Assembly: GCA_963714015.1 (NCBI GenBank)
Contig: OY970223.1
Location: 1,504,001 to 1,568,000 of the forward strand
Origin: Vulcanimicrobiota bacterium
GTDB taxonomy: Bacteria; Vulcanimicrobiota; Vulcanimicrobiia; Vulcanimicrobiales; Vulcanimicrobiaceae
Length of the DNA stretch: 64,000 bases
Direction: 5' to 3'
Part shown: positions 1 to 64,000 of the stretch, in pieces
Layout of the letters: each line of letters starts with the position of its first letter
Numbering within the stretch: the stretch's first letter is position 1
Notes under the pieces: generated by a model
What the model saw: the letters and a program-made list of their open reading frames with translations, nothing else
Databases searched by the model: none
Told to the model about the DNA's origin: nothing
Translations under genes and position numbers: made by a program

Positions 1-57
1 GGTTCCTTCGGTAACCGTCTCGCCCAACTGGGGCATCGTAATCGTCGTCGCCATCAT
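1..57 (-). CDS. 2-oxoacid dehydrogenase E2 (dihydrolipoamide acyltransferase), 5' end only
   Basis: Reverse strand reads MMATTITMPQLGETVTEGT, a typical lipoyl-domain N-terminus; follows E1-beta and runs off the window. Confidence 0.85.
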   Translation of the reverse strand, partial: MMATTITMPQLGETVTEGT

Positions 58-128
58 GTATCCTTATTCGTTCGTGCGATTCTGCCGATGCGGAACCCCG
101 ACCATAGGGTCCAGGCCGACAGTCGCTT

Positions 129-1133
129 TTAGAATTTCACGAGCTCGCGCATAGCGTCGGCCATCTCGGCTGGAGAAGACATGTACTCTTCCTCCAGTGG
201 GAGCGCGTAGCCCATCGCCGGGACGTCCGGTGCCGCGAGACGTCGAATCGGCGCGTCCATCTCGAAGAATGCTTCTTCCGCGACCATTGCGCTGATTTCG
301 GCGCCGATGCCGCCGAACTTGTTGTCCTCGTGAATGATGAGCAGCTTGCGCGTCTTGCGGATGCTTTCAAGAATCGTCGTGCCGTCCATCGGACGGATCG
401 AACGCAGGTCGATGACTTCGACCGACATGCCTTCGTTCTCGAGTGCGTTTGCCGCTTCGATCGCCCAATGCACGTACAAACCGTAAGACACGACCGTCAG
501 TTGTGTGCCGGCTTTTTTGACGTCGGCCTTGCCGATCGGGATCGTGTAGTGACCGTCGGGCACTTCGCCTTTGATCAGGCGATAGGTCTTCTTGTGCTCG
601 AGAAAGAGGACCGGATCCGGATCGTCGATAGCCGCATTCAGTAAGCCTTTGACGTCGGCGGGGAATGAGGGCGCCACGATCTTGAGGCCCGGAACGTGGT
701 AGAACAGCGCTTCAATCGATACGGAGTGCGAAAGCGCGCCGCGAACGCCGCCGCCGTATGGCGTGCGGATAACGAGCGGGCACGTGTATTCACCGTTGCT
801 GCGATAACGCGTCTTGGCCGCTTCGCCGACGATTTGATTGTATGCCGGGTAGATGAAGTCGGCAAACTGAATCTCGGCGATGGGCCGCAGGCCTTCCATA
901 GCCATGCCGACCGCGATACCGACGATCGACGCTTCGGCGATCGGCGTGTCGATCACGCGTTCCGGCCCGAATTCCTTGATGAAGTCCTTCGTGATCAGGA
1001 AGACGTTGCCGCGATTGCCGACGTCTTCGCCGAGTATGACCGTGCGGTCGTCGTTCTTCATCGCCTCGTACAACGTCGCGCGCACCGCTTCGACGTTGTT
1101 CAGAATCTGCGACGTGCCGGCGGCTACTGCCAT
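129..1133 (-). CDS. bkdAB: 2-oxoacid dehydrogenase E1 beta subunit (branched-chain type)
   Basis: LGEDVG, DTPIAE, EIQFADF and DPVLFLEHK motifs; start set at MAVAAG after SD GAAGGAG. Confidence 0.9.
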   Translation of the reverse strand: MAVAAGTSQILNNVEAVRATLYEAMKNDDRTVILGEDVGNRGNVFLITKDFIKEFGPERVIDTPIAEASIVGIAVGMAMEGLRPIAEIQFADFIYPAYNQIVGEAAKTRYRSNGEYTCPLVIRTPYGGGVRGALSHSVSIEALFYHVPGLKIVAPSFPADVKGLLNAAIDDPDPVLFLEHKKTYRLIKGEVPDGHYTIPIGKADVKKAGTQLTVVSYGLYVHWAIEAANALENEGMSVEVIDLRSIRPMDGTTILESIRKTRKLLIIHEDNKFGGIGAEISAMVAEEAFFEMDAPIRRLAAPDVPAMGYALPLEEEYMSSPAEMADAMRELVKF

Positions 1134-1258
1134 GGCTGCCACGCTCCTTCGTTTGAACAGGCGTATGCGCGCTCCGCGCTCCACGCCCCCCGCACGCTAA
1201 GCGCGCGGGGCCCCCGACCTTCGGTCCCCTTGCCAAGGTTGAATGTGGTCACTGCCAT
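1124..1258 (-). CDS. Putative 44-aa relay peptide 3 (MAVTTFNLG...EGAWQPWQ)
   Basis: ATG overlaps the end of peptide 2; its end overlaps the E1-beta ATG. Confidence 0.45.
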   Translation of the reverse strand: MAVTTFNLGKGTEGRGPRALSVRGAWSAERAYACSNEGAWQPWQ

Positions 1259-1383
1259 GGCTGCCACGCTTCTTCGTTTGAACAGGCGTATGCGCGCTCC
1301 GCGCTCCACGCCCCCCGCACGCTAAGCGCGCGGGGCCCCCGACCTTCGGTCCCCTTGCCAAGGTTTAATGTCGTCACTGCCAT
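1249..1383 (-). CDS. Putative 44-aa relay peptide 2 (MAVTTLNLG...EEAWQPWQ)
   Basis: SD GAAGGAG plus ATG overlapping the end of peptide 1; open to TGA at 1249. Confidence 0.45.
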   Translation of the reverse strand: MAVTTLNLGKGTEGRGPRALSVRGAWSAERAYACSNEEAWQPWQ

Positions 1384-1439
1384 GGCTGCCACGCTCCTTC
1401 GTTTGAACAGGCGTATGGGCGCTCCGCGGTCACTGCCAT
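1374..1439 (-). CDS. Putative 21-aa relay peptide 1 (MAVTAERPYACSNEGAWQPWQ)
   Basis: SD GAAGGAG plus ATG inside the last codons of E1-alpha. Confidence 0.45.
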   Translation of the reverse strand: MAVTAERPYACSNEGAWQPWQ

Positions 1440-2458
1440 GGCTGCCACGCTCCTTCGTAGAGATTCGCGTATAGTTCGGATGGGGCCGGGTAGGCCATAG
1501 TCTCGGCTTTGTCGGTCGCTTCGTTCGTTTCGCGAAGCACGTCTTTCTTGAGCGCCTCGATGCTTTGTGCGTTCAGCACGCCCGCATCGGTCAAGATGCG
1601 CTCGAAGCGCGGAACCGGATCGAACTTGCGGTTCTCCGTAACCTCGTCCTTGGTGCGGTAAGTCATGTCGTTGTCGTCGGTCGAGTGCGCCAGAAAACGA
1701 TAGCATACGCCCTCGATCAAACTCGGACCGCCGCCGCTGCGCGCGCGATCCATTGCGCGTTTCACGACGTCGTACGTCGCAATCGGATCGAATCCGTCGA
1801 ACTGCTCGCCCGGCATACCATAGCCTTCCGCGCGCTTGAAGATGTTAGGCTCCGCCATCTGCTGGTCCAGCGGCGTGGAGATCGCCCATTGATTGTTCTC
1901 GACCAGCATCACGAGCGGCAGCTTGTGAATCGACGCGAAATTCATGGACTCGTGCCACTCGCCTTCGCTCGTCGTTCCGTCGCCGCAGGTTACTAGAACG
2001 GCGCGCCCCGTTTCCTTGCGATATTTCATCGAATACGCGGCACCGACAGCGTGCGGAATGTGCGCGGCCAGAATCGAGGAAAACGACATCAGCCCGGCAC
2101 GTTTGGACGAATAGTGGTTCGGGAACTGGCGGCCGCCGTTGTGGTCGGCGGCCCGCGCGAATATGGAGAGCATGATCTCGTAAGCCGACAGACCGATGCC
2201 GGTCGCTAGGCCGAGATCGCGATAGTACGGCGCGAGTATGTCCTTGCCGCGCTCGAACGCCATTGCCGCGCCCGCCTGCAGCGCTTCGTGCCCCTCACTT
2301 CCGAGCGCAAAAGGCACCTTGCCTTGGCGGTTGAGTTGAAAGCCGCGGTTGTCCAATTGCCGCTGCAGCAGCATATTACGGAATATCGCGACCAGCTGTT
2401 CGTCGGACAGCCCATGCCGCTCCAGTGTTCCGCGCACTTGAGTATTCGTTTTTGCCAT
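1430..2458 (-). CDS. bkdAA: 2-oxoacid dehydrogenase E1 alpha subunit, copy 2
   Basis: PYYRDLG, TPP motif GDGTTSEG...NN, YRFLAHST. Confidence 0.9.
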   Translation of the reverse strand: MAKTNTQVRGTLERHGLSDEQLVAIFRNMLLQRQLDNRGFQLNRQGKVPFALGSEGHEALQAGAAMAFERGKDILAPYYRDLGLATGIGLSAYEIMLSIFARAADHNGGRQFPNHYSSKRAGLMSFSSILAAHIPHAVGAAYSMKYRKETGRAVLVTCGDGTTSEGEWHESMNFASIHKLPLVMLVENNQWAISTPLDQQMAEPNIFKRAEGYGMPGEQFDGFDPIATYDVVKRAMDRARSGGGPSLIEGVCYRFLAHSTDDNDMTYRTKDEVTENRKFDPVPRFERILTDAGVLNAQSIEALKKDVLRETNEATDKAETMAYPAPSELYANLYEGAWQPWQ

Positions 2459-2478
2459 ATGTCACGTTTCCTGAGCTG

Positions 2479-3504
2479 TTACTGCCATGGTTTCCACGAG
2501 TTCGCGTAGACGTCCGTGTAGAGAGCCGCGGTCTCGGGATACGGCATTGCTTCCGCCCTGTCCGTGGCTTCGTTCGCCTCGGCCAGTACGGATGACTTCA
2601 CGGACTCCGCCTGCGCCTCGGTGATCACGCCGCGCTCCACCAACAAGCGTTCGAACTTCGGGACGGGATCGTCTTTTCTCCGGGTGGCGACTTCTTCGCG
2701 CGAACGATAGGTTCGGTCGTCGTCGTCGGTCGTGTGCGCAAGAAAGCGGTAGCACTTGGCTTCGACTAAAGTCGGTCCGCCGCCGTGCCGCGCGCGGTCC
2801 ATCGCGTCCTTTACCGTCGCATATACTGCGAGCGGATCGAAGCCGTCTACGCGCATACCGGGAATGCCGTATCCGGCAGCGCGCTTATAAATATCCGGCT
2901 GACCCATTTGCCCTGAGAGCGGCGTGCTGATAGCCCACTCGTTGTTCTCGCACAGAAAGACTACCGGCAGCTTGTGGACGCTCGCGAAATTGAGCGACTC
3001 GTGCCATTCCCCCTCGCTCGTAGCACCGTCCCCGAACGTGGTCAAGACGGCGCGGCCGTGCGCTTTGCGCAATTTGAGCGCGTATGCGGCGCCGACGGCA
3101 TGCGACGTCTGCGCGGCGATGATGGAGCTGATGGTGTACATTCCCAGCCTCTTGCTGGCGTAGTGATGCGGAAACTGACGTCCGGCGCTATGGTCGCCGG
3201 CTCGGGCGAAAAGCGAGAGGAGGACCTCGTAAGGAGTTAACCCGACGCCAAGCTCGAGGCCCAGATCCCGATAATAGGGGACCAGGATGTCCTTGCCGCG
3301 CTCGAACGCCATGGCTGCGCCCGCTTGAACGGCCTCATGACCTTCGCCGGCTGAAGCGAACGGGATTTTGCCTTGCCGGTTCAGTTCGAAGCCGCGCCCT
3401 TCTAAACGGCGGTGCGTAAGCATGATGCGCCAAATTGCGATCAACTGCTCGTCGGTCAAACCGTGCCGTTCGAATTGGACGCCGGAAGCAGCTTTGGAGG
3501 TCAC
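2479..3504 (-). CDS. bkdAA: 2-oxoacid dehydrogenase E1 alpha subunit, copy 1
   Basis: PYYRDLG, GDGATSEG...NN, YRFLAHTT; paralog of the adjacent gene. Confidence 0.9.
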   Translation of the reverse strand: MTSKAASGVQFERHGLTDEQLIAIWRIMLTHRRLEGRGFELNRQGKIPFASAGEGHEAVQAGAAMAFERGKDILVPYYRDLGLELGVGLTPYEVLLSLFARAGDHSAGRQFPHHYASKRLGMYTISSIIAAQTSHAVGAAYALKLRKAHGRAVLTTFGDGATSEGEWHESLNFASVHKLPVVFLCENNEWAISTPLSGQMGQPDIYKRAAGYGIPGMRVDGFDPLAVYATVKDAMDRARHGGGPTLVEAKCYRFLAHTTDDDDRTYRSREEVATRRKDDPVPKFERLLVERGVITEAQAESVKSSVLAEANEATDRAEAMPYPETAALYTDVYANSWKPWQ

Positions 3505-3607
3505 GGTCCGTAGGTCACGCGCATCTGCACGCGAATCCTGCCCGGATTACATGCGCCCCTCGGGCAAGCGAGTTCACGGCCCGTAGGGGCGTGCCGATAC
3601 AGTTTGG

Positions 3608-5395
3608 GTGTTAGCTGAAGTGCATCAGGACTATCAGGTTCGGCGGCTCTCGATGCTGCGGGCGTACCGCATTCTGGAGACGCCCCAGGATTCGCGCTAC
3701 GACGGAATTACGGAACTGGCCGCCCGCCTGGCCGATGCGCCCAAGGCCCTTCTAGCCTTTGTGGACGACGAGCGCGTCTGGGTAAAGTCCGCCTTCGGCT
3801 GTGAACTCAAGGGCGACCAGCCCGGATTACTAGACTTTCTGACATCCGAAGACGGCCGTCGCATTGCGCTGCCTGCAGCTTCGCGTGACAAACGGCTTGC
3901 GCGTTATCCGTTCATCAAGGCGCTCGTTGCCGTTCCGCTGGTCACGCCGTCCGGCCACGCGATCGGCTATCTCGCTGCGTTCGACGGCGTTGAAAGAGCC
4001 GATTTCGACAATGCACGCGCCGATGCGCTGCAAGCGCTGGCAAAGCAAACCGTCGATCTGCTCGAGCACGACGCCGCAAAGCGTGCCATTACGCTGCGCG
4101 ACGAAGAAGTCTCGCGTTTGGAGTCCCGTATCGCGCGTTTGCAGGCAGCCGATCCCGCGCCGATGGCCATGCCGTGCTCCTTGTTTCTGGATCGTCTCTC
4201 GAAAACGCTGTCCGTTTGTCCTACCAAAGCCGCGCTGCTCTTCATCGATATTCACGCATTCACGCGCGTCAATATCGCGTACGGCCGCGATGCGGGCGAC
4301 GATGCTCTGCGTGAGACCGCCGCTCGGATACGCGAGTGTATCGGCAGCCGCGACACGTTCACGCGGCGTGATGCGGATCATTTTGCAATTCTCGTCGACG
4401 AATTCGATCCGGTCGCGGCAGCGCGGCTGCGAGCGCGTTTGGAAGAGCCGTTGACCGCCCAGAGTGTGCGGGGCGTGCATCTCTCCGTTCGCATCGGCGG
4501 AGTGCACTTGCGGCAAACGGCGGCTGACGAACGCCCGGATCGCGTGCTGCAGCTCGCCGAACGCGCCGCGGCCGATTCGATCGGTTCCGTCGCGTTCGCC
4601 ACCGCAGCGCACCGCGAAAGCGTTCTTTCGAGCGATGCCGTGCTCATGCGCCTGGTTGCCGCGGTGGAACAAGGTTCGATCGACCTGCATTATCAGCCGC
4701 TCGTCGAAGCGCAAACGGAACGGTTTATCGGATTCGAAGCGTTGGCTCGCTGGACGTTGCCCGAAGGCATGCGGGTTGAACCCGCCCAGTTCATGGAACT
4801 TGCCGATCGCTACGGCCAAGCATTCCCTTTAGGTGAGCAGCTGCTGCGCAAAGCTTGTTCGGCCTGCTGCGAGTTCGTAGGAGTCGATCCGGATTTCGTT
4901 TTGCACGTCAACGTCTCGCCGGTGCAGCTCTCTCATCCGCTTTTCGAAGTCTGCGTCAACGACGCGCTGCGCCTAAGCGGCATGCCTGCGAAAAACCTGT
5001 GCCTCGAGATTACCGAAGCAGCGGTCGCACAGCCGGAGATCATCGGACCGAAAATGGCGCGGTTGCGCCAAAGCGGCTTGCGCTTTGCGCTCGACGACTT
5101 CGGAATGGGATACTCCTCACTCAGCCACGTGAGGCGCCTGCCCGTCGACGCGCTCAAGATCGACCGCTTCTTCGTAAGCGGCGCCGGCGACGAGATCGCC
5201 GATCCTCCGATCGCGCGGACCGTTACGACGCTCGCCAAGGAGCTCGGTTTGATCGTTGTCGCGGAAGGCGTCGAGACCGAGCAGCAAGCCGCGTTTTTGC
5301 GAGGGCTAGGCTGTGATGTGCTGCAAGGCTACTATTTCGGACGCCCCGCCCCGATTTCGCCCGCCGGCGCAAACTTGGGCCGGCGGGCGAAATGA
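3608..5395 (+). CDS. GAF + degenerate GGDEF + EAL protein (probable c-di-GMP phosphodiesterase)
   Basis: N-terminal GAF (YRILETPQD); DADHF in place of GGDEF; FEALARW, DDFGMGYSS and VAEGVE motifs. Confidence 0.85.
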   Translation: MLAEVHQDYQVRRLSMLRAYRILETPQDSRYDGITELAARLADAPKALLAFVDDERVWVKSAFGCELKGDQPGLLDFLTSEDGRRIALPAASRDKRLARYPFIKALVAVPLVTPSGHAIGYLAAFDGVERADFDNARADALQALAKQTVDLLEHDAAKRAITLRDEEVSRLESRIARLQAADPAPMAMPCSLFLDRLSKTLSVCPTKAALLFIDIHAFTRVNIAYGRDAGDDALRETAARIRECIGSRDTFTRRDADHFAILVDEFDPVAAARLRARLEEPLTAQSVRGVHLSVRIGGVHLRQTAADERPDRVLQLAERAAADSIGSVAFATAAHRESVLSSDAVLMRLVAAVEQGSIDLHYQPLVEAQTERFIGFEALARWTLPEGMRVEPAQFMELADRYGQAFPLGEQLLRKACSACCEFVGVDPDFVLHVNVSPVQLSHPLFEVCVNDALRLSGMPAKNLCLEITEAAVAQPEIIGPKMARLRQSGLRFALDDFGMGYSSLSHVRRLPVDALKIDRFFVSGAGDEIADPPIARTVTTLAKELGLIVVAEGVETEQQAAFLRGLGCDVLQGYYFGRPAPISPAGANLGRRAK

Positions 5396-5423
5396 GCCGG
5401 CTCTCCGCGCGTGCCGAAAGCGG

Positions 5424-6944
5424 CTACTGCATGAGCGACTTCATGTAAAGCATATGACTCGAATAGTCGAAGATCAGATCGAAATTCGAGAGCATATTTC
5501 GCCCGATTAACCCGTCATAATCGGTATCCTCAAACCGGTTGCTCTGCGCGACCATGACCGAGGCGTCCGCGAATTCCATACTGCCGATTGCGAAGCGGCT
5601 GAACGTGTACTTTCGAAAGTCGACGCGCTGTCCCGCGACACCCTCCACTTGACCCAGAACGTCTCCTTGCCCGTTCGGCTTAAACCGGTGAAAATAATGA
5701 TCGTAAAGCATCGTATCATCGGCTCCTAAATCGATCACGAACGCACCAGCGACGCCGTTGAACTCCGCGCGAGCCCGAGGCACCAAGTCGTCAGTTTGGA
5801 TTGGAACCCCGACCCAAGGCGCGGTCATCGGAGAAGCTGACGGAGCAAGCATTTCCAACCGGTTTTGGGCAAAATCGACCGCGATCCGAGCACTCGAGAA
5901 GAAGTCGCCTCCGAGCAAACCCACCACTTTTCTATCGCCCAGCATTCGAGTAAAGGGAATTGCTAGAGCTGCGACGTCGTTTGCGTGCAGATCGCCCAGA
6001 GCCAGCTCCGGAAATCGCGTGCGTCCCTCCGAATAGTCGCCGCCGAAAGACGCCTTACGGACGTCTGCAATACGCAATCCCAGCTGCTGCGCTACACCGG
6101 AATCGATCACGATACCGGAGGATCCCGAGTCCAACTGAAAGTCCAAGCCGCGATTTCCGACGGTTACCCGAACGATGATTCCGCGATCGGTAAAGTCCGC
6201 CGGTACCTCGACCGAGCTGCGGCCGCCGAGATCGAAGACCGGCCGGCTTGGTGGGATCGCGAAGTTTACCGAGGAGGGACTGACCGGTTCGAACGTTTGT
6301 ACGCGAGCCGTCCAGGCATTTTCCGGCTCAGCGTCGGCATACGAGATGCTTGACGCGTACGTAACCCCGTATTGCTTGCGATAATCGCCGTACGTGTAGG
6401 AGTATTGCCGGCCGTCGTACCCGGTGGTTTCGACCCGATGGAGCAGAAACGTGGAAGCATCGTAGTAACGCCTCTGCAGTAACCCGCTAAGCGGTTTAAG
6501 TTCGAGCACGACGTAGGCGGGATCGCCGGTCGTAATCCCGAGCACGTGTATGTCCGACTGCGCAGAGCTCGCGTTTTCGATCGCGTTTCTGAACGGATTT
6601 TCGATCGTATGGAAGTCGTCGGTGAGCATGACGGTGCCGTTTGCGTCCCGATCCCAAGAAATGCCGTGATACGATCCCGATGCGGTCTCGAATCCGCCGT
6701 CATCCACTTTTTCAACGTTGTCCTGGTCGTCTTGATAACTGTCGGTTTGCCAGGTGTCACCATTCGCACCCGTCGATTGCACAACGCGGTGATAGACGCC
6801 GCGGACTACCTCTCCGCGCGCAGCGGACGCCTTGGATAATACTTGAGCCGGGGTCATCGACGTGGGCGCGTAGGTTTCGTCGGCTTGCGCAACGGAACAC
6901 GCAAAAGCCGCCGCAATCAAAGACCCGGTAAACCAGAACTTCAT
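5424..6944 (-). CDS. Secreted protein with two retropepsin-like aspartyl protease domains
   Basis: Signal peptide; LDSGS...GLLGGDF and IDLGA...GLIGRNML. Confidence 0.75.
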   Translation of the reverse strand: MKFWFTGSLIAAAFACSVAQADETYAPTSMTPAQVLSKASAARGEVVRGVYHRVVQSTGANGDTWQTDSYQDDQDNVEKVDDGGFETASGSYHGISWDRDANGTVMLTDDFHTIENPFRNAIENASSAQSDIHVLGITTGDPAYVVLELKPLSGLLQRRYYDASTFLLHRVETTGYDGRQYSYTYGDYRKQYGVTYASSISYADAEPENAWTARVQTFEPVSPSSVNFAIPPSRPVFDLGGRSSVEVPADFTDRGIIVRVTVGNRGLDFQLDSGSSGIVIDSGVAQQLGLRIADVRKASFGGDYSEGRTRFPELALGDLHANDVAALAIPFTRMLGDRKVVGLLGGDFFSSARIAVDFAQNRLEMLAPSASPMTAPWVGVPIQTDDLVPRARAEFNGVAGAFVIDLGADDTMLYDHYFHRFKPNGQGDVLGQVEGVAGQRVDFRKYTFSRFAIGSMEFADASVMVAQSNRFEDTDYDGLIGRNMLSNFDLIFDYSSHMLYMKSLMQ

Positions 6945-6996
6945 ACCGGCAAATTCAGTGCGAAGCGCCCGCGGCCCCGCTCAAACGCACGATTTT

Positions 6997-7971
6997 TCAG
7001 CGCTGAGGGCGCAGAATTCGAGCGGCCGTGAGCGTGCCGTAGATCAACGCCAGACCGCAGCCGACGACCGCGGCCGTAAACCCGGTTACGATCGACACCG
7101 AACCGGGCGCGCTGGTAAAGATATCCAGCCCTCCGGATCCGCGCGGAAAGCCCGGGAGTAAATAGGGAAAGATCGTTTCGGCGGCGCTCGCGACGATAGC
7201 CGCGAGGAAGATCGAAGATCCCCCGAACTTGCCCAGAGCGCTCGGTATAAAACGGACAGCGGCCAAAGAAACGAGCGCGCACACCGGCGCAATCGCCGAA
7301 AGCAGGCCGATCGAAATAGTGTGAATCCGCATCGTCGAAATGGTGACTGCGAGGTAGAGCGCAAGCGCCGCGAACCAGAGCGCATCGCGTGATTTGCCGG
7401 CACGCGCCGCAACCGCCGGATCGTCTATTCGCAGCACCGCGTATGCGCTCCCATGCATCGCCAGCGCGGCGACCGCCAGTAAACCGACGGCCGCGGCGTA
7501 GGGATTCAACAAGAAGCCGAACGTGCCGTTGAAGTAGCCGGCCGCATCGAGCGGCACGCCGCGCACGATATTTCCCAGTGCCAGACCGAAGAGCAGCGCC
7601 AGCAGCGCGCTTGAAAGAAACAATACCGCGTCCCAAAAGCCGCGCCAAAGTTCCGAAGGGAAGTGATTGCGCAGTTCCATTGCCATGCCGCGCCCCATCA
7701 GCAGCCACAGCACGATGATGAACGGAAGATAGAAACCGCTGAACGAGGCGGCGTACGCCTTCGGAAAGATTGCGAACAGCGTCGCGGCAGCGGCGATCAG
7801 CACGACTTCGTTGCCGTTCCAGAAGGGCGCGATCGCCGTCAGCGAGGCGGCGCGCTCGCGGTCCGTTCTTGCAAAGAAAAGATACGCGGTTCCGAGCCCC
7901 AAATCCCAGCCGTCGAGTACGACGTACGCCGCGAGCATTGCCGCGATCAAGACGAAAGCGGCGACGTTCAT
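6997..7971 (-). CDS. cydB: Cytochrome bd oxidase subunit II
   Basis: LDGWDLGLG and PFWNGNEV motifs; multiple TM segments. Confidence 0.92.
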   Translation of the reverse strand: MNVAAFVLIAAMLAAYVVLDGWDLGLGTAYLFFARTDRERAASLTAIAPFWNGNEVVLIAAAATLFAIFPKAYAASFSGFYLPFIIVLWLLMGRGMAMELRNHFPSELWRGFWDAVLFLSSALLALLFGLALGNIVRGVPLDAAGYFNGTFGFLLNPYAAAVGLLAVAALAMHGSAYAVLRIDDPAVAARAGKSRDALWFAALALYLAVTISTMRIHTISIGLLSAIAPVCALVSLAAVRFIPSALGKFGGSSIFLAAIVASAAETIFPYLLPGFPRGSGGLDIFTSAPGSVSIVTGFTAAVVGCGLALIYGTLTAARILRPQR

Positions 7972-9281
7972 GCGACGCCCTCGCCTATCTCACGAAGGAC
8001 CAAGACCAAGAAGAGCACGCCGAGCAAAAAGTAAATGCCGGTAAAGCCGATGGCGGTGAATATTGCTTCGCCCGCAGCCACGTTCGGCGAGCCGCCTTGT
8101 GCCGTTCGCATAAGGCCGTAGATGATCCATGGCTGGCGGCCGACCTCGGTCGTTACCCAGCCGGCTTCGTTTGCGACGTACGGAAAGGGCATCGCCAGCA
8201 TCAGCGCCCACAGGAGTGCGCGGCTTGCGTAGAGTCGGCCGAAAATCAGCAGCAGCGCCGACCCGCCCATGATCGCGATGAAGATCGTCCCAAGGCCAAC
8301 CATGATGTGGTAGGCATAGTACGTCAGCTCCACCGGAGGGCGCAGTTCCTTCGGATAGGACGTCAGCCCTTGGACGTTTGCCGTAAAATTGCCGTAGGCA
8401 AGAAAACTCAGGAGATCCGGAACGTAGACGGGATCGATGAGCGCGCTATGCTGAACGTCCGGCATGCCGATAATCGCGAGCGGGGCGCCGCGTTCGTTGT
8501 GGAACAGTCCTTCCATTGCCGCAAGCTTCACGGGCTGCGAGTGCGTCACGTCGGCACCGTTGCGATCGCCCGTGGGAAAAACGGCGATCAGCGATCCGGC
8601 CAACCCCGCGGCAACGCCGGCCCGGACGAAGCGTCTCCCAAAATCCGGCTCCCGCCCGCTGAGCAAATAATACGCGCCCACGCCGGCGACGATGAAACTG
8701 CCGGCGACGAACGCGCCCGTCATTACGTGCGCGTACTGCCACCAGGCGAACGGCGAGAGCAGCACCGTGCCGATGGATTTAAGCACCAGCACGCCGTTCG
8801 GTCCGACGGCGTAGCCCACCGGATGCTGCATAAACGCATCGGTAACGACGATGAAGAAACCCGAGAGCCACGATCCGATCCAGAGCATGACGGCGGAGAG
8901 CGCATAAAATCCGGGCCTGACCGTATCGCGGGCGTAGATAAAAACGCCGAGAAACACCGACTCGAGTAAGAAAGCGAAGACGCTCTCCATCATCAGCGGC
9001 TGACCGACGATCGCTCCGGCAGCGGTCGAAAACGCCGCCCAATTGGTTCCGAACTGAAACTCCATCGGAATACCGGTGACGACGCCCGCCGCAAAATTTA
9101 TCGTGAAGATCTTCGTGAAGAAACGAGCCGCGCGCATTGCGTCGGGATCGCCGGTTCGAACGCTCGTCACGGCGAAGTAGGCGATGAACGGCGCAAGGCC
9201 CATCGTTCCGATCGGGAAGAGATAGTGGAACATGATCGTGAACGCGAATTGGATCCGATCGGCCAGTATCGCACTCTGCAT
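7968..9281 (-). CDS. cydA: Cytochrome bd oxidase subunit I
   Basis: RIQFAFTIMFH, MEFQFGTNW, QPVKLAAMEG, EVGRQPW; start at MQSAIL. Confidence 0.95.
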   Translation of the reverse strand: MQSAILADRIQFAFTIMFHYLFPIGTMGLAPFIAYFAVTSVRTGDPDAMRAARFFTKIFTINFAAGVVTGIPMEFQFGTNWAAFSTAAGAIVGQPLMMESVFAFLLESVFLGVFIYARDTVRPGFYALSAVMLWIGSWLSGFFIVVTDAFMQHPVGYAVGPNGVLVLKSIGTVLLSPFAWWQYAHVMTGAFVAGSFIVAGVGAYYLLSGREPDFGRRFVRAGVAAGLAGSLIAVFPTGDRNGADVTHSQPVKLAAMEGLFHNERGAPLAIIGMPDVQHSALIDPVYVPDLLSFLAYGNFTANVQGLTSYPKELRPPVELTYYAYHIMVGLGTIFIAIMGGSALLLIFGRLYASRALLWALMLAMPFPYVANEAGWVTTEVGRQPWIIYGLMRTAQGGSPNVAAGEAIFTAIGFTGIYFLLGVLFLVLVLREIGEGVA

Positions 9282-9382
9282 CGCGACCCTCCGCAGATTA
9301 CGGTAGACCCGCGCGCCTAGCGGCACCTCCTGCTTAAGTCGCTCCAGGTCCGTCCGAACTGCGGCGAGAAGCGGCTCGGCAC

Positions 9383-10543
9383 ATGGTTGCCGGAATAGAC
9401 GCGCCCCTCGACGATCTGGTGCGGCATCGCCGCCACTTTCACATGCATCCCGAACTTTCGATGAAAGAAACGGGCACCGCGGCGTATATCGAACGCGAGC
9501 TGCGCGCGCTCCAGCTCGACGAGATTCGAACCGGCGTGGGGCAGACCGGTGTGATGGGCACGCTCCGCGGTGGACGGCCCGGCCCCGTGACGCTGCTGCG
9601 CGCGGATATCGACGCGCTTCCCGTGACGGAGACTGCCGACGTTCCATACCGGTCGCAGCATCCCGGCGTGATGCACGCATGCGGACACGACGCGCACATC
9701 GCAATTTTGCTCGCATCGGCAAAAGAACTTTCAGCGCGGCGCGCCGAGATCCACGGTACGCTGGTCTTTTGCTTTCAGCCCGGCGAGGAAGGGTTCGCGG
9801 GCAACAAGCTGATGATCGAAGACGGAGCTCTCGAGAATCCGCACGTCGATCGCTGCTTTGCGCTTCACGTTTTCAGCGGCCTGGAAGTTGGGAAGATCGG
9901 CGTGCGCGACGGCCCGTTCTTTGCCTCGTCCGACGAATTTCACTTGACGATTCGCGGAAAGGGCGGACACGGGGCGATGCCCGAGCGCGCGATCGATCCG
10001 ATCGTCGCCGGCGCGCATTTCGTAACCATGCTGCAGACGATTGTGAGCCGTGAAGTCGCACCGAAGAATCCGGCCGTCTTTACCGTCGGCAAATTCCAGG
10101 CGGGCTCGACCTTCAACGTGATTCCGAATGAGGCGGAGATGGAAGGGACCGTGCGCAGCTTCGATGCCGAGGTGCGCGCGTCGATGCCGGAGCGGATGGA
10201 GCGGATCCTCAAAGGCCTAGCCGAGGCGATGCGCGTCGATTACGATCTCAAGTACCGTTACGGCTATCCCCCGACTGTGAACGACCCGGCGATGAACGAG
10301 ATCGTACGTGACGTGGGAGCACGCATGCTGGGACGCAAGAACGTCGCCTATCCGCACGATATCGTGATGTGGGCAGAGGATATGTCGTACATGCTCGAAC
10401 AGCGGCCGGGATCGTATTTCATCGTCGGCGCGCGCGGACCCAAACTCGGCGTGTATCCGCAGCACAGCGCGAGTTATGACATCGACGAGAACGCGCTCGA
10501 AGCGGGCTTCAAAATGATGGTGGGCCTAGGTCTGCACGCATAG
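9383..10543 (+). CDS. M20D amidohydrolase
   Basis: HPELS, RADIDALP, MHACGHD, FQPGEE, GGHG. Confidence 0.9.
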   Translation: MVAGIDAPLDDLVRHRRHFHMHPELSMKETGTAAYIERELRALQLDEIRTGVGQTGVMGTLRGGRPGPVTLLRADIDALPVTETADVPYRSQHPGVMHACGHDAHIAILLASAKELSARRAEIHGTLVFCFQPGEEGFAGNKLMIEDGALENPHVDRCFALHVFSGLEVGKIGVRDGPFFASSDEFHLTIRGKGGHGAMPERAIDPIVAGAHFVTMLQTIVSREVAPKNPAVFTVGKFQAGSTFNVIPNEAEMEGTVRSFDAEVRASMPERMERILKGLAEAMRVDYDLKYRYGYPPTVNDPAMNEIVRDVGARMLGRKNVAYPHDIVMWAEDMSYMLEQRPGSYFIVGARGPKLGVYPQHSASYDIDENALEAGFKMMVGLGLHA

Positions 10544-10587
10544 CCCGCGCGGCGGTGACTGACGCCGTGGCGAGTTGCGCCCAGCCC

Positions 10588-10755
10588 CTAATCCGGATGC
10601 CGGTCGATGTCCTCGCGGATTGCGCCGGCGGTTTTTTCGGCGTACTGCCGCAGCTTGTCGGCGCCTTTGCGCAGGAGTCCGCCTAGCTGTGAGACGGCCT
10701 CTTCGGCCTGTGCCTGCGTTTGCTTGACCGCTTCTTGAAATTTGTCTTCGTTCAT
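10588..10755 (-). CDS. Small helical hypothetical protein (55 aa)
   Basis: MNEDKFQEAVK...; ATGA overlap with the upstream gene. Confidence 0.6.
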   Translation of the reverse strand: MNEDKFQEAVKQTQAQAEEAVSQLGGLLRKGADKLRQYAEKTAGAIREDIDRHPD

Positions 10756-11090
10756 TCGGGCTCCGTCACTGTAAGTACCCAGCGGATCGCTCGAGCGTAC
10801 TGGTCCAGCTCTTGAACCGTGCGCCGCAGCCATGCGGTGGTCGTGTCCTCGTGCCTTTTGATACCCTGGAGCGCGTCCAACTGTTTCGCGTAGATGCGTG
10901 CCTGGTCGAGTTGCTCCTCGATCTGCGGCCACCGCGTGCGAAGCGTCTGCTCCGACGCATCGGGAGGTCGGTCGATGATCGGCGGAGCCTGGGCTTGCGG
11001 GTGGCCTATGGCAAACTCCAGACGCGCGAGCGCGTAGTCGCCGCTCACGCGGATGAACGAAGCCAGCAGTTGTACTAGGCGCACCTCCAT
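10752..11090 (-). CDS. Hypothetical protein
   Basis: MEVRLVQLL...WVLTVTEPE; fills the gap and is coupled to the next ORF. Confidence 0.65.
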   Translation of the reverse strand: MEVRLVQLLASFIRVSGDYALARLEFAIGHPQAQAPPIIDRPPDASEQTLRTRWPQIEEQLDQARIYAKQLDALQGIKRHEDTTTAWLRRTVQELDQYARAIRWVLTVTEPE

Positions 11091-11129
11091 CGCGGGAGCG
11101 CTTCTGCGTCTCGCCGAACGGGGCCCCTC

Positions 11130-12371
11130 GTGAATTCGGTGGGAGATAACAGGCGGTACGTCATCGTCGGGAATGGCTTTGCCGGAACGACCGCCGCCGA
11201 ACAGCTGCGCAAACACGACCCCACCTGCAGCATCACCCTGTTTACCGACGAGCCATATACGCTGTACAACCGGATAGCGCTGCCTCCGCTGCTTCGCAAG
11301 CAGGTCACGCAGCAGAAGGTGATCATGCGGGACGTCGCATGGCACGAGAAGCAAGTCATCGATCTGCATCTGCGGACCCGAGTCGAGAAAGTCGTTCCCG
11401 AAGAGCGCGTGATAATGGCGAACGGCAAATCGTATCCGTACGACGCGCTGCTGGTTGCCACCGGCGGACGGCCAAATGCGCATCCGGCGCCCGGGTGCGA
11501 CGGCGCCAACGTTTATAACTTTCAGTACATGGACGACACGCTCGCAATCTCCCAGGAACTGGAGACCGCGAAGGCCGGCGTCGCGATCGGCGGTTCCTTC
11601 ATCGCCTACGAGCTTGCGGAAGCGTTCATCTCGCGTAAGGTCGAGACGCACTGGATCATGCGCGGTCCGCGCGTCCTGCACCGCATGTTGGACGAGATCG
11701 CGGGCGAGCTGATCGACGAGGCCGCAAAGACCGACGGCGTGCACATGCATTATGGGGACGAAATCATGGAATTCGTTCGCGACAACGGCGTCGTCAAGAA
11801 ACTGCGCACCAAGAACGGCGTCGAGATCGAGGCGCAGTGCTACGGCGTCGGCCTGGGACTGGCTTTGAACACGGAAGTGCTCGCCGGAAGCGGCGTCGAG
11901 ATCAGCAAGAACGGCATCCTTTGCGACGACCATCTGGAGACGAACGTCAAGGGCATCTTTGCCGCCGGAGACATCGCCGACTTTTACGATCCGATCCTCG
12001 AAATGCGCTATCGTATGGGAACGTGGAACAACGCCGGTGCGCACGGAAAAGTCGTCGCGCAGAACATGATGGGCGGCAGCGTATCGTACGACGACGTCCC
12101 CGAGTACTCGAGTCTGCTGTTCAAGGGCCAGACGATAACGCAGTTCGGGCTTTCGCCGGAATACCGGAGCGACATCGAGACCGTGTTTTCAGTCGATCGC
12201 GAGAAGAAGTGGTACCGCGCGCTTTACTTCTGGGAAGATCGTCTAGTCGGCGGCTGTTTCATGGGCAAAGGCAACCGCAGCGGTAAACGCAAGTACGTCG
12301 AGGCCATCAAATCCAAGCACCGCTATCCCAAACCGGAGTGGAAGACGATGCTCGAATGGACGCACGACTAG
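11130..12371 (+). CDS. NAD(P)/FAD-dependent oxidoreductase (ferredoxin/rubredoxin reductase-like)
   Basis: GNGFAG, ATGG, GGSFIAYE, IFAAGDIA. Confidence 0.85.
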   Translation: MNSVGDNRRYVIVGNGFAGTTAAEQLRKHDPTCSITLFTDEPYTLYNRIALPPLLRKQVTQQKVIMRDVAWHEKQVIDLHLRTRVEKVVPEERVIMANGKSYPYDALLVATGGRPNAHPAPGCDGANVYNFQYMDDTLAISQELETAKAGVAIGGSFIAYELAEAFISRKVETHWIMRGPRVLHRMLDEIAGELIDEAAKTDGVHMHYGDEIMEFVRDNGVVKKLRTKNGVEIEAQCYGVGLGLALNTEVLAGSGVEISKNGILCDDHLETNVKGIFAAGDIADFYDPILEMRYRMGTWNNAGAHGKVVAQNMMGGSVSYDDVPEYSSLLFKGQTITQFGLSPEYRSDIETVFSVDREKKWYRALYFWEDRLVGGCFMGKGNRSGKRKYVEAIKSKHRYPKPEWKTMLEWTHD

Positions 12372-12381
12372 AGCGCCGGAC

Positions 12382-13731
12382 TCAAACAGTGACGGTCGTT
12401 CCGCGGACGGCAACGTCGGCAGCCCAGCCGTATTTGGCGCGAACTATCCCGCAGAGGCTTTGCGCGGCCGGCGGATCGCCGTGCACCGCGTAGAAGTGCG
12501 GTTTGGCCGTACACGTGTCGAGCCAGCGCTGAATCTCGTCGCGATCGGCGTGCGCGCTGTAGCCGGTGATGTTGCCGGTTGCGGCTTGCACCGGCAGCAG
12601 ATCGCCGAAGATCCGAATCGTCTTCGCGCCCGACATGAGTATCGAGCCAAGCGTTCCGGCGCCCTGATAGCCGACGAATAAAATCGTCGCCTTCGGATCC
12701 GAGACGTGGTTGTACAGGTGATGCAGCACGCGCCCGCCGGCCGCCATGCCGCTGGCGGAGACGATCAGATGCGCGCCTGTTACGTGATTGATTGCTTTCG
12801 ATTGATCGGTCGTCACCGCAAGCGTGACATTGTCCGCGCCGAACGTCTTGCCGTTTTGTGCGGGAAGCGGTTTGCGCGCTTCCGGAAACTTCTCGAACAA
12901 CTCGTCGACCTTCTCGGCCATGGGACTGTCCAGATAGATCGGCAGCTGCGCGATCTGCGGATTGCGCGCTTGCAGCTGGCCCATTGAAAACAAAATTTCC
13001 TGGGTGCGTTCGACGGCGAATGCCGGGATGACGATCGCTCCGCCGCGTGCTATGGCCTGCACGAGCGTTTGTTCCAGGGTGCCGAGCGCATCCGGTGGAT
13101 GCACGCGATCCCCGTACGTCGACTCGCAGATCAGCGTCTGCGCCGGCCCCATGGGCGTGGGGTCGTAAAGAAGCGTGCGATTGTATCGCCCGGCATCGCC
13201 TGAAAACACGATCCTGTTCCCGTCTACGTCGATTTGGACAAACGCGGAGCCGATGATGTGCGCCGCATTCTGAAAAGTCGCGGTCATGCCGCAAACTTGA
13301 AACGGCTTTGCGAGATCGATAGCCTTCGTGAACTGGATCGTCCGCTGCACGTCCGCTTCGTTGTAGAACGGCGGAGGCGCATAATGCTCGTTGTGCATCC
13401 CTCGCTTGTGCAAGTGACTCTGCAGATTCACCGCGTCTTCGAGAACGATCGCCATCAGCGCACGCGTCGCCGGCGTCGCGTAAATGGTTCCACGGAATCC
13501 GTCGTGCACGAGTTTCGGCAAATAGCCGACATGATCGATATGACCGTGCGTGATGACGATGGATTGAAGCGATTTGGGATCGAACGGAAGCGGCAGCGAG
13601 TTCATCGCCGTAACGCTTTGCAGACCCTGGTATAAGCCGCAATCGACCAACAGGCTCTGTCCGTTGTTTTCGAGCAGATGTTTGCTGCCGGTGACGGTTC
13701 CGGCGGCGCCGATGAAAGTTAACTCAGGCAT
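12382..13731 (-). CDS. MBL/beta-CASP ribonuclease (YSH1-like)
   Basis: VTGS, THGHIDH, ESTYG, SAHAD. Confidence 0.88.
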   Translation of the reverse strand: MPELTFIGAAGTVTGSKHLLENNGQSLLVDCGLYQGLQSVTAMNSLPLPFDPKSLQSIVITHGHIDHVGYLPKLVHDGFRGTIYATPATRALMAIVLEDAVNLQSHLHKRGMHNEHYAPPPFYNEADVQRTIQFTKAIDLAKPFQVCGMTATFQNAAHIIGSAFVQIDVDGNRIVFSGDAGRYNRTLLYDPTPMGPAQTLICESTYGDRVHPPDALGTLEQTLVQAIARGGAIVIPAFAVERTQEILFSMGQLQARNPQIAQLPIYLDSPMAEKVDELFEKFPEARKPLPAQNGKTFGADNVTLAVTTDQSKAINHVTGAHLIVSASGMAAGGRVLHHLYNHVSDPKATILFVGYQGAGTLGSILMSGAKTIRIFGDLLPVQAATGNITGYSAHADRDEIQRWLDTCTAKPHFYAVHGDPPAAQSLCGIVRAKYGWAADVAVRGTTVTV

Positions 13732-14317
13732 GCGTCTCCTGCACGATCGGTCCGCGATCGAAGGCTTTGGAACTGGGCATGGACGACGTGCGCCATATCC
13801 CCAAACAACGATCCACCAGCTGCTCGGGATCGTCGTCGCTAATAATCGTCGATCCGGTGCTCTTTTTCACCAATTCGGCAATACGTTCGAATTCGTTGGA
13901 GATGCCGCCCGAGTCGCGCAGAACGCCGATGAGCTTGCCTTCGTCGTAGGCGATGCAGAACTCGCCGAGCGTTCCGCTGCGCCCGCCGACGAAGAGTACG
14001 AAGTCGGAGCTGTGAATGTTGTGCGTCTCGCGGCCCATCAATCCCGAGCCGGTAAAGACCATCGCGGTATACGGCTGGAGCGGCGAACCGTAAACCTGCA
14101 CGTGCTCTTCGCTCGAAAGCGCCGGAGATACGCCCAAGCTCACGCCGCCTAGTTCGTGCGCGCCTAAAACTGCAGCATGCGGTAAACCGGGACAAGCTCC
14201 CGTGACGATCGTGCAGTCGCGCCTTGCAATCTCGCGACCGAGCCGGCGCGCCAGATCCAACTGCGCATCGCTGATCGCCCCTCCGGCCGAACCCATGACG
14301 CCGACTTGAGTCTTCAT
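13724..14317 (-). CDS. LOG/SMF-like Rossmann-fold nucleotide-binding protein
   Basis: VTGACPGLP, GGRSGTLGE. Confidence 0.75.
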   Translation of the reverse strand: MKTQVGVMGSAGGAISDAQLDLARRLGREIARRDCTIVTGACPGLPHAAVLGAHELGGVSLGVSPALSSEEHVQVYGSPLQPYTAMVFTGSGLMGRETHNIHSSDFVLFVGGRSGTLGEFCIAYDEGKLIGVLRDSGGISNEFERIAELVKKSTGSTIISDDDPEQLVDRCLGIWRTSSMPSSKAFDRGPIVQETHA

Positions 14318-14355
14318 AAAATGAAAGCTCCTCCCGAACGACGCATACCGTTCGG

Positions 14356-15120
14356 GTGAACGACTACGGCGCCCTGGTGCGTAGATGGAAGGCGCTTCGC
14401 GCGCGGTACGACGTTACGGTACGTGAAGTGGCATGCGTCGGAGCCGGCCGCACGCTGCTCTGTGCAGAGAGTGCAAATGCGTCTGCGCCGCTTGTGGCAA
14501 TCGCCGCCGGCGTGCACGGCGACGAACCCGGGGGGCCTTGGGCGTTGCTGCATCTCGTTGAATGCAAAGAGCTCGACGATCGCTACGCGTACCGCATCTG
14601 GCCGTGCACCAATCCGAGCGGATTCGAGCTGGGAACGCGTGAGAACGCGGAAGGAATCGACGTGAACCGGAGCTTCGGCCGCGGAGGACAGACGCCGGAA
14701 GCGCGCGCTATTCTGACGGCAAACCGCGATCGGAAGTACGCTCTCTCGATCGATCTGCATGAAGACTGCGATGCGCGTGGATTCTACTGCTATGCGTACG
14801 TCGACGCGGCGTGTGCGCGCGCCGCAGTCGACGCCGTGCGCGAGGCCGGGTTCGCCATACAAGATCTCACGCAATGCGATCTCGGAGCGCCGTACCGGCA
14901 GACGGAACTGGACGACGGAGTCGTGCGTCCGGCTTCGGAAGAGGAAATCGCAGCCATCGGCGGCCTGTCCTATAACCTTTCCCTCATCCGGCATGCAGCC
15001 CAGCGGGCGCTCACGTTCGAGACGCCAAGCACGCTGCCGCTCGTCGAGAGGATTACCATTCACCGGATCGCGGTAAAGGCGGCGCTCCAGGCACTTTCGA
15101 AGCAGCAGCCTCATGGCTGA
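14356..15120 (+). CDS. M14 family metallocarboxypeptidase/deacylase
   Basis: HGDE, NPSG, REN, DVNRSF, DLHED, TFETP. Confidence 0.8.
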   Translation: MNDYGALVRRWKALRARYDVTVREVACVGAGRTLLCAESANASAPLVAIAAGVHGDEPGGPWALLHLVECKELDDRYAYRIWPCTNPSGFELGTRENAEGIDVNRSFGRGGQTPEARAILTANRDRKYALSIDLHEDCDARGFYCYAYVDAACARAAVDAVREAGFAIQDLTQCDLGAPYRQTELDDGVVRPASEEEIAAIGGLSYNLSLIRHAAQRALTFETPSTLPLVERITIHRIAVKAALQALSKQQPHG

Positions 15121-16765
15121 ACGTGATTCCCTCGAAGTCGACGTCCTTTTCGTAGGTGCGGGCCCCGCGAGTTTGGCGGGTGCTATCCGGTTGATGCAGC
15201 TGGCGAAAGCGAACGGCAAAGAGCTGGAAGTGCTCGTGATCGACAAAGCCGGCGAGATCGGCAACCACGGGCTGTCGGGCGCGGTGATGGATCCCCGCGC
15301 GCTTGACGAGTTGCTCCCGGATTGGCGCAGCGAAGCTCCGGTGGAAGCGCCGGTCAGCGGCGATCAACTCTGGCTGCTCACGAACACCGGCCGCATCAAA
15401 GCCCCGATCGTTCCGCCGATGATGAACAATCACGGCAAGTACGTCGCATCGCTGCAGAAGATCGTCAAGTGGATGGCTTCGAAGGCCGAGGAAGCCGGCG
15501 CTCAAGTCTTCGGCGAGTTTCCGGGGCAGGAACTGTTATGGGACGGCGATCGCGCGATCGGCGTGCGTACGGGCGACAAAGGCTTGGACAAACATGGTAA
15601 TCCCAAGCCGAACTACGAACCCGGCGCCGACATCCTTGCGAAGATCGTCGTGCTCGGCGAAGGGCCGCGCGGTACGCTTGCAAAGCAGGCGATTCCGCGT
15701 TTGAATCTGCACGAAGGACGCGAACCGCAAGTCTATGCCGCGGGCGTCAAAGAACTTTGGCAGTGTCCTCCCGGTTCCGTTCAACCCGGCAGCGTGATTC
15801 ATACGATGGGCTTCCCTCTTCCGAACGACACGTTCGGCGGCGGATTCATCTACGGCATGGCCGGCGACATTCTGGATATCGGCTTCGTCACGGGCCTCGA
15901 TTATAAAGATCCGACGACGGATCCGCATAACGTCTTTCAGCTTTACAAGACGCATCCGGCCGTGCGCGAACTGCTCGACGGCGCCAAGCTCCTGCGCTAC
16001 GGCGCGAAAGCGATTCCCGAAGGAGGCCTTTACGCTATGCCGCGGCTGTACGGCGACGGCTTGCTGCTGATCGGCGATACGGGCGGGTTCCTCAACGGAA
16101 TGCGGCTCAAAGGCGTTCATCTGGCCACCAAATCGGGGATGCTCGCCGCGGAAACGGCGTTCGAAGCGCTGCAAGCCGGCAAATACGATCGCGATCAACT
16201 GTCGTCAATGGAGAGCCGGTTCAAAAATTCGTGGGCGTACGATGAACTCTACAGCGCCCGAAACTTTCACCAAGGGTTCAAAAACGGTCTGGTCAACGGC
16301 ATGCTCAACACGGGCCTGGGAATGTTCACGAAAGGCCGCGGTTTTGGACTTTCCGATCGGCTTCGCGGGGAACCGGGGTTCGAACGCATGGAGAAGCGCG
16401 GCTACCGGCCCAAGGAATCGGCGCGCGCCCCGATCGACAACGTCGTTACGTTCGACAAGCTCACCGACGTGTTCAATAGCGGCACGATGCACGAAGAGGA
16501 TCAGCCGTGCCATCTGAAAGTCGCGGATACGGGCATCTGCCGCGACAAGTGCACCGTTGAATATGGGAATCCGTGTCAGTACTTTTGTCCGGCTAAGGTC
16601 TACGAACCGATGTTCGAGAAAGCGGGAGACGGCGTAACCGGCGCGTTGACGATCAACTTCACGAACTGCGTGCATTGCAAGACGTGCGACATCGCGGATC
16701 CGTATCAGATCATCACCTGGGTCCCTCCGCAGGGCGGCGAAGGTCCCGTATATACCGCGATGTAA
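15113..16765 (+). CDS. Electron-transfer flavoprotein:quinone oxidoreductase
   Basis: VGAGPA, LSGAV, HEEDQPCHL, CPAKVYE and NCVHCKTCDI (4Fe-4S). Confidence 0.92.
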   Translation: MAERDSLEVDVLFVGAGPASLAGAIRLMQLAKANGKELEVLVIDKAGEIGNHGLSGAVMDPRALDELLPDWRSEAPVEAPVSGDQLWLLTNTGRIKAPIVPPMMNNHGKYVASLQKIVKWMASKAEEAGAQVFGEFPGQELLWDGDRAIGVRTGDKGLDKHGNPKPNYEPGADILAKIVVLGEGPRGTLAKQAIPRLNLHEGREPQVYAAGVKELWQCPPGSVQPGSVIHTMGFPLPNDTFGGGFIYGMAGDILDIGFVTGLDYKDPTTDPHNVFQLYKTHPAVRELLDGAKLLRYGAKAIPEGGLYAMPRLYGDGLLLIGDTGGFLNGMRLKGVHLATKSGMLAAETAFEALQAGKYDRDQLSSMESRFKNSWAYDELYSARNFHQGFKNGLVNGMLNTGLGMFTKGRGFGLSDRLRGEPGFERMEKRGYRPKESARAPIDNVVTFDKLTDVFNSGTMHEEDQPCHLKVADTGICRDKCTVEYGNPCQYFCPAKVYEPMFEKAGDGVTGALTINFTNCVHCKTCDIADPYQIITWVPPQGGEGPVYTAM

Positions 16766-16827
16766 ATCGAACGAGAACAAGCGTACACTCGCATGCCTCC
16801 CATTTCCCGGAGGCGATCCATACGCTG

Positions 16828-17994
16828 ATGCGAAGTGCCAACAGAGTGAACACCGGTTTTCGGACAAGCGGCGACGTTGCAGTCATCGGGGCGGGGATCA
16901 TCGGTCTTTCGATTGCGTTCGAATTAGCGGCTCGCGGCGCTACGGTGCGAGTGTACGATACCGGCGAACCGGCGAAAGCAGCTTCCTGGGCAGCCGCCGG
17001 CATGCTTGCTCCGCTTACTGAAAGCATTCCCGACGACGCGATGCGCCGCTTGTGCGAATCATCGCTCGCGCTCTACCCGTCGTTCGCACAGACGATTGCC
17101 AATGTGAGCGGCGTCGATCCGCATCTTCGTCTCGACGGCATCATCACTGCAGCGTACGGCCCGGAAAGACTGGAAGAGCTGACCGATCGAGCGGTCGAGC
17201 TGCAATCTTGCGGCCGCAGGGCGACTATGCTCGATCGGGACGAAACGCTGTCCGCCGAACCCGCGCTGTCCCGCACCGTCGCCGGCGCGCTGTTCGTTGA
17301 AGGCGAAGGACAGATCGATAACCGGCGCCTAGGACGCGCACTCGTCACGGCGTGCGAGGCGGAAGGCGTCCGAATTCAAATCGGAATCGAATCTCTGCTC
17401 GTCGAGTGCGACGAGCGCCGAGCATTGGGCGTCAGAACGGATCGCGGCTTCTTCCCGACGGGCGCCATCGTCAATGCGGCCGGCGCTTGGGCCTCGAGAA
17501 TTCCCGGCGTTCCCGACCACTGCATTCCGGCGGTCTATCCGGTCAAAGGCCAGATGATCGCCATGGAAATCCCCGTCGGGTTCGTCCGGCGAACGACCTG
17601 GGTGCCCGGCGCCTACCTCGTGCCGCGCCCCGATGGACGCTTGCTCGTGGGGGCAACGGCCGAGAATGCGGGCTACGACGTCCGCGTCACTGCCGGCGGA
17701 CTTGAGAATTTATTGCGCGCCGCGGTCACAGCCGCTCCGGCGCTGCGCGATTTTACTGTGAGCGAGGCGTGGGCGGGCCTTCGCCCTGGAACTCCCGACG
17801 AGCGTCCGTTCCTTGGCCCCACCTCGCTCTCCGGTTATTATCTGGCAACAGGGCACTACCGCAACGGCATTCTGCTCGCGCCCGCCACGGCGCGAATGAT
17901 TGCCGACGCCGTCGAAACCGGCGCTGCGGAAATTTCTCCGGAATTCTCGCTCGAACATCGAAGGGAGTCGCGTGAGAGCGTCAATCAACGGTGA
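16828..17994 (+). CDS. thiO: Glycine oxidase
   Basis: GAGIIG, ASWAAAGML, GLRP, GHYRNGILL; upstream of thiS-thiG. Confidence 0.9.
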   Translation: MRSANRVNTGFRTSGDVAVIGAGIIGLSIAFELAARGATVRVYDTGEPAKAASWAAAGMLAPLTESIPDDAMRRLCESSLALYPSFAQTIANVSGVDPHLRLDGIITAAYGPERLEELTDRAVELQSCGRRATMLDRDETLSAEPALSRTVAGALFVEGEGQIDNRRLGRALVTACEAEGVRIQIGIESLLVECDERRALGVRTDRGFFPTGAIVNAAGAWASRIPGVPDHCIPAVYPVKGQMIAMEIPVGFVRRTTWVPGAYLVPRPDGRLLVGATAENAGYDVRVTAGGLENLLRAAVTAAPALRDFTVSEAWAGLRPGTPDERPFLGPTSLSGYYLATGHYRNGILLAPATARMIADAVETGAAEISPEFSLEHRRESRESVNQR

Positions 17995-18172
17995 GCCGCG
18001 CGATCTTCCCGAAGGGCTGAACGTCGCGCAGTTGCTGCATCACTTGAACGCGCCCGACCGCGGAATCGCGGTCGCGAAAAACGATCGCGTCGTTCGGCGC
18101 GCGGCTTTTGCCAGCGAGCCGGTCCGGGATGGCGATCGAATCGAGATCATCAAAGCAGTCGCAGGAGGCTGA
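17972..18172 (+). CDS. thiS: Thiamine sulfur carrier
   Basis: INGE..., C-terminal VAGG. Confidence 0.93.
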   Translation: MRASINGEPRDLPEGLNVAQLLHHLNAPDRGIAVAKNDRVVRRAAFASEPVRDGDRIEIIKAVAGG

Positions 18173-18178
18173 AGCACT

Positions 18179-18959
<781 letters not shown>

Positions 18960-18961
18960 CG

Positions 18962-19281
18962 GTGTTCGAAATTCCGGTCGAAGAGCTCGCGCGCTGGCGC
19001 GCAAGCGGCAAAGAGTTCGTCCTCCTCGACGTACGCGAACCGCAGGAAGTGGCGACGGCGGCACTGCCGGGAGCACTGCACATTCCGATGCGGCAAGTTC
19101 CCACGCGGACGCGGTGAGATTCCACGCGGCGTCGAGGTCGCGGTGCTCTGCCATTACGGCGGCCGCAGCGAGCGCGTCGCGCGTTTTCTGGAGCTCGCAG
19201 GGATTCGTAGGCGTCTACAACGTCGAAGGCGGCATCGACGAATACGCTTTACGCGTCGACCCCTCGATTCCGCGCTATTAG
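18962..19281 (+). CDS. Single-domain rhodanese (two apparent frameshifts)
   Basis: LLDVREPQE, CHYGGRS, NVEGGID...DPSIPRY across frames. Confidence 0.75.
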
Positions 19282-19824
19282 GAAAAAGTGAACGCGCCCG
19301 GACGACGGCGCGGCGTGTGCCCAGCGTCCGGCAACGTCATCGACGTTGCGCTCCTCCAACGAATCGATTTGAAATAGCGGTATCAACATTTCGCGAAGCT
19401 GCGGCTCGGTGAAGTACGTATGGGCAACGCCGGGCTCGTCGCCTTCCGTTTCGGCGAACGTCGAATCACCCAAACGCACGCCCCTGCCGTAGCGTGCGTC
19501 GCGAACGGAAGCGAAGGTTGCGTAAAAGGGCGCCGATGATTTGAGCGATTGGGCAACGCGGGCCAATCCGGACGCAATTTCGTCAGGCGCCCCGTGCAAG
19601 AACGCGTGCGTGCTGATCGCAGCGTCGAAGAACCCTTGCCGGCACGGCGGCTCTTCACGTGATTCGACGGCTAAGCCGGCTGCCGTCAATGCGGTGCGGT
19701 TGCGGCCGCTGCCCATTCCGATCTCCAGAACGCGCGCGCCGCGCTGCGTTTGAAGCGCGTGCACGAGTGCGTCTGCGAGCGGATGGGGCCGGAGCTTCTC
19801 TGTGTCCGGAGAATGATCGGTCAT
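19249..19824 (-). CDS. Class I SAM-dependent methyltransferase
   Basis: VLEIGMGSGRN motif I. Confidence 0.7.
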   Translation of the reverse strand: MTDHSPDTEKLRPHPLADALVHALQTQRGARVLEIGMGSGRNRTALTAAGLAVESREEPPCRQGFFDAAISTHAFLHGAPDEIASGLARVAQSLKSSAPFYATFASVRDARYGRGVRLGDSTFAETEGDEPGVAHTYFTEPQLREMLIPLFQIDSLEERNVDDVAGRWAHAAPSSGRVHFFLIARNRGVDA

Positions 19825-19916
19825 GCGTTCGCTGCCTCTGATTATCGCGGCCGCCGCAAATGACCTTGCTTTACGCCCCGGCTCTCCGGCTACCGGCCGG
19901 GAAAGGAATCGTAATC

Positions 19917-20372
19917 GTGCTCGAACCCGGCGCGCAGATGCCGCGCGTTGAAACCGTCGACGACACCGGTAAAAGCGTCAATACCGCGGACTTTCTGGGA
20001 TCCACGCTCGTCCTTTGGTTCTATCCAAAAGACGATACTCCGGGTTGAACGAACGAGGCGTCGCAGTTTCGCGACGCGTACGCGCGCTTCCAAGCCAAAG
20101 GCGCAAAGATCGTGGGCGTGAGCAAAGATTCGGTTTCCTCGCATACGAAGTTCAAGGAGAAGTACGGCATTCCGTTTCCGCTTCTCGCCGACACCGGCGC
20201 AGCGGTTTGCGATGCATTCGGGACGATCAGCGACAAGAACATGTACGGCAAGATTCTCAAAGGCATTACCCGCGCGACTTTTTTGATCGACGCGTCGGGC
20301 ACGATTCTGAAAGTCTGGCCTAAGGTGAGGGTCGAGGGCCACGCAGAGGACGTTCTCACATCGTTGCCCTGA
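19917..20372 (+). CDS. bcp: BCP/PrxQ peroxiredoxin, probable selenoprotein (in-frame TGA at 20046)
   Basis: WFYPKDDTPG*TNEA continues in frame to GVSKDS and RATFLID; SECIS-like hairpin follows. Confidence 0.8.
20058..20077 (+). promoter_or_regulatory. Putative bacterial SECIS hairpin
   Basis: GCGTCGC-AGTTTC-GCGACGC; 16 nt separate the TGA from the loop, which has GT at positions 2-3. Confidence 0.55.
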
Positions 20373-20395
20373 ATGCGGGAGAACTGCGCCTGCTC

Positions 20396-21160
20396 GTGGC
20401 CGGTTCGAGCCCGTCCGTGCCGCGGCCGGGTAGCGCGTCCAGCTGCTATTTAGTCGAGAGCGCAAACACCCGAGTGATTCTCGACTGCGGCAGCGGATCG
20501 CTGGGGAGCCTGCAGCGGTATGCCGATCCGCTGCAATTGGACGCGGTAGTGGTTTCGCACTTTCACCCCGATCACGTTTTCGATCTGGTGCCGCTGCGCT
20601 ACATGTGCGCGTTCCTTCCGGGGCGCGCGCGACCGATGGACCTCTACGTGCATCCGGGCGGATCGAGCAGTCTGCGGCGGCTCGCCGCGGCAACCGCGAC
20701 TTCGGACGAGGCGCACTTCTTCGATCGGGCGTTCGTCACGCGCGAGTACGCCCCCGGGCGCCAATTATCGATCGGGGATTTACTGTTCGATTTTGCCCAA
20801 ACGGTGCACTACATCGAGGGATACGCGGTTCGCGTCCGTTTTGAGGGGGTTTGCGTCGCGTACTCTGCCGATACCGCTCCGGCGGAATCCGTCGTCGAAC
20901 TCGCGCGCGACGCCGACGTGTTCGTGTGCGAATGCGCGCTCGGAGCGCGCGGAGCCGACCGCAGGCCGCGCGGTCACTGCAACGCCGTGGAGGCGGGGCG
21001 CATGGCAAGCCGGGCCGGCGTAAAATTCCTATTGCTGACGCACTACAGCGCTCACCCATCGCCCGAGGAGTTTCGCGCCGCGGCAGCCGAGGTCTATGGC
21101 GGACCTATCGCCGTTGCCGAGGAGGGCTGGAACCGGACTCTCCGGTCCGGAGCGTTATAG
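20396..21160 (+). CDS. MBL-fold hydrolase (RNase Z-like); true start probably about 20373
   Basis: LDCGSG, SHFHPDH, YSADT, LLLTH. Confidence 0.85.
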   Translation: MAGSSPSVPRPGSASSCYLVESANTRVILDCGSGSLGSLQRYADPLQLDAVVVSHFHPDHVFDLVPLRYMCAFLPGRARPMDLYVHPGGSSSLRRLAAATATSDEAHFFDRAFVTREYAPGRQLSIGDLLFDFAQTVHYIEGYAVRVRFEGVCVAYSADTAPAESVVELARDADVFVCECALGARGADRRPRGHCNAVEAGRMASRAGVKFLLLTHYSAHPSPEEFRAAAAEVYGGPIAVAEEGWNRTLRSGAL

Positions 21161-21188
21161 GCTTCGGCGACCGGGTACGCTACCCGTC

Positions 21189-21374
21189 ATGGAACGTCTA
21201 GACGATGAAAATCGAACGATCGAACGAAGCCGTGTCGAGCACGGAAACGTCGAAAGCGCGCCTACCGACGAGTACGACGCCGATTCGACCGGCGGCCGCG
21301 CCGGCTCCGAAAGCGAAGAAGACGACGTTTCTTCCGGCCTCTTGGGTTCGACCGAGAACCTCGACACCGAATAA
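21189..21374 (+). CDS. Small acidic hypothetical protein
   Basis: MERLDDEN...ENLDTE (61 aa) fills the intergenic gap. Confidence 0.55.
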   Translation: MERLDDENRTIERSRVEHGNVESAPTDEYDADSTGGRAGSESEEDDVSSGLLGSTENLDTE

Positions 21375-21379
21375 ATCCG

Positions 21380-21932
21380 CTAGTTGTCGGTTTTCGCGTG
21401 TCCCCGCGGAAGTGAAAACTGGATCAGAGAGCGCACCGGTGCAAGGCCGCGGCTCACGACCGCGCAGCAAGTAACGCGCAGGTTGAGTTCCTCCAGGCGC
21501 GCTTTTAGCTGCAAGCAGCTCGCGTCCGCTGCTGACGACGTCCTCGATGAGCAGCACCTTTTGACCGGGATCGTATGGGCCTTCGACGTACTCGCCGGGA
21601 AACGCCCCGTAGCCCTTGGGTTCCTTTCGCACGGCGAGCAGCGGTATATTGCTCATCTGCGAAACGGCCGTCGCGATCACGACCCCTCCCAGTTCCGTCC
21701 CGGCGATAAGATCCGGATTGATCTCAGCGATGATCGGCACGAAGAAGCGAGCGATGCGGCGCAGCACGTGCGGATCGGAGAACAGCCGGAACTTGTCGAT
21801 GTAATAATCGCTCCGGACGCCGCCGGAGAGCACGTAGTCGCCGCGCGTAAGTGCGCGCTCGACGATGGTCTTTCTAAGCCAATTCAGATCGGGAAACCGG
21901 CCGATAGGATCGGGCGAACCTAAATACTCCAT
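21380..21932 (-). CDS. pyrE: Orotate phosphoribosyltransferase-like (frameshift near 21505)
   Basis: LSGGVRSDYYID, GTELGG, VRKEPKGYG, PRPP motif LLIEDVVSSG. Confidence 0.8.
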
Positions 21933-23548
21933 TGCCACGCGTTCCAAGTCTCAATCGCCGGATTCGGGGCGAAGCCTTTGAACGCTACGTTCACCGGCTG
22001 CATGAAGCGCTGGTACCACAGATAGAGCATCGGGTTGTCGCGTTGGAGAAGTTCTTGAATCCGGAAATACGCTTGTTTGCGGGTCGCTTGATCGTAGTTT
22101 TCCAAGGCTTTTTTCTGGGCCGCTTCCATCTCGGGATTGCAGTAGTGGGCATAGTTGTAACCGTGAGGCGCTTCGTTTGCGCAGGTCATCTGCGCCGAAT
22201 CATCGGGGTCGATGCCGGCCGACCAGCCGACGAGTGAGATGTCGAATTTGCCGCTCTGGAGGATCCCGCCTTCACCCGCGGGCGCGAAAAGCACGTCGCC
22301 GTCGAAATATTTGACCTGCGCCTGAACGCCGATCTGCTCGAGCATGGCTTGGATGACGACACTGTTCTTGCGCCTGGTGGTATTGCTGTTGTCCGTGACG
22401 ATGACCAGAACGAGCGGCTGGCCGTTTTTCGTCATGATGCCGTTTTTTGCCGGCGTCCAGCCGGATTGCTGCAGCAAGGCTCGAGCTTTCTGGGGATCGT
22501 ACGGCGTCTGAGTGACGTTCGGATCGAACGACCACATGAAGGGCGGCTGGTCCTCGGTAGCCTCCTTCTCTTGGCCGTACGTCGAGGTTTGAACGAGACG
22601 CCGCTTGTCGATTCCGTAAGCGATGGCTTGCCGCACCAGCGGATCGGATACGAACGGATGCGATAGATTCAAATGCATGTACTCGTAGCCGTTGACGTCG
22701 TCCCATGCTATGCGCACGCCGGGAATCCGCTCGATGGTCGGATAGTTGTTGATGGACGCCTCGAACATCCAGTCGACGTCATGGGTTCGCAAAAGATTGA
22801 CCGTGGTGTCTTCGTTCGGCACGATGCGGATCGAGATTTCGTTCAGGCCCGGCTTTCCCATGAAGAAACCCGTGTTTGCAGCGAGTTGGACGTGATCTCC
22901 GTGCACCCATCGCACGAACTTGAAGGGGCCGTCGCTGACGTCCGGGTTGCTGTTGAACGGAATCTCGTTCACGTTCGGATACTTCGAAAGCACGTGCGCC
23001 GGAACGATCTCCTGCGGAGCGTCGCTGTCGGCGAAGAACGTATTGACGAACGGGGCAAACTTGGCTTTCAGATGAACGATTACGGTGAAGTCGTTCGGCG
23101 TGTCGATGCTGCTGACGTAGTCGTAACCGTGCCGGCTGATCACGTTGTTGTCGGAATTCATGATCGCCTGCCACGTCCATTTGACGTCTTTGCTCGTTAC
23201 CGGGACGCCGTCCGTCCACTTGGCGTCCTTGCGCAAGTGATAGGTTATCGTCAACCCGTCCTTGCTGATGCCGCCGTTCTGCTGAGTCGGCACTTGGGTT
23301 GCAAGCATCGGTATCGGTTCGGCTTTCGGGTTCGCCGTCAGGAGCGGCTCGAACATCAAGCGCGCCAGCATGGCGTCCGTCGTATTGCTTTGCAGCAGCG
23401 GATTGAGATTTTTGAAGTCGGACTGCACCGCAACTCGCAGCACACCGGCCTGCGTTCCTCTGGGGGCGCTGCCCGTGGAGCCCCCGCCCGTTTGCGTGCA
23501 CGCAGCTAATACCGCGCACAGCACGGCGGGCGCCAGGGCGCGCTTCAT
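21920..23548 (-). CDS. Peptide ABC transporter substrate-binding lipoprotein
   Basis: Lipobox LAAC; KWTDGVPVTSKDV, GPFKF, VRQAIAYGID. Confidence 0.9.
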   Translation of the reverse strand: MKRALAPAVLCAVLAACTQTGGGSTGSAPRGTQAGVLRVAVQSDFKNLNPLLQSNTTDAMLARLMFEPLLTANPKAEPIPMLATQVPTQQNGGISKDGLTITYHLRKDAKWTDGVPVTSKDVKWTWQAIMNSDNNVISRHGYDYVSSIDTPNDFTVIVHLKAKFAPFVNTFFADSDAPQEIVPAHVLSKYPNVNEIPFNSNPDVSDGPFKFVRWVHGDHVQLAANTGFFMGKPGLNEISIRIVPNEDTTVNLLRTHDVDWMFEASINNYPTIERIPGVRIAWDDVNGYEYMHLNLSHPFVSDPLVRQAIAYGIDKRRLVQTSTYGQEKEATEDQPPFMWSFDPNVTQTPYDPQKARALLQQSGWTPAKNGIMTKNGQPLVLVIVTDNSNTTRRKNSVVIQAMLEQIGVQAQVKYFDGDVLFAPAGEGGILQSGKFDISLVGWSAGIDPDDSAQMTCANEAPHGYNYAHYCNPEMEAAQKKALENYDQATRKQAYFRIQELLQRDNPMLYLWYQRFMQPVNVAFKGFAPNPAIETWNAWQWSI

Positions 23549-25588
23549 CACACGGCTGCCTTGGGGCCGGTCCACTTTCCGGGAACGGGGTCGAAACGCT
23601 CGTGGCGCCACGAATACGTTCCGAGTCCGTGCGTAGCGGTACGAAGCTCGGTGATATAGCGAGAGAGTTCGACTTGCGGAACGTCGGCCTCGACGACGTC
23701 GTGGCCGGGTTTATCGGCGGGATTCATCCCCAGAATCTGCCCCCGCTTGCCGGTCAACTGTTGGATGACGGCCGACGTGTATTGTGTGGGAACCGTCACC
23801 ATGACGTGCACGATCGGTTCCAGGACGGCGGGGTTGCATTTAGGCAGCGCTTCACGCACCCCCATTCCCGCCGCGGTCTTGAACGACTGCTCGCTCGAGT
23901 CGACGTCGTGGTATGCGCCGTCGAAGAGAATCACGTGCACGTCGGTGACGGGATAGCCCCCCACGCTGCCGTGCATGAGCGCTTCGCGAACGCCTTTTTC
24001 GACAGCCGGAATGAACTGACGGGGCACGACGCCTCCGACGATCTGGTCTTGGAACGTTACGCCGTTGCCGCGTTCCCGAGGTTGAAAGCGCAGCCAGACG
24101 TCTCCGAACTGACCGTGCCCACCGGTTTGATGCTTATAGCGCGAATGGATCTCGGTCCCGGAAGTGATCGTCTCTTGGTAGGGGATCGAGGGCGGCGCGG
24201 TCATGACCTCCACCTTGAATTTGCGGGTGAGCCGCTCGACCGCAATGGACACGTGCTGCTCGCCGTTTCCAAGCAACAGCAGTTCGTTCGTGATCGCCGC
24301 GCGTTCCAGCCGCAGCGACGGATCCTCGTCGATGATCCGGGCGAGCATCTGCGAAATCTTCGCTTCGTCCATGCGCTCTTTGGGTTTGATCGCGACCGCA
24401 AAAACCGGTTCCTCGTGCGGCACGCGCGGCAAGAGCACCTTGGCGCCGTCGGTCAGCGTGTCACCCGTGGAGACGCTCTCAAGGCGGGCAATCGCGACGA
24501 TGCTTCCTGGACCCGCTTCACTTACCGCCTCCTGTTTCTTTCCCTGAAGCCGGTACAGACCGGACGAGCGAACTCTTTCGCCGTTCTTCGAAATGTTCGT
24601 GAGCGTGGCATCGGCTTTGAGCGTGCCGCTGAGCACGCGCACGACGGAAAGTTTTCCCGATTGCGGATGGATCATCGTCTTAATTACGGATGCAATCACG
24701 GGACCGGACGCGCTTGGTTCGATAGGACGCCCTTCCGCGTCGACCATCGGCGCGTCGGCGGGTGAGGGAAACCATTTCTCGACGGCCCGCACGAGTGGAC
24801 CGACACCAAATCCGGTCAAACCGGCGGCGGCGATCACGGGGATTATTTGATCGTGCGAGCACTCGTCGCAGAGATCTTTCTGGACCTCGTCCTGCGCAGG
24901 TTCGACGCCTTCCAGCAGCTCTTCCATCAGGTGATCGTCGAAGTCGGCCATCGCCTCGAGCAGCGCGACGCGCGCGATCTCGACCGCGTCTGCAATCTCT
25001 GCCGGAACCTCGCCGTCTTTCAGCTTTATCGCCTTCGTAGAAATATGCCCGGCGCTCGGCGAGATCGACGAATCCTTTGAAATTTTCGGCCGCACCGATA
25101 GGCCATTGCTCGGCCACCACGTGACGGCCGTAGCACGACTGCAGCGCGTCGAGCGTGCCTGCGAAATCGGCTCCGGGACGGTCCATTTTATTGATGACGA
25201 AGAGGTGCGGCATCTTGCGCGACTCGATGTAGTCGACGAGAATTCTCGTTTGCGCGACGCGCGCGGGGTCGCCCTCGATTACCACTAGAGCGGCATCGCA
25301 GCCGGAGAGTGCGAGCTTGGTCTCTTCGAAGAAATCGACGAAGCCCGGACAGTCGACGAGCGTGACGTCGATGCCGTCGGCCACGCAGTGACCGAAGCCC
25401 ACCGTCGTTGATTGCGCGTGATTGATGCACTCGGGCTCGTAGTCGGTCGTCGTCGTTCCGTCGATGACGCTTCCCTTACGGCCGATCGCCTCGCAACGCG
25501 CGAGAATCGCCTCGGCCAAAGTCGTCTTTCCGGCGTGGTGAGAGCCGACAATGCCGATGTTGCGTACGCGAGAGATGTCGGACGCCAT
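23548..25588 (-). CDS. fusA: Elongation factor G-like protein (EF-G2), frameshift near 25030
   Basis: HHAGKTT, DCPG, NKMD in the first frame; KHQTGGHGQF, HDVDSSE, LEPI in the second. Confidence 0.88.
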
Positions 25589-25606
25589 ATGCTCTCCTTG
25601 CGAGTA

Positions 25607-27268
25607 TTAACGTCGTTTGGTGGCGGTTTTCTTCGTGGCCGCCCGTTTCGCGGGCGTAGCCTTGCGTTTCGGAGCTGCGCTCTTCTTGCTTGGCGATTTC
25701 TTCGCGGACGTAGCTTTCTTCGCCGCCGCCTTTTTTACCGGCGCCGCTTTCTTTGCGGCAGCCTTCTTTGCCGGCGCAGCTTCTTTTTCGCAGGTGCCGC
25801 TTTCTTGGCGGGCGGCTTGGCGGCGCTGGTTTTGGCGACGGCCTTTACCGCTTTTGCTGCGGTCTTTTTGGCTGGCGGTGCAGCTTTCTTTGCCGGCACC
25901 AAAGCGGCCGCAGCCTTTGCCGGCTTGGCTTTGGATGCTGCGACGGGCGGCTTTGCGGGCGAGCGCGACGGCGGTTTGGGCGCCGGCTTGGGTGCCGGCT
26001 TTGGGACCGGCTTTGGTTCTTTGGCCGTCTTCGAGCTCTTTAGCGGCCTTGAGCTCTTTGGCAGCCTTCGGCGGCGTTTTCTCTTTTGCGGTTCCCTCGC
26101 CGGCCTGGTCTTTGACCGGTTTTTTGGTGACGCGCGCCGGACCGCTCGCGCGTTTGCGCGGGCCGGAGTCGTGACCCGTTTTTGACGCAGTCTGGCGTTC
26201 GCGCGCTTCTTCGGCCTCGTCACGTTCCGGAAGGCCGAGTTCGGCCCGGCCGAATCCGCTGATGCTGCTGCCCGGTTGCTGCACCGGTTCTTGCGATTTG
26301 ACTTGCTGAAGGTGCTCTTTGGTCGCGCGCAGCGCAACACGCGCCAAGCGGCCGTTCACGGGAAAGACGATTTCGTTGATCCCCGCCTCGTCGAGCAGTT
26401 TGAGAATCTCCGCGAAACCGTTTCCCTGATCTTTGGGGCTGTGCGCGTCGGAGCCGATGGCGATGCCGACGTTCTTCGCTTTGGCCTTTTTCATCAGACG
26501 CGCGAGCGCTTCGCGGTATTTTGCCTTGAGTTCTTGAGGGTTGTCGCGGTAAAGGTAGCGCGTGTTGATCTCGATCGCCATGCCGCGGGAAGCGCACGCG
26601 TCGAGCAGTCGATCCTCGTGCCGCTCGATTGCGGACGGCCAGTGGCCGAAGTTCGCCGGCGCGTAGAAATGTGCGAGGATATGGCCGGGAAGCTTTTCGA
26701 TGTCCTCGACCAGCTTGGCCATATACAGCTCCCAAACGCGTTCGGTCCCGACCACTTCGTAGAGATCGCGAAACTCCGCGTTGTCGAAAGCCCATTGCCA
26801 GTCCGGGCCCTTTTCGGGGTGTTCGATCGTCAGAAAGTGCACCGCGCGAAGCATTCCGTCGGGCCGCATGGCGTCGACGATGTTTTGCGCATCGGGTCTG
26901 GCGCGCGGATCGTTGTCGACTTCCGCGCCGATCGAAAACCGCATGCCGCGGCGTAAACCCTGCGATACTACAGCGGCATGCGCGACGTCTACGCCCGCGG
27001 TTTCTGCTGCGCCGTACAAATCGCCGGCTTCCGCAAGTTTGATCGCGCGCCGAACGGTGTGCACCGCTCCCGGATCCTCGAATGTGAGGTAGTTGATGTG
27101 ATCCGCGACCATCATGAACCGCGGAGAACCCCGGCGGCATGCATGATAGAACCACAAGAACAGCATGCGAGCCGAGTACGCGATCGGCCGCTCCTCGGCG
27201 AACGCTTTGTGCTCGCCTTTCGCGTGACCGTGCACGTCGGGGATGGCAGCGATACGCGGGTCGTTCAG
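25607..27268 (-). CDS. PHP-domain phosphoesterase with a long K/A/P-rich histone H1-like tail; probable CTG start
   Basis: DVHGH, ADH, GAEVD, EINT, GSDAH; PAKK repeats split over two frames. Confidence 0.75.
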   Translation of the reverse strand: MNDPRIAAIPDVHGHAKGEHKAFAEERPIAYSARMLFLWFYHACRRGSPRFMMVADHINYLTFEDPGAVHTVRRAIKLAEAGDLYGAAETAGVDVAHAAVVSQGLRRGMRFSIGAEVDNDPRARPDAQNIVDAMRPDGMLRAVHFLTIEHPEKGPDWQWAFDNAEFRDLYEVVGTERVWELYMAKLVEDIEKLPGHILAHFYAPANFGHWPSAIERHEDRLLDACASRGMAIEINTRYLYRDNPQELKAKYREALARLMKKAKAKNVGIAIGSDAHSPKDQGNGFAEILKLLDEAGINEIVFPVNGRLARVALRATKEHLQQVKSQEPVQQPGSSISGFGRAELGLPERDEAEEARERQTASKTGHDSGPRKRASGPARVTKKPVKDQAGEGTAKEKTPPKAAKELKAAKELEDGQRTKAGPKAGTQAGAQTAVALARKAARRSIQSQAGKGCGRFGAGKESCTASQKDRSKSGKGRRQNQRRQAARQESGTCEKEAAPAKKAAAKKAAPVKKAAAKKATSAKKSPSKKSAAPKRKATPAKRAATKKTATKRR

Positions 27269-27978
27269 CGTTCTACTTCCTTTACGCCGCGGGGGATCCA
27301 CATCGGGGCGCTCTTCGCCGCGCGGGGCGCCGTACGCTCGGGTGTGCCGCGCCGATCGACCCAAGGTACGACCGTTTCGATGAGGACCTCGAGGGCGCGC
27401 TTCATCATCTCGAACGACATCGAGGGCGTGCTCTCCGGGCTCAGCACGGCCGCTTGGTTCGGTAAGAACGGCAAGTGCACGAGGCCCGCCACGATGGGCG
27501 GCGCGGCTGACTCGGCGGCACCCAGAAGTTCGTACAAGCCCTGGTTGCAGAGAAACGTGCCTGCCGAGTTAGACACGTATCCGGGGATACCGTTCTCGAC
27601 CCAGGCGGCAAGGATTTCGTTCAAGGGCAGCGTCGAGAGTCGCGCTTCAGGGCCGCCCCGCAGAATGCTGTCGTTCTTGCGCATTACGCCGACGTTGTCG
27701 GGCTGCGGAAAGTCCAGGACGTTGACGGCGAGGCGCTCAAGCGCCAACGACGCGCGTCCGCCGGCTTGACCAGTCAAGACGGCGATGTCGGGAGCCGTCT
27801 CGGTGATAGCGCGCTGCAGCCGTTCACCGATATTTCGAGTCTCGACCGGGAAAACCCGAACGGCAATAGGACGCCCCGCGAGGAGGCGTCCGTCAAAGCT
27901 GCGTGCGACGAGCGCACTGGGGTTGACTTTCTCGCCGCCGTACGGCTCGAAGCCCGCAATGAGGACGTGTTTGGCCAC
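27265..27978 (-). CDS. pcp: Pyroglutamyl peptidase I
   Basis: GFEPYGGEKVNPS, LERLAVN, SAGTFLCN, VHLP. Confidence 0.92.
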   Translation of the reverse strand: MAKHVLIAGFEPYGGEKVNPSALVARSFDGRLLAGRPIAVRVFPVETRNIGERLQRAITETAPDIAVLTGQAGGRASLALERLAVNVLDFPQPDNVGVMRKNDSILRGGPEARLSTLPLNEILAAWVENGIPGYVSNSAGTFLCNQGLYELLGAAESAAPPIVAGLVHLPFLPNQAAVLSPESTPSMSFEMMKRALEVLIETVVPWVDRRGTPERTAPRAAKSAPMWIPRGVKEVER

Positions 27979-28029
27979 CTTCTAAAAAGTTAACCGCAAT
28001 TGGCCGTTACCCTGTTGCCGAGCAGATGT

Positions 28030-28068
28030 AAAAGCAAATCGCTCCGCTGATGCGGAGCGATTGCTTTT
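28030..28068. terminator. Bidirectional intrinsic terminator-like hairpin
   Basis: AAAAGCAAATCGCTCCGC-TGAT-GCGGAGCGATTGCTTTT. Confidence 0.75.
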
Positions 28069-28240
28069 GCTTCACGAAGGCAACGCCTATCCGGCGCAAC
28101 CTCCGATCATCGTTGAGCGAAAACTGTCCGTACTAACGATAACCACCTCCTCCGTCCGGCCGTTTGCCCTCGTTCGTCTCTCTCTGAGGGATCCGCGGAC
28201 TGATTTGCAGATCGAGTTCAGCGCCGGGGCGCTGGAACCT

Positions 28241-28972
28241 TCATCGCCCGTAGCCTTCCATCTTGAGCAGCCGAGCTTTCATTTCGACGCCGTAACCGTA
28301 GTTGTGCAGCGCTCCGCTGGAATCAACCACGCGATGGCACGGAAAAAAGAGCGGAAGGGGATTGCGCGCCATTACCTGGCCGACGGCTCGAGCTGCGCGC
28401 GGACGGCCGATCGTCTGAGCTACCCATGCGTAGCTGCGCACCTCGCCCGGTGGAATCTTGGCGGCTGCTTTGAGCGCTGCTTGCTCGAACGGCGTGAGAT
28501 CGCTGATGTCGACGACGCTTTCGTCGACGCGCCACGTACGGAAGAAGCCGTCGAAAAGATCTCCGAGCCACTGCGGCGTCTCTCCGGTGACCACCGGGCG
28601 GCGCAACCGGTGCTCGATGCGTTCGCGAACGGCCTCGAGCAGCTCGCCGCGATCCAATCCGATGTACGTAATTCGCGTTTCTTTGTAGCCCACGTGCACG
28701 CGGCCGATCGGCGTGTCGATGACGGTGAGCGTAATCGGCTCGTCCCGGTGGCGATGCTTCAGAACGGCGAGGTGCTCGACGACTTTCTTCGCCAAATCAC
28801 ACGACGGGATCGGCGGCGGCAAGCAGGAGAGGCAGTACGCCACGCCTTCGTATTCCTCGTACAGATCCTGGCAAGGCGGGCAGGTGTGCAAGTGGCCGAG
28901 AACGGCTTCGCGCATCGATTGATCGCCGTCGCGAATGTCATCCCACAGCGCCTCTACTTCACGACAGCGCAT
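28241..28972 (-). CDS. ogt: zf-HC2 anti-sigma domain fused to methylated-DNA-cysteine methyltransferase
   Basis: N-terminal C...HLHTCPPC; IPPGEVRSY, ARAVG, NPLP, PCHRVV. Confidence 0.9.
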   Translation of the reverse strand: MRCREVEALWDDIRDGDQSMREAVLGHLHTCPPCQDLYEEYEGVAYCLSCLPPPIPSCDLAKKVVEHLAVLKHRHRDEPITLTVIDTPIGRVHVGYKETRITYIGLDRGELLEAVRERIEHRLRRPVVTGETPQWLGDLFDGFFRTWRVDESVVDISDLTPFEQAALKAAAKIPPGEVRSYAWVAQTIGRPRAARAVGQVMARNPLPLFFPCHRVVDSSGALHNYGYGVEMKARLLKMEGYGR

Positions 28973-29609
28973 GAACGGTTGCTCCTTGGGGCACGATTCT
29001 TCCGATCTGCGGGCCGAGAATTCTCCGCAGGATGCGCACGGCGCGGTGGACGTGCGATTTCACCGTCCCGATCGGTTGATCGAGAATCTCGGCTATCTCG
29101 GGGTGGCTGCGGCCTTCGATGAACCGGAGCGTCGCGGCAGCGCGCAAGTGCATCGGAAGCTGCAAGAGCGCTTGTTCGACCAGCGCCATGTCGGCGTTGC
29201 GCTCCAGAATGTTCTCCGGCTGCGGCGGCCCTTGGCGTGCCGAGCTGCGCAGGACGGCGTCCGCGTCCGCCATGGCATCCAACGCGACACTGGCCGGGCG
29301 CTTGCTGCGCAGACGGTTGCGCGTCACGTTGAGCGTAATCGTATAGAGCCACGGCTGCAGCCGCAGTTCCGACCGCTGCTCGGCGGACATCTTTGCGAGG
29401 GCGCGATAGGCTCGCACGAACGCGTCTTGGACGATTTCTTCGGCATCCTCGCGGTTGCCCGTCATACGCAAGGCAAAGCCGTACAGACGGCGCTGATACT
29501 CGTCGACGATCTCATCGAAACGCTCGATGCCCGGCGCGCCGGCGGCGGCCGTTCCTCGCGTGGCTGCGGTCAAGCTCTTGCTCGCCTTTTTCGGTGCCGC
29601 GGATGGCAC
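28959..29609 (-). CDS. ECF sigma factor
   Basis: DAEEIVQDAFVRAY, WLYTITLN, EIAEILDQPIGTVKSHVHRA; GTG start after SD GAGGGAG. Confidence 0.92.
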   Translation of the reverse strand: MPSAAPKKASKSLTAATRGTAAAGAPGIERFDEIVDEYQRRLYGFALRMTGNREDAEEIVQDAFVRAYRALAKMSAEQRSELRLQPWLYTITLNVTRNRLRSKRPASVALDAMADADAVLRSSARQGPPQPENILERNADMALVEQALLQLPMHLRAAATLRFIEGRSHPEIAEILDQPIGTVKSHVHRAVRILRRILGPQIGRIVPQGATVHALS

Positions 29610-29659
29610 GATATACTCCCTCGTCAGGAGTGGCGCTGCGACGCTCATACACGCGTCCA

Positions 29660-29685
29660 GAACCACTGCGCGGTGCAAAGGTTTC
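29660..29685 (-). promoter_or_regulatory. Candidate ECF-type autoregulatory promoter
   Basis: GAAAC-N17-GTTC about 50 nt upstream of the sigma gene start. Confidence 0.35.
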
Positions 29686-29870
29686 ACATCCTGGGTCTGG
29701 GTCCCTTACCCGCAAACGAGCGGTTAAGTTTCGAGCCGCCCGAAGGATGCCGGCTCAACGCTGGGCGAACTTCGTGACATGACGCCTCAAGCGTTCATGA
29801 ACACTTTCGAAAACCGCTGCGGCGCATCGAGCGCTCAGCGGTTTTCTGTTATAGAACGAGGTAGCGCGGT

Positions 29871-30263
29871 ATGGAACATGCGATCGAACCACGGGACATC
29901 TCTTTTGACGCCTACACCATGTGCAGCTTCCTCCCGAATCTCGACTCCTCGCGAGCGATTCCGCTGGTGCTGATCGGCTACCGTCATGGAGAAGATCCGT
30001 GGTTCGTTTGGCTCGTACCGAAAGAAGGCTTGGGCGCCGACGGCCTGACGGGCGATCCGTACTACGCCAAGGTTCTGCGCGATCCGCGCGGCTATTTCCT
30101 CAAGAAACTCGACAAATACGTCGAAGAAACCGGCAGTGTCCGGCGCGGCATAGAAATGCTGATCGACTGCCACCAAAACCACCTGGCCTTCACGCCTCTG
30201 GTTTCGCTCATCGAGCGGCCCTTTTCTCACCCGATGCGAGTGGAGCTTTCAGCCGCCGTTTAG
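29871..30263 (+). CDS. Hypothetical protein
   Basis: 130-aa ORF with SD GAGG and an upstream TGTTATAGA extended -10. Confidence 0.7.
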   Translation: MEHAIEPRDISFDAYTMCSFLPNLDSSRAIPLVLIGYRHGEDPWFVWLVPKEGLGADGLTGDPYYAKVLRDPRGYFLKKLDKYVEETGSVRRGIEMLIDCHQNHLAFTPLVSLIERPFSHPMRVELSAAV

Positions 30264-30349
30264 ACCTTTTTAGTTGTTGCCGCTTGGCGGCAGCATTCTC
30301 CGTCTCGGCCGCACACGCTTCAGCCGGGCATGCCGCTCCCAAACAAATG

Positions 30350-31111
30350 CTAGTGCGAGTCGGCTTCCGTTTGGGATGGACCGGAGTCGTCTGCTTTGAT
30401 GGTGCGTTTGTAGACGATTTTGACCGGCGAGGCGCGGCCGTGCTCTTGCAGCGTGCCGGAAATTGAGAGCGACTCGGTCAGGGCCAGCAGCAGCGAATCG
30501 CCGCGGAGGGCGTAATATGCGGTGCCGTTCATACGCATGGAGCCGCTGATTGACATCTGGGCGTGATCGGGGAGCGGTCCAACCATAGGTCCGGCGGCGT
30601 CGAAATCGACGGCGAGCGCGGGCCGTCCGCTCACGCGGGCGGTTTGGCCGCGTTCCAGATACCCGTGGAGCGTGCCGCCGGTCATTGGAGCCGGAAAGAC
30701 GAACGGCACTCGTCCGGAGAGGTGGAGCAAGTCATGCAGGGTCGAGCTGTCCAGTTCGATTGCAAAAGGCTGGTTAAGGACGGTCAGATAGTCCGGATCC
30801 AAGTCGGTCTTGTCGCGCAGTTCCCCCTGCGGCGTCATCTCCTGAACGAAGGTCGCCCGCGCCGTTACACTGCCGGCCACGTCGGCCCGCGTGTAGCGCG
30901 CCTGCGCGGTAAAGCGCGTGGAGCCGTCCTTGCGCGTGATGGCCAGTGTTTGCACGCCGCTGTAGGCGATGCTTGTGCGCAATTCTCCCTGGCCGATTTG
31001 GTAAGAGTCGTTACCGCTGACCAGGTAGCGCTGGTCCGCGGCCGCCGGAACCGCGAGCGAGAAGACCGCGGCGAGCCCGAAACCGGTGAATCGTTTGCCC
31101 CGAGAAGTGAT
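30350..31111 (-). CDS. Secreted hypothetical protein; probable ATC start
   Basis: ORF extends upstream of TTG 30982 through signal-peptide-like KRFTGFGLAAVFSLAVPAAA. Confidence 0.7.
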   Translation of the reverse strand: MTSRGKRFTGFGLAAVFSLAVPAAADQRYLVSGNDSYQIGQGELRTSIAYSGVQTLAITRKDGSTRFTAQARYTRADVAGSVTARATFVQEMTPQGELRDKTDLDPDYLTVLNQPFAIELDSSTLHDLLHLSGRVPFVFPAPMTGGTLHGYLERGQTARVSGRPALAVDFDAAGPMVGPLPDHAQMSISGSMRMNGTAYYALRGDSLLLALTESLSISGTLQEHGRASPVKIVYKRTIKADDSGPSQTEADSH

Positions 31112-31272
31112 GGCCCGCTCTCTTTCTAGGTGGTATCTCAGGAAAGGTTGTATCTATTATCCCAGGGATTTAGTTTTTGCGAAACGTCGGTTAGATACGT
31201 TTTCGTTGAAACTTTGCTGCCGATATTCTGGGTAGGGAGAAATGTGTACCTAATGAGGGGCTCGACCGAAGG

Positions 31273-32568
31273 ATGAAACCGCTGCGCATCGTCCTAGCGA
31301 TGGTGCTGGCGATAGCATTGCCCTTTGCCCCCGTTCCGGCCATGAGCGCCCCAACTGCTGAAATCCCGGCGACACCCGTGGCGGTTTCGACCACGCTGCA
31401 GCAAATTTATCAGCGCGCGTACGACGAGGCCTATAGCCGCCATGCCGTGGCCGAAGCCGACGGAACGACGTTTGTTTCGACTGGCGACATCGATATGGAG
31501 TGGCTGCGCGATTCGAGCGCGGTCATGACGCCGTACATCGGGCTGGGCCGCACGGACTCCTACGTCCGGACGATGCTGCGCGGCACGATTGCGCGGCAAG
31601 CCAAGTACATTCTCATCGACCCTTACGCAAACGCCTTTACCGAAAATTATCGCGTCGCCGAGCGCAAGTTCGAGATGGACTCGCTCCTGTATCCGATCTG
31701 GTTCTCGTACCTGTACTGGAAGGGGACCGGAGACCAATCGATTTTCACGCCCGAAGTGCAGCGCGCGTTCAAGACGATTCTCGTCACGTTGCGCACCGAG
31801 CAGAGGCACCACCAGCGCTCGCATTACCGCAACCCTGAATTGGCGAACGGCGGCATGGGTACGCCCGTTGCCTACACGGGTTTGGTGTGGACCGGTTTCC
31901 GTCCGTCCGACGATGCAGCGCGCTATCAATACAACATCCCGGACAACATGCTCGGCGTCGTCGTTCTTCGCGACCTGACCGAGATTGAGAAGGCGGTCTA
32001 CCGGGACAAACGCATGGCCGACAACTCGTGGGGTCTGTCGGTCGAAATCCAGCGGGCCATCGAGCGTTACGGTCTGATCAACACGCCGGGCTTCGGCCGA
32101 ATTTACGCGTACGAGATCGACGGCTACGGCCACGCGAACCTGATGGACGACGCGAACATTCCTTCACTGCTCTCGATTCCGTATTTCGGTTACGTCGGCG
32201 GGAACGACGTCGTGTATCAGGCGACGCGGCGCTTCGTGCTCTCGCCCGGCAATCCGTATTACTTTACCGGAAAGTATGCGGCCGGCGTCGGGAGTCCGCA
32301 TACGCCGCACGGCTACGTTTGGCCGCTGGCGCTCGTGATGCAGGCGCTGACCTCGTCCGATTCGCAAGAGATTGCGCGGGTTATGAAATACCTCGCCGCC
32401 TCGGACACCGGAGATCACCGTCTGCACGAGTCGTTCAATTGCGATTGGCCCGAGTCGTACACGCGCGACGATTTTGCGTGGCCCAACGCCCTATTCGCGC
32501 AAATGATGCTGGGCCGGCAAAACCGGCTGCCGCCCATTCTGGAGTCGATGGCGCGCTACGCGCCCTAA
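31273..32568 (+). CDS. Secreted GH125 exo-alpha-1,6-mannosidase-like protein
   Basis: TGDIDMEWLRDS, DPYANAF, ERKFEMDS, FRPSDD, MDDANIPSLLS, GSPHT, HESF. Confidence 0.9.
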   Translation: MKPLRIVLAMVLAIALPFAPVPAMSAPTAEIPATPVAVSTTLQQIYQRAYDEAYSRHAVAEADGTTFVSTGDIDMEWLRDSSAVMTPYIGLGRTDSYVRTMLRGTIARQAKYILIDPYANAFTENYRVAERKFEMDSLLYPIWFSYLYWKGTGDQSIFTPEVQRAFKTILVTLRTEQRHHQRSHYRNPELANGGMGTPVAYTGLVWTGFRPSDDAARYQYNIPDNMLGVVVLRDLTEIEKAVYRDKRMADNSWGLSVEIQRAIERYGLINTPGFGRIYAYEIDGYGHANLMDDANIPSLLSIPYFGYVGGNDVVYQATRRFVLSPGNPYYFTGKYAAGVGSPHTPHGYVWPLALVMQALTSSDSQEIARVMKYLAASDTGDHRLHESFNCDWPESYTRDDFAWPNALFAQMMLGRQNRLPPILESMARYAP

Positions 32569-32611
32569 AAATCTCTCGAGAATTCCGGGACGCAGCTCCT
32601 TTAGCAGATTG

Positions 32612-33286
32612 CTAAGGCTGCACCATTTGGCGCTCTTGCGAGAGCGTGTCCAAGTAGGCAACGGTAAAGAGCACCGCGAGCGGCACGGCCAACGCGCTCG
32701 AGAATGCCATGTCCGTCCAAACCGGGTCGTGCACCGCGCGCGACGCACCGGCGTGCACGTAGTACTCCGCCATCATGACCACCAGCTCGAGCGCGAAGAG
32801 CGAGAAAATGCGCGACATGTTGACCCACGCCAGCATCATGCTGCGTAGAATCGCGAACGGCACCATCGTCAATAGTGCGCCGGCGTCGTCCAGACACACG
32901 TACGGCTCGGCATAGATGAGCATAGCGCCTAAGAAGAGCACGATCGCACCGAACAAGAAGTCGCTGAAGTCGCCGGCCTGCATCGTGGCAAATCCTACAG
33001 TGCTCACGAACGACAGGGCGACGTCGATGACGATGACGGCCCACGCGCGTTCCAGGATTCGAGTCCAGCGTTCCGAAGGCGAGGGAAGTGTCTCGCGCGC
33101 GTCGCAGCCGGCATAGGTCGTTACTACCACGATGATGAGCGGCTGTCCGATCAGCTCGGCGTAGAAGTCAGAGAAGCGTACGTGCACGAAAGCGTAAAAG
33201 GCCGCTTCCAAGCCGAACACGGCGGCGCACGTCACCGTGTACAACAGCCAGCGGCGCGCAAACAAGCGTGCAGATACTACGCCCAA
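32612..33286 (-). CDS. Integral membrane hypothetical protein
   Basis: About 6 hydrophobic segments. Confidence 0.7.
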   Translation of the reverse strand: MGVVSARLFARRWLLYTVTCAAVFGLEAAFYAFVHVRFSDFYAELIGQPLIIVVVTTYAGCDARETLPSPSERWTRILERAWAVIVIDVALSFVSTVGFATMQAGDFSDFLFGAIVLFLGAMLIYAEPYVCLDDAGALLTMVPFAILRSMMLAWVNMSRIFSLFALELVVMMAEYYVHAGASRAVHDPVWTDMAFSSALAVPLAVLFTVAYLDTLSQERQMVQP

Positions 33287-33320
33287 AGGCCGAAACGGGG
33301 GGAATCCGTCGCGATCGCGG

Positions 33321-33644
33321 CTAGGCCAGTTCAGAGTGGCGCACCACGGACCGGCGCACGGGAATGAAGAACCGCACGTCGGCTACGTCGCCGCAGACCA
33401 CCACGTCATCCTCGTCGTCGAACGAGCGCCCGTCGATGTGTACCGTGAAGCGTCCCGAGGCCAGGCCTGCAAGCGTGCTTCGAACGCTGCGGGCGAACTT
33501 GTCCTGCGGCGCGCGCGAGCCGATTACCTCGCGAACGGCCAGTGAAATAAGATCGCGCACGCGCACGGGCGTCGCGAGCGCAAACGCCCCCGAGCCGTTT
33601 ACGGCTACGGCGTGAATATCGAGGGGCACGCGGACGCGAATCAC
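33321..33644 (-). CDS. Hypothetical protein
   Basis: 107-aa ORF filling the gap. Confidence 0.6.
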   Translation of the reverse strand: MIRVRVPLDIHAVAVNGSGAFALATPVRVRDLISLAVREVIGSRAPQDKFARSVRSTLAGLASGRFTVHIDGRSFDDEDDVVVCGDVADVRFFIPVRRSVVRHSELA

Positions 33645-33704
33645 GATGTAAGGTTTAGCCCACCTTCGAGGACCCGCCTGCCGTCAGGGAGTAACGATTC
33701 GGCG

Positions 33705-34106
33705 ATGTCGGTATTTGGCGACTATGCCTCCTCCGAAGTCGTCGACGCGGCGGAGAAATACATCAGCAAAATGGACGAGAACGATCTCGCGTCCGCAATC
33801 GAACAAAGTGAGCGCGCGATGACTCCGCAGGGCCGCGCTCTTTTGGTTGAATCGATCTTCCACGCGTTTCGCGCGCGAGGCGAATCGTCCGAGGATGCCG
33901 CCGAAGGCGCCGGCACCGCGCTCGATGCAATATCGCGCGGCGAACCCGCAGCGATCGCCGCACTGATTGCATACTGCCGCACGAACGCGGGGCTTCTCAA
34001 AGAGGCGGCAACTGCGCTCGTCGAGCGAGAGCCGCAACTCATCGCGCAACTCTCGCCGGCGCTTGCCGACGGTATCGCCGAGCGCCTGCGCAACTCAAAT
34101 AAATGA
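33705..34106 (+). CDS. Hypothetical protein
   Basis: MSVFGDY..., helical; ATGA/TAAATG coupling to the next gene. Confidence 0.65.
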   Translation: MSVFGDYASSEVVDAAEKYISKMDENDLASAIEQSERAMTPQGRALLVESIFHAFRARGESSEDAAEGAGTALDAISRGEPAAIAALIAYCRTNAGLLKEAATALVEREPQLIAQLSPALADGIAERLRNSNK

Positions 34107-34897
34107 ACGACGATCGCCGGCGACGGCGCGCGAATCCGGAACTGGGCATACGGCGCACCAAAAAGGGGCCGCCCAATCCGTACGTTCCCTGGTTGATAAC
34201 GGTTGCTGCAGCCATTGCGGTCGTTGCCGGAGGATGGTTCCTCGGACAAGCGCTCGCGCACGCTTTCGGAGGGCGCGCAACGACCCAGACTGCGCAGACC
34301 CAGGCCTCGAGTGCGCCGATCGTCACGCCGCTCCCGTCACCGTCGGCGACCGAGCTGAGCGAGACGCCGGAGCCCTCGCCGCAACCAACGTTCACCCAGG
34401 CGCCGGCGACTGAACCCTCGCGAGCAGCAACGCCGGCCCCGCCACCTACCGTACCGCCCACGCCCGCACCGGCGCCTACCCAAGCACCTGCTTCACCGGC
34501 GCCTGCGACGCCCGCGCCGCAGGCCGCAGCAACGTCGACGAGGACCGCGCATCCAGCCACGGCAGAGCCCGCAGCGACGGCCGCCGCCGTTACGCCCGCT
34601 CCGGTCGCAGCCGTTCAAAACTCGGGAGCCGAACATACGGTACTCGCGTATATCGATGCGCTCAGGCGCGGCGATCCGCAAAGTGCTGCAGCGCTACTTG
34701 GTAACGGCGTGCCCGACGAGAGTTTTATCGACGCGCAGACCCGCGTGTTAAATATTACTTCGACGTCGAATGCGGACGGCAGCGCGAAAGTCGACGTTCG
34801 GCTGCAGACCGGTCAAGGAACGTATCTGGAGTCTTTTCAAGTCGCGCCGAGCGCGGACGGAAGCCGTATCCTCGACAAGAGCGCGACAAAACAGTAG
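34103..34897 (+). CDS. Membrane-anchored Pro/Ala/Thr-rich protein
   Basis: Single TM segment, low-complexity linker, small C-terminal domain. Confidence 0.7.
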   Translation: MNDDRRRRRANPELGIRRTKKGPPNPYVPWLITVAAAIAVVAGGWFLGQALAHAFGGRATTQTAQTQASSAPIVTPLPSPSATELSETPEPSPQPTFTQAPATEPSRAATPAPPPTVPPTPAPAPTQAPASPAPATPAPQAAATSTRTAHPATAEPAATAAAVTPAPVAAVQNSGAEHTVLAYIDALRRGDPQSAAALLGNGVPDESFIDAQTRVLNITSTSNADGSAKVDVRLQTGQGTYLESFQVAPSADGSRILDKSATKQ

Positions 34898-34925
34898 CGC
34901 GGTGTCGTGTTGAGCGCTCGAGGAG

Positions 34926-35222
34926 CTAGCGATGGAAGGCTGCGCGAATCCTGACGCGCAGCTCTTCGCCGACGAGAAATTCGGCGGCCAGAGCACCGAG
35001 AAACGTGCAGATCGCAACCCAGGAGAACGCGCTTACGGCAAAGATCGGCAAGGACGCGTAGAGTAGTCCAAGCGCGCAAAATCCGAGGACGCAGCCGCCG
35101 ATGAAGCGTAAGGCGCCGATCGGCGTGCGCAACACCTGCGCGAATTGAAACGTCGCGATGTCCCAAACTTGCAAGGCGGCGAACCACATCGCGATCACCG
35201 CCAGCAGCTTGACGAAGATCAT
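34926..35222 (-). CDS. Small membrane protein
   Basis: MIFVKLL..., 3 TM segments; ATGA overlap with sufU. Confidence 0.65.
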   Translation of the reverse strand: MIFVKLLAVIAMWFAALQVWDIATFQFAQVLRTPIGALRFIGGCVLGFCALGLLYASLPIFAVSAFSWVAICTFLGALAAEFLVGEELRVRIRAAFHR

Positions 35223-35611
35223 CCTTCGTCGGGCCAGGCCGCCAGTTCGCCTACCGCGGCACTCTTGAGCACTTTTAAGCCCAGCATTGCGCACTTCATC
35301 CGTGTCGGGCTGATGCCGATACCGACGTTCTCCAGAACGGCTTCCTTCGGCAGACGCGCAATCTCTTCGAGCGTCTTGCCCTTCACCGCTTCGGTCAGCA
35401 TCGAAACCGACGCCTGGCTAATGGCGCAGCCTTTTCCGGAGAAACGCACGTCGCTCACGCGGCGCTGCCCATCGATGTTGAGTTCGACGCGGATTTGATC
35501 GCCGCACAGCGGATTCAGATCCTCTGCAACCGCGTCCGGAGCAGTGAAGTGACCGTAATTTCGCGGATTGCGATAATGATCGAGGATAAAATCTCTGTAG
35601 AAATCGTCCAT
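35219..35611 (-). CDS. sufU: SufU/IscU-type Fe-S scaffold
   Basis: ILDHYRNPRN, NPLCGD, GCAISQAS, RMKCA. Confidence 0.9.
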   Translation of the reverse strand: MDDFYRDFILDHYRNPRNYGHFTAPDAVAEDLNPLCGDQIRVELNIDGQRRVSDVRFSGKGCAISQASVSMLTEAVKGKTLEEIARLPKEAVLENVGIGISPTRMKCAMLGLKVLKSAAVGELAAWPDEG

Positions 35612-35633
35612 TTTAAAAGGCGCTTCGCCCTAG

Positions 35634-35668
35634 GCTCCGCGCCCCCCACGCTGAAGCGTGGGGCCCCC
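35634..35668. repeat. REP-like GC hairpin, homologous to the hairpin in the 125-bp repeat at 1178-1215 and 1303-1340
   Basis: GCTCCGCGCCCCCCACGCTGAAGCGTGGGGCCCCC vs GCTCCACGCCCCCCGCACGCTAAGCGCGCGGGGCCCCC. Confidence 0.7.
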
Positions 35669-35717
35669 ATTTCCTCATGGCGCGTGAAGCATTCTGCCTA
35701 TTCATGGCCTCCCCGAG

Positions 35718-35774
35718 GGCGCCGGGGAGATTGTACGTGGCGCCGGAGAGATTGTACGTGGCGCCGGGGGGATT
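35718..35774. repeat. 21-bp tandem repeat, about 2.7 copies
   Basis: GGCGCCGG(G/A)GAGATTGTACGT at 35718 and 35739, partial copy at 35760. Confidence 0.9.
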
Positions 35775-37017
35775 AGATCTTGAAGACACGAGCTGCCTTT
35801 TCGAGGCCGGCAATGAGGGCGTCTACGTCGCGCTCGGTGTTGTAGATGTAAAACGAGGCGCGCGTAGTCGCGGGCCAGCCCATCTTTTCCATTAGCGGCA
35901 TCGTGCAATGATGCCCGGCGCGGACGCAGATGCCTTCCAGATCCAAGAGCGAGGCCAAGTCGTGCGGATGAATATCGGCAAAGTTGAACGAGATTACGTC
36001 TGCCGTCACGTCGGGATCGCGCGGCCCGTAAATGTTTAAACCGCGCGGCTCCAACGCGCTCAAGCGATCGAACGCGTAGCGCATGAGGGCGCGCTCGTGT
36101 TCGCGGACCCACTCCATCCCGATTCCGTTCAAGTAGTCGATTGCGGTGCCGAATGCAATGGCGTCTGCGATGTTGCTGGTGCCTGCTTCGAACTTCCAGG
36201 GGAGTTCGTTGAACGACGTGGTGGTGTACGCGACCTTTCGAATCATGTCGCCGCCGGTGAGAAACGGCGGCATCTCTTCCAGCAGCGTGCGCTTTCCGTA
36301 CAGGACTCCGATGCCGGTAGGACCGCACATCTTGTGCGCGCTGACGGCATAGAAGTCCGCATCCAGCGCTTGAACGTCGACGGGCATGTTCGGCGCCGCT
36401 TGCGCTCCGTCAACCAGCACGATCGCTCCGGCGGCGTGCGCTCGGGGAATTATCGACTCGAGAGGAGCGATGGTGCCGAGCGTATTGCTCACGTGCGAGA
36501 GCGCGAGGAGCCGGCAACCGTCGAGCAACTCGTCCAGGTCGTCCAAAACGTGCATGCCGCGTTCATCCACGGGGATGAAGCGCAATTCCGCTCCCGTCTT
36601 CTGCGCGAGGAGCTGCCAGGGCACCAAGTTGGAATGATGCTCCAGCTGCGTCGTCAAGATAGCGTCGCCCGAACGCAGATTCTGCAGCCCCCACGAATAC
36701 GAAACGAGGTTGATCGCTTCGGTCGTGTTGCGCGTCCACACGATCTCTTGCGGCTGCGCGTTCAAAAACCCGGCCGCCTTGCTGCGCGCCGTTTCAAAGG
36801 CATCGGTTGCGCGCGCCGCAATCTCGTACACGCCGCGATGGATGTTGGCATTGTAATGGGAGTAATAATCGACGAGCGTGTCGATCACGCACTGCGGCTT
36901 TTGCGAGGTCGCCGCAGAATCCAAATAGACCAGGCGTTTTCCACGCGACGTTCGATCGCGCAAAATCGGAAAATCTGCCATGATGCGCTCGACCATCGGA
37001 TCGGCCGTTCCAATCAT
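35773..37017 (-). CDS. sufS: Cysteine desulfurase SufS
   Basis: YLDSAATSQKP, SAHKMCGPTG, RAGHHC, RASF. Confidence 0.95.
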   Translation of the reverse strand: MIGTADPMVERIMADFPILRDRTSRGKRLVYLDSAATSQKPQCVIDTLVDYYSHYNANIHRGVYEIAARATDAFETARSKAAGFLNAQPQEIVWTRNTTEAINLVSYSWGLQNLRSGDAILTTQLEHHSNLVPWQLLAQKTGAELRFIPVDERGMHVLDDLDELLDGCRLLALSHVSNTLGTIAPLESIIPRAHAAGAIVLVDGAQAAPNMPVDVQALDADFYAVSAHKMCGPTGIGVLYGKRTLLEEMPPFLTGGDMIRKVAYTTTSFNELPWKFEAGTSNIADAIAFGTAIDYLNGIGMEWVREHERALMRYAFDRLSALEPRGLNIYGPRDPDVTADVISFNFADIHPHDLASLLDLEGICVRAGHHCTMPLMEKMGWPATTRASFYIYNTERDVDALIAGLEKAARVFKI

Positions 37018-38207
37018 GCGCTCACCTTTTCTTGCAGCGCGCTTCGTAACGCTTCGCGCAGCGTCTTGCCGGGGAAACGCTCGATGACCGGCTCGAAGAA
37101 CCCGAGCGCGATCATCTTCTCGGCGTTCTCGCGTTCGATGCCGCGGCTCGTCATGTAAAAGATCTGGTCTTCGTCTAAGGCGCCGACCGTGGCTCCGTGA
37201 AATGCCTTCACGTCGTTTGCCGCAATCTCCAAAGCCGGGACGGAGTCGATGTGCGAGCGCTTGGAAAGCAGCAGCGCGTCGTCCCGCAGTGACGATTCGG
37301 TGGCTTGCGCGTGCGCTGCGATGCGAATGTTTCCCAGAAAACGCGCTTGTCCGCGTCCGGTTGCGGCCGATTTGACGAGCGTTTGCGATTGCGAGGCGCC
37401 GACGTTGTGCTCGACCGTGGAAATCATGTCCACGTGCTGTTCCTCGCGCGGAAAGAACAGCGCATTGATCTGCGCTTCGACCCCGGGCTGCTCGACGATT
37501 GCATCCATGGACGAAACGCTGAGCGCGGCGCCGAGTTCTGCGAGGGAACAAGTCAAGCTCGAGTCTTTGCCGGGTTTAGCCGCACGGGTCAAGAGTGCGG
37601 TGCCGCTTTCCGGAAGCTCCTGCAGCGATGCAAAAGTTACCGTCGCGTTCTCCCCGGTCACTATCTCGGCGATCCCGGCGACGAAAGCCCCCTGTACTCC
37701 GCGAATGCGTTCGACCACCGTGCAGCGCGCGCCGCGTTCCAGAACGATCAGCGTATAGGGAAACAGCCCGCCTTGGGCGTCGTAGGTGATCTGAACGGTT
37801 TCGACGGCGCAATCGGCCGGAACGTACACGAACGCGCCGGTGTTGCAAAGCGCTGCCGCGAGCGCCGCAAACTTCGATTGCGAAGGGTCGACGGCACTGC
37901 CGAAGGCTCGTCCGAAAAGCTCGGCGTGATTGCCAGCCGCGGTGCGTAAGTCGCAGGCGATGACGCCGCGCGCCTCCGTTGTTTCAATCCCGGGCGCCGT
38001 TTGGGGATCGACACTCAGTCCGGCGTAATCAAGCGCGTCCAGGTCGATCTTCCAATAGCGGTTGGGCTTTTCGCGGCCGCTGCGCAGTTCGAACGCGCGT
38101 GCCAGGAGTGCTCGCCGCCGGCCGGGAGACAAGACGCTTGCGTCCAGCTTTGCGACGGCGTCCTCGAGCTGTCGCGGAATCTGCGGGGCGATCGTCGCGC
38201 TAGACAA
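37014..38207 (-). CDS. sufD: Fe-S assembly protein SufD
   Basis: PALEIAANDVKAFHGATVG, FYMTSRGI; start approximate. Confidence 0.85.
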   Translation of the reverse strand: MSSATIAPQIPRQLEDAVAKLDASVLSPGRRRALLARAFELRSGREKPNRYWKIDLDALDYAGLSVDPQTAPGIETTEARGVIACDLRTAAGNHAELFGRAFGSAVDPSQSKFAALAAALCNTGAFVYVPADCAVETVQITYDAQGGLFPYTLIVLERGARCTVVERIRGVQGAFVAGIAEIVTGENATVTFASLQELPESGTALLTRAAKPGKDSSLTCSLAELGAALSVSSMDAIVEQPGVEAQINALFFPREEQHVDMISTVEHNVGASQSQTLVKSAATGRGQARFLGNIRIAAHAQATESSLRDDALLLSKRSHIDSVPALEIAANDVKAFHGATVGALDEDQIFYMTSRGIERENAEKMIALGFFEPVIERFPGKTLREALRSALQEKVSA

Positions 38208-38970
38208 GCTGGCCGGTCTCCTCCCGAAGTTTATCGTAGCCTTCACGTTCGATCCGGTGAGCGAGATCCGCGCCGCCCTGCTTGACGATGCGGCCGTCGA
38301 TCATCACGTGAACGACGTCGGGCTCGATGTGCTGCAGAATTCGCGGGTAGTGCGTAATGATCAGAAAGCCGCTATCCTTGCCTTCCTCACTCTTGCAGAG
38401 CGCATTGACCGACTCGCCGACGGCGCGCAGCGCGTCTACGTCTAAGCCTGAGTCGGTTTCGTCCAGAATGGCGTACTTTGGCGCGAGTACCGCAAGCTGC
38501 AGCATTTCGAGCCGCTTCTTTTCACCGCCCGAGAAACCGTCGTTCAGATAGCGCCCCAGAAAACTGGGATCCATGTCCAGCGTCTCGAGCTTCTCCATCA
38601 ACATCGCGCGGAATTTTCCCGGCGTCAGGTCGCCGGGACGAACCGCTTGGCGCGCTGCATAGAGAAAGTTTGCGACTTTCACGCCCGGAATTGCAGCGGG
38701 ATACTGAAAGGAGAGAAACAGCCCCGCGCGCGCACGCTTGTCCGGCGGCAGCGCAAGCAAGTCCTGGCCGTCCATGTCGACGGTGCCGGAGACGATCTTA
38801 TAGTTCGGATGTCCGGTGAGCGAGAAGGCGAGCGTCGACTTGCCGCTGCCGTTTGGTCCCATCAGCGCATGAATTTTCCCGCGTTCTACGCTAAGATCGA
38901 TCCCTCGCAGGATGTGATTTCCGGCGACGTTGACGTTCAAATTATGGATTCGGAGGCCCGGATCGGACAC
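38200..38970 (-). CDS. sufC: Fe-S assembly ATPase SufC
   Basis: GPNGSGKST, FSGGEKKR, DETDSGLD, ITHY. Confidence 0.95.
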   Translation of the reverse strand: MSDPGLRIHNLNVNVAGNHILRGIDLSVERGKIHALMGPNGSGKSTLAFSLTGHPNYKIVSGTVDMDGQDLLALPPDKRARAGLFLSFQYPAAIPGVKVANFLYAARQAVRPGDLTPGKFRAMLMEKLETLDMDPSFLGRYLNDGFSGGEKKRLEMLQLAVLAPKYAILDETDSGLDVDALRAVGESVNALCKSEEGKDSGFLIITHYPRILQHIEPDVVHVMIDGRIVKQGGADLAHRIEREGYDKLREETGQLV

Positions 38971-39019
38971 GGTGATTCTCTGCTCCTCGCTGATTTGGAC
39001 CCGGACGGGTCCGGTTGTA

Positions 39020-39086
39020 ATGCTAGCGCGAGGGCCGTGAGAAAGTCAAGGAAATCCTGGACTATCTTTGGATTTCATGCTACATT
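39020..39086. promoter_or_regulatory. Divergent sigma70 promoters with a central palindrome (candidate SufR operator)
   Basis: Minus strand TTGACT-N18-TAGCAT; plus strand TGGACT-N17-TACATT; palindrome AGTCAAGGAAATCCTGGACT at 39044-39063. Confidence 0.6.
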
Positions 39087-39099
39087 CTGGAGCAGCAAT

Positions 39100-39729
39100 A
39101 TGCAGGCCGACCGTTTCTTTCAGACCACCCGGGGACGCATCGTCGAAGAGCTTCGCCGCCAAAAATCCGCTTCGGCGGTAGACTTGGCGGGGCGCTTCGG
39201 TCTTTCTCCCAATGCTATTCGCCAGCAACTCGTAGTGCTCGAGCGGGACGGGCTGATCGTCGAGAAGTCGGTACGCCGGGGAAAGACCAAGCCCACGTAC
39301 GAGTTCTCGTTGACGCGGGCTGCCGAGAAGCTTTTTCCGCAGCAGTATGACAAGATGCTCGGCGCCGTGCTTCGCGAGGTCAAATCGCAGTTCGGCCAAG
39401 AGGGCGTCAGCAAAGTTTTCGAAGGCATTGCCAAGCGCAGCGTCGCCAAAGCGAAGGAACGCGTGACGGCCGCCGGCGTCCAAGATCGTCTAGCCCAATT
39501 GACCGGCGTGCTCCGCGACGGTGGGGTCGTCGCCGAGTACGACCTTATCGAGGGCGGCTACCTGCTGCGCGAGCACAACTGTCCGTACTCCGAAGTCGTC
39601 AAAGATTATCCCGAGGTCTGTTCCGTCATTCATCACGTCCTCGACGAAACGATCGGTGGAACGCATAAACAAACCGAGTCCCTTGCAACCGGCGGAACGG
39701 AATGCCGGTTCGAAGTGAAAGCCAATTAG
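39100..39729 (+). CDS. sufR: SufR-like HTH transcriptional regulator
   Basis: wHTH domain, HNCPY...C...C Cys pattern; divergent from suf. Confidence 0.8.
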   Translation: MQADRFFQTTRGRIVEELRRQKSASAVDLAGRFGLSPNAIRQQLVVLERDGLIVEKSVRRGKTKPTYEFSLTRAAEKLFPQQYDKMLGAVLREVKSQFGQEGVSKVFEGIAKRSVAKAKERVTAAGVQDRLAQLTGVLRDGGVVAEYDLIEGGYLLREHNCPYSEVVKDYPEVCSVIHHVLDETIGGTHKQTESLATGGTECRFEVKAN

Positions 39730-39738
39730 GAGAACGTT

Positions 39739-40233
39739 TTGGATTTTCCGAAGTTTCAGCGACTGGTCGAAGAGCGTGCGGGTTTCCGCACTATGGAGAA
39801 CGCAACCGCGAGCGGCGAGTACTTCAGCGACTCGTGCGGCGATATGTACAACTTCTTTTTGAAAGTCGGACCGGGCGCGATTATCGAGGACATCTCCTAT
39901 TTCACGACCGGCTGCGGTTTCGGAACGGCGACGTGCAGCCTAGTCGTCGATGCCGCCAAGGGCAAGACGATCGAAGAAGCCGCGGCGATCACGACCGGCG
40001 ACATCGAGGGCGCGCTCGGCGGTTATCCGGAGAAGAAGAAAGATTACCCGCAGCGGGCGCTCGAAGCGCTGCACGTCGCCATCGACGACTACCGCACGAA
40101 GGTTGCGGGCGGCGCAATTCCCGATTTCGGCTCCATGCCGGCTCCCGAGCGCCAAGAGCAGGCGGCACCGGCCCAAGAAGCGGCCCCTTCAGCACCGGCT
40201 GACGACGAAAAGATTCTGATCAAACTGCGCTGA
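39739..40233 (+). CDS. IscU/NifU_N-like protein
   Basis: SCGDMY, TGCGFGTATCS, KGKTIEEA. Confidence 0.8.
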   Translation: MDFPKFQRLVEERAGFRTMENATASGEYFSDSCGDMYNFFLKVGPGAIIEDISYFTTGCGFGTATCSLVVDAAKGKTIEEAAAITTGDIEGALGGYPEKKKDYPQRALEALHVAIDDYRTKVAGGAIPDFGSMPAPERQEQAAPAQEAAPSAPADDEKILIKLR

Positions 40234-40242
40234 CGCGCTGCC

Positions 40243-41109
40243 TCACATGTTGGGTTTGAACGTGACCTTGAACAGGTAGGTCGAGGGCACGTTTTGGCAA
40301 TACGCGACGGCGTTCTTGTAGGTCGAACCCTTGGCCGCAGACAATGCAGCGTCGTCGAACGCGGCGACTCCCGACGGCCCCGAAACCCAGGCGTCTGCCA
40401 AAGTGCCGTCTGCGGTAATCGCGACGGTCACGTCAACCGTCCTCGTTCCCGTGGATAGTCCACGCGCACTCTGCGGATACTGAGGCCGGGCCTGGTTCAG
40501 TACAGTTGCATCGGAGGATGGTTGAGCGCAATCCGTCTTCTCGAGCGGCTTTGAAGCCTTCGGCGCGATAATCACCGCATCGGCTGCAGGCGGCGCATGC
40601 AGAACGTCCAGAGCGTGAGTCGTGAACATTTGCATCGGCCGCCCCGGTGGAGCCTGCCGCGTGTGACCAGGCGGCGGAGGCAGACACTGGAACAGGCCTT
40701 GGCTTTGCCAACCGAACGAATCTCCTTGGCTCTGTGCCGTATTCACCCAGGAGCTCTCGAGCCGAACGCTCGACGGGAACCGCAAGTACATTACGGGCGA
40801 AGCCCATTCGCGCCGGACGAACGAAGTCCACGGCCCGTAATACGTTCTATCTTTTTCGGTAAGGTCGACGCGCGGAAGATCTGCGGTAAACCATCCTGCG
40901 GCGGTGTCGAACGCAAGGCTCGCAAGAACCGTGCGCGGGCCATAGGCCTCCAATTCAAAACCGTAAACTTGCGCACTGCCGTCGCTCGCCGGGTCGACTT
41001 TTTGAATGTTCAGCCTCGCGGGACAAAACTCCGCATAGGCCAGTGCGGCTCGGTGATTTAAAGCCAGAAAGCCTGCGCATAGAAGCAGGCTTAGAAACAC
41101 CCGTTTCAT
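40243..41109 (-). CDS. Secreted protein with a C-terminal TonB_C-like domain
   Basis: Signal peptide; PQYPQSAR...SGVAAFDDAALSAA. Confidence 0.7.
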   Translation of the reverse strand: MKRVFLSLLLCAGFLALNHRAALAYAEFCPARLNIQKVDPASDGSAQVYGFELEAYGPRTVLASLAFDTAAGWFTADLPRVDLTEKDRTYYGPWTSFVRREWASPVMYLRFPSSVRLESSWVNTAQSQGDSFGWQSQGLFQCLPPPPGHTRQAPPGRPMQMFTTHALDVLHAPPAADAVIIAPKASKPLEKTDCAQPSSDATVLNQARPQYPQSARGLSTGTRTVDVTVAITADGTLADAWVSGPSGVAAFDDAALSAAKGSTYKNAVAYCQNVPSTYLFKVTFKPNM

Positions 41110-41121
41110 TTTTCAGCTCCT

Positions 41122-41955
41122 TTACTGACCCGATTTAAACGTGACCGTGAGATAGAAAATCGAAGGTACGGCTTGGCAGTAAAGACGCGCTGCCTGATAT
41201 GTGGACGCCTGTGCGGCAGCTAGCGCCGCTGCGTCGAGGGTGGCGTCGTCTGCTGTTCCCTGCACCCAGGCGTCTGCGATGGAGTTGTCGGGATCGATCG
41301 CGACCGCCACAATGCTCGTTCCGGATGCGCCGACCGCGCGGGCCGCGTCGGGATAGTTGGTCTTGGCTTCTTTGACGACCCGGGCCGTAGAGAACGGCTG
41401 CGCGCAAGCAGTGCCTTCTAATGGGTTGCGTGATACGGCGGTCAGAACCGATTGCGTCGAATTGGGCGGGGCGGAAAGACCGGTGAGGTCCGCAAGCGAG
41501 TACTTTGGATCGGCCCATGCTTCCGCGTCGGGCGTGCAAGACACTTTACCGCGATCGCTCCAGTGGAACACGTCGCCGAACGATGCTGCACTGATGACGA
41601 ATGCACGATCGACACGCACGGCGGACGGAAAACGGACGTACACGATCGGCGATACCGACAAGGCAATATCGACCGGGTACGTCAAGGGAATCGTCCGCGT
41701 GGACCCGCTCAAGGCCGTTTGCGGGACGTCGACCTGAAACCAGCCGGCGCTCGTGTCGAATGCAACTCGGGCCGAGACTTGCCTATCGCTGAGCGCGCGT
41801 AGTTGCAGGCCGTACGTTTGCGAGCTTCCCCCATGCGGCGCAACCGGCGCGACGTCGGCAATTGCCGGACAAAACTCCGTCGTGGCAAAGGCGCGGTCAT
41901 GACAAACGGCGAGCAAACCCAAACAGCAAAGGACCGAGGCGAGCAAAGGCTTCAT
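41122..41955 (-). CDS. Secreted protein with a C-terminal TonB_C-like domain (paralog)
   Basis: Shared EFCPA, AFDTSAGWF, SPIVYVRFP; YPDAAR...LDAAALAAA. Confidence 0.7.
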   Translation of the reverse strand: MKPLLASVLCCLGLLAVCHDRAFATTEFCPAIADVAPVAPHGGSSQTYGLQLRALSDRQVSARVAFDTSAGWFQVDVPQTALSGSTRTIPLTYPVDIALSVSPIVYVRFPSAVRVDRAFVISAASFGDVFHWSDRGKVSCTPDAEAWADPKYSLADLTGLSAPPNSTQSVLTAVSRNPLEGTACAQPFSTARVVKEAKTNYPDAARAVGASGTSIVAVAIDPDNSIADAWVQGTADDATLDAAALAAAQASTYQAARLYCQAVPSIFYLTVTFKSGQ

Positions 41956-42530
41956 GCGGGGCCTATTTTGCGCACCGGCGCCGCGCGGCCTTGTAACGGT
42001 GCGCGGACACGCGGTTCGTAGTGCGTGGTGCGGCCCGCCGGGAGCGATTCGAAGAGCGTGAGCTCTTTCACGCTGAGGCGAACCGGCTTGAAGTCGAGCA
42101 CGGGCAGGTGCGCGTTGCCTTCCTTTACGCGAGCGATGGTCACGTGAGTGACGGCGTCTTTTTCAAAATTGAACCCTAAACGGCCGTATTCGATGCGCAG
42201 CGCTGCCGCAACGTTGCGGAACTCTTCGCCCTGCTCACGGCAGCCTATCCAGATGATCCGCGGCTTGCGTTCGTGCGGAAACGCGCCGACCTTGTCGAAC
42301 TGCAGCGTGAATCCTTTGCATGCCGAGGCAGCCGCTCGCAACGCCTGCGCAATCGGTTCCACCTGGTCGGCGTCGACCCAGCCTAGAAAGGCAAGGGTCA
42401 CGTGAAGTTTCTGCGCAGGTTCGAAGCGAGCGCGGACACCTTGCGCCTCCAACCGCGCGGCGATTTGCGCGCACTCACGGCGCACGCGTGAATCCAGATC
42501 GATACCGGCGAAGAGCTTTGGGCGGTACAC
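41952..42530 (-). CDS. thpR: RNA 2',3'-cyclic phosphodiesterase (2H family)
   Basis: Two HxT motifs: LHVTLAFLG and THVTIAR. Confidence 0.88.
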   Translation of the reverse strand: MYRPKLFAGIDLDSRVRRECAQIAARLEAQGVRARFEPAQKLHVTLAFLGWVDADQVEPIAQALRAAASACKGFTLQFDKVGAFPHERKPRIIWIGCREQGEEFRNVAAALRIEYGRLGFNFEKDAVTHVTIARVKEGNAHLPVLDFKPVRLSVKELTLFESLPAGRTTHYEPRVRAPLQGRAAPVRKIGPA

Positions 42531-42534
42531 TATT

Positions 42535-43182
42535 TTACTGCAGGTAGGGATTCTCGTTGCGCTCGACGCCGACCGTCGTGGCCGGTCCATGTCCAGGAAC
42601 GACTTGGGTATCGTCCGCATACGGCAGCAACTTGCGTTGAATGCTCGCAACGATGTCCTCCATCGACGTACCGCCCAGATCCCAACGCCCGATCGAGCCT
42701 GCGAACAACGTGTCTCCGGAAAAAACGGTGTGCTCGTCGAGCGCGAAGCAGACGCTTCCGGGCGTGTGTCCCGGCGTATGCAAAACTTCTATCGTCGATG
42801 GGCCGATGTCGATACGGTCGCCGTCGGCAAGGTCTCCGTCCAGTTGCACGATTCTCGGCGCGTTACTCATCCCCAGCCAGCTCGCCTGAACCTCGAGCGC
42901 ATGATAGAGCGGGATGTCGGCCGGATGCAGCAGCGCGCGTCCGCCGGCGCGTTCGCGAAGCGCTTGTAAATCGCCGATGTGATCGATGTGCGCGTGCGTA
43001 TGCAGCAGATACTTCGCCCGCACGTTGAGCGCGGTGAGGCGCCGATCGACCTCTGCCGCGCCGTCGCCGCCGTCGATCACGATGGCCTCTCCGCTTGCCT
43101 GGTCGGCAAGGATAGTGCAGTTGCATGCCAGCGGCCCCACGGCGAACGTCTCTATAAGCACGTCGCGGCTTTCTGCGCCCAT
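42535..43182 (-). CDS. MBL-fold hydrolase (glyoxalase II-like)
   Basis: THAHIDH, TPGHTPG, GDTLF, PGHG. Confidence 0.88.
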   Translation of the reverse strand: MGAESRDVLIETFAVGPLACNCTILADQASGEAIVIDGGDGAAEVDRRLTALNVRAKYLLHTHAHIDHIGDLQALRERAGGRALLHPADIPLYHALEVQASWLGMSNAPRIVQLDGDLADGDRIDIGPSTIEVLHTPGHTPGSVCFALDEHTVFSGDTLFAGSIGRWDLGGTSMEDIVASIQRKLLPYADDTQVVPGHGPATTVGVERNENPYLQ

Positions 43183-43223
43183 GGTCCTAACTCCAGGCCC
43201 CGCCTTGCCGATATTCAAGAGCG

Positions 43224-43760
43224 GTGGACATCAATTTGGACTTGGCGCAAGTGCAGGCGCGGATCGCCGAAATTTCGGGAGCCGCGGCGGCCGGAGCGCG
43301 CTCGAGCGGCTCCTCGCCGTTCGCAACGATGGTTTCCGGCTTGGTAGGCGCGCAGTCCGGCGCATCGCCGGGCACGGGCATGCAATGGCCGGTTTCCGGA
43401 AACATCACCTCCCCGTTTGGTGAACGCAAGAATCCCCTTGGAGCCGGCGACGATTTTCACCCCGGCGTCGACATCGCCGCGGACAGCGGTACGCCGATCG
43501 GAGCGGCCGCGCCCGGGCGCGTGATTTCAGCCGGGCCGGACGGCGGCTACGGCAATTTAATCGTGTTGGACAATGGAAACGGCGTAACGACGCGCTACGC
43601 GCACTGCTCGCAGATATTGGCGCGTGTGGGCGAGATCGTCGGCGCGGGACAAACGATCGGCGCGGTCGGTTCGACCGGCGCTTCTACGGGACCTCATCTG
43701 CATTTCGAGGTTCGAGTCAACGACAAGCCCGTCGATCCGGTTCCACTGCTTCAGCACTAG
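43224..43760 (+). CDS. M23 family metallopeptidase
   Basis: HPGVD, YAH, STGPHLHFEV. Confidence 0.88.
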   Translation: MDINLDLAQVQARIAEISGAAAAGARSSGSSPFATMVSGLVGAQSGASPGTGMQWPVSGNITSPFGERKNPLGAGDDFHPGVDIAADSGTPIGAAAPGRVISAGPDGGYGNLIVLDNGNGVTTRYAHCSQILARVGEIVGAGQTIGAVGSTGASTGPHLHFEVRVNDKPVDPVPLLQH

Positions 43761-44503
43761 ACGTTCAAGTCGACGATCAGCGCGGAGTGATCCGTGAGCC
43801 GCTCGAGGCGGAACTCGTGATCGTAGAACGCGTTCGTCACGTCCGGCAATAGCGCCGAAGAAACAAATGCCTTGTCGAGCCGCCATCCGTTGTGGCGCTC
43901 CGGCCTTCCCATGCGCGGGTACCATGAATATTCGAGGACGCCGGGATTGCAGTGCACCCACGCTTCAGTCCAGCGTTCTTCCAGTGCCGCGTACAGGCCG
44001 GCAGTGCTGAACTCATCCGCTAATCGTTTCCGGCCCACGTTCGCCTCGATGTCGGTGGCGTTCCGGCCCGAGTTGAAATCGCCGATTGCCATCGCCGGGA
44101 TCGACGCGTCATTGGCGGCTCCGGCAAAATTGATGAGATAGGAGAGATGCGGGCGCTTGCGATCTTGTCCCGGAAGATAACAACCGATGACGTGGAGATC
44201 GCCGAATACGCACTCGATCATCGCCGCGGGATATGCATCGTGGGAGAAACCGGCGGGATTGTATATCGGCGTGAAGGCCGCGCTCGCTGCGACCAGCACG
44301 CCGTTGCCGCGGTGTCCGGCGGAATACGCCTGGTATGCCAGGCCGCTCTCGCGCATTACGGCGCGGATGCGAGCACCGCTCGCCGTGTCGCGAAATTCGC
44401 TGAACACGTAGATCGACGCCTCGTATGAGATCGCGCGTTCGAGCAAAGCGTCGATCTTGGTACTGGTACCCCCGGCTCTGACGTTGACGGCCAGAATGCG
44501 CAT
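43757..44503 (-). CDS. Endonuclease/exonuclease/phosphatase (ExoIII-like)
   Basis: AVNV, GDFN, YSW, WRLD, TDH. Confidence 0.8.
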   Translation of the reverse strand: MRILAVNVRAGGTSTKIDALLERAISYEASIYVFSEFRDTASGARIRAVMRESGLAYQAYSAGHRGNGVLVAASAAFTPIYNPAGFSHDAYPAAMIECVFGDLHVIGCYLPGQDRKRPHLSYLINFAGAANDASIPAMAIGDFNSGRNATDIEANVGRKRLADEFSTAGLYAALEERWTEAWVHCNPGVLEYSWYPRMGRPERHNGWRLDKAFVSSALLPDVTNAFYDHEFRLERLTDHSALIVDLNV

Positions 44504-45001
44504 TTACTCTACGCGAATGTCGAAGTCGTGAAAGCCGCCGTTGTAGTAACCCAACGGCGAGCCCGGACGCGATGCGCACGAGAGCACGCTGCCGATGAAG
44601 ATGCTATGGGATCCCGCGTGGTGCTCCTCAGCGACGCGGCAGTCCAAGTGGGCGACGGTTCCTGCCAAAACCGCAGCGCCGGTGGCATCGACGCGGAAGT
44701 CGACCCCTTCGAATTGGCGGTCGCGGCGCTTTCCGGAAAATCGTTCCGCCAGGTCGCGTTGATCCGCCGCCAGAAAGTTGACGCAGAAGATCTTTGACGT
44801 AGAGATGTACAGATAGCTGCGCGCTTCGCGATTGATGCAGATGAGTATCAGCGGCGGATCGGCGGAGACGCTGGCAAACGAACTAACCGTAAGTCCGCGC
44901 GGTTCGCCTTCACGTAAGCTCGTTACCACCGTCACGCCCGTGGGAAAGTGCCGCATCGCCGCCTTGAACTCTTCGGGCGACGGTGCCCGGTAGGCGTTCA
45001 C
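44504..45001 (-). CDS. Flavin reductase-like protein
   Basis: FPTGVTVVT, SVSADPP, GSHSIFIG. Confidence 0.88.
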   Translation of the reverse strand: MNAYRAPSPEEFKAAMRHFPTGVTVVTSLREGEPRGLTVSSFASVSADPPLILICINREARSYLYISTSKIFCVNFLAADQRDLAERFSGKRRDRQFEGVDFRVDATGAAVLAGTVAHLDCRVAEEHHAGSHSIFIGSVLSCASRPGSPLGYYNGGFHDFDIRVE

Positions 45002-45561
45002 CGAATTCTCGCGCCTATGCCGAGCCCTTCGCCAAGCGGCAGAATGGTGGCGTCCAAATCGGAGTGCTCGAGAAATCTTCGATTGAAGCGGTCGTCCCCA
45101 TCGTCTCTGAGCAAGCCGTAGAAGACGATGAGACCGGAGAGCTTGAGCAGTGGAAAACAATGGTCGAGATAGTCGTCGTAGTCGGTCCGCGGCGCGTCGA
45201 CGAAAACGACGTCCATGTTGCGTTGCGGAAAAATCGGCAGCACTTCGAGCGCGGGCTGATTGACGATCTCGATGTAGTCGTCTTCCCCCGCCCGCGCAAA
45301 ATACGACTGCGCAATCTCGGTCCGATCGCAGTCCGGATCGAAGGTCCAAATCTTGCCCAGCGGCGGCTGAGCGAGCGCCATCCACAGCGTTGCATATCCG
45401 TAGGCCGTCCCGATCTCCATGATGCGGTTGGCTTGCATGGCATGGACGAGCGTCGAGAGCAGCTTTCCCACCGGCCTGGGGATCAGCGTAACGTCCTCTT
45501 TGCGCGAATGCTGCTCGAGCTCAAGCAGAAGCGGATTCGGATGGGGGACGTCGTGGTACAT
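44998..45561 (-). CDS. O-methyltransferase
   Basis: MEIGTAYGYA, VFVDA. Confidence 0.85.
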   Translation of the reverse strand: MYHDVPHPNPLLLELEQHSRKEDVTLIPRPVGKLLSTLVHAMQANRIMEIGTAYGYATLWMALAQPPLGKIWTFDPDCDRTEIAQSYFARAGEDDYIEIVNQPALEVLPIFPQRNMDVVFVDAPRTDYDDYLDHCFPLLKLSGLIVFYGLLRDDGDDRFNRRFLEHSDLDATILPLGEGLGIGARIR

Positions 45562-45644
45562 CCGTAGCCCAGTTTGTTTAACGGCCTGCGATTCCCCGTC
45601 GCTGTCCGGCAGGCGCGCTTTCGGCGGCGAGGGAAAGGGCCCGG

Positions 45645-46358
45645 ATGCCCACGCGGCTGCGGCTGTTTCCGCTCAACGCCGTGCTCTTTCCGGGAGCAGT
45701 GCTCAATCTGCACGTCTTCGAACCGCGCTACAAGCAGATGATCGCCGAGTGCGTGGAAGCCGGAGAAAATTTCGGCGTCGTTCTGATTCGCGAGGGTCAA
45801 GAAGCCGGTGATCCGTCCGTCGAACCGCATCAAATCGGATCGATTGCCGAAATACTCGAAGTAACTCCCCTTCCGTTCGAACGCTTTTACATCTCCACTG
45901 TCGGCCGGCAGCGTTTCCGTATACGGCGCATTCTCACGCGCGAACCTTACCTTACCGTGGAAGCGGATGTTCTCGAAGACGAGGACGGTCACGACGTCGA
46001 GGCCGATCGGATTCACAGCGAAGTTAGGGAAGCGTTCAAGGAGTATCTGGAGCTCATCGTGCAGTTCAGCGGTCAGCAGGCGGTGATGGATCTGCCGCAC
46101 GACGCGCGCGCGACGTCATACGCGATCGGCGACGCGCTGCAAGTCGCAGATCCGGTCAAGCAGCGGCTGCTGGAGATCGACGGCACCCAGCAGCGGCTGC
46201 GCGCCGAGCTGCGATTTCTCAAGCGCCTGCTGCCGCAACTTCGACTTTTGCTCGAGCGGCGCGAAGAAGAACTTCAGGCCCGTAAAGATCGCGGCGACGA
46301 AGATGCCGCGCGAAACGATCAAGAGCGCTTCTTCGGAAAGTATTTCAGCGCAAACTCA
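45645..46358 (+). CDS. LON substrate-binding-domain protein; stop probably lost by an indel near 46356
   Basis: LFPLNAVLFPG, LHVFEPRY, GRQRF; ORF otherwise reads through antisense to folD. Confidence 0.8.
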
Positions 46359-47222
46359 GCTCGGTCGAGCGCGGCGCTGCAGTTCGGCAGCTTTGATGAC
46401 GTTGCGCAGGAGCGCGACGTTGGTTACCGGTCCCACACCTCCTGGAACAGGCGTGATGGCTCCCGCGACTTCGACTGCGGAAGCAAAATCGACGTCGCCT
46501 TTGAGCTCGCCCTGGACCACCGTCGTGCCCACGTCGATGACCGTTGCGCCCGGCGCGACGTCGGCGCCGTTTATCAATCCCGGGACCCCGGTTGCCACGA
46601 CGACGATGTCCGCCATCCGCACGTACGGCTGGAGCGCGGCGGATTCTTTGTGGAGGACGGTAACCGTTGCATCGTGCGCGAGCATCAGCATCGCCACCGG
46701 AGCGCCGACTACGACCGATCTGCCGATCATCACGGCGTTCTTGCCGAGCAGAGGCCAGTGCGGGCTGCGTTCGAGCAGAAGCATCACAGCCGCCGGCGTT
46801 GCAGGCACGAATTCGGCGCCGCTTCCGAACGCCAAATGACCTTGGTTGGTCGGATGCGTTCCGTCCACGTCCTTATGACGCGGAATCGCGTCGGCAATGG
46901 TGCGTATTGAAAGATGCGGCGGAAGAGGCTGCTGAAGGATGACGCCGTGTACGGCGGGGTCCGTCGCCAGATTGGATAGTCGCTCGCGGATCGCGGATGC
47001 CGTCACCGAGGCCGGGAGGTCGTCGACGTGGACCGCGATCCCGACGCGTTCACCGGTCTTGACCAGATTGCGCACGTAGGCGAGCGATGACTCGTCCTCG
47101 CCCACGAGCGTGACGAGCAGCCGGGGATGAACCCCTGCTTCGCGAAGCGCAGTACTGCGATCGAGCAATTCTGCGCGCAGTTCGGCGGCGACGGCGCGAC
47201 CGTCGAGGATGAGTGCCGGCAC
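46356..47222 (-). CDS. folD: Methylenetetrahydrofolate dehydrogenase/cyclohydrolase
   Basis: KDVDG, PATP, GRSVVVG, GDVDF, TPVPGGVGPVT. Confidence 0.95.
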   Translation of the reverse strand: MPALILDGRAVAAELRAELLDRSTALREAGVHPRLLVTLVGEDESSLAYVRNLVKTGERVGIAVHVDDLPASVTASAIRERLSNLATDPAVHGVILQQPLPPHLSIRTIADAIPRHKDVDGTHPTNQGHLAFGSGAEFVPATPAAVMLLLERSPHWPLLGKNAVMIGRSVVVGAPVAMLMLAHDATVTVLHKESAALQPYVRMADIVVVATGVPGLINGADVAPGATVIDVGTTVVQGELKGDVDFASAVEVAGAITPVPGGVGPVTNVALLRNVIKAAELQRRARPS

Positions 47223-47256
47223 GGCTTCGCGGATTCGTTCGGCAAAGGAGTCAAAC

Positions 47257-47538
47257 CTGGAACACGTCCGTAGGGAAGTACGACTCGGCCGGCATTTCAC
47301 TTCGGCTGATTTCGAACGCGCATTCGCGAGCTTCCGCCAGATGTATCAGGTCCGGCCGAAAAGTGTGCTTTGCAGTCCGGACGTATTGGTACGGTACTGC
47401 GAGTTGTTCGAGCGCGCCGATGATGCGCACCGTCGCGAAGTGCGCTTCGAGGGCGTGCGGATCGTAACGGCGATCTTGCCCGCAGGCACTGTGGCGTTCG
47501 AGGGTGAGGTTGACGAGGATCGGATGGGAGATTGGTGA
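47257..47538 (+). CDS. Hypothetical protein; probable CTG start
   Basis: AAGGAG-TCAAAC-CTG; ends FEGEVDEDRMGDW. Confidence 0.65.
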   Translation: MEHVRREVRLGRHFTSADFERAFASFRQMYQVRPKSVLCSPDVLVRYCELFERADDAHRREVRFEGVRIVTAILPAGTVAFEGEVDEDRMGDW

Positions 47539-48074
47539 GAAGCCGCTTCACCTGGCTCTATTGGATTGCGGGCATCGTTATCGCGGTCGCCGTGATTGCG
47601 GTGTACTTTCTCGGCGGAAGCGGCGGCGCAGGCAGCGGTCCGGAATCGTTGGCCGGTAAGCCGGCGCCGAGCTTTACCGTTCAACGCATGGGGGGCGGGA
47701 CCGGCGGGTTGGACGCCTATCGAGGACACGTGGTCGTAATGAACCTTTGGGCGACGTGGTGTCCGCCGTGCCGCGCCGAAATGCCGGATCTCCAGCGGCT
47801 GTATCAAAGCTACGCATCCCGCGACGTCGTCGTGCTGGGCGTGGATCAGGGCGAGTCCGGAATGCGCGCCGCCGAGTTTGCGCAAGCGCTCGGTATTCGT
47901 TATCCGATCCTCATCGACGAGCAGCAGCAGTACGGACGAGTGTACGCCGCTCTGGGCATGCCCACGACGATAGTCATCGATCGTCGCGGCGTGGTAGTGC
48001 GCGGGTTCGACGGCGCGCTCTCTTACGATCAGATGGTCGCCGCAATTGCACCGCTCGTAGCCAAGTCTTCGTGA
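47532..48074 (+). CDS. TlpA/ResA thiol:disulfide oxidoreductase
   Basis: N-terminal TM segment, WATWCPPC, cis-Pro MPTT. Confidence 0.9.
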   Translation: MVRSRFTWLYWIAGIVIAVAVIAVYFLGGSGGAGSGPESLAGKPAPSFTVQRMGGGTGGLDAYRGHVVVMNLWATWCPPCRAEMPDLQRLYQSYASRDVVVLGVDQGESGMRAAEFAQALGIRYPILIDEQQQYGRVYAALGMPTTIVIDRRGVVVRGFDGALSYDQMVAAIAPLVAKSS

Positions 48075-48955
48075 CGGCGTTTTGGGTTTTGTGCGCTTGC
48101 GCCTGTGGTATGGTGCTGGCGCAGGATGCATTTCCCGGGTCGCCGGTCTATCATTACGGATGGTACAACGCGATAATCGTCGCCCTATTCGTAATTGCGG
48201 CAATGCAGAAGAAGCGTAACTCGCTTGCAGCGTTCGGGTGCGCGATCGTCGTGTTCGCCGGCGTTGCGAGCGGCCTGATGGCGCCGGACACGCACGCGGT
48301 TGTCGGTGCGCCGGGCGCCACGGTGACGGACGGGGATCTCGGCGGTTCGTTCGTCTTTCCGCTTCAAGGTAACGAAATTATGCTGCAGCGCGGCCGATCT
48401 TCCGTAGCGATCTCGGACGGCCGCCGCTATACCGGCGGCTTCGTTTTGTGGGAAGAGCCGCGCACGGTCGTTTACGTAACCGCGGACGACCTGCGCGGGA
48501 ACCATTTGACGATTACACAGCCGACCAATGCGTCGTTCCTCTCGCCGGTGTTGCTGATGCAGCAGTCCACGGATATCAACGGCATGCACGTGCCGTTCGA
48601 TACCTTCTCCGTTCCGGCTGCGAACCGCAACGTGCGCGCGCTTCTCTTCGACAAACAGCAAACGGCGCTGCTCCAAAACGATCCGCAAATACAAGGCAGG
48701 AATGCCGTGCTTTTCGACGTCACCGATCAAGCGGGCCGCGAAGTTGCCGCCGGCTTAGGGTTCGCGCCGGACGGCGGAAGCGCAAAAGTCGGTGGTTTGG
48801 TCCTGAGGGCGCACGTTTCAACATATCCCGCGGTCGTCGCGGCGGCCGCACCGTATTGGCCGGTTTTGCTGCTCGGAGTGGCAATATTTGCCGCGGCTGC
48901 CGTTCGATCGGTCGCGGCCGGCAGTGACTCGCGCACGACGCGCGAGATTACTTGA
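48071..48955 (+). CDS. Membrane protein, possibly ResB/Ccs1-like
   Basis: 3 N-terminal TM segments, periplasmic domain, C-terminal TM; next to TlpA. Confidence 0.5.
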   Translation: MTAFWVLCACACGMVLAQDAFPGSPVYHYGWYNAIIVALFVIAAMQKKRNSLAAFGCAIVVFAGVASGLMAPDTHAVVGAPGATVTDGDLGGSFVFPLQGNEIMLQRGRSSVAISDGRRYTGGFVLWEEPRTVVYVTADDLRGNHLTITQPTNASFLSPVLLMQQSTDINGMHVPFDTFSVPAANRNVRALLFDKQQTALLQNDPQIQGRNAVLFDVTDQAGREVAAGLGFAPDGGSAKVGGLVLRAHVSTYPAVVAAAAPYWPVLLLGVAIFAAAAVRSVAAGSDSRTTREIT

Positions 48956-49785
48956 TCGAATCACGCATGCTTGCCGTCGTTCTGGCTGCTTTGCTGTGGC
49001 GTACGGTTGGACAGGAGCAAGTGTTTCAGCCGCCGCGCTTGCCGAATCGCACGTTTCTGCAGACGGTGCGGATGATGCGCGGCCGGCCGCTGGAGTACCG
49101 GACCACCGGCGGCGCGGTGCTGCGCGGCGTAGCGCTGCAAAGTACTCGATCGAATGCGCCGTACGTGCTGCTTTTCTATGGAAATTCCGAACTTGCGCAG
49201 TACGAGAACGATCGACTTACATGGCTGCAGCGTCTCGGGTTCAACGCCGTGTGCTTCGACTACCGCGGCTACGGCTATAGCACGGGCACGCCCGACGCCC
49301 GGCACATTCGCGAAGACGCCGTTGCGCTTTACGACTATGTCGTTCGGCGAATGGAGCGGTCCCACGCGCCCGCATTTGTCTACGGCGTCTCCCTCGGGAC
49401 GCAGTTCGCGATACACGTCGCAGCGCTGCGCCCGGTGCGCGGTCTGGTGCTGCAGTCGCCGCCTGCATCGGCCCAAGAAGAGTTGAACGCGTATGGGCGC
49501 CAAGCGCTCGGAATCGCGAGCGGTCTGGTGCAACTGGTCCCGAGCGGCGACGTGCGGCTGATCTTTCAAGGTCGCGCGGAGATTGCGTCCGTGCATGCGC
49601 CGCTGATCGTCGTTCACGGCGATCGCGATAACCTAGTGCCGATCGCTGAAGGCCGCGAGGTCTTCGACGCCGCCGCTGCTGCCGACAAACGTTTTGTGCA
49701 AATTCCCGGCGCAGGGCACGGCGACATCCGGTTTTCACAACCGCCCGCCGGGCCGGCCGTCGCCGAATTTCTACGATCGCATTAG
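48952..49785 (+). CDS. Alpha/beta hydrolase
   Basis: DYRGYG, GVSLG, HGDRD, GAGH. Confidence 0.85.
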   Translation: MIESRMLAVVLAALLWRTVGQEQVFQPPRLPNRTFLQTVRMMRGRPLEYRTTGGAVLRGVALQSTRSNAPYVLLFYGNSELAQYENDRLTWLQRLGFNAVCFDYRGYGYSTGTPDARHIREDAVALYDYVVRRMERSHAPAFVYGVSLGTQFAIHVAALRPVRGLVLQSPPASAQEELNAYGRQALGIASGLVQLVPSGDVRLIFQGRAEIASVHAPLIVVHGDRDNLVPIAEGREVFDAAAAADKRFVQIPGAGHGDIRFSQPPAGPAVAEFLRSH

Positions 49786-50495
49786 ATCGTGATTTCGCGG
49801 GACAACGGCGCCCGAGCGCCGGGCGGGGCACCTAAAACGATTGTCGTGCCACCACCGGATGCCTTCGCCTCGCTCGTGACGATCTGGAACGTGAACGTGC
49901 CGTTTGGAGCGATGCTTCGGGGCAGCATGCGATAAAAATCCGTAGCAATTTCTGCCGCGGCGTCGAATGCATCTTCGGTCGACATCGGTTTTGCCCAATC
50001 GCTGCGCATTGCACGTATCCCTACCGTCGACTTGCCGCCGGATAGCGTTACGCCGGCCGGCCCAAGCCCCGGGAAAATTCCCATTAAACGAACCCAGATC
50101 GCAAACATCGCGAGCTGTGTGGTGATCGAATCATCGGAGCCGCTCGCTTGGGCGGGCATTTGCGCCGGCGTCGGTAGGGCCACTGCGGAGAAATACTGAA
50201 GCCGATGCTGAAGACGCGTACCCACAAGTACGCGTCTTTCAACTTCGCCGCTGCCCGATGTATACAGCGCGGTAAGGAAGTCGCTAAAGGTCTTCATCTC
50301 AAGGAGTTCGATCGCTGCGACCGGAGGCGGCTGCGGGTTTTCGCTACCGCCCTTTTCTCGCATTGCATGGAGCCCTTTGCGCAGAATCTCGTCGAATCCG
50401 TCCCAATCGATCTTCCCGGAAAACGCATGATCGATACCCGCTTGCGTCAATGCTGCGAGCTCAACGGTGGATGGCAAGTTCGCGTTCTGTGTCAC
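49782..50495 (-). CDS. Hypothetical protein
   Basis: 237-aa ORF, no motif recognised. Confidence 0.55.
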   Translation of the reverse strand: MTQNANLPSTVELAALTQAGIDHAFSGKIDWDGFDEILRKGLHAMREKGGSENPQPPPVAAIELLEMKTFSDFLTALYTSGSGEVERRVLVGTRLQHRLQYFSAVALPTPAQMPAQASGSDDSITTQLAMFAIWVRLMGIFPGLGPAGVTLSGGKSTVGIRAMRSDWAKPMSTEDAFDAAAEIATDFYRMLPRSIAPNGTFTFQIVTSEAKASGGGTTIVLGAPPGARAPLSREITI

Positions 50496-50511
50496 TTTGT
50501 GCTTGCGATGA

Positions 50512-51844
50512 CTAGAAGTCGGTGCCGCTCGTGAAGTGGAAGTTTTCGATTTTCGCGGCGGGTACTACGAGTGAGTAGGAGTAACTCCCGGTGCGGTGCA
50601 GCGCGTTGCCGAACTCGCAGCGGCGCAAGCTTTCCAGAATGCTTTGATTGAAGCGCATGTTGCGAACGCCGCACGTGATCTTACCGCCTTCGACGAGGAA
50701 CGTGCCGTCGCGGGTCATGCCGGTAACGATGGCTTTCTTTTGATCGACGGTGCGAATATACCAAAAGCGCGTAACAAGCAACCCGCGTCCGGTCTGCGCG
50801 ATGAGTTCCGTCAGCGGCTTGCTCCCCGGTGCGATTACGAGATTCAGGGGTTGCGGGCCGTAGGCGTTCGGCGCCGGAAGTGCGTGTCCGGTGTTCGGCC
50901 TATGCAGTCGCGCCGCATAGTAGTCTGTCCGTCACGATGTTCTGCGCAACGCCGCCCTTCACGAGCGTCACTCGTTTCTTTGGCTGACCCTCGTAGTCGA
51001 AGGGCATTCCGGGATTGAGCGGATGAGCGTAGTCGTCTTCTATCGTAACGTTCTCGCCCAAATAAGTCTTATCGAGTCCGTCGCTCAAGAAGGACGACTG
51101 CTCCTCAAAGGATTGTGCGGAAAAGTGGTCCGTCAAATATGAGAGTAGCTCGCCGAAAGCGGCAGGCTCGAGGATGACCGTCCAGGGGCCGGGCTCTACC
51201 GCGCGCGGGGCCGCCGAGTCGTGCGCTTTTTGCGCCGATCTGGCTCCGAGCGAATGGGCGTCGAGCTCGCCTACGTCGTTGCTGTAACCTTCGGCAAATC
51301 CGCTCGAGTCGCCGGCGTTCATCTTGACGTTGATGCCGGCATCGGTGCTCTCGAACGAGGCGCGCGCCCCCTCCGAGTTTAGAACGGTCACGCCGCCGGA
51401 AGAAGTCGTAACGAATCCGGCGCACCAGTAGTCCCGGTTCCGCGCTGCCTTGAAGATCTCTTCGGCCATTTCTGCGCGCTGCATCGGTGTGGCGCGCGCG
51501 GTCTGGTCGGCGAAAGCGCCCTCCGGAGGAATGAACGTTCCTCCGCTGGGCAACGACGGCAAATCGGAGTCCTCCGGAGCGAAATTGGCTAATTCGATCG
51601 CGCGCCGCACGACGTCGTCAAGCGCGGTCTCGTCAAGAACATTCGTTCTCGCCACTCCGGTTTTGCATCCGACCACGGCGCGGACTCTGACCGACACGTC
51701 GCTTTCAGCCACATTCTGATGAACGGTGTTGCGGGTGAACCGCGTCAGCTCGCTGTTCGAGGCGAAAACGGAGACTTCGGTTTGGGTTGCGCTCGACCGC
51801 GCGAGCACGCGTTCGGCGAGCGCTTCTCGCTCGGCGCTATCCAT
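50512..51844 (-). CDS. pmbA: TldE/PmbA family protein (frameshift near 50924)
   Basis: TRFTRN, VILEPAA, PFDYEG; then TGMTRDG and NMRF. Confidence 0.85.
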
Positions 51845-53289
51845 CGTAGCCGACTCCGACTTGCACTTCCCGGAACCGTGCCGGAGACGCGCACTGTGCG
51901 GTCCGGCCTGTTTGCATGGGTTCGCCCTTTCCGCAGTTGGGGGTGCCCCACGCTACCCACGATCGTTCGTCTGCTATGGCATCGCACGAATTCCAGAACT
52001 TCGGCGTCACGCCGGCGTAGGTGGGATTCTTGAGCATTCGTCCGCGTTTGCCGTTCTTGATCTCCCATCCCATCTCGCAGCCGAACTGAAAATTCAGGCG
52101 GTGGTCGTCGATCGACCAGGAGCGGTTGCTCTCCATGTAGATTCCGCTCTTGACGTCGTCGAAGAGATTCTCGAACGGCACGTCCCCGGGCAGCAAATTC
52201 AGATTGCACATCCGGATCATCGGCACGTATTCCCAGCTCTGCGCGCGCACGCAGCCGTTGCTCCTGCGTCCGATCGTGCGCGCGGTGTCGTTACTCATTT
52301 CGTAACCAACCAGCAGACCGTTGCGGATGACGTCCGAGACGCCGCTGCGAGTTCCTTCGTCGTCATAGCCGACTGTTGCAAAACCTTGCGGAATGGTGTT
52401 GTCGATCACGATCGTGACCAGGTCGGAGCCATACTTCAACTTGTCCAGTTGGCCGATCTCCAGAAAACTAACGCCCGAGAAATTTGCCTCCCACCCCATG
52501 ACGCGATCCAGTTCCGCAGGGATGTCCGCACGATTCGTGCATCTGCAGCGAGACTTGCGATCCGCCCAGGACGACGTCGAACGTTCCGCTGGGACATTGG
52601 GGCGCATCGAGCAGCGCGACGGCTTCGTGCGCAATTCGTTGCGCATTCTCGCGCAGCGCCGCTTGCTCTACGATCTCCCACCCTCCGGACTTGTACAATC
52701 CGACGTCTCCGGGGTAGGTGCGGCGCTGCACGTCGCGATCCCCGACTGCCAGAGCTTGAATGCCGCTGCCCGTTTGGCGAATCGATTGTTCGATGCGCGA
52801 GCCGATGCTGCTGTAGAAAATCTTGTCCGTAGTCCAAAGATCCAGCCACGATCGGCCGACGGTGATCTTGCCGGATACGTGCAACTCCTTTTCGGCATCG
52901 AGCAGCAGCGCTACGCGATCGCCCAGCGAAACCTCACGCGGATCGCGCAGCATCGCGGTCGCGAATCGGTCGGTGTACGCGCTAAGGGGGGCTTGGCCGA
53001 TGCGCTGCAGCCCTATCGACGCCCCGGCCTGCGCAATTTCGACTGCTCTCGCTGCGGCGCGATCGACGCCGTCTTCGCTCATATCGGAGCTTGCGGCGAA
53101 TCCCCATGCTCCGTCCACCAGTGCGCGGATCCCGTATCCGCGGCTGGTTGAATCGGAGAGCGTTGCCACAACGCCGTTCCGGACTTCAATCCGTTCGGCA
53201 CGCGCAACTTCGAAACGGACGTCCGTATAATCCGCGCCTTGCTTTGCTGCAGTGTCCATTGCGCGGGCGGCCAGGCCGTCGAAACTCAT
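51837..53289 (-). CDS. tldD: TldD family metalloprotease (frameshift near 52520)
   Basis: HESCGH, YDDEG, CGKGEP. Confidence 0.88.
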
Positions 53290-53296
53290 TCGGCGC

Positions 53297-55402
53297 CTAT
53301 TTGGGAGTACTAATGACGCTGCCTGCCAGAATCACGCGCAAGGTGCCGATTGCAATCTCTCCGGCCGCTTTTACCGCGGGGCCCGGCCCGACGCGATCGA
53401 TGACATAGAGCGATTTGAGCGTAATCGGCTGCGGCAACGCCGCCGGGAATCGCAGCTCGACGTGCCGCCAGCCGTGCCAATTGACTGCCGCAATCGTGTA
53501 CAGAAAGCGTTCGTTCATTGCGTTGTTCACGGCGGCCCGCAAAATCTCGCCGTTGCCGTCGCCGTAGACTTCGGCCGAGATGCCGAGAGCGCGTTCCGGC
53601 AGACGAGCTTCGTCATCCGCGTAAGCCGCGCGTTCATCGCCGCTGAAATCGTACCGGAGTTCGACGCAATTGCTGCAGCCCTGTCCGCTCGATAGACCGC
53701 CGGGTTCCCCGCGAGGCGACGTCGAAAACGACGCGCCGGAAAGCGCTAAATCCATCGTGTGCTGTCCCACGGTAACGTCCTGGCCGAAAATCCGATCGCC
53801 CAAGCGCACGGCGACGTATGCGTCGCTTTCGTTCGCGCGGAAATTGCCTTCGCCGTCTATCGTTGCGTTACGGGCGCTCCACGGCAGCGCCTGCGGCAAC
53901 GCAATGGGATAACCGCGCGGATCGAATGCCGCAGCCTGCATCTGCACCACGCCGTGCGCCAAAAGTGCCGGATGCAGGGGTAGAATTTCCGCGCGCGCAG
54001 CCGAGCGCGTTACGCGTACCGGAATCTGCATATGCAAGGGGCCGGCGTGAACTTGGAGCGTTGCATCGCCTATTCGAGTGCCCGCGATAAAGACGCCCCC
54101 GTCGATCGTCCCCGCGCTCGACGGAGCGACGTCCATACGTACGGCGCAAGCGCACGTTACGGCGTGCCCGGCATAGTCCGTAATCGCCGTCCGAATTGGA
54201 ACGCGCGCGCCTGGAAACGCTAGAATTTGCTGAGGACTCGAGTAAAGACGCGCCGCCGCCCCATGCGGTGCATCGCTATAGACGAAGAGGCCGTCGCCGA
54301 CTTGCCGCTCTTTGCCGTCGGACGGAGAATTTTGCACTTGTGCGTCGGTCGCACCCGGAAGACGCGCCACGATCGTCGAGCTTCCGCCGCCGTCGAATTG
54401 CATGCCCGTCTGGGCACCGAACGCAATCATCAGTGACGCGAACTGCGGCTGCAATACGCCGATCGAAAGCGCCGGCTGACGCCCGTCGATCTCGAACAAC
54501 AGCAGCGTGCCGTCTTTTGTGAGGGCCGCTCCGGTCGCCGGCATATGCGTCGCGAACTCACCTTTCGAGGGGCCGTCGGGATCGGCGTACCATGCGCCGT
54601 CTTTGACCAGCAGCGGTCCGCCGCCGATTGCCGAAGCTACGTCGTCGAATTGCGCCGCGTTCTGATCGGAAATGGTCACCGTATCGCCGGGGTTGGGCGG
54701 ATCGGCTTGACCGTAGGAATTCTCTCCGATGGCCAGATAGTATCCCGGAGGCTGCGGCACGGTATTGTCGGCGATCGACGTAACGCGATACGCTGCGAAC
54801 GGCGGCGTGCCCGAAACGGGCGTGAGCGCGATCTCGGTCACGTTCTGCTCGGCGCGCAGCGTGCCGTACTCCGGAGTGATGAAGACGGCGCCCTCGCCCG
54901 GCGGCGGCCAGTCATTCATCGTTTTGAGGTCCACCGTACCACCGGGTAGTGAAGCTTGCGCACTAAATTGAAACTCTTCGAACGTTACCGCCTTCTGCGG
55001 CGAAAACGCTATTGCCCAGCGCTGCATCGGCGCGCGAATAAGGCGACCGTTTTCAACGAGAACGTTGAGCGGCTGATTGGTCTGATTGATGTCGAAGTAG
55101 TCGCCGTTTATGCCCGCTACCGCGCCCGTGCGGCGGGCCATTGAAGAGACGGTCTCACCGGCGGAAACGAGTTTGTCCTGCGCGAGTACGGTGCCGATTC
55201 GTACCGTCGGCTCGTGAAGATCGATCGCGACGACGTGTACCGATAGCGGTCCGTCCGCGGTGAGCATCTCGTAATCGCCGTACCGAATACCGGGCGCTAC
55301 GTCGGCGATCGTCGGTGCATCGGTAACGATCTTCGGAAAAGGAGCGGCAGGCTCGGGAGAGAGGGGCAACAACGCCGCCAGCAAGAGTGAAATTACGGCC
55401 AC
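53297..55402 (-). CDS. Secreted phosphodiester glycosidase (NAGPA-like) with extra domains
   Basis: GINGDYF, GGGP, IDGRQ, FDGGGS. Confidence 0.82.
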   Translation of the reverse strand: MAVISLLLAALLPLSPEPAAPFPKIVTDAPTIADVAPGIRYGDYEMLTADGPLSVHVVAIDLHEPTVRIGTVLAQDKLVSAGETVSSMARRTGAVAGINGDYFDINQTNQPLNVLVENGRLIRAPMQRWAIAFSPQKAVTFEEFQFSAQASLPGGTVDLKTMNDWPPPGEGAVFITPEYGTLRAEQNVTEIALTPVSGTPPFAAYRVTSIADNTVPQPPGYYLAIGENSYGQADPPNPGDTVTISDQNAAQFDDVASAIGGGPLLVKDGAWYADPDGPSKGEFATHMPATGAALTKDGTLLLFEIDGRQPALSIGVLQPQFASLMIAFGAQTGMQFDGGGSSTIVARLPGATDAQVQNSPSDGKERQVGDGLFVYSDAPHGAAARLYSSPQQILAFPGARVPIRTAITDYAGHAVTCACAVRMDVAPSSAGTIDGGVFIAGTRIGDATLQVHAGPLHMQIPVRVTRSAARAEILPLHPALLAHGVVQMQAAAFDPRGYPIALPQALPWSARNATIDGEGNFRANESDAYVAVRLGDRIFGQDVTVGQHTMDLALSGASFSTSPRGEPGGLSSGQGCSNCVELRYDFSGDERAAYADDEARLPERALGISAEVYGDGNGEILRAAVNNAMNERFLYTIAAVNWHGWRHVELRFPAALPQPITLKSLYVIDRVGPGPAVKAAGEIAIGTLRVILAGSVISTPK

Positions 55403-56622
55403 GATGCGATGCTGAGCGGAAAGCCTCCCGTAGCGAACGGTGCACCCGCCAGGCGGTGCAATGTCTTGATATCAAAGACGTCGACCTTATTGTCGCGAGC
55501 GCAAGGGACGAACAGCCGGCCGTCCGCAATATGCGGGCGCCATGGCGTGCGGCAAGTTTCCAAAGGCGCCCGAACGGGCGCTAAGGTCTTGGTGCTGAGC
55601 ACGTAAACCATGTTCGTTGCTTCGTCGGTAACGAGGAGCCGTCTGCGCGGCGCGTCTAAAACGATACCGAGCGGGAACGTGAAGTATCCGCTGCGCCGGA
55701 CGATGTGCGGATGCGCGCTCCCGGCGTCGATTTCCGCCACGTATCCTCCGTGCGTGTTCATTCCCGGGCTCGAGTTCGAGACGGCATAGAGACGTCGCGT
55801 GCCGGCGTCGAGCGCAATACCGAACGTGCGATCCACGCTGGGCAGCTTGCGCAGCACGCGCATCGTTCGCGCATCGACCGCCGCTACGCTGCGTTCGTTG
55901 ACGTTGCCCACATAGACGACTTGGCGCTTTTCGTCGATCGTCAAACCTTCGGCAGTGTTCCCCGTTGGCACCAATCGAACTTGGCCGCCCGGAGTCACGC
56001 GCGTCAGCGCCCCGCTCGGTCCTGCGTCGCGGTCGCTCACGAAGATGTCGCCGGTCCGGCTGTCGACCGCGATCTCGTTCGCCTCCGGTACTCCGCGGAT
56101 GCGCTCCACCGTCCACGGTTTGCGCTTGATGTACGTCAGAACATCGCCGTCGGTGTCCGCGGAGAGAATTGTTCCGTCTCGCTCGAACGCGACGTCGCCC
56201 GGCGGACCGCCGATTGGAGCGTAACCGAGCAGGGCAAACGTGCGCGGGTCGTGCAGCGCGATACCGCTGTCATAAGTTGCAACCGCGAGAAGGGGCCGAT
56301 CCGGTGAGGGCGGCGGCACGATTCGCACCGTGCTGTACGCAACCGCGCCGCGCGCCGCTCCGATCAGCGTTGCCGTTTGCGGCGAGCTCACGATCGGCGC
56401 TATGTATTCGTGCCCTTGCACTTTTCCGGGGCCGAGCACCGAAAGCGAAAAATTTCCTTGAATCCCTGTCGCATCGACGAGGATACGGCTTCCCGCGATG
56501 AACGGGCCGCCGCCCGCCTGCAGCGCAAAGGACCCGGTTTTCTTGAACGCTCTTTGTGACGGCGTTGCGGCGGTCAACAGCATTGCAGCCGCAAGAACGC
56601 AGAGGATCTTAAGAATGCGCAT
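55393..56622 (-). CDS. Secreted YncE/YVTN-like beta-propeller protein
   Basis: Signal peptide; repeated P.G..D...LYV blades. Confidence 0.75.
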   Translation of the reverse strand: MRILKILCVLAAAMLLTAATPSQRAFKKTGSFALQAGGGPFIAGSRILVDATGIQGNFSLSVLGPGKVQGHEYIAPIVSSPQTATLIGAARGAVAYSTVRIVPPPSPDRPLLAVATYDSGIALHDPRTFALLGYAPIGGPPGDVAFERDGTILSADTDGDVLTYIKRKPWTVERIRGVPEANEIAVDSRTGDIFVSDRDAGPSGALTRVTPGGQVRLVPTGNTAEGLTIDEKRQVVYVGNVNERSVAAVDARTMRVLRKLPSVDRTFGIALDAGTRRLYAVSNSSPGMNTHGGYVAEIDAGSAHPHIVRRSGYFTFPLGIVLDAPRRRLLVTDEATNMVYVLSTKTLAPVRAPLETCRTPWRPHIADGRLFVPCARDNKVDVFDIKTLHRLAGAPFATGGFPLSIASWP

Positions 56623-57902
56623 GCGCACTCGCTCGTTGCAGTCCGGCACGCACGTCGGTTCCGGGAGCGACCAACGTCTGATCGGCCTTCGCCGGATCGT
56701 ACGTGAACGATGCCATCGCATAGTCGCCGAACGTGCCGCAAATCACCGCACCGTCCGGATCGACCGCGAAGGCGCGATTGGCGGCATCGATCGTGATGAC
56801 GTACATGCGCAACTCGATCGCGCGCGTGCGGGCAAAGGCTGCTTGACTGGATTCATCGGCTTGCGTCGTCCAAACCGCGAGATCGGCGCCTCCCAGCCGC
56901 GCTGCGACGAGGCCCGCCGGATCGTACATCGTGTCATCGCCGACGAAGAGCACCGGTGCATCGTCGTTTCCGGCAGCGGGATACGTCGACTGCGGCATGA
57001 TCAGAAGCTCCGCTTCCAGGATTCGCAGACGTTCTTCCATGTAGCGCTCGGTCTGCAGTTCTTCGCGCGAGATTGCTATGCGGACCGGCTTGCGAACGCG
57101 TCCGTCACGATTTACCGGCGAAAGGCTTGGGAGCTCCCTCCGCGAGGTGCGAGGCGGTCCCACCGCTATTGAAGCGTAGAGCGTCTCTTCACTGTCCTGC
57201 GACGCCATTGCAAGAACGACGCCATCTGCGTCGACGATCTGGCTCTTGCCGCAATACGCAACGCAGTCGAGTTCGACGCCGCACTTGTTTGCGGCAACGA
57301 AGGGGACGGCGTTCTCTCGCGCGCGCATTCGCGCCAGCAGATCCGCTTGCACATTCTCCAGGAACGACGGATCCCGCCCGCTTGTTACCCACGCCGTGGG
57401 CATCACGAGCAATTCGGCGCCCTGGTCTACCAGCGTTTTTGCTATGAGGGGAATCCGTCCGTCGGCGCAGACGAGGACGCCCAACGTGCCGGCGGACGTG
57501 CGGATAGGCTCGATCCGTTCCCCCGGCGCGAACCATTGACGGTCGAAATGCCACAGAAAGTGCTTGTCGGCCGTTCCCGCAACGCTGCCGTCGCTATCGA
57601 TGACGATGGCGCTGTTGAAGGTCTGCTCACCATCCCGGCGGGCGGCCCCAATCACGACCACTATCTCCAGCTCTCGAGCCAGCGCGGCACATTCGTCCAG
57701 CCTGCGCCCGGACTTCGCGCCCATCGTATGCTTCGTAACCCAGCACGTACGCAGGCAGCGTCCCTTCCGGCAGAACGACCAGTTTTGCGCCCGCCGTTGC
57801 CGCACTGCGAATCCGAGCGGCAATTCCCGGCCAAATCCGAGGGAGCGCGCCGCGATCGTAAGCGCGCGTCTGCACCGCCCCGACGGTGAGCGTTCGAAGC
57901 AT
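56609..57902 (-). CDS. Carbon-nitrogen hydrolase (nitrilase family) with a degenerate second domain; frameshift near 57710
   Basis: LPEG, DKHFLW, VCADG catalytic triad. Confidence 0.8.
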
Positions 57903-58039
57903 CGTGCGATGGTGTTCGCACCCGACGCCCGCGTCCTTTCCGAACTGTCCCCCCCGCTCTCGCGGTAAAGCAAGCAGCTTCAGCCGGCGGGCGAGCGGGC
58001 CGATGCTCTAGTGCAGGGGAGGGAAAGGAGCGGTGCGCC

Positions 58040-58495
58040 GTGCGCGTCCGCCGACTATTTTTCGCCGTCATTCTCATCCCAGCACTCCTCTCATTTTCCG
58101 GAGGTCCCGCGCACGCGGCTCGTGCGCCTAAGGCCGCCGCGGCAAAGGTGGCGCCCGCGGACGAATACTTCGGCCGCTTGAAAATGAGCATTCTCGGCAT
58201 ACGCAATCAACTGCGAGATCTTTCGCTGCGTCTGCAATACGCGCCGGATCGGGGCCAGGACGTACTCGGATCCGCGGGCTTCATCGAAGATGCGCTGCGC
58301 GATTGGGAGCGCAAGTATCCCGCCGATCCTTGGCTCGCCAAAAGCGTCTACGATCTGACGAACTTGTACGCGAGCGTGCATTCGGACATCGGCCGCGCGG
58401 ACGCACTGCGCGCGTTCCATTGGCTGCAAGACCGGTATGCCAAGACGACGTACGCAGCGCAAGCACGCATCCAACTTGCCGCCACGATGAAGTAA
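58040..58495 (+). CDS. Secreted hypothetical protein (APxDEYFG family)
   Basis: Strong SD, signal peptide, APADEYFGRLKMS, KYPADPWL. Confidence 0.75.
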   Translation: MRVRRLFFAVILIPALLSFSGGPAHAARAPKAAAAKVAPADEYFGRLKMSILGIRNQLRDLSLRLQYAPDRGQDVLGSAGFIEDALRDWERKYPADPWLAKSVYDLTNLYASVHSDIGRADALRAFHWLQDRYAKTTYAAQARIQLAATMK

Positions 58496-58556
58496 ATACG
58501 GTCCCCGCCAGCGTAACACCGCATCAACGCCTTGCGCAAAACAGAAAGGACCGTCG

Positions 58557-59553
58557 TTGAAGCGCGTTTCGCTCTCGCTTTTGCCTGCTGCAACCGTTCT
58601 GGCCATCGCCGGGTCGGTTGCAGCAGCGCCGATGTCGGCACCAGCGCCGAAAGCAACCGCAACTCCGTCTGCGTCCAAAGACAAGAAGCCTGCGGTCAAA
58701 CCCACGCCCAAACTCTCGAAATGGCAGCAGCACATCAACCAGATCCTGCAAGCCTCCGCTCCCGGCGACGAATATTTCGGCCGCATGAAGATGAGCTGAT
58801 TTGGGGATCAACAACACGTTCCGGGACGATCTGATTCGGGCGGGCGCTTACACCACGGATCCAAAACTGCTCTCGGGTATCCGCTTTGCCGACGAAGCGC
58901 TCACCGCTTGGGCAAAAAAATATCCCAACGACCCGCAGCTCGCGCGGTCGTATTTCTTGGCCTTCCAGATGTATCGCAAAATTTGGATGCAGACCTATCA
59001 AGACAAAGCTTGGCAATACGCGCACATCGTGGTGGAAAAATGGCCGTCCAGCTTCTTCGGAAAGACGCTGTCCAAAGATCTGAAGATTGGTTTTACCGAG
59101 CACTACTTCGAGGCAGCGGTCCCGTGCCCAGCGACTCCCGAACCTTTGCCATCGGGCACGCCGAACAAACATGCGACGCCCACGCCATCGCCGACGCCGA
59201 CCGAGACACCGACGCCGACTCCGTCGCCGACACCGACTCCGGCGCCTGGCATGCCGCCGGTGCAAGTACTGCCGGTCCCGTGCTTCACGCCGTCGCCTGC
59301 ACCAACGATCGCTCCAATCGCCGCACCCTCGGAATCGCCGGCGCCAATCGTATCGCCGAGCGGCTCGCCGTCGCCGGGCGCGTCTGGGTCGCCGAGCGCG
59401 TCGAGTTCTCCGAGCGGCTCGCCCTCGGCGCCGGCTAGCCCGTCCTCGCCGTTGCCTGGTTCTTCCGCTTCGCCGAGCACGCCGGCTTCGACGTCTCCCT
59501 CACCCGCTCCGACCCACAAACCTCACCGGCGAATGAAGGGCTTAGTGCGGTGA
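58557..59553 (+). CDS. Secreted paralog of the APxDEYFG family with a PT/PS-rich tail; frameshift near 58797
   Basis: APGDEYFGRMKMS, then GINN...KYPNDPQL in the next frame. Confidence 0.72.
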
Positions 59554-60195
59554 CAGCATGGCGTGCTTGATGTTGGCGATCTCTGCAGGCGTGATGTTGT
59601 CGGCCTGAATGATGACCACCTCATTGCCCACCTGCCACACTTGCGTTGCGCGAAGGCGGTGACCGCCGGGCGTCAGCACCCAGCGATAGCGTTCTTCCGG
59701 ATTCGTAATGCTGTGAGCCGGCCCGCTGACGATCTTTGCATTCGCGAGAACGACCCACAACAAGTGATCGCTCCGGCGCCAGGCGCCTGGAAGATCGTAA
59801 GTTATCGCGATCGCACTTCGGCCGGCGCCGATCATTTGCATGGGCGTCGTTCCTGGCGGCAATCCGGACGGATAAACGACGCGGAAATCCGCGCGCGCCG
59901 CTGCCGCGCGAAGATCGTTTCGGGTCGGATGGCGCACGTACTTTCCGCTGTCCGTTGCTATCTTCAAATTAAGGTTCGAATCGAAAAAGACGTGCGTATG
60001 ACCCAGAATCGAAGCGGCAGCGGCTAGGGCGGCCGCCGAAAACAACGCGGCAGCGGCCCCTGCAAAACGCTTGGAACGGAACGATCCCGGCTCGATCGGG
60101 CGCGTAGCCGCATCCCGAATTGCGCCCATCGGCGCGGGCGGGACGGCGATCTCGGCGCGTGCGAAGGCGCACAGGCGGCTAAAATCCGATGACAT
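59542..60195 (-). CDS. Putative membrane-anchored anti-sigma factor
   Basis: Overlaps the ECF sigma 3' end; one hydrophobic segment. Confidence 0.55.
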   Translation of the reverse strand: MSSDFSRLCAFARAEIAVPPAPMGAIRDAATRPIEPGSFRSKRFAGAAAALFSAAALAAAASILGHTHVFFDSNLNLKIATDSGKYVRHPTRNDLRAAAARADFRVVYPSGLPPGTTPMQMIGAGRSAIAITYDLPGAWRRSDHLLWVVLANAKIVSGPAHSITNPEERYRWVLTPGGHRLRATQVWQVGNEVVIIQADNITPAEIANIKHAMLSPH

Positions 60196-60715
60196 GCGAT
60201 TCAACTCCCTGTGTATTTTCATTTGCCTTATCGTCAAGCAGCGGCCGCAGCCGTCTTTTTGCAACCATCAACCTGAAACGGACGGTCGGCGCCGGTATCC
60301 CCAGCACCGTCCCTATCTCCGAACTGTTGAATTCCTCGAAGTACCGCAGCACGACGACATCCCGCAGATGCTTCGGCAGCGAATCGAGCGCGCGCCACAC
60401 GTCTATCGGCGTTGTGTCGTCGGCAGGAACGGCGACCGTCCGGATCTGCACTGACGCTTGAACCGAGCGGCGCCGCAGTTTGCCGGCCTCGCGCACGACG
60501 ATGCGCGAAAACCATACGCGAAAAGCGTCGACGCTGCGCAACTTCGAAATCGATCGATAGAGGACGACGCACGCTTCCTGCGCCGCATCCTCTGCGAGCT
60601 GCGCTTCACCAAGCACCGCGTATGCCAGGCGGTAAGCCGCCGGCCACACCGCTTCGATGAGCCGGTCCAAGTCGTCCGTCCCGCCTCCGCGCGCAGCCTC
60701 GACGATGTCCTTCAT
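60179..60715 (-). CDS. ECF sigma factor
   Basis: AEDAAQEA, FRVWFSRI, EIGTVLGIPAPTVRFRL. Confidence 0.9.
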   Translation of the reverse strand: MKDIVEAARGGGTDDLDRLIEAVWPAAYRLAYAVLGEAQLAEDAAQEACVVLYRSISKLRSVDAFRVWFSRIVVREAGKLRRRSVQASVQIRTVAVPADDTTPIDVWRALDSLPKHLRDVVVLRYFEEFNSSEIGTVLGIPAPTVRFRLMVAKRRLRPLLDDKANENTQGVESHVIGF

Positions 60716-60855
60716 ATCTCTATAGAGCGAGCAACGGCGCCAAACTGTTTGTTTTTGCCAATTTTTCCCCGCGCTTATTCCTCAAGGTCCATCGCCCACG
60801 CGTCTCACGAGCGAAGGGCCTCGCGCACTTCGGTGCTCGATACTTGCGCCTGCGC

Positions 60856-61028
60856 AATTGATGCGGGCTGGGCTGTGAGGTGCCGGGGGCGCGCTCCGAC
60901 TTTTCCGCGCAAACACGGATGTTTTTTCCTTACTCGTCTCGCGGAAAAGCGGCGCGAGCAGAAAATTTCCATGGAGGGAAATTTTCTAGCGGCGACCCGG
61001 GCACCTCACAGCCCAGCCCGCATCAATT
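60856..61028. other. 173-bp element with perfect 29-bp terminal inverted repeats (MITE-like or structured ncRNA)
   Basis: AATTGATGCGGGCTGGGCTGTGAGGTGCC at 60856-60884 and its reverse complement at 61000-61028; two inner hairpins. Confidence 0.75.
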
Positions 61029-61040
61029 AACCGCACAACC

Positions 61041-61076
61041 AAAAGAAAAGAGCCCCGCGAAATGCGAGGCTCTTTC
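61041..61076 (-). terminator. Intrinsic terminator
   Basis: AAAGAGCCTCGC-ATTTC-GCGGGGCTCTTTTCTTTT just after the stop at 61100. Confidence 0.8.
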
Positions 61077-61099
61077 CGGTTCTAGTTACGCCGAAGCGA

Positions 61100-62600
61100 T
61101 TAGAACTTGAGGCCTAAGCCGATGTAGGGTCCGTTCTCCGAGAAATCCGACGGCGCGTTGGTATGATTCTTACCGCTGTCGCCGAGGAATCCGAGTTCGA
61201 AGAATGCGGGGATTTGCGGTCCGAGTTGGATGCCCAAGCCGATGTCGTAACGGAAGATGTTGTACGACAGGTCAAAGGGTCCGGTCGGACAGGTCGTCAC
61301 CGGGCACGTGCCCTTGACGTTCGGATAGTAGTAGGCGCTGCCGTACCACGTCCAGCCGGTTTCTTTCAATTCCGGCAGTTTCTCGATGCCGCCGCCCCAT
61401 GCGTTTTGCCGCGGATAACCGTAGTTACCGCTGCGCCACAGGTAGCCGGCGCCGATGTAGATGTGCGAGATTTATGACCTTCAGCCCAAGACGGGCGTCG
61501 ACGGATTGATCCTCGGCAGTGAAGGCCGGAACGAAGGTCGAGAACTGTCCGCCGATAGCCGTAACGCATCCCGGTTCCGTCGCCGGATTCGGATTTGCGA
61601 TGCCGGTGCCGTTACATTGTGCACCCGGGAACGGACCATTCACACCGGTGGGATCCGTAACCGCGGTTTGCGTTGTGCGGGTAACGGTAGTTGCGGAAGT
61701 CGCCTTCGATCATCCACGGCAGATTGAAGATGTTGAACTCGTACGCGCCGCGGATGCGATAGGACATGCCGTCCTTCTTCATGTTGCCGACGTTGCCGGG
61801 GCTGAACTCGTTGTACACCTTCGGCGAGATGATCCAGTCGCCGGCCACGAAGACGTTCGCAGGCGGCGCGGTCGGAACCGCGGTGGGAGTCGGCAGCCGG
61901 GGCCGGAGTCGGCGTTTGGGCGCGGCGGCGGCGGTGGCGGCGGCGTGGGCGGCAAGTAGCGGACGACCACAACGCGGCGGTCCGGAACCCACTGCACGTA
62001 TGCCCCCATGCCTTCCGAAATCACGCGAACCGGAACCACGACGTGGCCCTGGTAGATCTCCGGCGGAACGTCCAGCGGACGCGTCTCGCCGTTGATCGTG
62101 ACCTCGGGTTTACCTACGGTGACTTTGACGTCGGCGCCCGGCTTGGTCACGTCGACCGTCTTGCTTCCCGGGTCGTAGGAAACCGTTGCGCCCATTTGCT
62201 CGAACATCGAGCGGATCGGAATCAGAATCGTACCACCGCGCACCAGAGCCGCCAGGACGCGACCCTGCTTGAGTTCGTCCGGTTTGGCGTATACGTGGTG
62301 GTCGTTGAAGAGGATCGGAATCTGTCCGGACGGCGGTGAACCGAAGTTCGCCGGCGGCGTGTTTGCCGCAGGTGCCGCCGGGGCCGGCGATGCCATAGGA
62401 GTCGCCGCCGGAGCCGTCGAGGCTGCCGGCGAGGCCATAGCTGTCGCCGCCGGAGCTGGTGAAGCGCTCGGCGTAGCCTGTGCGATCGCGTTGCTTCCCA
62501 AGTTACCATGCGATCCAGACTGCGACGGAGCTGCCACCGCGCTAAGTCCCAAACCGGCTGCTATCAGCACGGCAAGGACTCCGGTGCTCAGTCGTTTCAA
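61100..62600 (-). CDS. Secreted protein: copper-amine-oxidase N-terminal (stalk) domain + Pro linker + beta-barrel-like C-terminus; several frameshifts
   Basis: LIPIRSMFEQMGATVSYD, VPVRVISEGMGA; C-terminal GPYIGLGLKF. Confidence 0.75.
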
Positions 62601-62772
62601 TGTTTCCTCCTAGTTAGATGAAGCCTCGGCTTGGTCGGGGGATATGACAAACGCAGCCAGGCGTCACGTCGTAAAGTACCCCGAAGCAAGCAGAGCTAAT
62701 CCTTCGGGAACTGGGTTGCCCCCCCTGCAGCATAGTGCAGACGGCCCGTCCCGTTCGCCTATAAAGGTAGCG

Positions 62773-63170
62773 TTAAGCGAGCTTCTCTTCAAGCTTTGCG
62801 AGGAATTTTGCCCGGTCCATGATGTAGCGCTCGTGGGTTCCCTCGGCTACGGGCTCCTGTTCGTCGAAGACTTGGACGGCAAAGCTGATACGGGGACCGT
62901 CGACTAGTACGACCTCGACTTCCGTCCGGACGATGAAACCGACCGGAACCGGTTTGTGATGTTCGAGGTCTACATGGGTGCCTAAAGTGATTTGGGAAGG
63001 ATTCGAGCAGCAGGTGCCACACAGGCCATCGCGGCGTCTTCGATGAGTTGGACGAGCATGGGCGTCGAGAGTACGTCCACACCCTTGTTCCCGGCTTTTT
63101 CCGCGGTCATCCACTCCTCGACGCGGGTCTGCCGGCTGAACGTCCGGCCGATATCGAGTTTCGCGCGCAT
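62773..63170 (-). CDS. FlK-like (fluoroacetyl-CoA) hotdog thioesterase; frameshift near 63010
   Basis: VLSTPMLVQLIEDAA, then LGTHVDLEH and EGTHERY. Confidence 0.8.
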
Positions 63171-63322
63171 GGCCCCGAGACAATACCACGCGTGAACCCG
63201 CTTCCCTGGGCGGCACATTCGGGTTTAAGGTTTTGCCGATAGTATCGTGAATCAATTGGCGCTCGCCGGCGTATCTACGTATAAAATGGGCGACGCTTTA
63301 CTTGGTGGTTAAAAGGAGTAGC

Positions 63323-64000
63323 ATGCAATATCAACGCTGGGCGCTGGCAGGGGCCCTTACGGCCGCTGTGCTTTTGGGAGGGTGCTCAAAACCGCCGCAG
63401 CAGCGCGGCGCGCCCGCACTCGACGTGGACGTCGCCCAAGCGCAGCGCCGCGACATCGCAACGTACCTGTCGTTGGACGGTCAAATCTCTCCGCTGGAGC
63501 AGTCGACGCTCTCCTTTCAACAGTCCGGACCTCTCACGACCGTAAACGTCGTGCAGGGCGATCGCGTGAGCGCCGGCGAGTTGCTCGCAAGAATTGACGC
63601 CTCCACCCTGCAGGCGCAACTGGCTCAGGTCCAGGCGCAAATCGCACAGGCCTCGGCGCAGGCCCAAGCCTCGCAGCTGAACGTCCCGATCACGCAGTCG
63701 TCGACGGCGCAAGCGGTGGAGAACGCCAAAGCGGCGCTCGCGAACGCGAAGCTGCAACTACGATCAGAACAATCAGCTCTACAAGCAGGGCTACGTGTCG
63801 CTTACGGCGCTGGAGCAGGCGCGAGCAGCGTACGTGGCGGCGCAGACGCAGTACCAGACGGCGCTTTCGAATACCGGCAATACCGGCGTGCAAAGCTCGA
63901 ATGCTGCGGCAGCGCGTCAAGCCGTCGCTGCGGCGCAGGCTCAGGCGAATACGCTGCGCACGCAGATCGGTCAAACCTCGCATGTACGCGCCGTTCAACG
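63323..64000 (+). CDS. RND/ABC efflux periplasmic adaptor lipoprotein, partial
   Basis: SD AAGGAG, lipobox LLGGC, VVQGDRVSAGELLARID, coiled coil; frameshift near 63758. Confidence 0.85.
   Translation, partial: MQYQRWALAGALTAAVLLGGCSKPPQQRGAPALDVDVAQAQRRDIATYLSLDGQISPLEQSTLSFQQSGPLTTVNVVQGDRVSAGELLARIDASTLQAQLAQVQAQIAQASAQAQASQLNVPITQSSTAQAVENAKAALANAKLQLRSEQSALQAGLRVAYGAGAGASSVRGGADAVPDGAFEYRQYRRAKLECCGSASSRRCGAGSGEYAAHADRSNLACTRRST

Follow-up and report, generated by a model that had tools for sequence, protein, structure and literature searches.

Mini-ORFs that relay translation across a repeat inserted in an operon have already been proposed for the MIRUs of mycobacteria (Supply et al. 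1997, cited through the accessible parts of PMC12548453 and PMC3184786). As presented in those parts, MIRUs share with the repeat analysed here a small size, a GC-rich composition, inverted repeats within the unit and a copy number in the tens for each genome. The two are intergenic within operons, co-oriented with the genes and often in tandem arrays; their ORF ends overlap the flanking stop and start codons, and contrasting occupied sites with unoccupied ones indicates insertion. The relay idea is therefore not new, because the design matches the published MIRUs, and the operon-internal co-oriented position, the bridging ORF and the variable-number tandem arrays are all found here. The differences lie in unit length (90–131 nt here versus about 40–100 nt in the accessible parts), in a conserved two-hairpin architecture with covariation, and in the phylum, the core motif being found mostly in MAGs labelled Vulcanimicrobiota or Eremiobacterota. 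At the E1 locus, moreover, the coupling signals come from a duplicated native junction and not from the ends of the element. Since the host group differs, the likeness to MIRUs is better taken as analogy than as membership.

Other small repeats resemble this family in part. REP/BIME elements with RAYT are likewise GC-rich repeats with hairpins; they are co-transcribed, may form clusters and can sit between operon genes. According to the accessible part of PMC3184786, REPs are about 35 bp long, are often located where two genes converge and have a Y1 (RAYT) transposase associated with them. In contrast, the present repeat is 90–131 nt long and lies just 5' of start codons. RAYT/IS200-type mobilisation was rejected, as PF01797 had no match in this genome (89.6% complete) while control genomes matched. 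ERIC and the MITEs Correia, RUP and Nezha are similar in size (ERIC is about 127 bp), form imperfect palindromes, are transcribed with neighbouring genes and differ in presence between relatives, but the termini of MITEs are inverted repeats that match an IS element, and MITEs also have short target duplications (same part of PMC3184786). The repeat described here has only short imperfect complementary blocks (GGCGC...GCGCC) at its termini, and a search around 12 single copies found no direct repeats in the flanks, so a long target-site duplication was dropped as a family trait. A strict pre-start position and ORFs that bridge genes, as in this repeat, do not characterise MITEs. Neisseria REP2 and the Borrelia IR, which bring a promoter, RBS and ATG, also place translation-initiation signals directly upstream of a gene, as described in that part of PMC3184786. 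In contrast, this repeat is operon-internal and follows a co-oriented gene, and no sigma-70-like consensus site was found in the array or in the single copy of the window, so a promoter reading was rejected. RPEs of Rickettsia are small palindromic elements (sizes tabulated in the accessible part of PMC3184786). They are tolerated in translated sequence because the frame stays open, as this repeat may be, but their insertions fall within genes and are incorporated into the encoded protein, whereas this repeat occupies the space between genes, with a stop codon on one side and a start codon on the other.

The window analysed here is a stretch of 64,000 nt from a Vulcanimicrobiota genome assembled as a single contig, in which genes were called with crude rules based on ORFs. 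If a long-read assembly contained homopolymer-length errors, frames would shift. All features of the array lie on the minus strand between E1-alpha and E1-beta (Table 1). The flanking E1 genes are intact, and the Pfam search identified E1_dh in both alpha genes. E1-alpha ends with EGAWQPWQ and a TGA stop at 1432–1430 (ORF listing and sequence), and E1-beta starts at the ATG at 1133–1131. In the first E1-alpha paralogue, which ends with SWKPWQ-TAA, the final bases (CCATGGCAGTAA) are similar to the alpha/beta junction. This 25-nt stop/start junction, GAAGGAGCGTGGCAGCCATGGCAGT, occurs in four copies spaced 56, 125 and 125 nt apart, and none is expected by chance (100 shuffles). The sequence and the shuffles thus bear out the original prediction of four copies with SD, start and overlapping stop. 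In the last copy, J3, the SD of E1-beta itself is intact (GAAGGAG) and stands 10 nt before its ATG.

Table 1. Features of the E1 locus and the single repeat copy of the window
Feature	Position	Strand	Remarks
E1-beta	129..1133	-	334 aa + stop; Pfam Transket_pyr 1.8e-41, Transketolase_C 2.7e-38
Mini-ORF 3	1124..1258	-	44 codons; ATG at 1258; TAG stop overlaps E1-beta start
Junction copy J3	1126-1150	-	native start region of E1-beta
Repeat element copy B	1151..1240	-	90 nt; hairpin P2 at 1188-1210, hairpin P3
Mini-ORF 2	1249..1383	-	44 codons; ATG at 1383
Junction copy J2	1251-1275	-	one mismatch; SD weakened to GAAGAAG
Repeat element copy A	1276..1365	-	90 nt, AACCTTGGC...TTCAAAC; hairpin P2 at 1313-1335, hairpin P3
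Mini-ORF 1	1374..1439	-	21 codons, MAVTAERPYACSNEGAWQPWQ; stop overlaps next ATG
Junction copy J1	1376-1400	-	
Repeat-unit remnant	1401..1431	-	3 nt of 5' end + 28-nt 3' end; 69-nt in-frame internal deletion
E1-alpha	1430..2458	-	342 aa; ORF list; Pfam E1_dh 8e-79
Junction copy J0	1432-1456	-	native 3' end of E1-alpha; SD GAAGGAG, ATG 1439-1437, overlapping stop
E1-alpha paralogue, first	2479..3504	-	341 aa; ORF list; Pfam E1_dh 6.3e-86
Full-length single copy, main repeat family	35610..35732	-	2 nt before ATG of NifU_N gene

The ORF listing also contains the predicted stop-free mini-ORFs, each of which terminates with WQPWQ-stop in a 10-nt overlap with the next ATG (ATGGCAGTGA, and ATGGCAGTAG in the last overlap). 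Tandem Repeats Finder described the array as period 125 with 2.4 copies and 97% matches. In each 125-nt unit, the native junction and another 10 nt are combined with 90 nt that form a diverged copy of a structured repeat; the expected GC hairpin was located in this copy (P2 in Table 1). The two full units differ at 3/125 positions, in line with the few differences claimed before, and two of these three differences alter the peptide. The 56-nt unit is a full unit minus 69 nt, a clean in-frame internal deletion, with one substitution. A rough estimate gives a probability of about 0.05–0.1 for two independent unit lengths that are each 2 mod 3 and also leave a stop-free frame, so the frame-keeping lengths are suggestive on their own but not decisive.

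The same differences between units bear on whether the array arose as an assembly artefact, through stuttering or wrong joining of a tandem repeat within the single contig. The genome is only 89.6% complete despite its single contig, and no public run contains this strain: at most 0.05 of the sampled words occurred in any run, and no RNA run was listed as containing them. However, the full units have diverged from each other, the third unit has a clean 69-nt deletion, the flanking genes are intact, about 10 other loci of this genome carry arrays of the same family with 1.8–4.8 units, and like arrays are present in other assemblies (2 units in relative G007, 3 units in G009, and four motif copies about 123 nt apart in one named MAG). 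An artefact is therefore very improbable. Four public runs yielded only short contigs of relatives with 90–99% likeness, and two of these contigs join about 1103/1108 straight to 1432 with 17–22 other letters between, which is the array-less form.

The 44- and 21-residue products might be functional small proteins, given that their frames are open and preceded by an SD and an ATG. This is hardly credible, since the 44-aa product has no Pfam match, most of the differences between the full units change the peptide, and copies across the family are read in different frames and would give unrelated peptides. The array is also absent at the junctions read in relatives.

The search for the unit across this genome and its relatives, proposed with the original prediction, identified its inner 90 nt as a dispersed repeat. 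The inner part of the E1 unit matches 4–5 other loci at 78–92%. An nhmmer profile built from 9 array units found 39 copies in 23 loci of this genome, and the covariance model R1 gave 47 matches in it, both 125-nt E1 units included. Units are 90–131 nt long, and the family as a whole is one of roughly 115–125 nt. The single copy of the window is the best R1 match in the genome (132 bits). Both E1 units align to R1 positions 1–122 with a 36-nt internal deletion; this full-length match includes the block AAYCTTGGC on the 5' side and TTYAAA at the 3' end. Their score of 27.8 bits (E 8.7e-8 when searched locally, 5.2e-4 over the whole genome) is weak beside the 60–132 bits of typical copies. Rfam gave no match at E up to 10 on 900–1700, and only tRNAs and chance plastid matches on 20 loci with family copies. 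The family appears to be undescribed in the literature. That the repeat is a dispersed structured element, and that only the E1 locus duplicates a long native junction (12 single copies lack long flanking direct repeats), had not been seen in the original prediction.

In 22/23 loci of this genome the proximal copy ends 0–19 nt, mostly 0–3 nt, before a start codon, and a co-oriented upstream ORF usually stops 0–60 nt before the element. Genes downstream include S19, L14, L5, L6, ATP synthase alpha, an LpxA-like gene and NifU_N; rpmJ was read by eye as one of these loci. The E1 copies are in sense orientation, and their 3' ends lie 17 nt before each ATG with the native SD in between. This placement is shared by three of the four closest relatives in the subfamily, which precede the L10, L11 and response-regulator genes, and the fourth, a gyrA copy, abuts the ATG. 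The tail after the hairpin is TGTTCAAAC in the E1 array and TTTTAAA in the main family. Neither the minus strand of the array nor the single copy of the window showed a terminator-like site, and an intrinsic terminator was rejected. A design in which all three frames close beside the start codon, so that any frame couples, was also rejected (2/22 proximal copies versus 0.7 expected).

The structure was tested with 18 copies, one per locus. Among these, 93.8% of cells pair, and double-sided changes occur in 27 cells versus 9.2 ± 2.1 in shuffles, with 0/500 shuffles reaching 27; the number fell to 3–7 when partners were slid. Two hairpins of the repeat, P2 and P3, covary. In the E1 units, P2 is CCCCGCGCGC-TTA-GCGTGCGGGG and P3 is GGCGT..ACGCC enclosing a GCG/CGC stem; the two hairpins are maintained through compensatory changes and are also present in the predicted fold. 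The long-range P1 of RNAalifold (columns 14–18 with 66–70) was replaced by GGCGC/GCGCC (10–14 with 50–54), a weakly supported helix in which 87.8% of cells pair and a single pair shows double-sided changes.

Covarying hairpins indicate selection on structure and not on coding. The same element with the same history could have mini-ORFs that are incidental, the insertion being selfish or neutral, or serving as an RNA hairpin for mRNA stability or processing. E1-beta would then initiate by itself, and the mini-ORFs could be irrelevant, because the last junction copy keeps an intact SD. In this GC-rich sequence the conserved core has two of its three frames open in any case, and ERIC and REP elements are reported to affect mRNA stability (accessible part of PMC3184786). 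This explanation deserves serious attention, although we consider it rather unlikely in view of the bridging frames.

Bridging was scored as a relay, one or more mini-ORFs linking the upstream stop to the downstream start under strict criteria, and expectations were taken from composition-matched shuffles. A relay was found in 12/17 evaluable loci of this genome (6 skipped) versus 2.6 expected, and in 17/36 evaluable loci of relatives (12 skipped) versus 3.0 expected. Bridging mini-ORFs are thus 4–6 times commoner than in the shuffles in both sets, as would be expected if inserts elsewhere keep coupling frames, but this enrichment could be inherited from a master copy and not selected, because the copies are homologous. 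The commonest ending of the relay is ATGA (-4), in 11/22 relay loci of relatives with at least one mini-ORF. The relay is far from universal: relative G013 has it in 2/9 loci and G017 in 1/3, and many copies in these two genomes lack it, as expected if mini-ORFs are incidental; 7/11 sampled G017 loci are not between two co-oriented ORFs by the criteria used here. Against incidental mini-ORFs stand the enrichment itself, the coupling frame preserved by both independent unit lengths at E1 (125 and 56 nt), and the atpH-atpA site. At this orthologous site, relative G011 is empty, this genome and G009 carry the full element in different frames, and G001 and G002 carry internally deleted remnants that still keep an ATG...ATGA mini-ORF after loss of the hairpins. 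Tetranucleotide direct repeats at filled sites are a trait of MIRUs. Here the element is flanked on either side by ATGA at atpH-atpA, but a flank search at the 12 single copies gave nothing significant.

The repeat was detected in 17/24 other genomes of the same family and in 0/16 from two neighbouring families. G009 has one antisense copy. The E1 junction is single-copy in 13/13 relatives read, so the E1 array is specific to this lineage. The site upstream of gyrB carries a 3-unit array here and is empty in 5/5 relatives. As the arrays are absent at orthologous sites of the relatives checked, copy number varies between lineages.

Such variation raises the other option offered by the original prediction, an adaptive device that sets the E1-alpha:E1-beta ratio through unit number. 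Each re-initiation step is expected to be below full efficiency, so unit number could scale downstream output, and arrays of 2–5 units exist at about 10 loci. E1 subunits form a heterotetramer of fixed ratio, and lowering beta would thus bring no obvious benefit. Nor does anything seen here mark the E1 locus as special: the same family precedes ribosomal-protein, ATP-synthase and many unrelated genes, as a mobile element would. A tunable device is accordingly improbable.

The reading that we favour, and regard as probable, is that a lineage-specific, locally amplified family repeat was inserted and that the mini-ORF relay keeps E1-alpha and E1-beta coupled, with functionless peptides. Family membership, covarying hairpins, position, mini-ORF enrichment and the array-free junctions of relatives are observed. 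The idea of a repeat inserting without polarity held in part: the family repeat, its position, the mini-ORF enrichment and the absence of the array from the E1 junctions read in 13 relatives agree with it, whereas the ribosome hand-over is deduced from the sequence. The 306 bp between E1-alpha and E1-beta would be a recent, lineage-specific insertion of a diverged, internally shortened member of the structured intercistronic repeat family of about 115–125 nt in Vulcanimicrobiaceae-type genomes. Local amplification would then have produced two full units and one in-frame-deleted unit, each carrying along one copy of the native 25-nt overlapping stop/start junction. The array would be co-transcribed with the operon, and ribosomes ending E1-alpha would re-initiate at the overlapping ATG. 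Mini-ORFs 1, 2 and 3 would be translated in turn, melting the hairpins and delivering ribosomes to the E1-beta start. The insertion could thereby be tolerated with the two subunits still coupled, and the peptides themselves presumably have no function.

A wider reading is possible, but tentative. The repeat may be a mobile structured "coupling cassette" that colonises operon junctions, including essential ribosomal-protein and ATP-synthase operons, and survives through the mini-ORF relay, while changes of unit number in its VNTR-like arrays alter downstream output. The E1 copy would have captured and multiplied its native junction into a three-step relay, and the family would represent an independent, non-mycobacterial MIRU strategy with conserved hairpins.

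Copies that sit on start codons and create spurious small ORFs can mislead start-site calls in the annotation of Eremiobacterota/Vulcanimicrobiota MAGs, and the arrays could be used as VNTR markers for strain typing in this uncultured soil phylum. The E1 locus, with three units, one weakened SD and one in-frame deletion, is a natural construct for examining serial termination-reinitiation. If the relay works, operon invasion by a small mobile repeat that preserves translational coupling would have occurred in a second, unrelated lineage, and the MIRU design would then be a general solution and not a mycobacterial oddity.

Within the window's first 3.5 kb, every gene lies on the minus strand in the ORF listing. 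The 25-nt string GAAGGAGCGTGGCAGCCATGGCAGT, originally noted as a repeated stop/start junction, is present four times between E1-alpha and E1-beta, where chance predicts none. The distances between successive copies are 56, 125 and 125 nt, as noted before. The ORF listing and the sequence also agree with the prediction of coupled mini-ORFs: they have 21, 44 and 44 codons, one for each junction ATG, and WQPWQ-stop spans the following ATG. Tandem Repeats Finder reports a period of 125, 2.4 copies and 97% matches for this array. The two 125-nt units are identical except at 3 of 125 positions, which fits the few differences noted before, and the short (56-nt) unit is a full unit minus 69 nt. The E1 observation is real; the array was read from the assembly alone, and no public run with the strain was found.

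Features of the E1 locus and of the repeat family in the window
Feature	Position	Strand	Basis
E1-alpha paralogue	3504..2479	-	Pfam E1_dh
E1-alpha	2458..1430	-	Pfam E1_dh
E1-beta	ATG 1133, end 129	-	Pfam Transket_pyr + Transketolase_C
Next gene start	~57	-	First residues resemble lipoyl-domain E2 protein, by eye
GAAGGAGCGTGGCAGCCATGGCAGT copies	1432-1456, 1376-1400, 1251-1275 (one mismatch), 1126-1150	-	
Diverged 90-nt family members in E1 array	1151-1240 and 1276-1365	-	R1 alignment
Full-length copy of main family	35610-35732	-	Best R1 score of the genome, 132 bits

Two E1-alpha paralogues stand in tandem before the single E1-beta (2458-3504, minus strand), as if by duplication of an alpha gene ahead of beta. 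The first ends in WKPWQ-TAA on CCATGGCAGTAA, a mimic of the alpha/beta junction. Because relatives also show a second, weaker alpha-end match about 1 kb upstream, this arrangement is old.

The 125-nt unit had been proposed to be a small repeat element, and its inner part matches other places in the source genome (G000, a single contig of 3.56 Mb) at 78–92% identity, directly upstream of genes that read by eye as L11, GyrA, L10 and a response regulator. Whole-genome Tandem Repeats Finder gave about 10 further arrays (period 110–131, 1.8–4.8 units), which have in common a core with a GC-rich hairpin, and a profile from nine array units found 39 copies at 23 loci. For the structure, 18 copies, one per locus, were picked from 29 near-full-length matches and aligned. 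Covariation in this alignment supports two hairpins: 93.8% of the cells pair, and double-sided changes occupy 27 cells versus 9.2 ± 2.1 under shuffling (none of 500 shuffles attains 27), dropping to 3–7 when the partners are slid. The covariance model R1, made from the same alignment, has 47 matches in G000, both 125-nt units among them (27.8 bits, E of 5e-4 genome-wide). These units align to R1 over its whole length apart from an internal deletion of 36 nt, and both R1 hairpins are retained through compensatory changes. The GC hairpin noted in them is real. Each 125-nt unit is therefore made up of a diverged 90-nt member of the family, 10 unassigned nt and the 25-nt native junction. No long flanking duplications were found at 12 single copies of the repeat.

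In 22 of the 23 loci of G000, the proximal copy ends 0–19 nt, mostly 0–3 nt, before a same-strand start codon (by eye for a short rpmJ-like gene); the remaining locus lies among tRNA genes. A co-oriented ORF usually ends 0–60 nt upstream of the element. With starts close downstream and co-oriented ORFs close upstream, the family is intercistronic and lies inside operons. Pfam identified S19, L14, L5, L6, ATP synthase alpha, an LpxA-like acyltransferase and NifU_N among the downstream genes. No Rfam family matches the E1 array or 20 loci with copies of the repeat, no terminator or promoter consensus was found in the array or at the window's single copy, and a search of G000 for a Y1/RAYT transposase gave no match.

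Several loci have features of their own. In a ribosomal-protein cluster (L016, G000:C1:2276500-2282600, and L017), five junctions have a copy, full or degenerate, before the S19, L14, L5, L6 and L36-like genes. The element is therefore tolerated in an operon that ranks among the most highly expressed. The full-length copy in the window lies between a long ORF and the NifU_N gene, and on its 5' side a 23-nt piece (CCGGCGCCACGTACAATCTC-like) recurs as two additional partial copies. At L014 (G000:C1:1950400-1950569), the first ~30 nt of the element (GGCGCCCTCGGGGAGTGAACGAATCTCCCC) are repeated in tandem at least five times upstream of it and read in frame as APSGSERISP repeats. At L003 (G000:C1:1029011-1029154, 1029380-1029479), a subfamily element upstream of a GyrA-like gene has a short array of a 45-nt repeat (GCCGAAGGCAATCTCGCCTTTTGGCACTCAAACGAACGTAAAGGG) on each side. 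A 276-nt tandem repeat (G000:C1:3316067-3318187, 7.7 copies, 82% identity) probably sits inside a large repetitive protein gene.

The repeat was also found in relatives. Beyond G000, R1 was run on 24 genomes of the taxonomic family, and 17 of them have matches, 43 at most in any one. Two neighbouring families gave none, in 5 and 11 genomes respectively. The unpublished G010, G021 and G023 are part of these tallies. An exact scan of species-representative genomes for the core motif gave at least 124 stretches. Among the 80 matches listed, 65 are named within Vulcanimicrobiota/Eremiobacterota/WPS-2, 10 are labelled 'uncultured bacterium', and five are otherwise named (Limnocylindria, 1; Binatia, 2; Acidimicrobiaceae, 2).

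Each locus was examined for a relay, an ORF chain from the upstream stop to the downstream start, with a mononucleotide shuffle of the spacer as the null and simple ORF rules as gene calls. Under strict limits (ATG or GTG, −11 to +6 nt), a relay was present in 12 of 17 evaluable loci of G000 versus 2.6 expected (6 loci were skipped, the flanking ORF being absent under these rules) and in 17 of 36 loci of relatives versus 3.0 expected (12 skipped). Coupling frames occur more often than in the shuffles, as predicted. Loose limits gave 14 of 17 versus 6.5 and 23 of 36 versus 9.6, respectively. The 48 loci of relatives were chosen for the highest scores rather than at random. G015 contributed 20 of its 38 matches, G017 11 of 26 and G013 9 of 19; eight further genomes, among them the unpublished G021 and G023, gave a single locus each. 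Stops closing all three frames near the start codon were also considered; this pattern fits only 2 of 22 proximal copies, with 0.7 expected, and was rejected.

The relay was uneven among relatives (G015, 13/16; G013, 2/9; G017, 1/3). In G015, 15 of 20 copies place an ATG only a few nt from the 5' end of the element, in most of them at a fixed spot just inside it. The upstream stop ends 1–2 nt before the element in 8 of 20, so that it adjoins or overlaps the ATG. Mini-ORFs in G015 have 38–41 codons and end in an ATGA overlap or one base before the next ATG; since the copies use two different frames, no peptide is conserved. The copies are homologous, however, and part of the relay enrichment may have come down from a master copy. 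In addition, the elements contain G/C homopolymer runs, at which length errors of long-read assembly would shift frames.

Orthologous sites bear on the same point. The atpH-atpA site is empty in G011, holds full elements with differing frames in G000 and G009, and in G001 and G002 holds internally deleted remnants, which lost the hairpin but kept an ATG...ATGA mini-ORF. This site is the best evidence that what is maintained is an open frame rather than the peptide. At a fabZ-lpxA-like junction (L059, G009:C122 ~13030-13260), the element is antisense in G009, which counts against the relay reading. The inverted pieces CCACCCAG and CTGGGTGG border it, as does a duplicate of the downstream gene's first 13 nt, a pattern suggesting that element and start codon region were inverted together. 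At the E1 locus, E1-beta retains its own SD, from which it could start independently, and one junction copy has a weakened SD. The predicted ribosome hand-over from E1-alpha through the peptides to E1-beta is upheld in part: the open coupled frames and the relay enrichment favour it, and with this comparative support the relay mechanism is plausible but unproven.

The junction region was searched in 25 relatives and 13 E1 junctions were read. The E1-alpha end adjoins the E1-beta start as ...GAAGGAGCNTGGSARCCRTGGCAGTAG (or TGA)..., where a GTG or an ATG overlaps the stop. All 13 have a single copy of the junction, so the stop/start overlap is ancestral. The array, 306 bp long, is thus lineage-specific. 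The same holds for an array of three units that precedes a GyrB-like gene in G000; its site is empty (16–37 nt) in 5 of 5 relatives. Units are 96–100% alike within most arrays, whereas copies at different loci average 74% column identity, which indicates that arrays grow by local duplication.

The nearest published analogue is the mycobacterial interspersed repetitive unit (MIRU). According to a 2011 review (PMC3184786), MIRUs are ~40–100 bp long, occur in 40–50 copies per genome in polycistronic operons, carry GC-rich internal inverted repeats with tetranucleotide direct repeats at filled sites, and have ORFs whose ends overlap the adjacent genes. By this description, the Vulcanimicrobiaceae-type repeat would work like a MIRU, although it occurs in another phylum and has longer units and a conserved hairpin architecture. 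No published description of it was found in the literature on eremiobacter intergenic repeats, and the words repeat, repetitive, MITE, intergenic and tandem are all absent from the text of the paper on the phylum's first isolate. The concept of a coupling repeat is already known and the repeat family is new; the E1 locus is a lineage-specific tandem array of this family-wide, MIRU-like intercistronic repeat.
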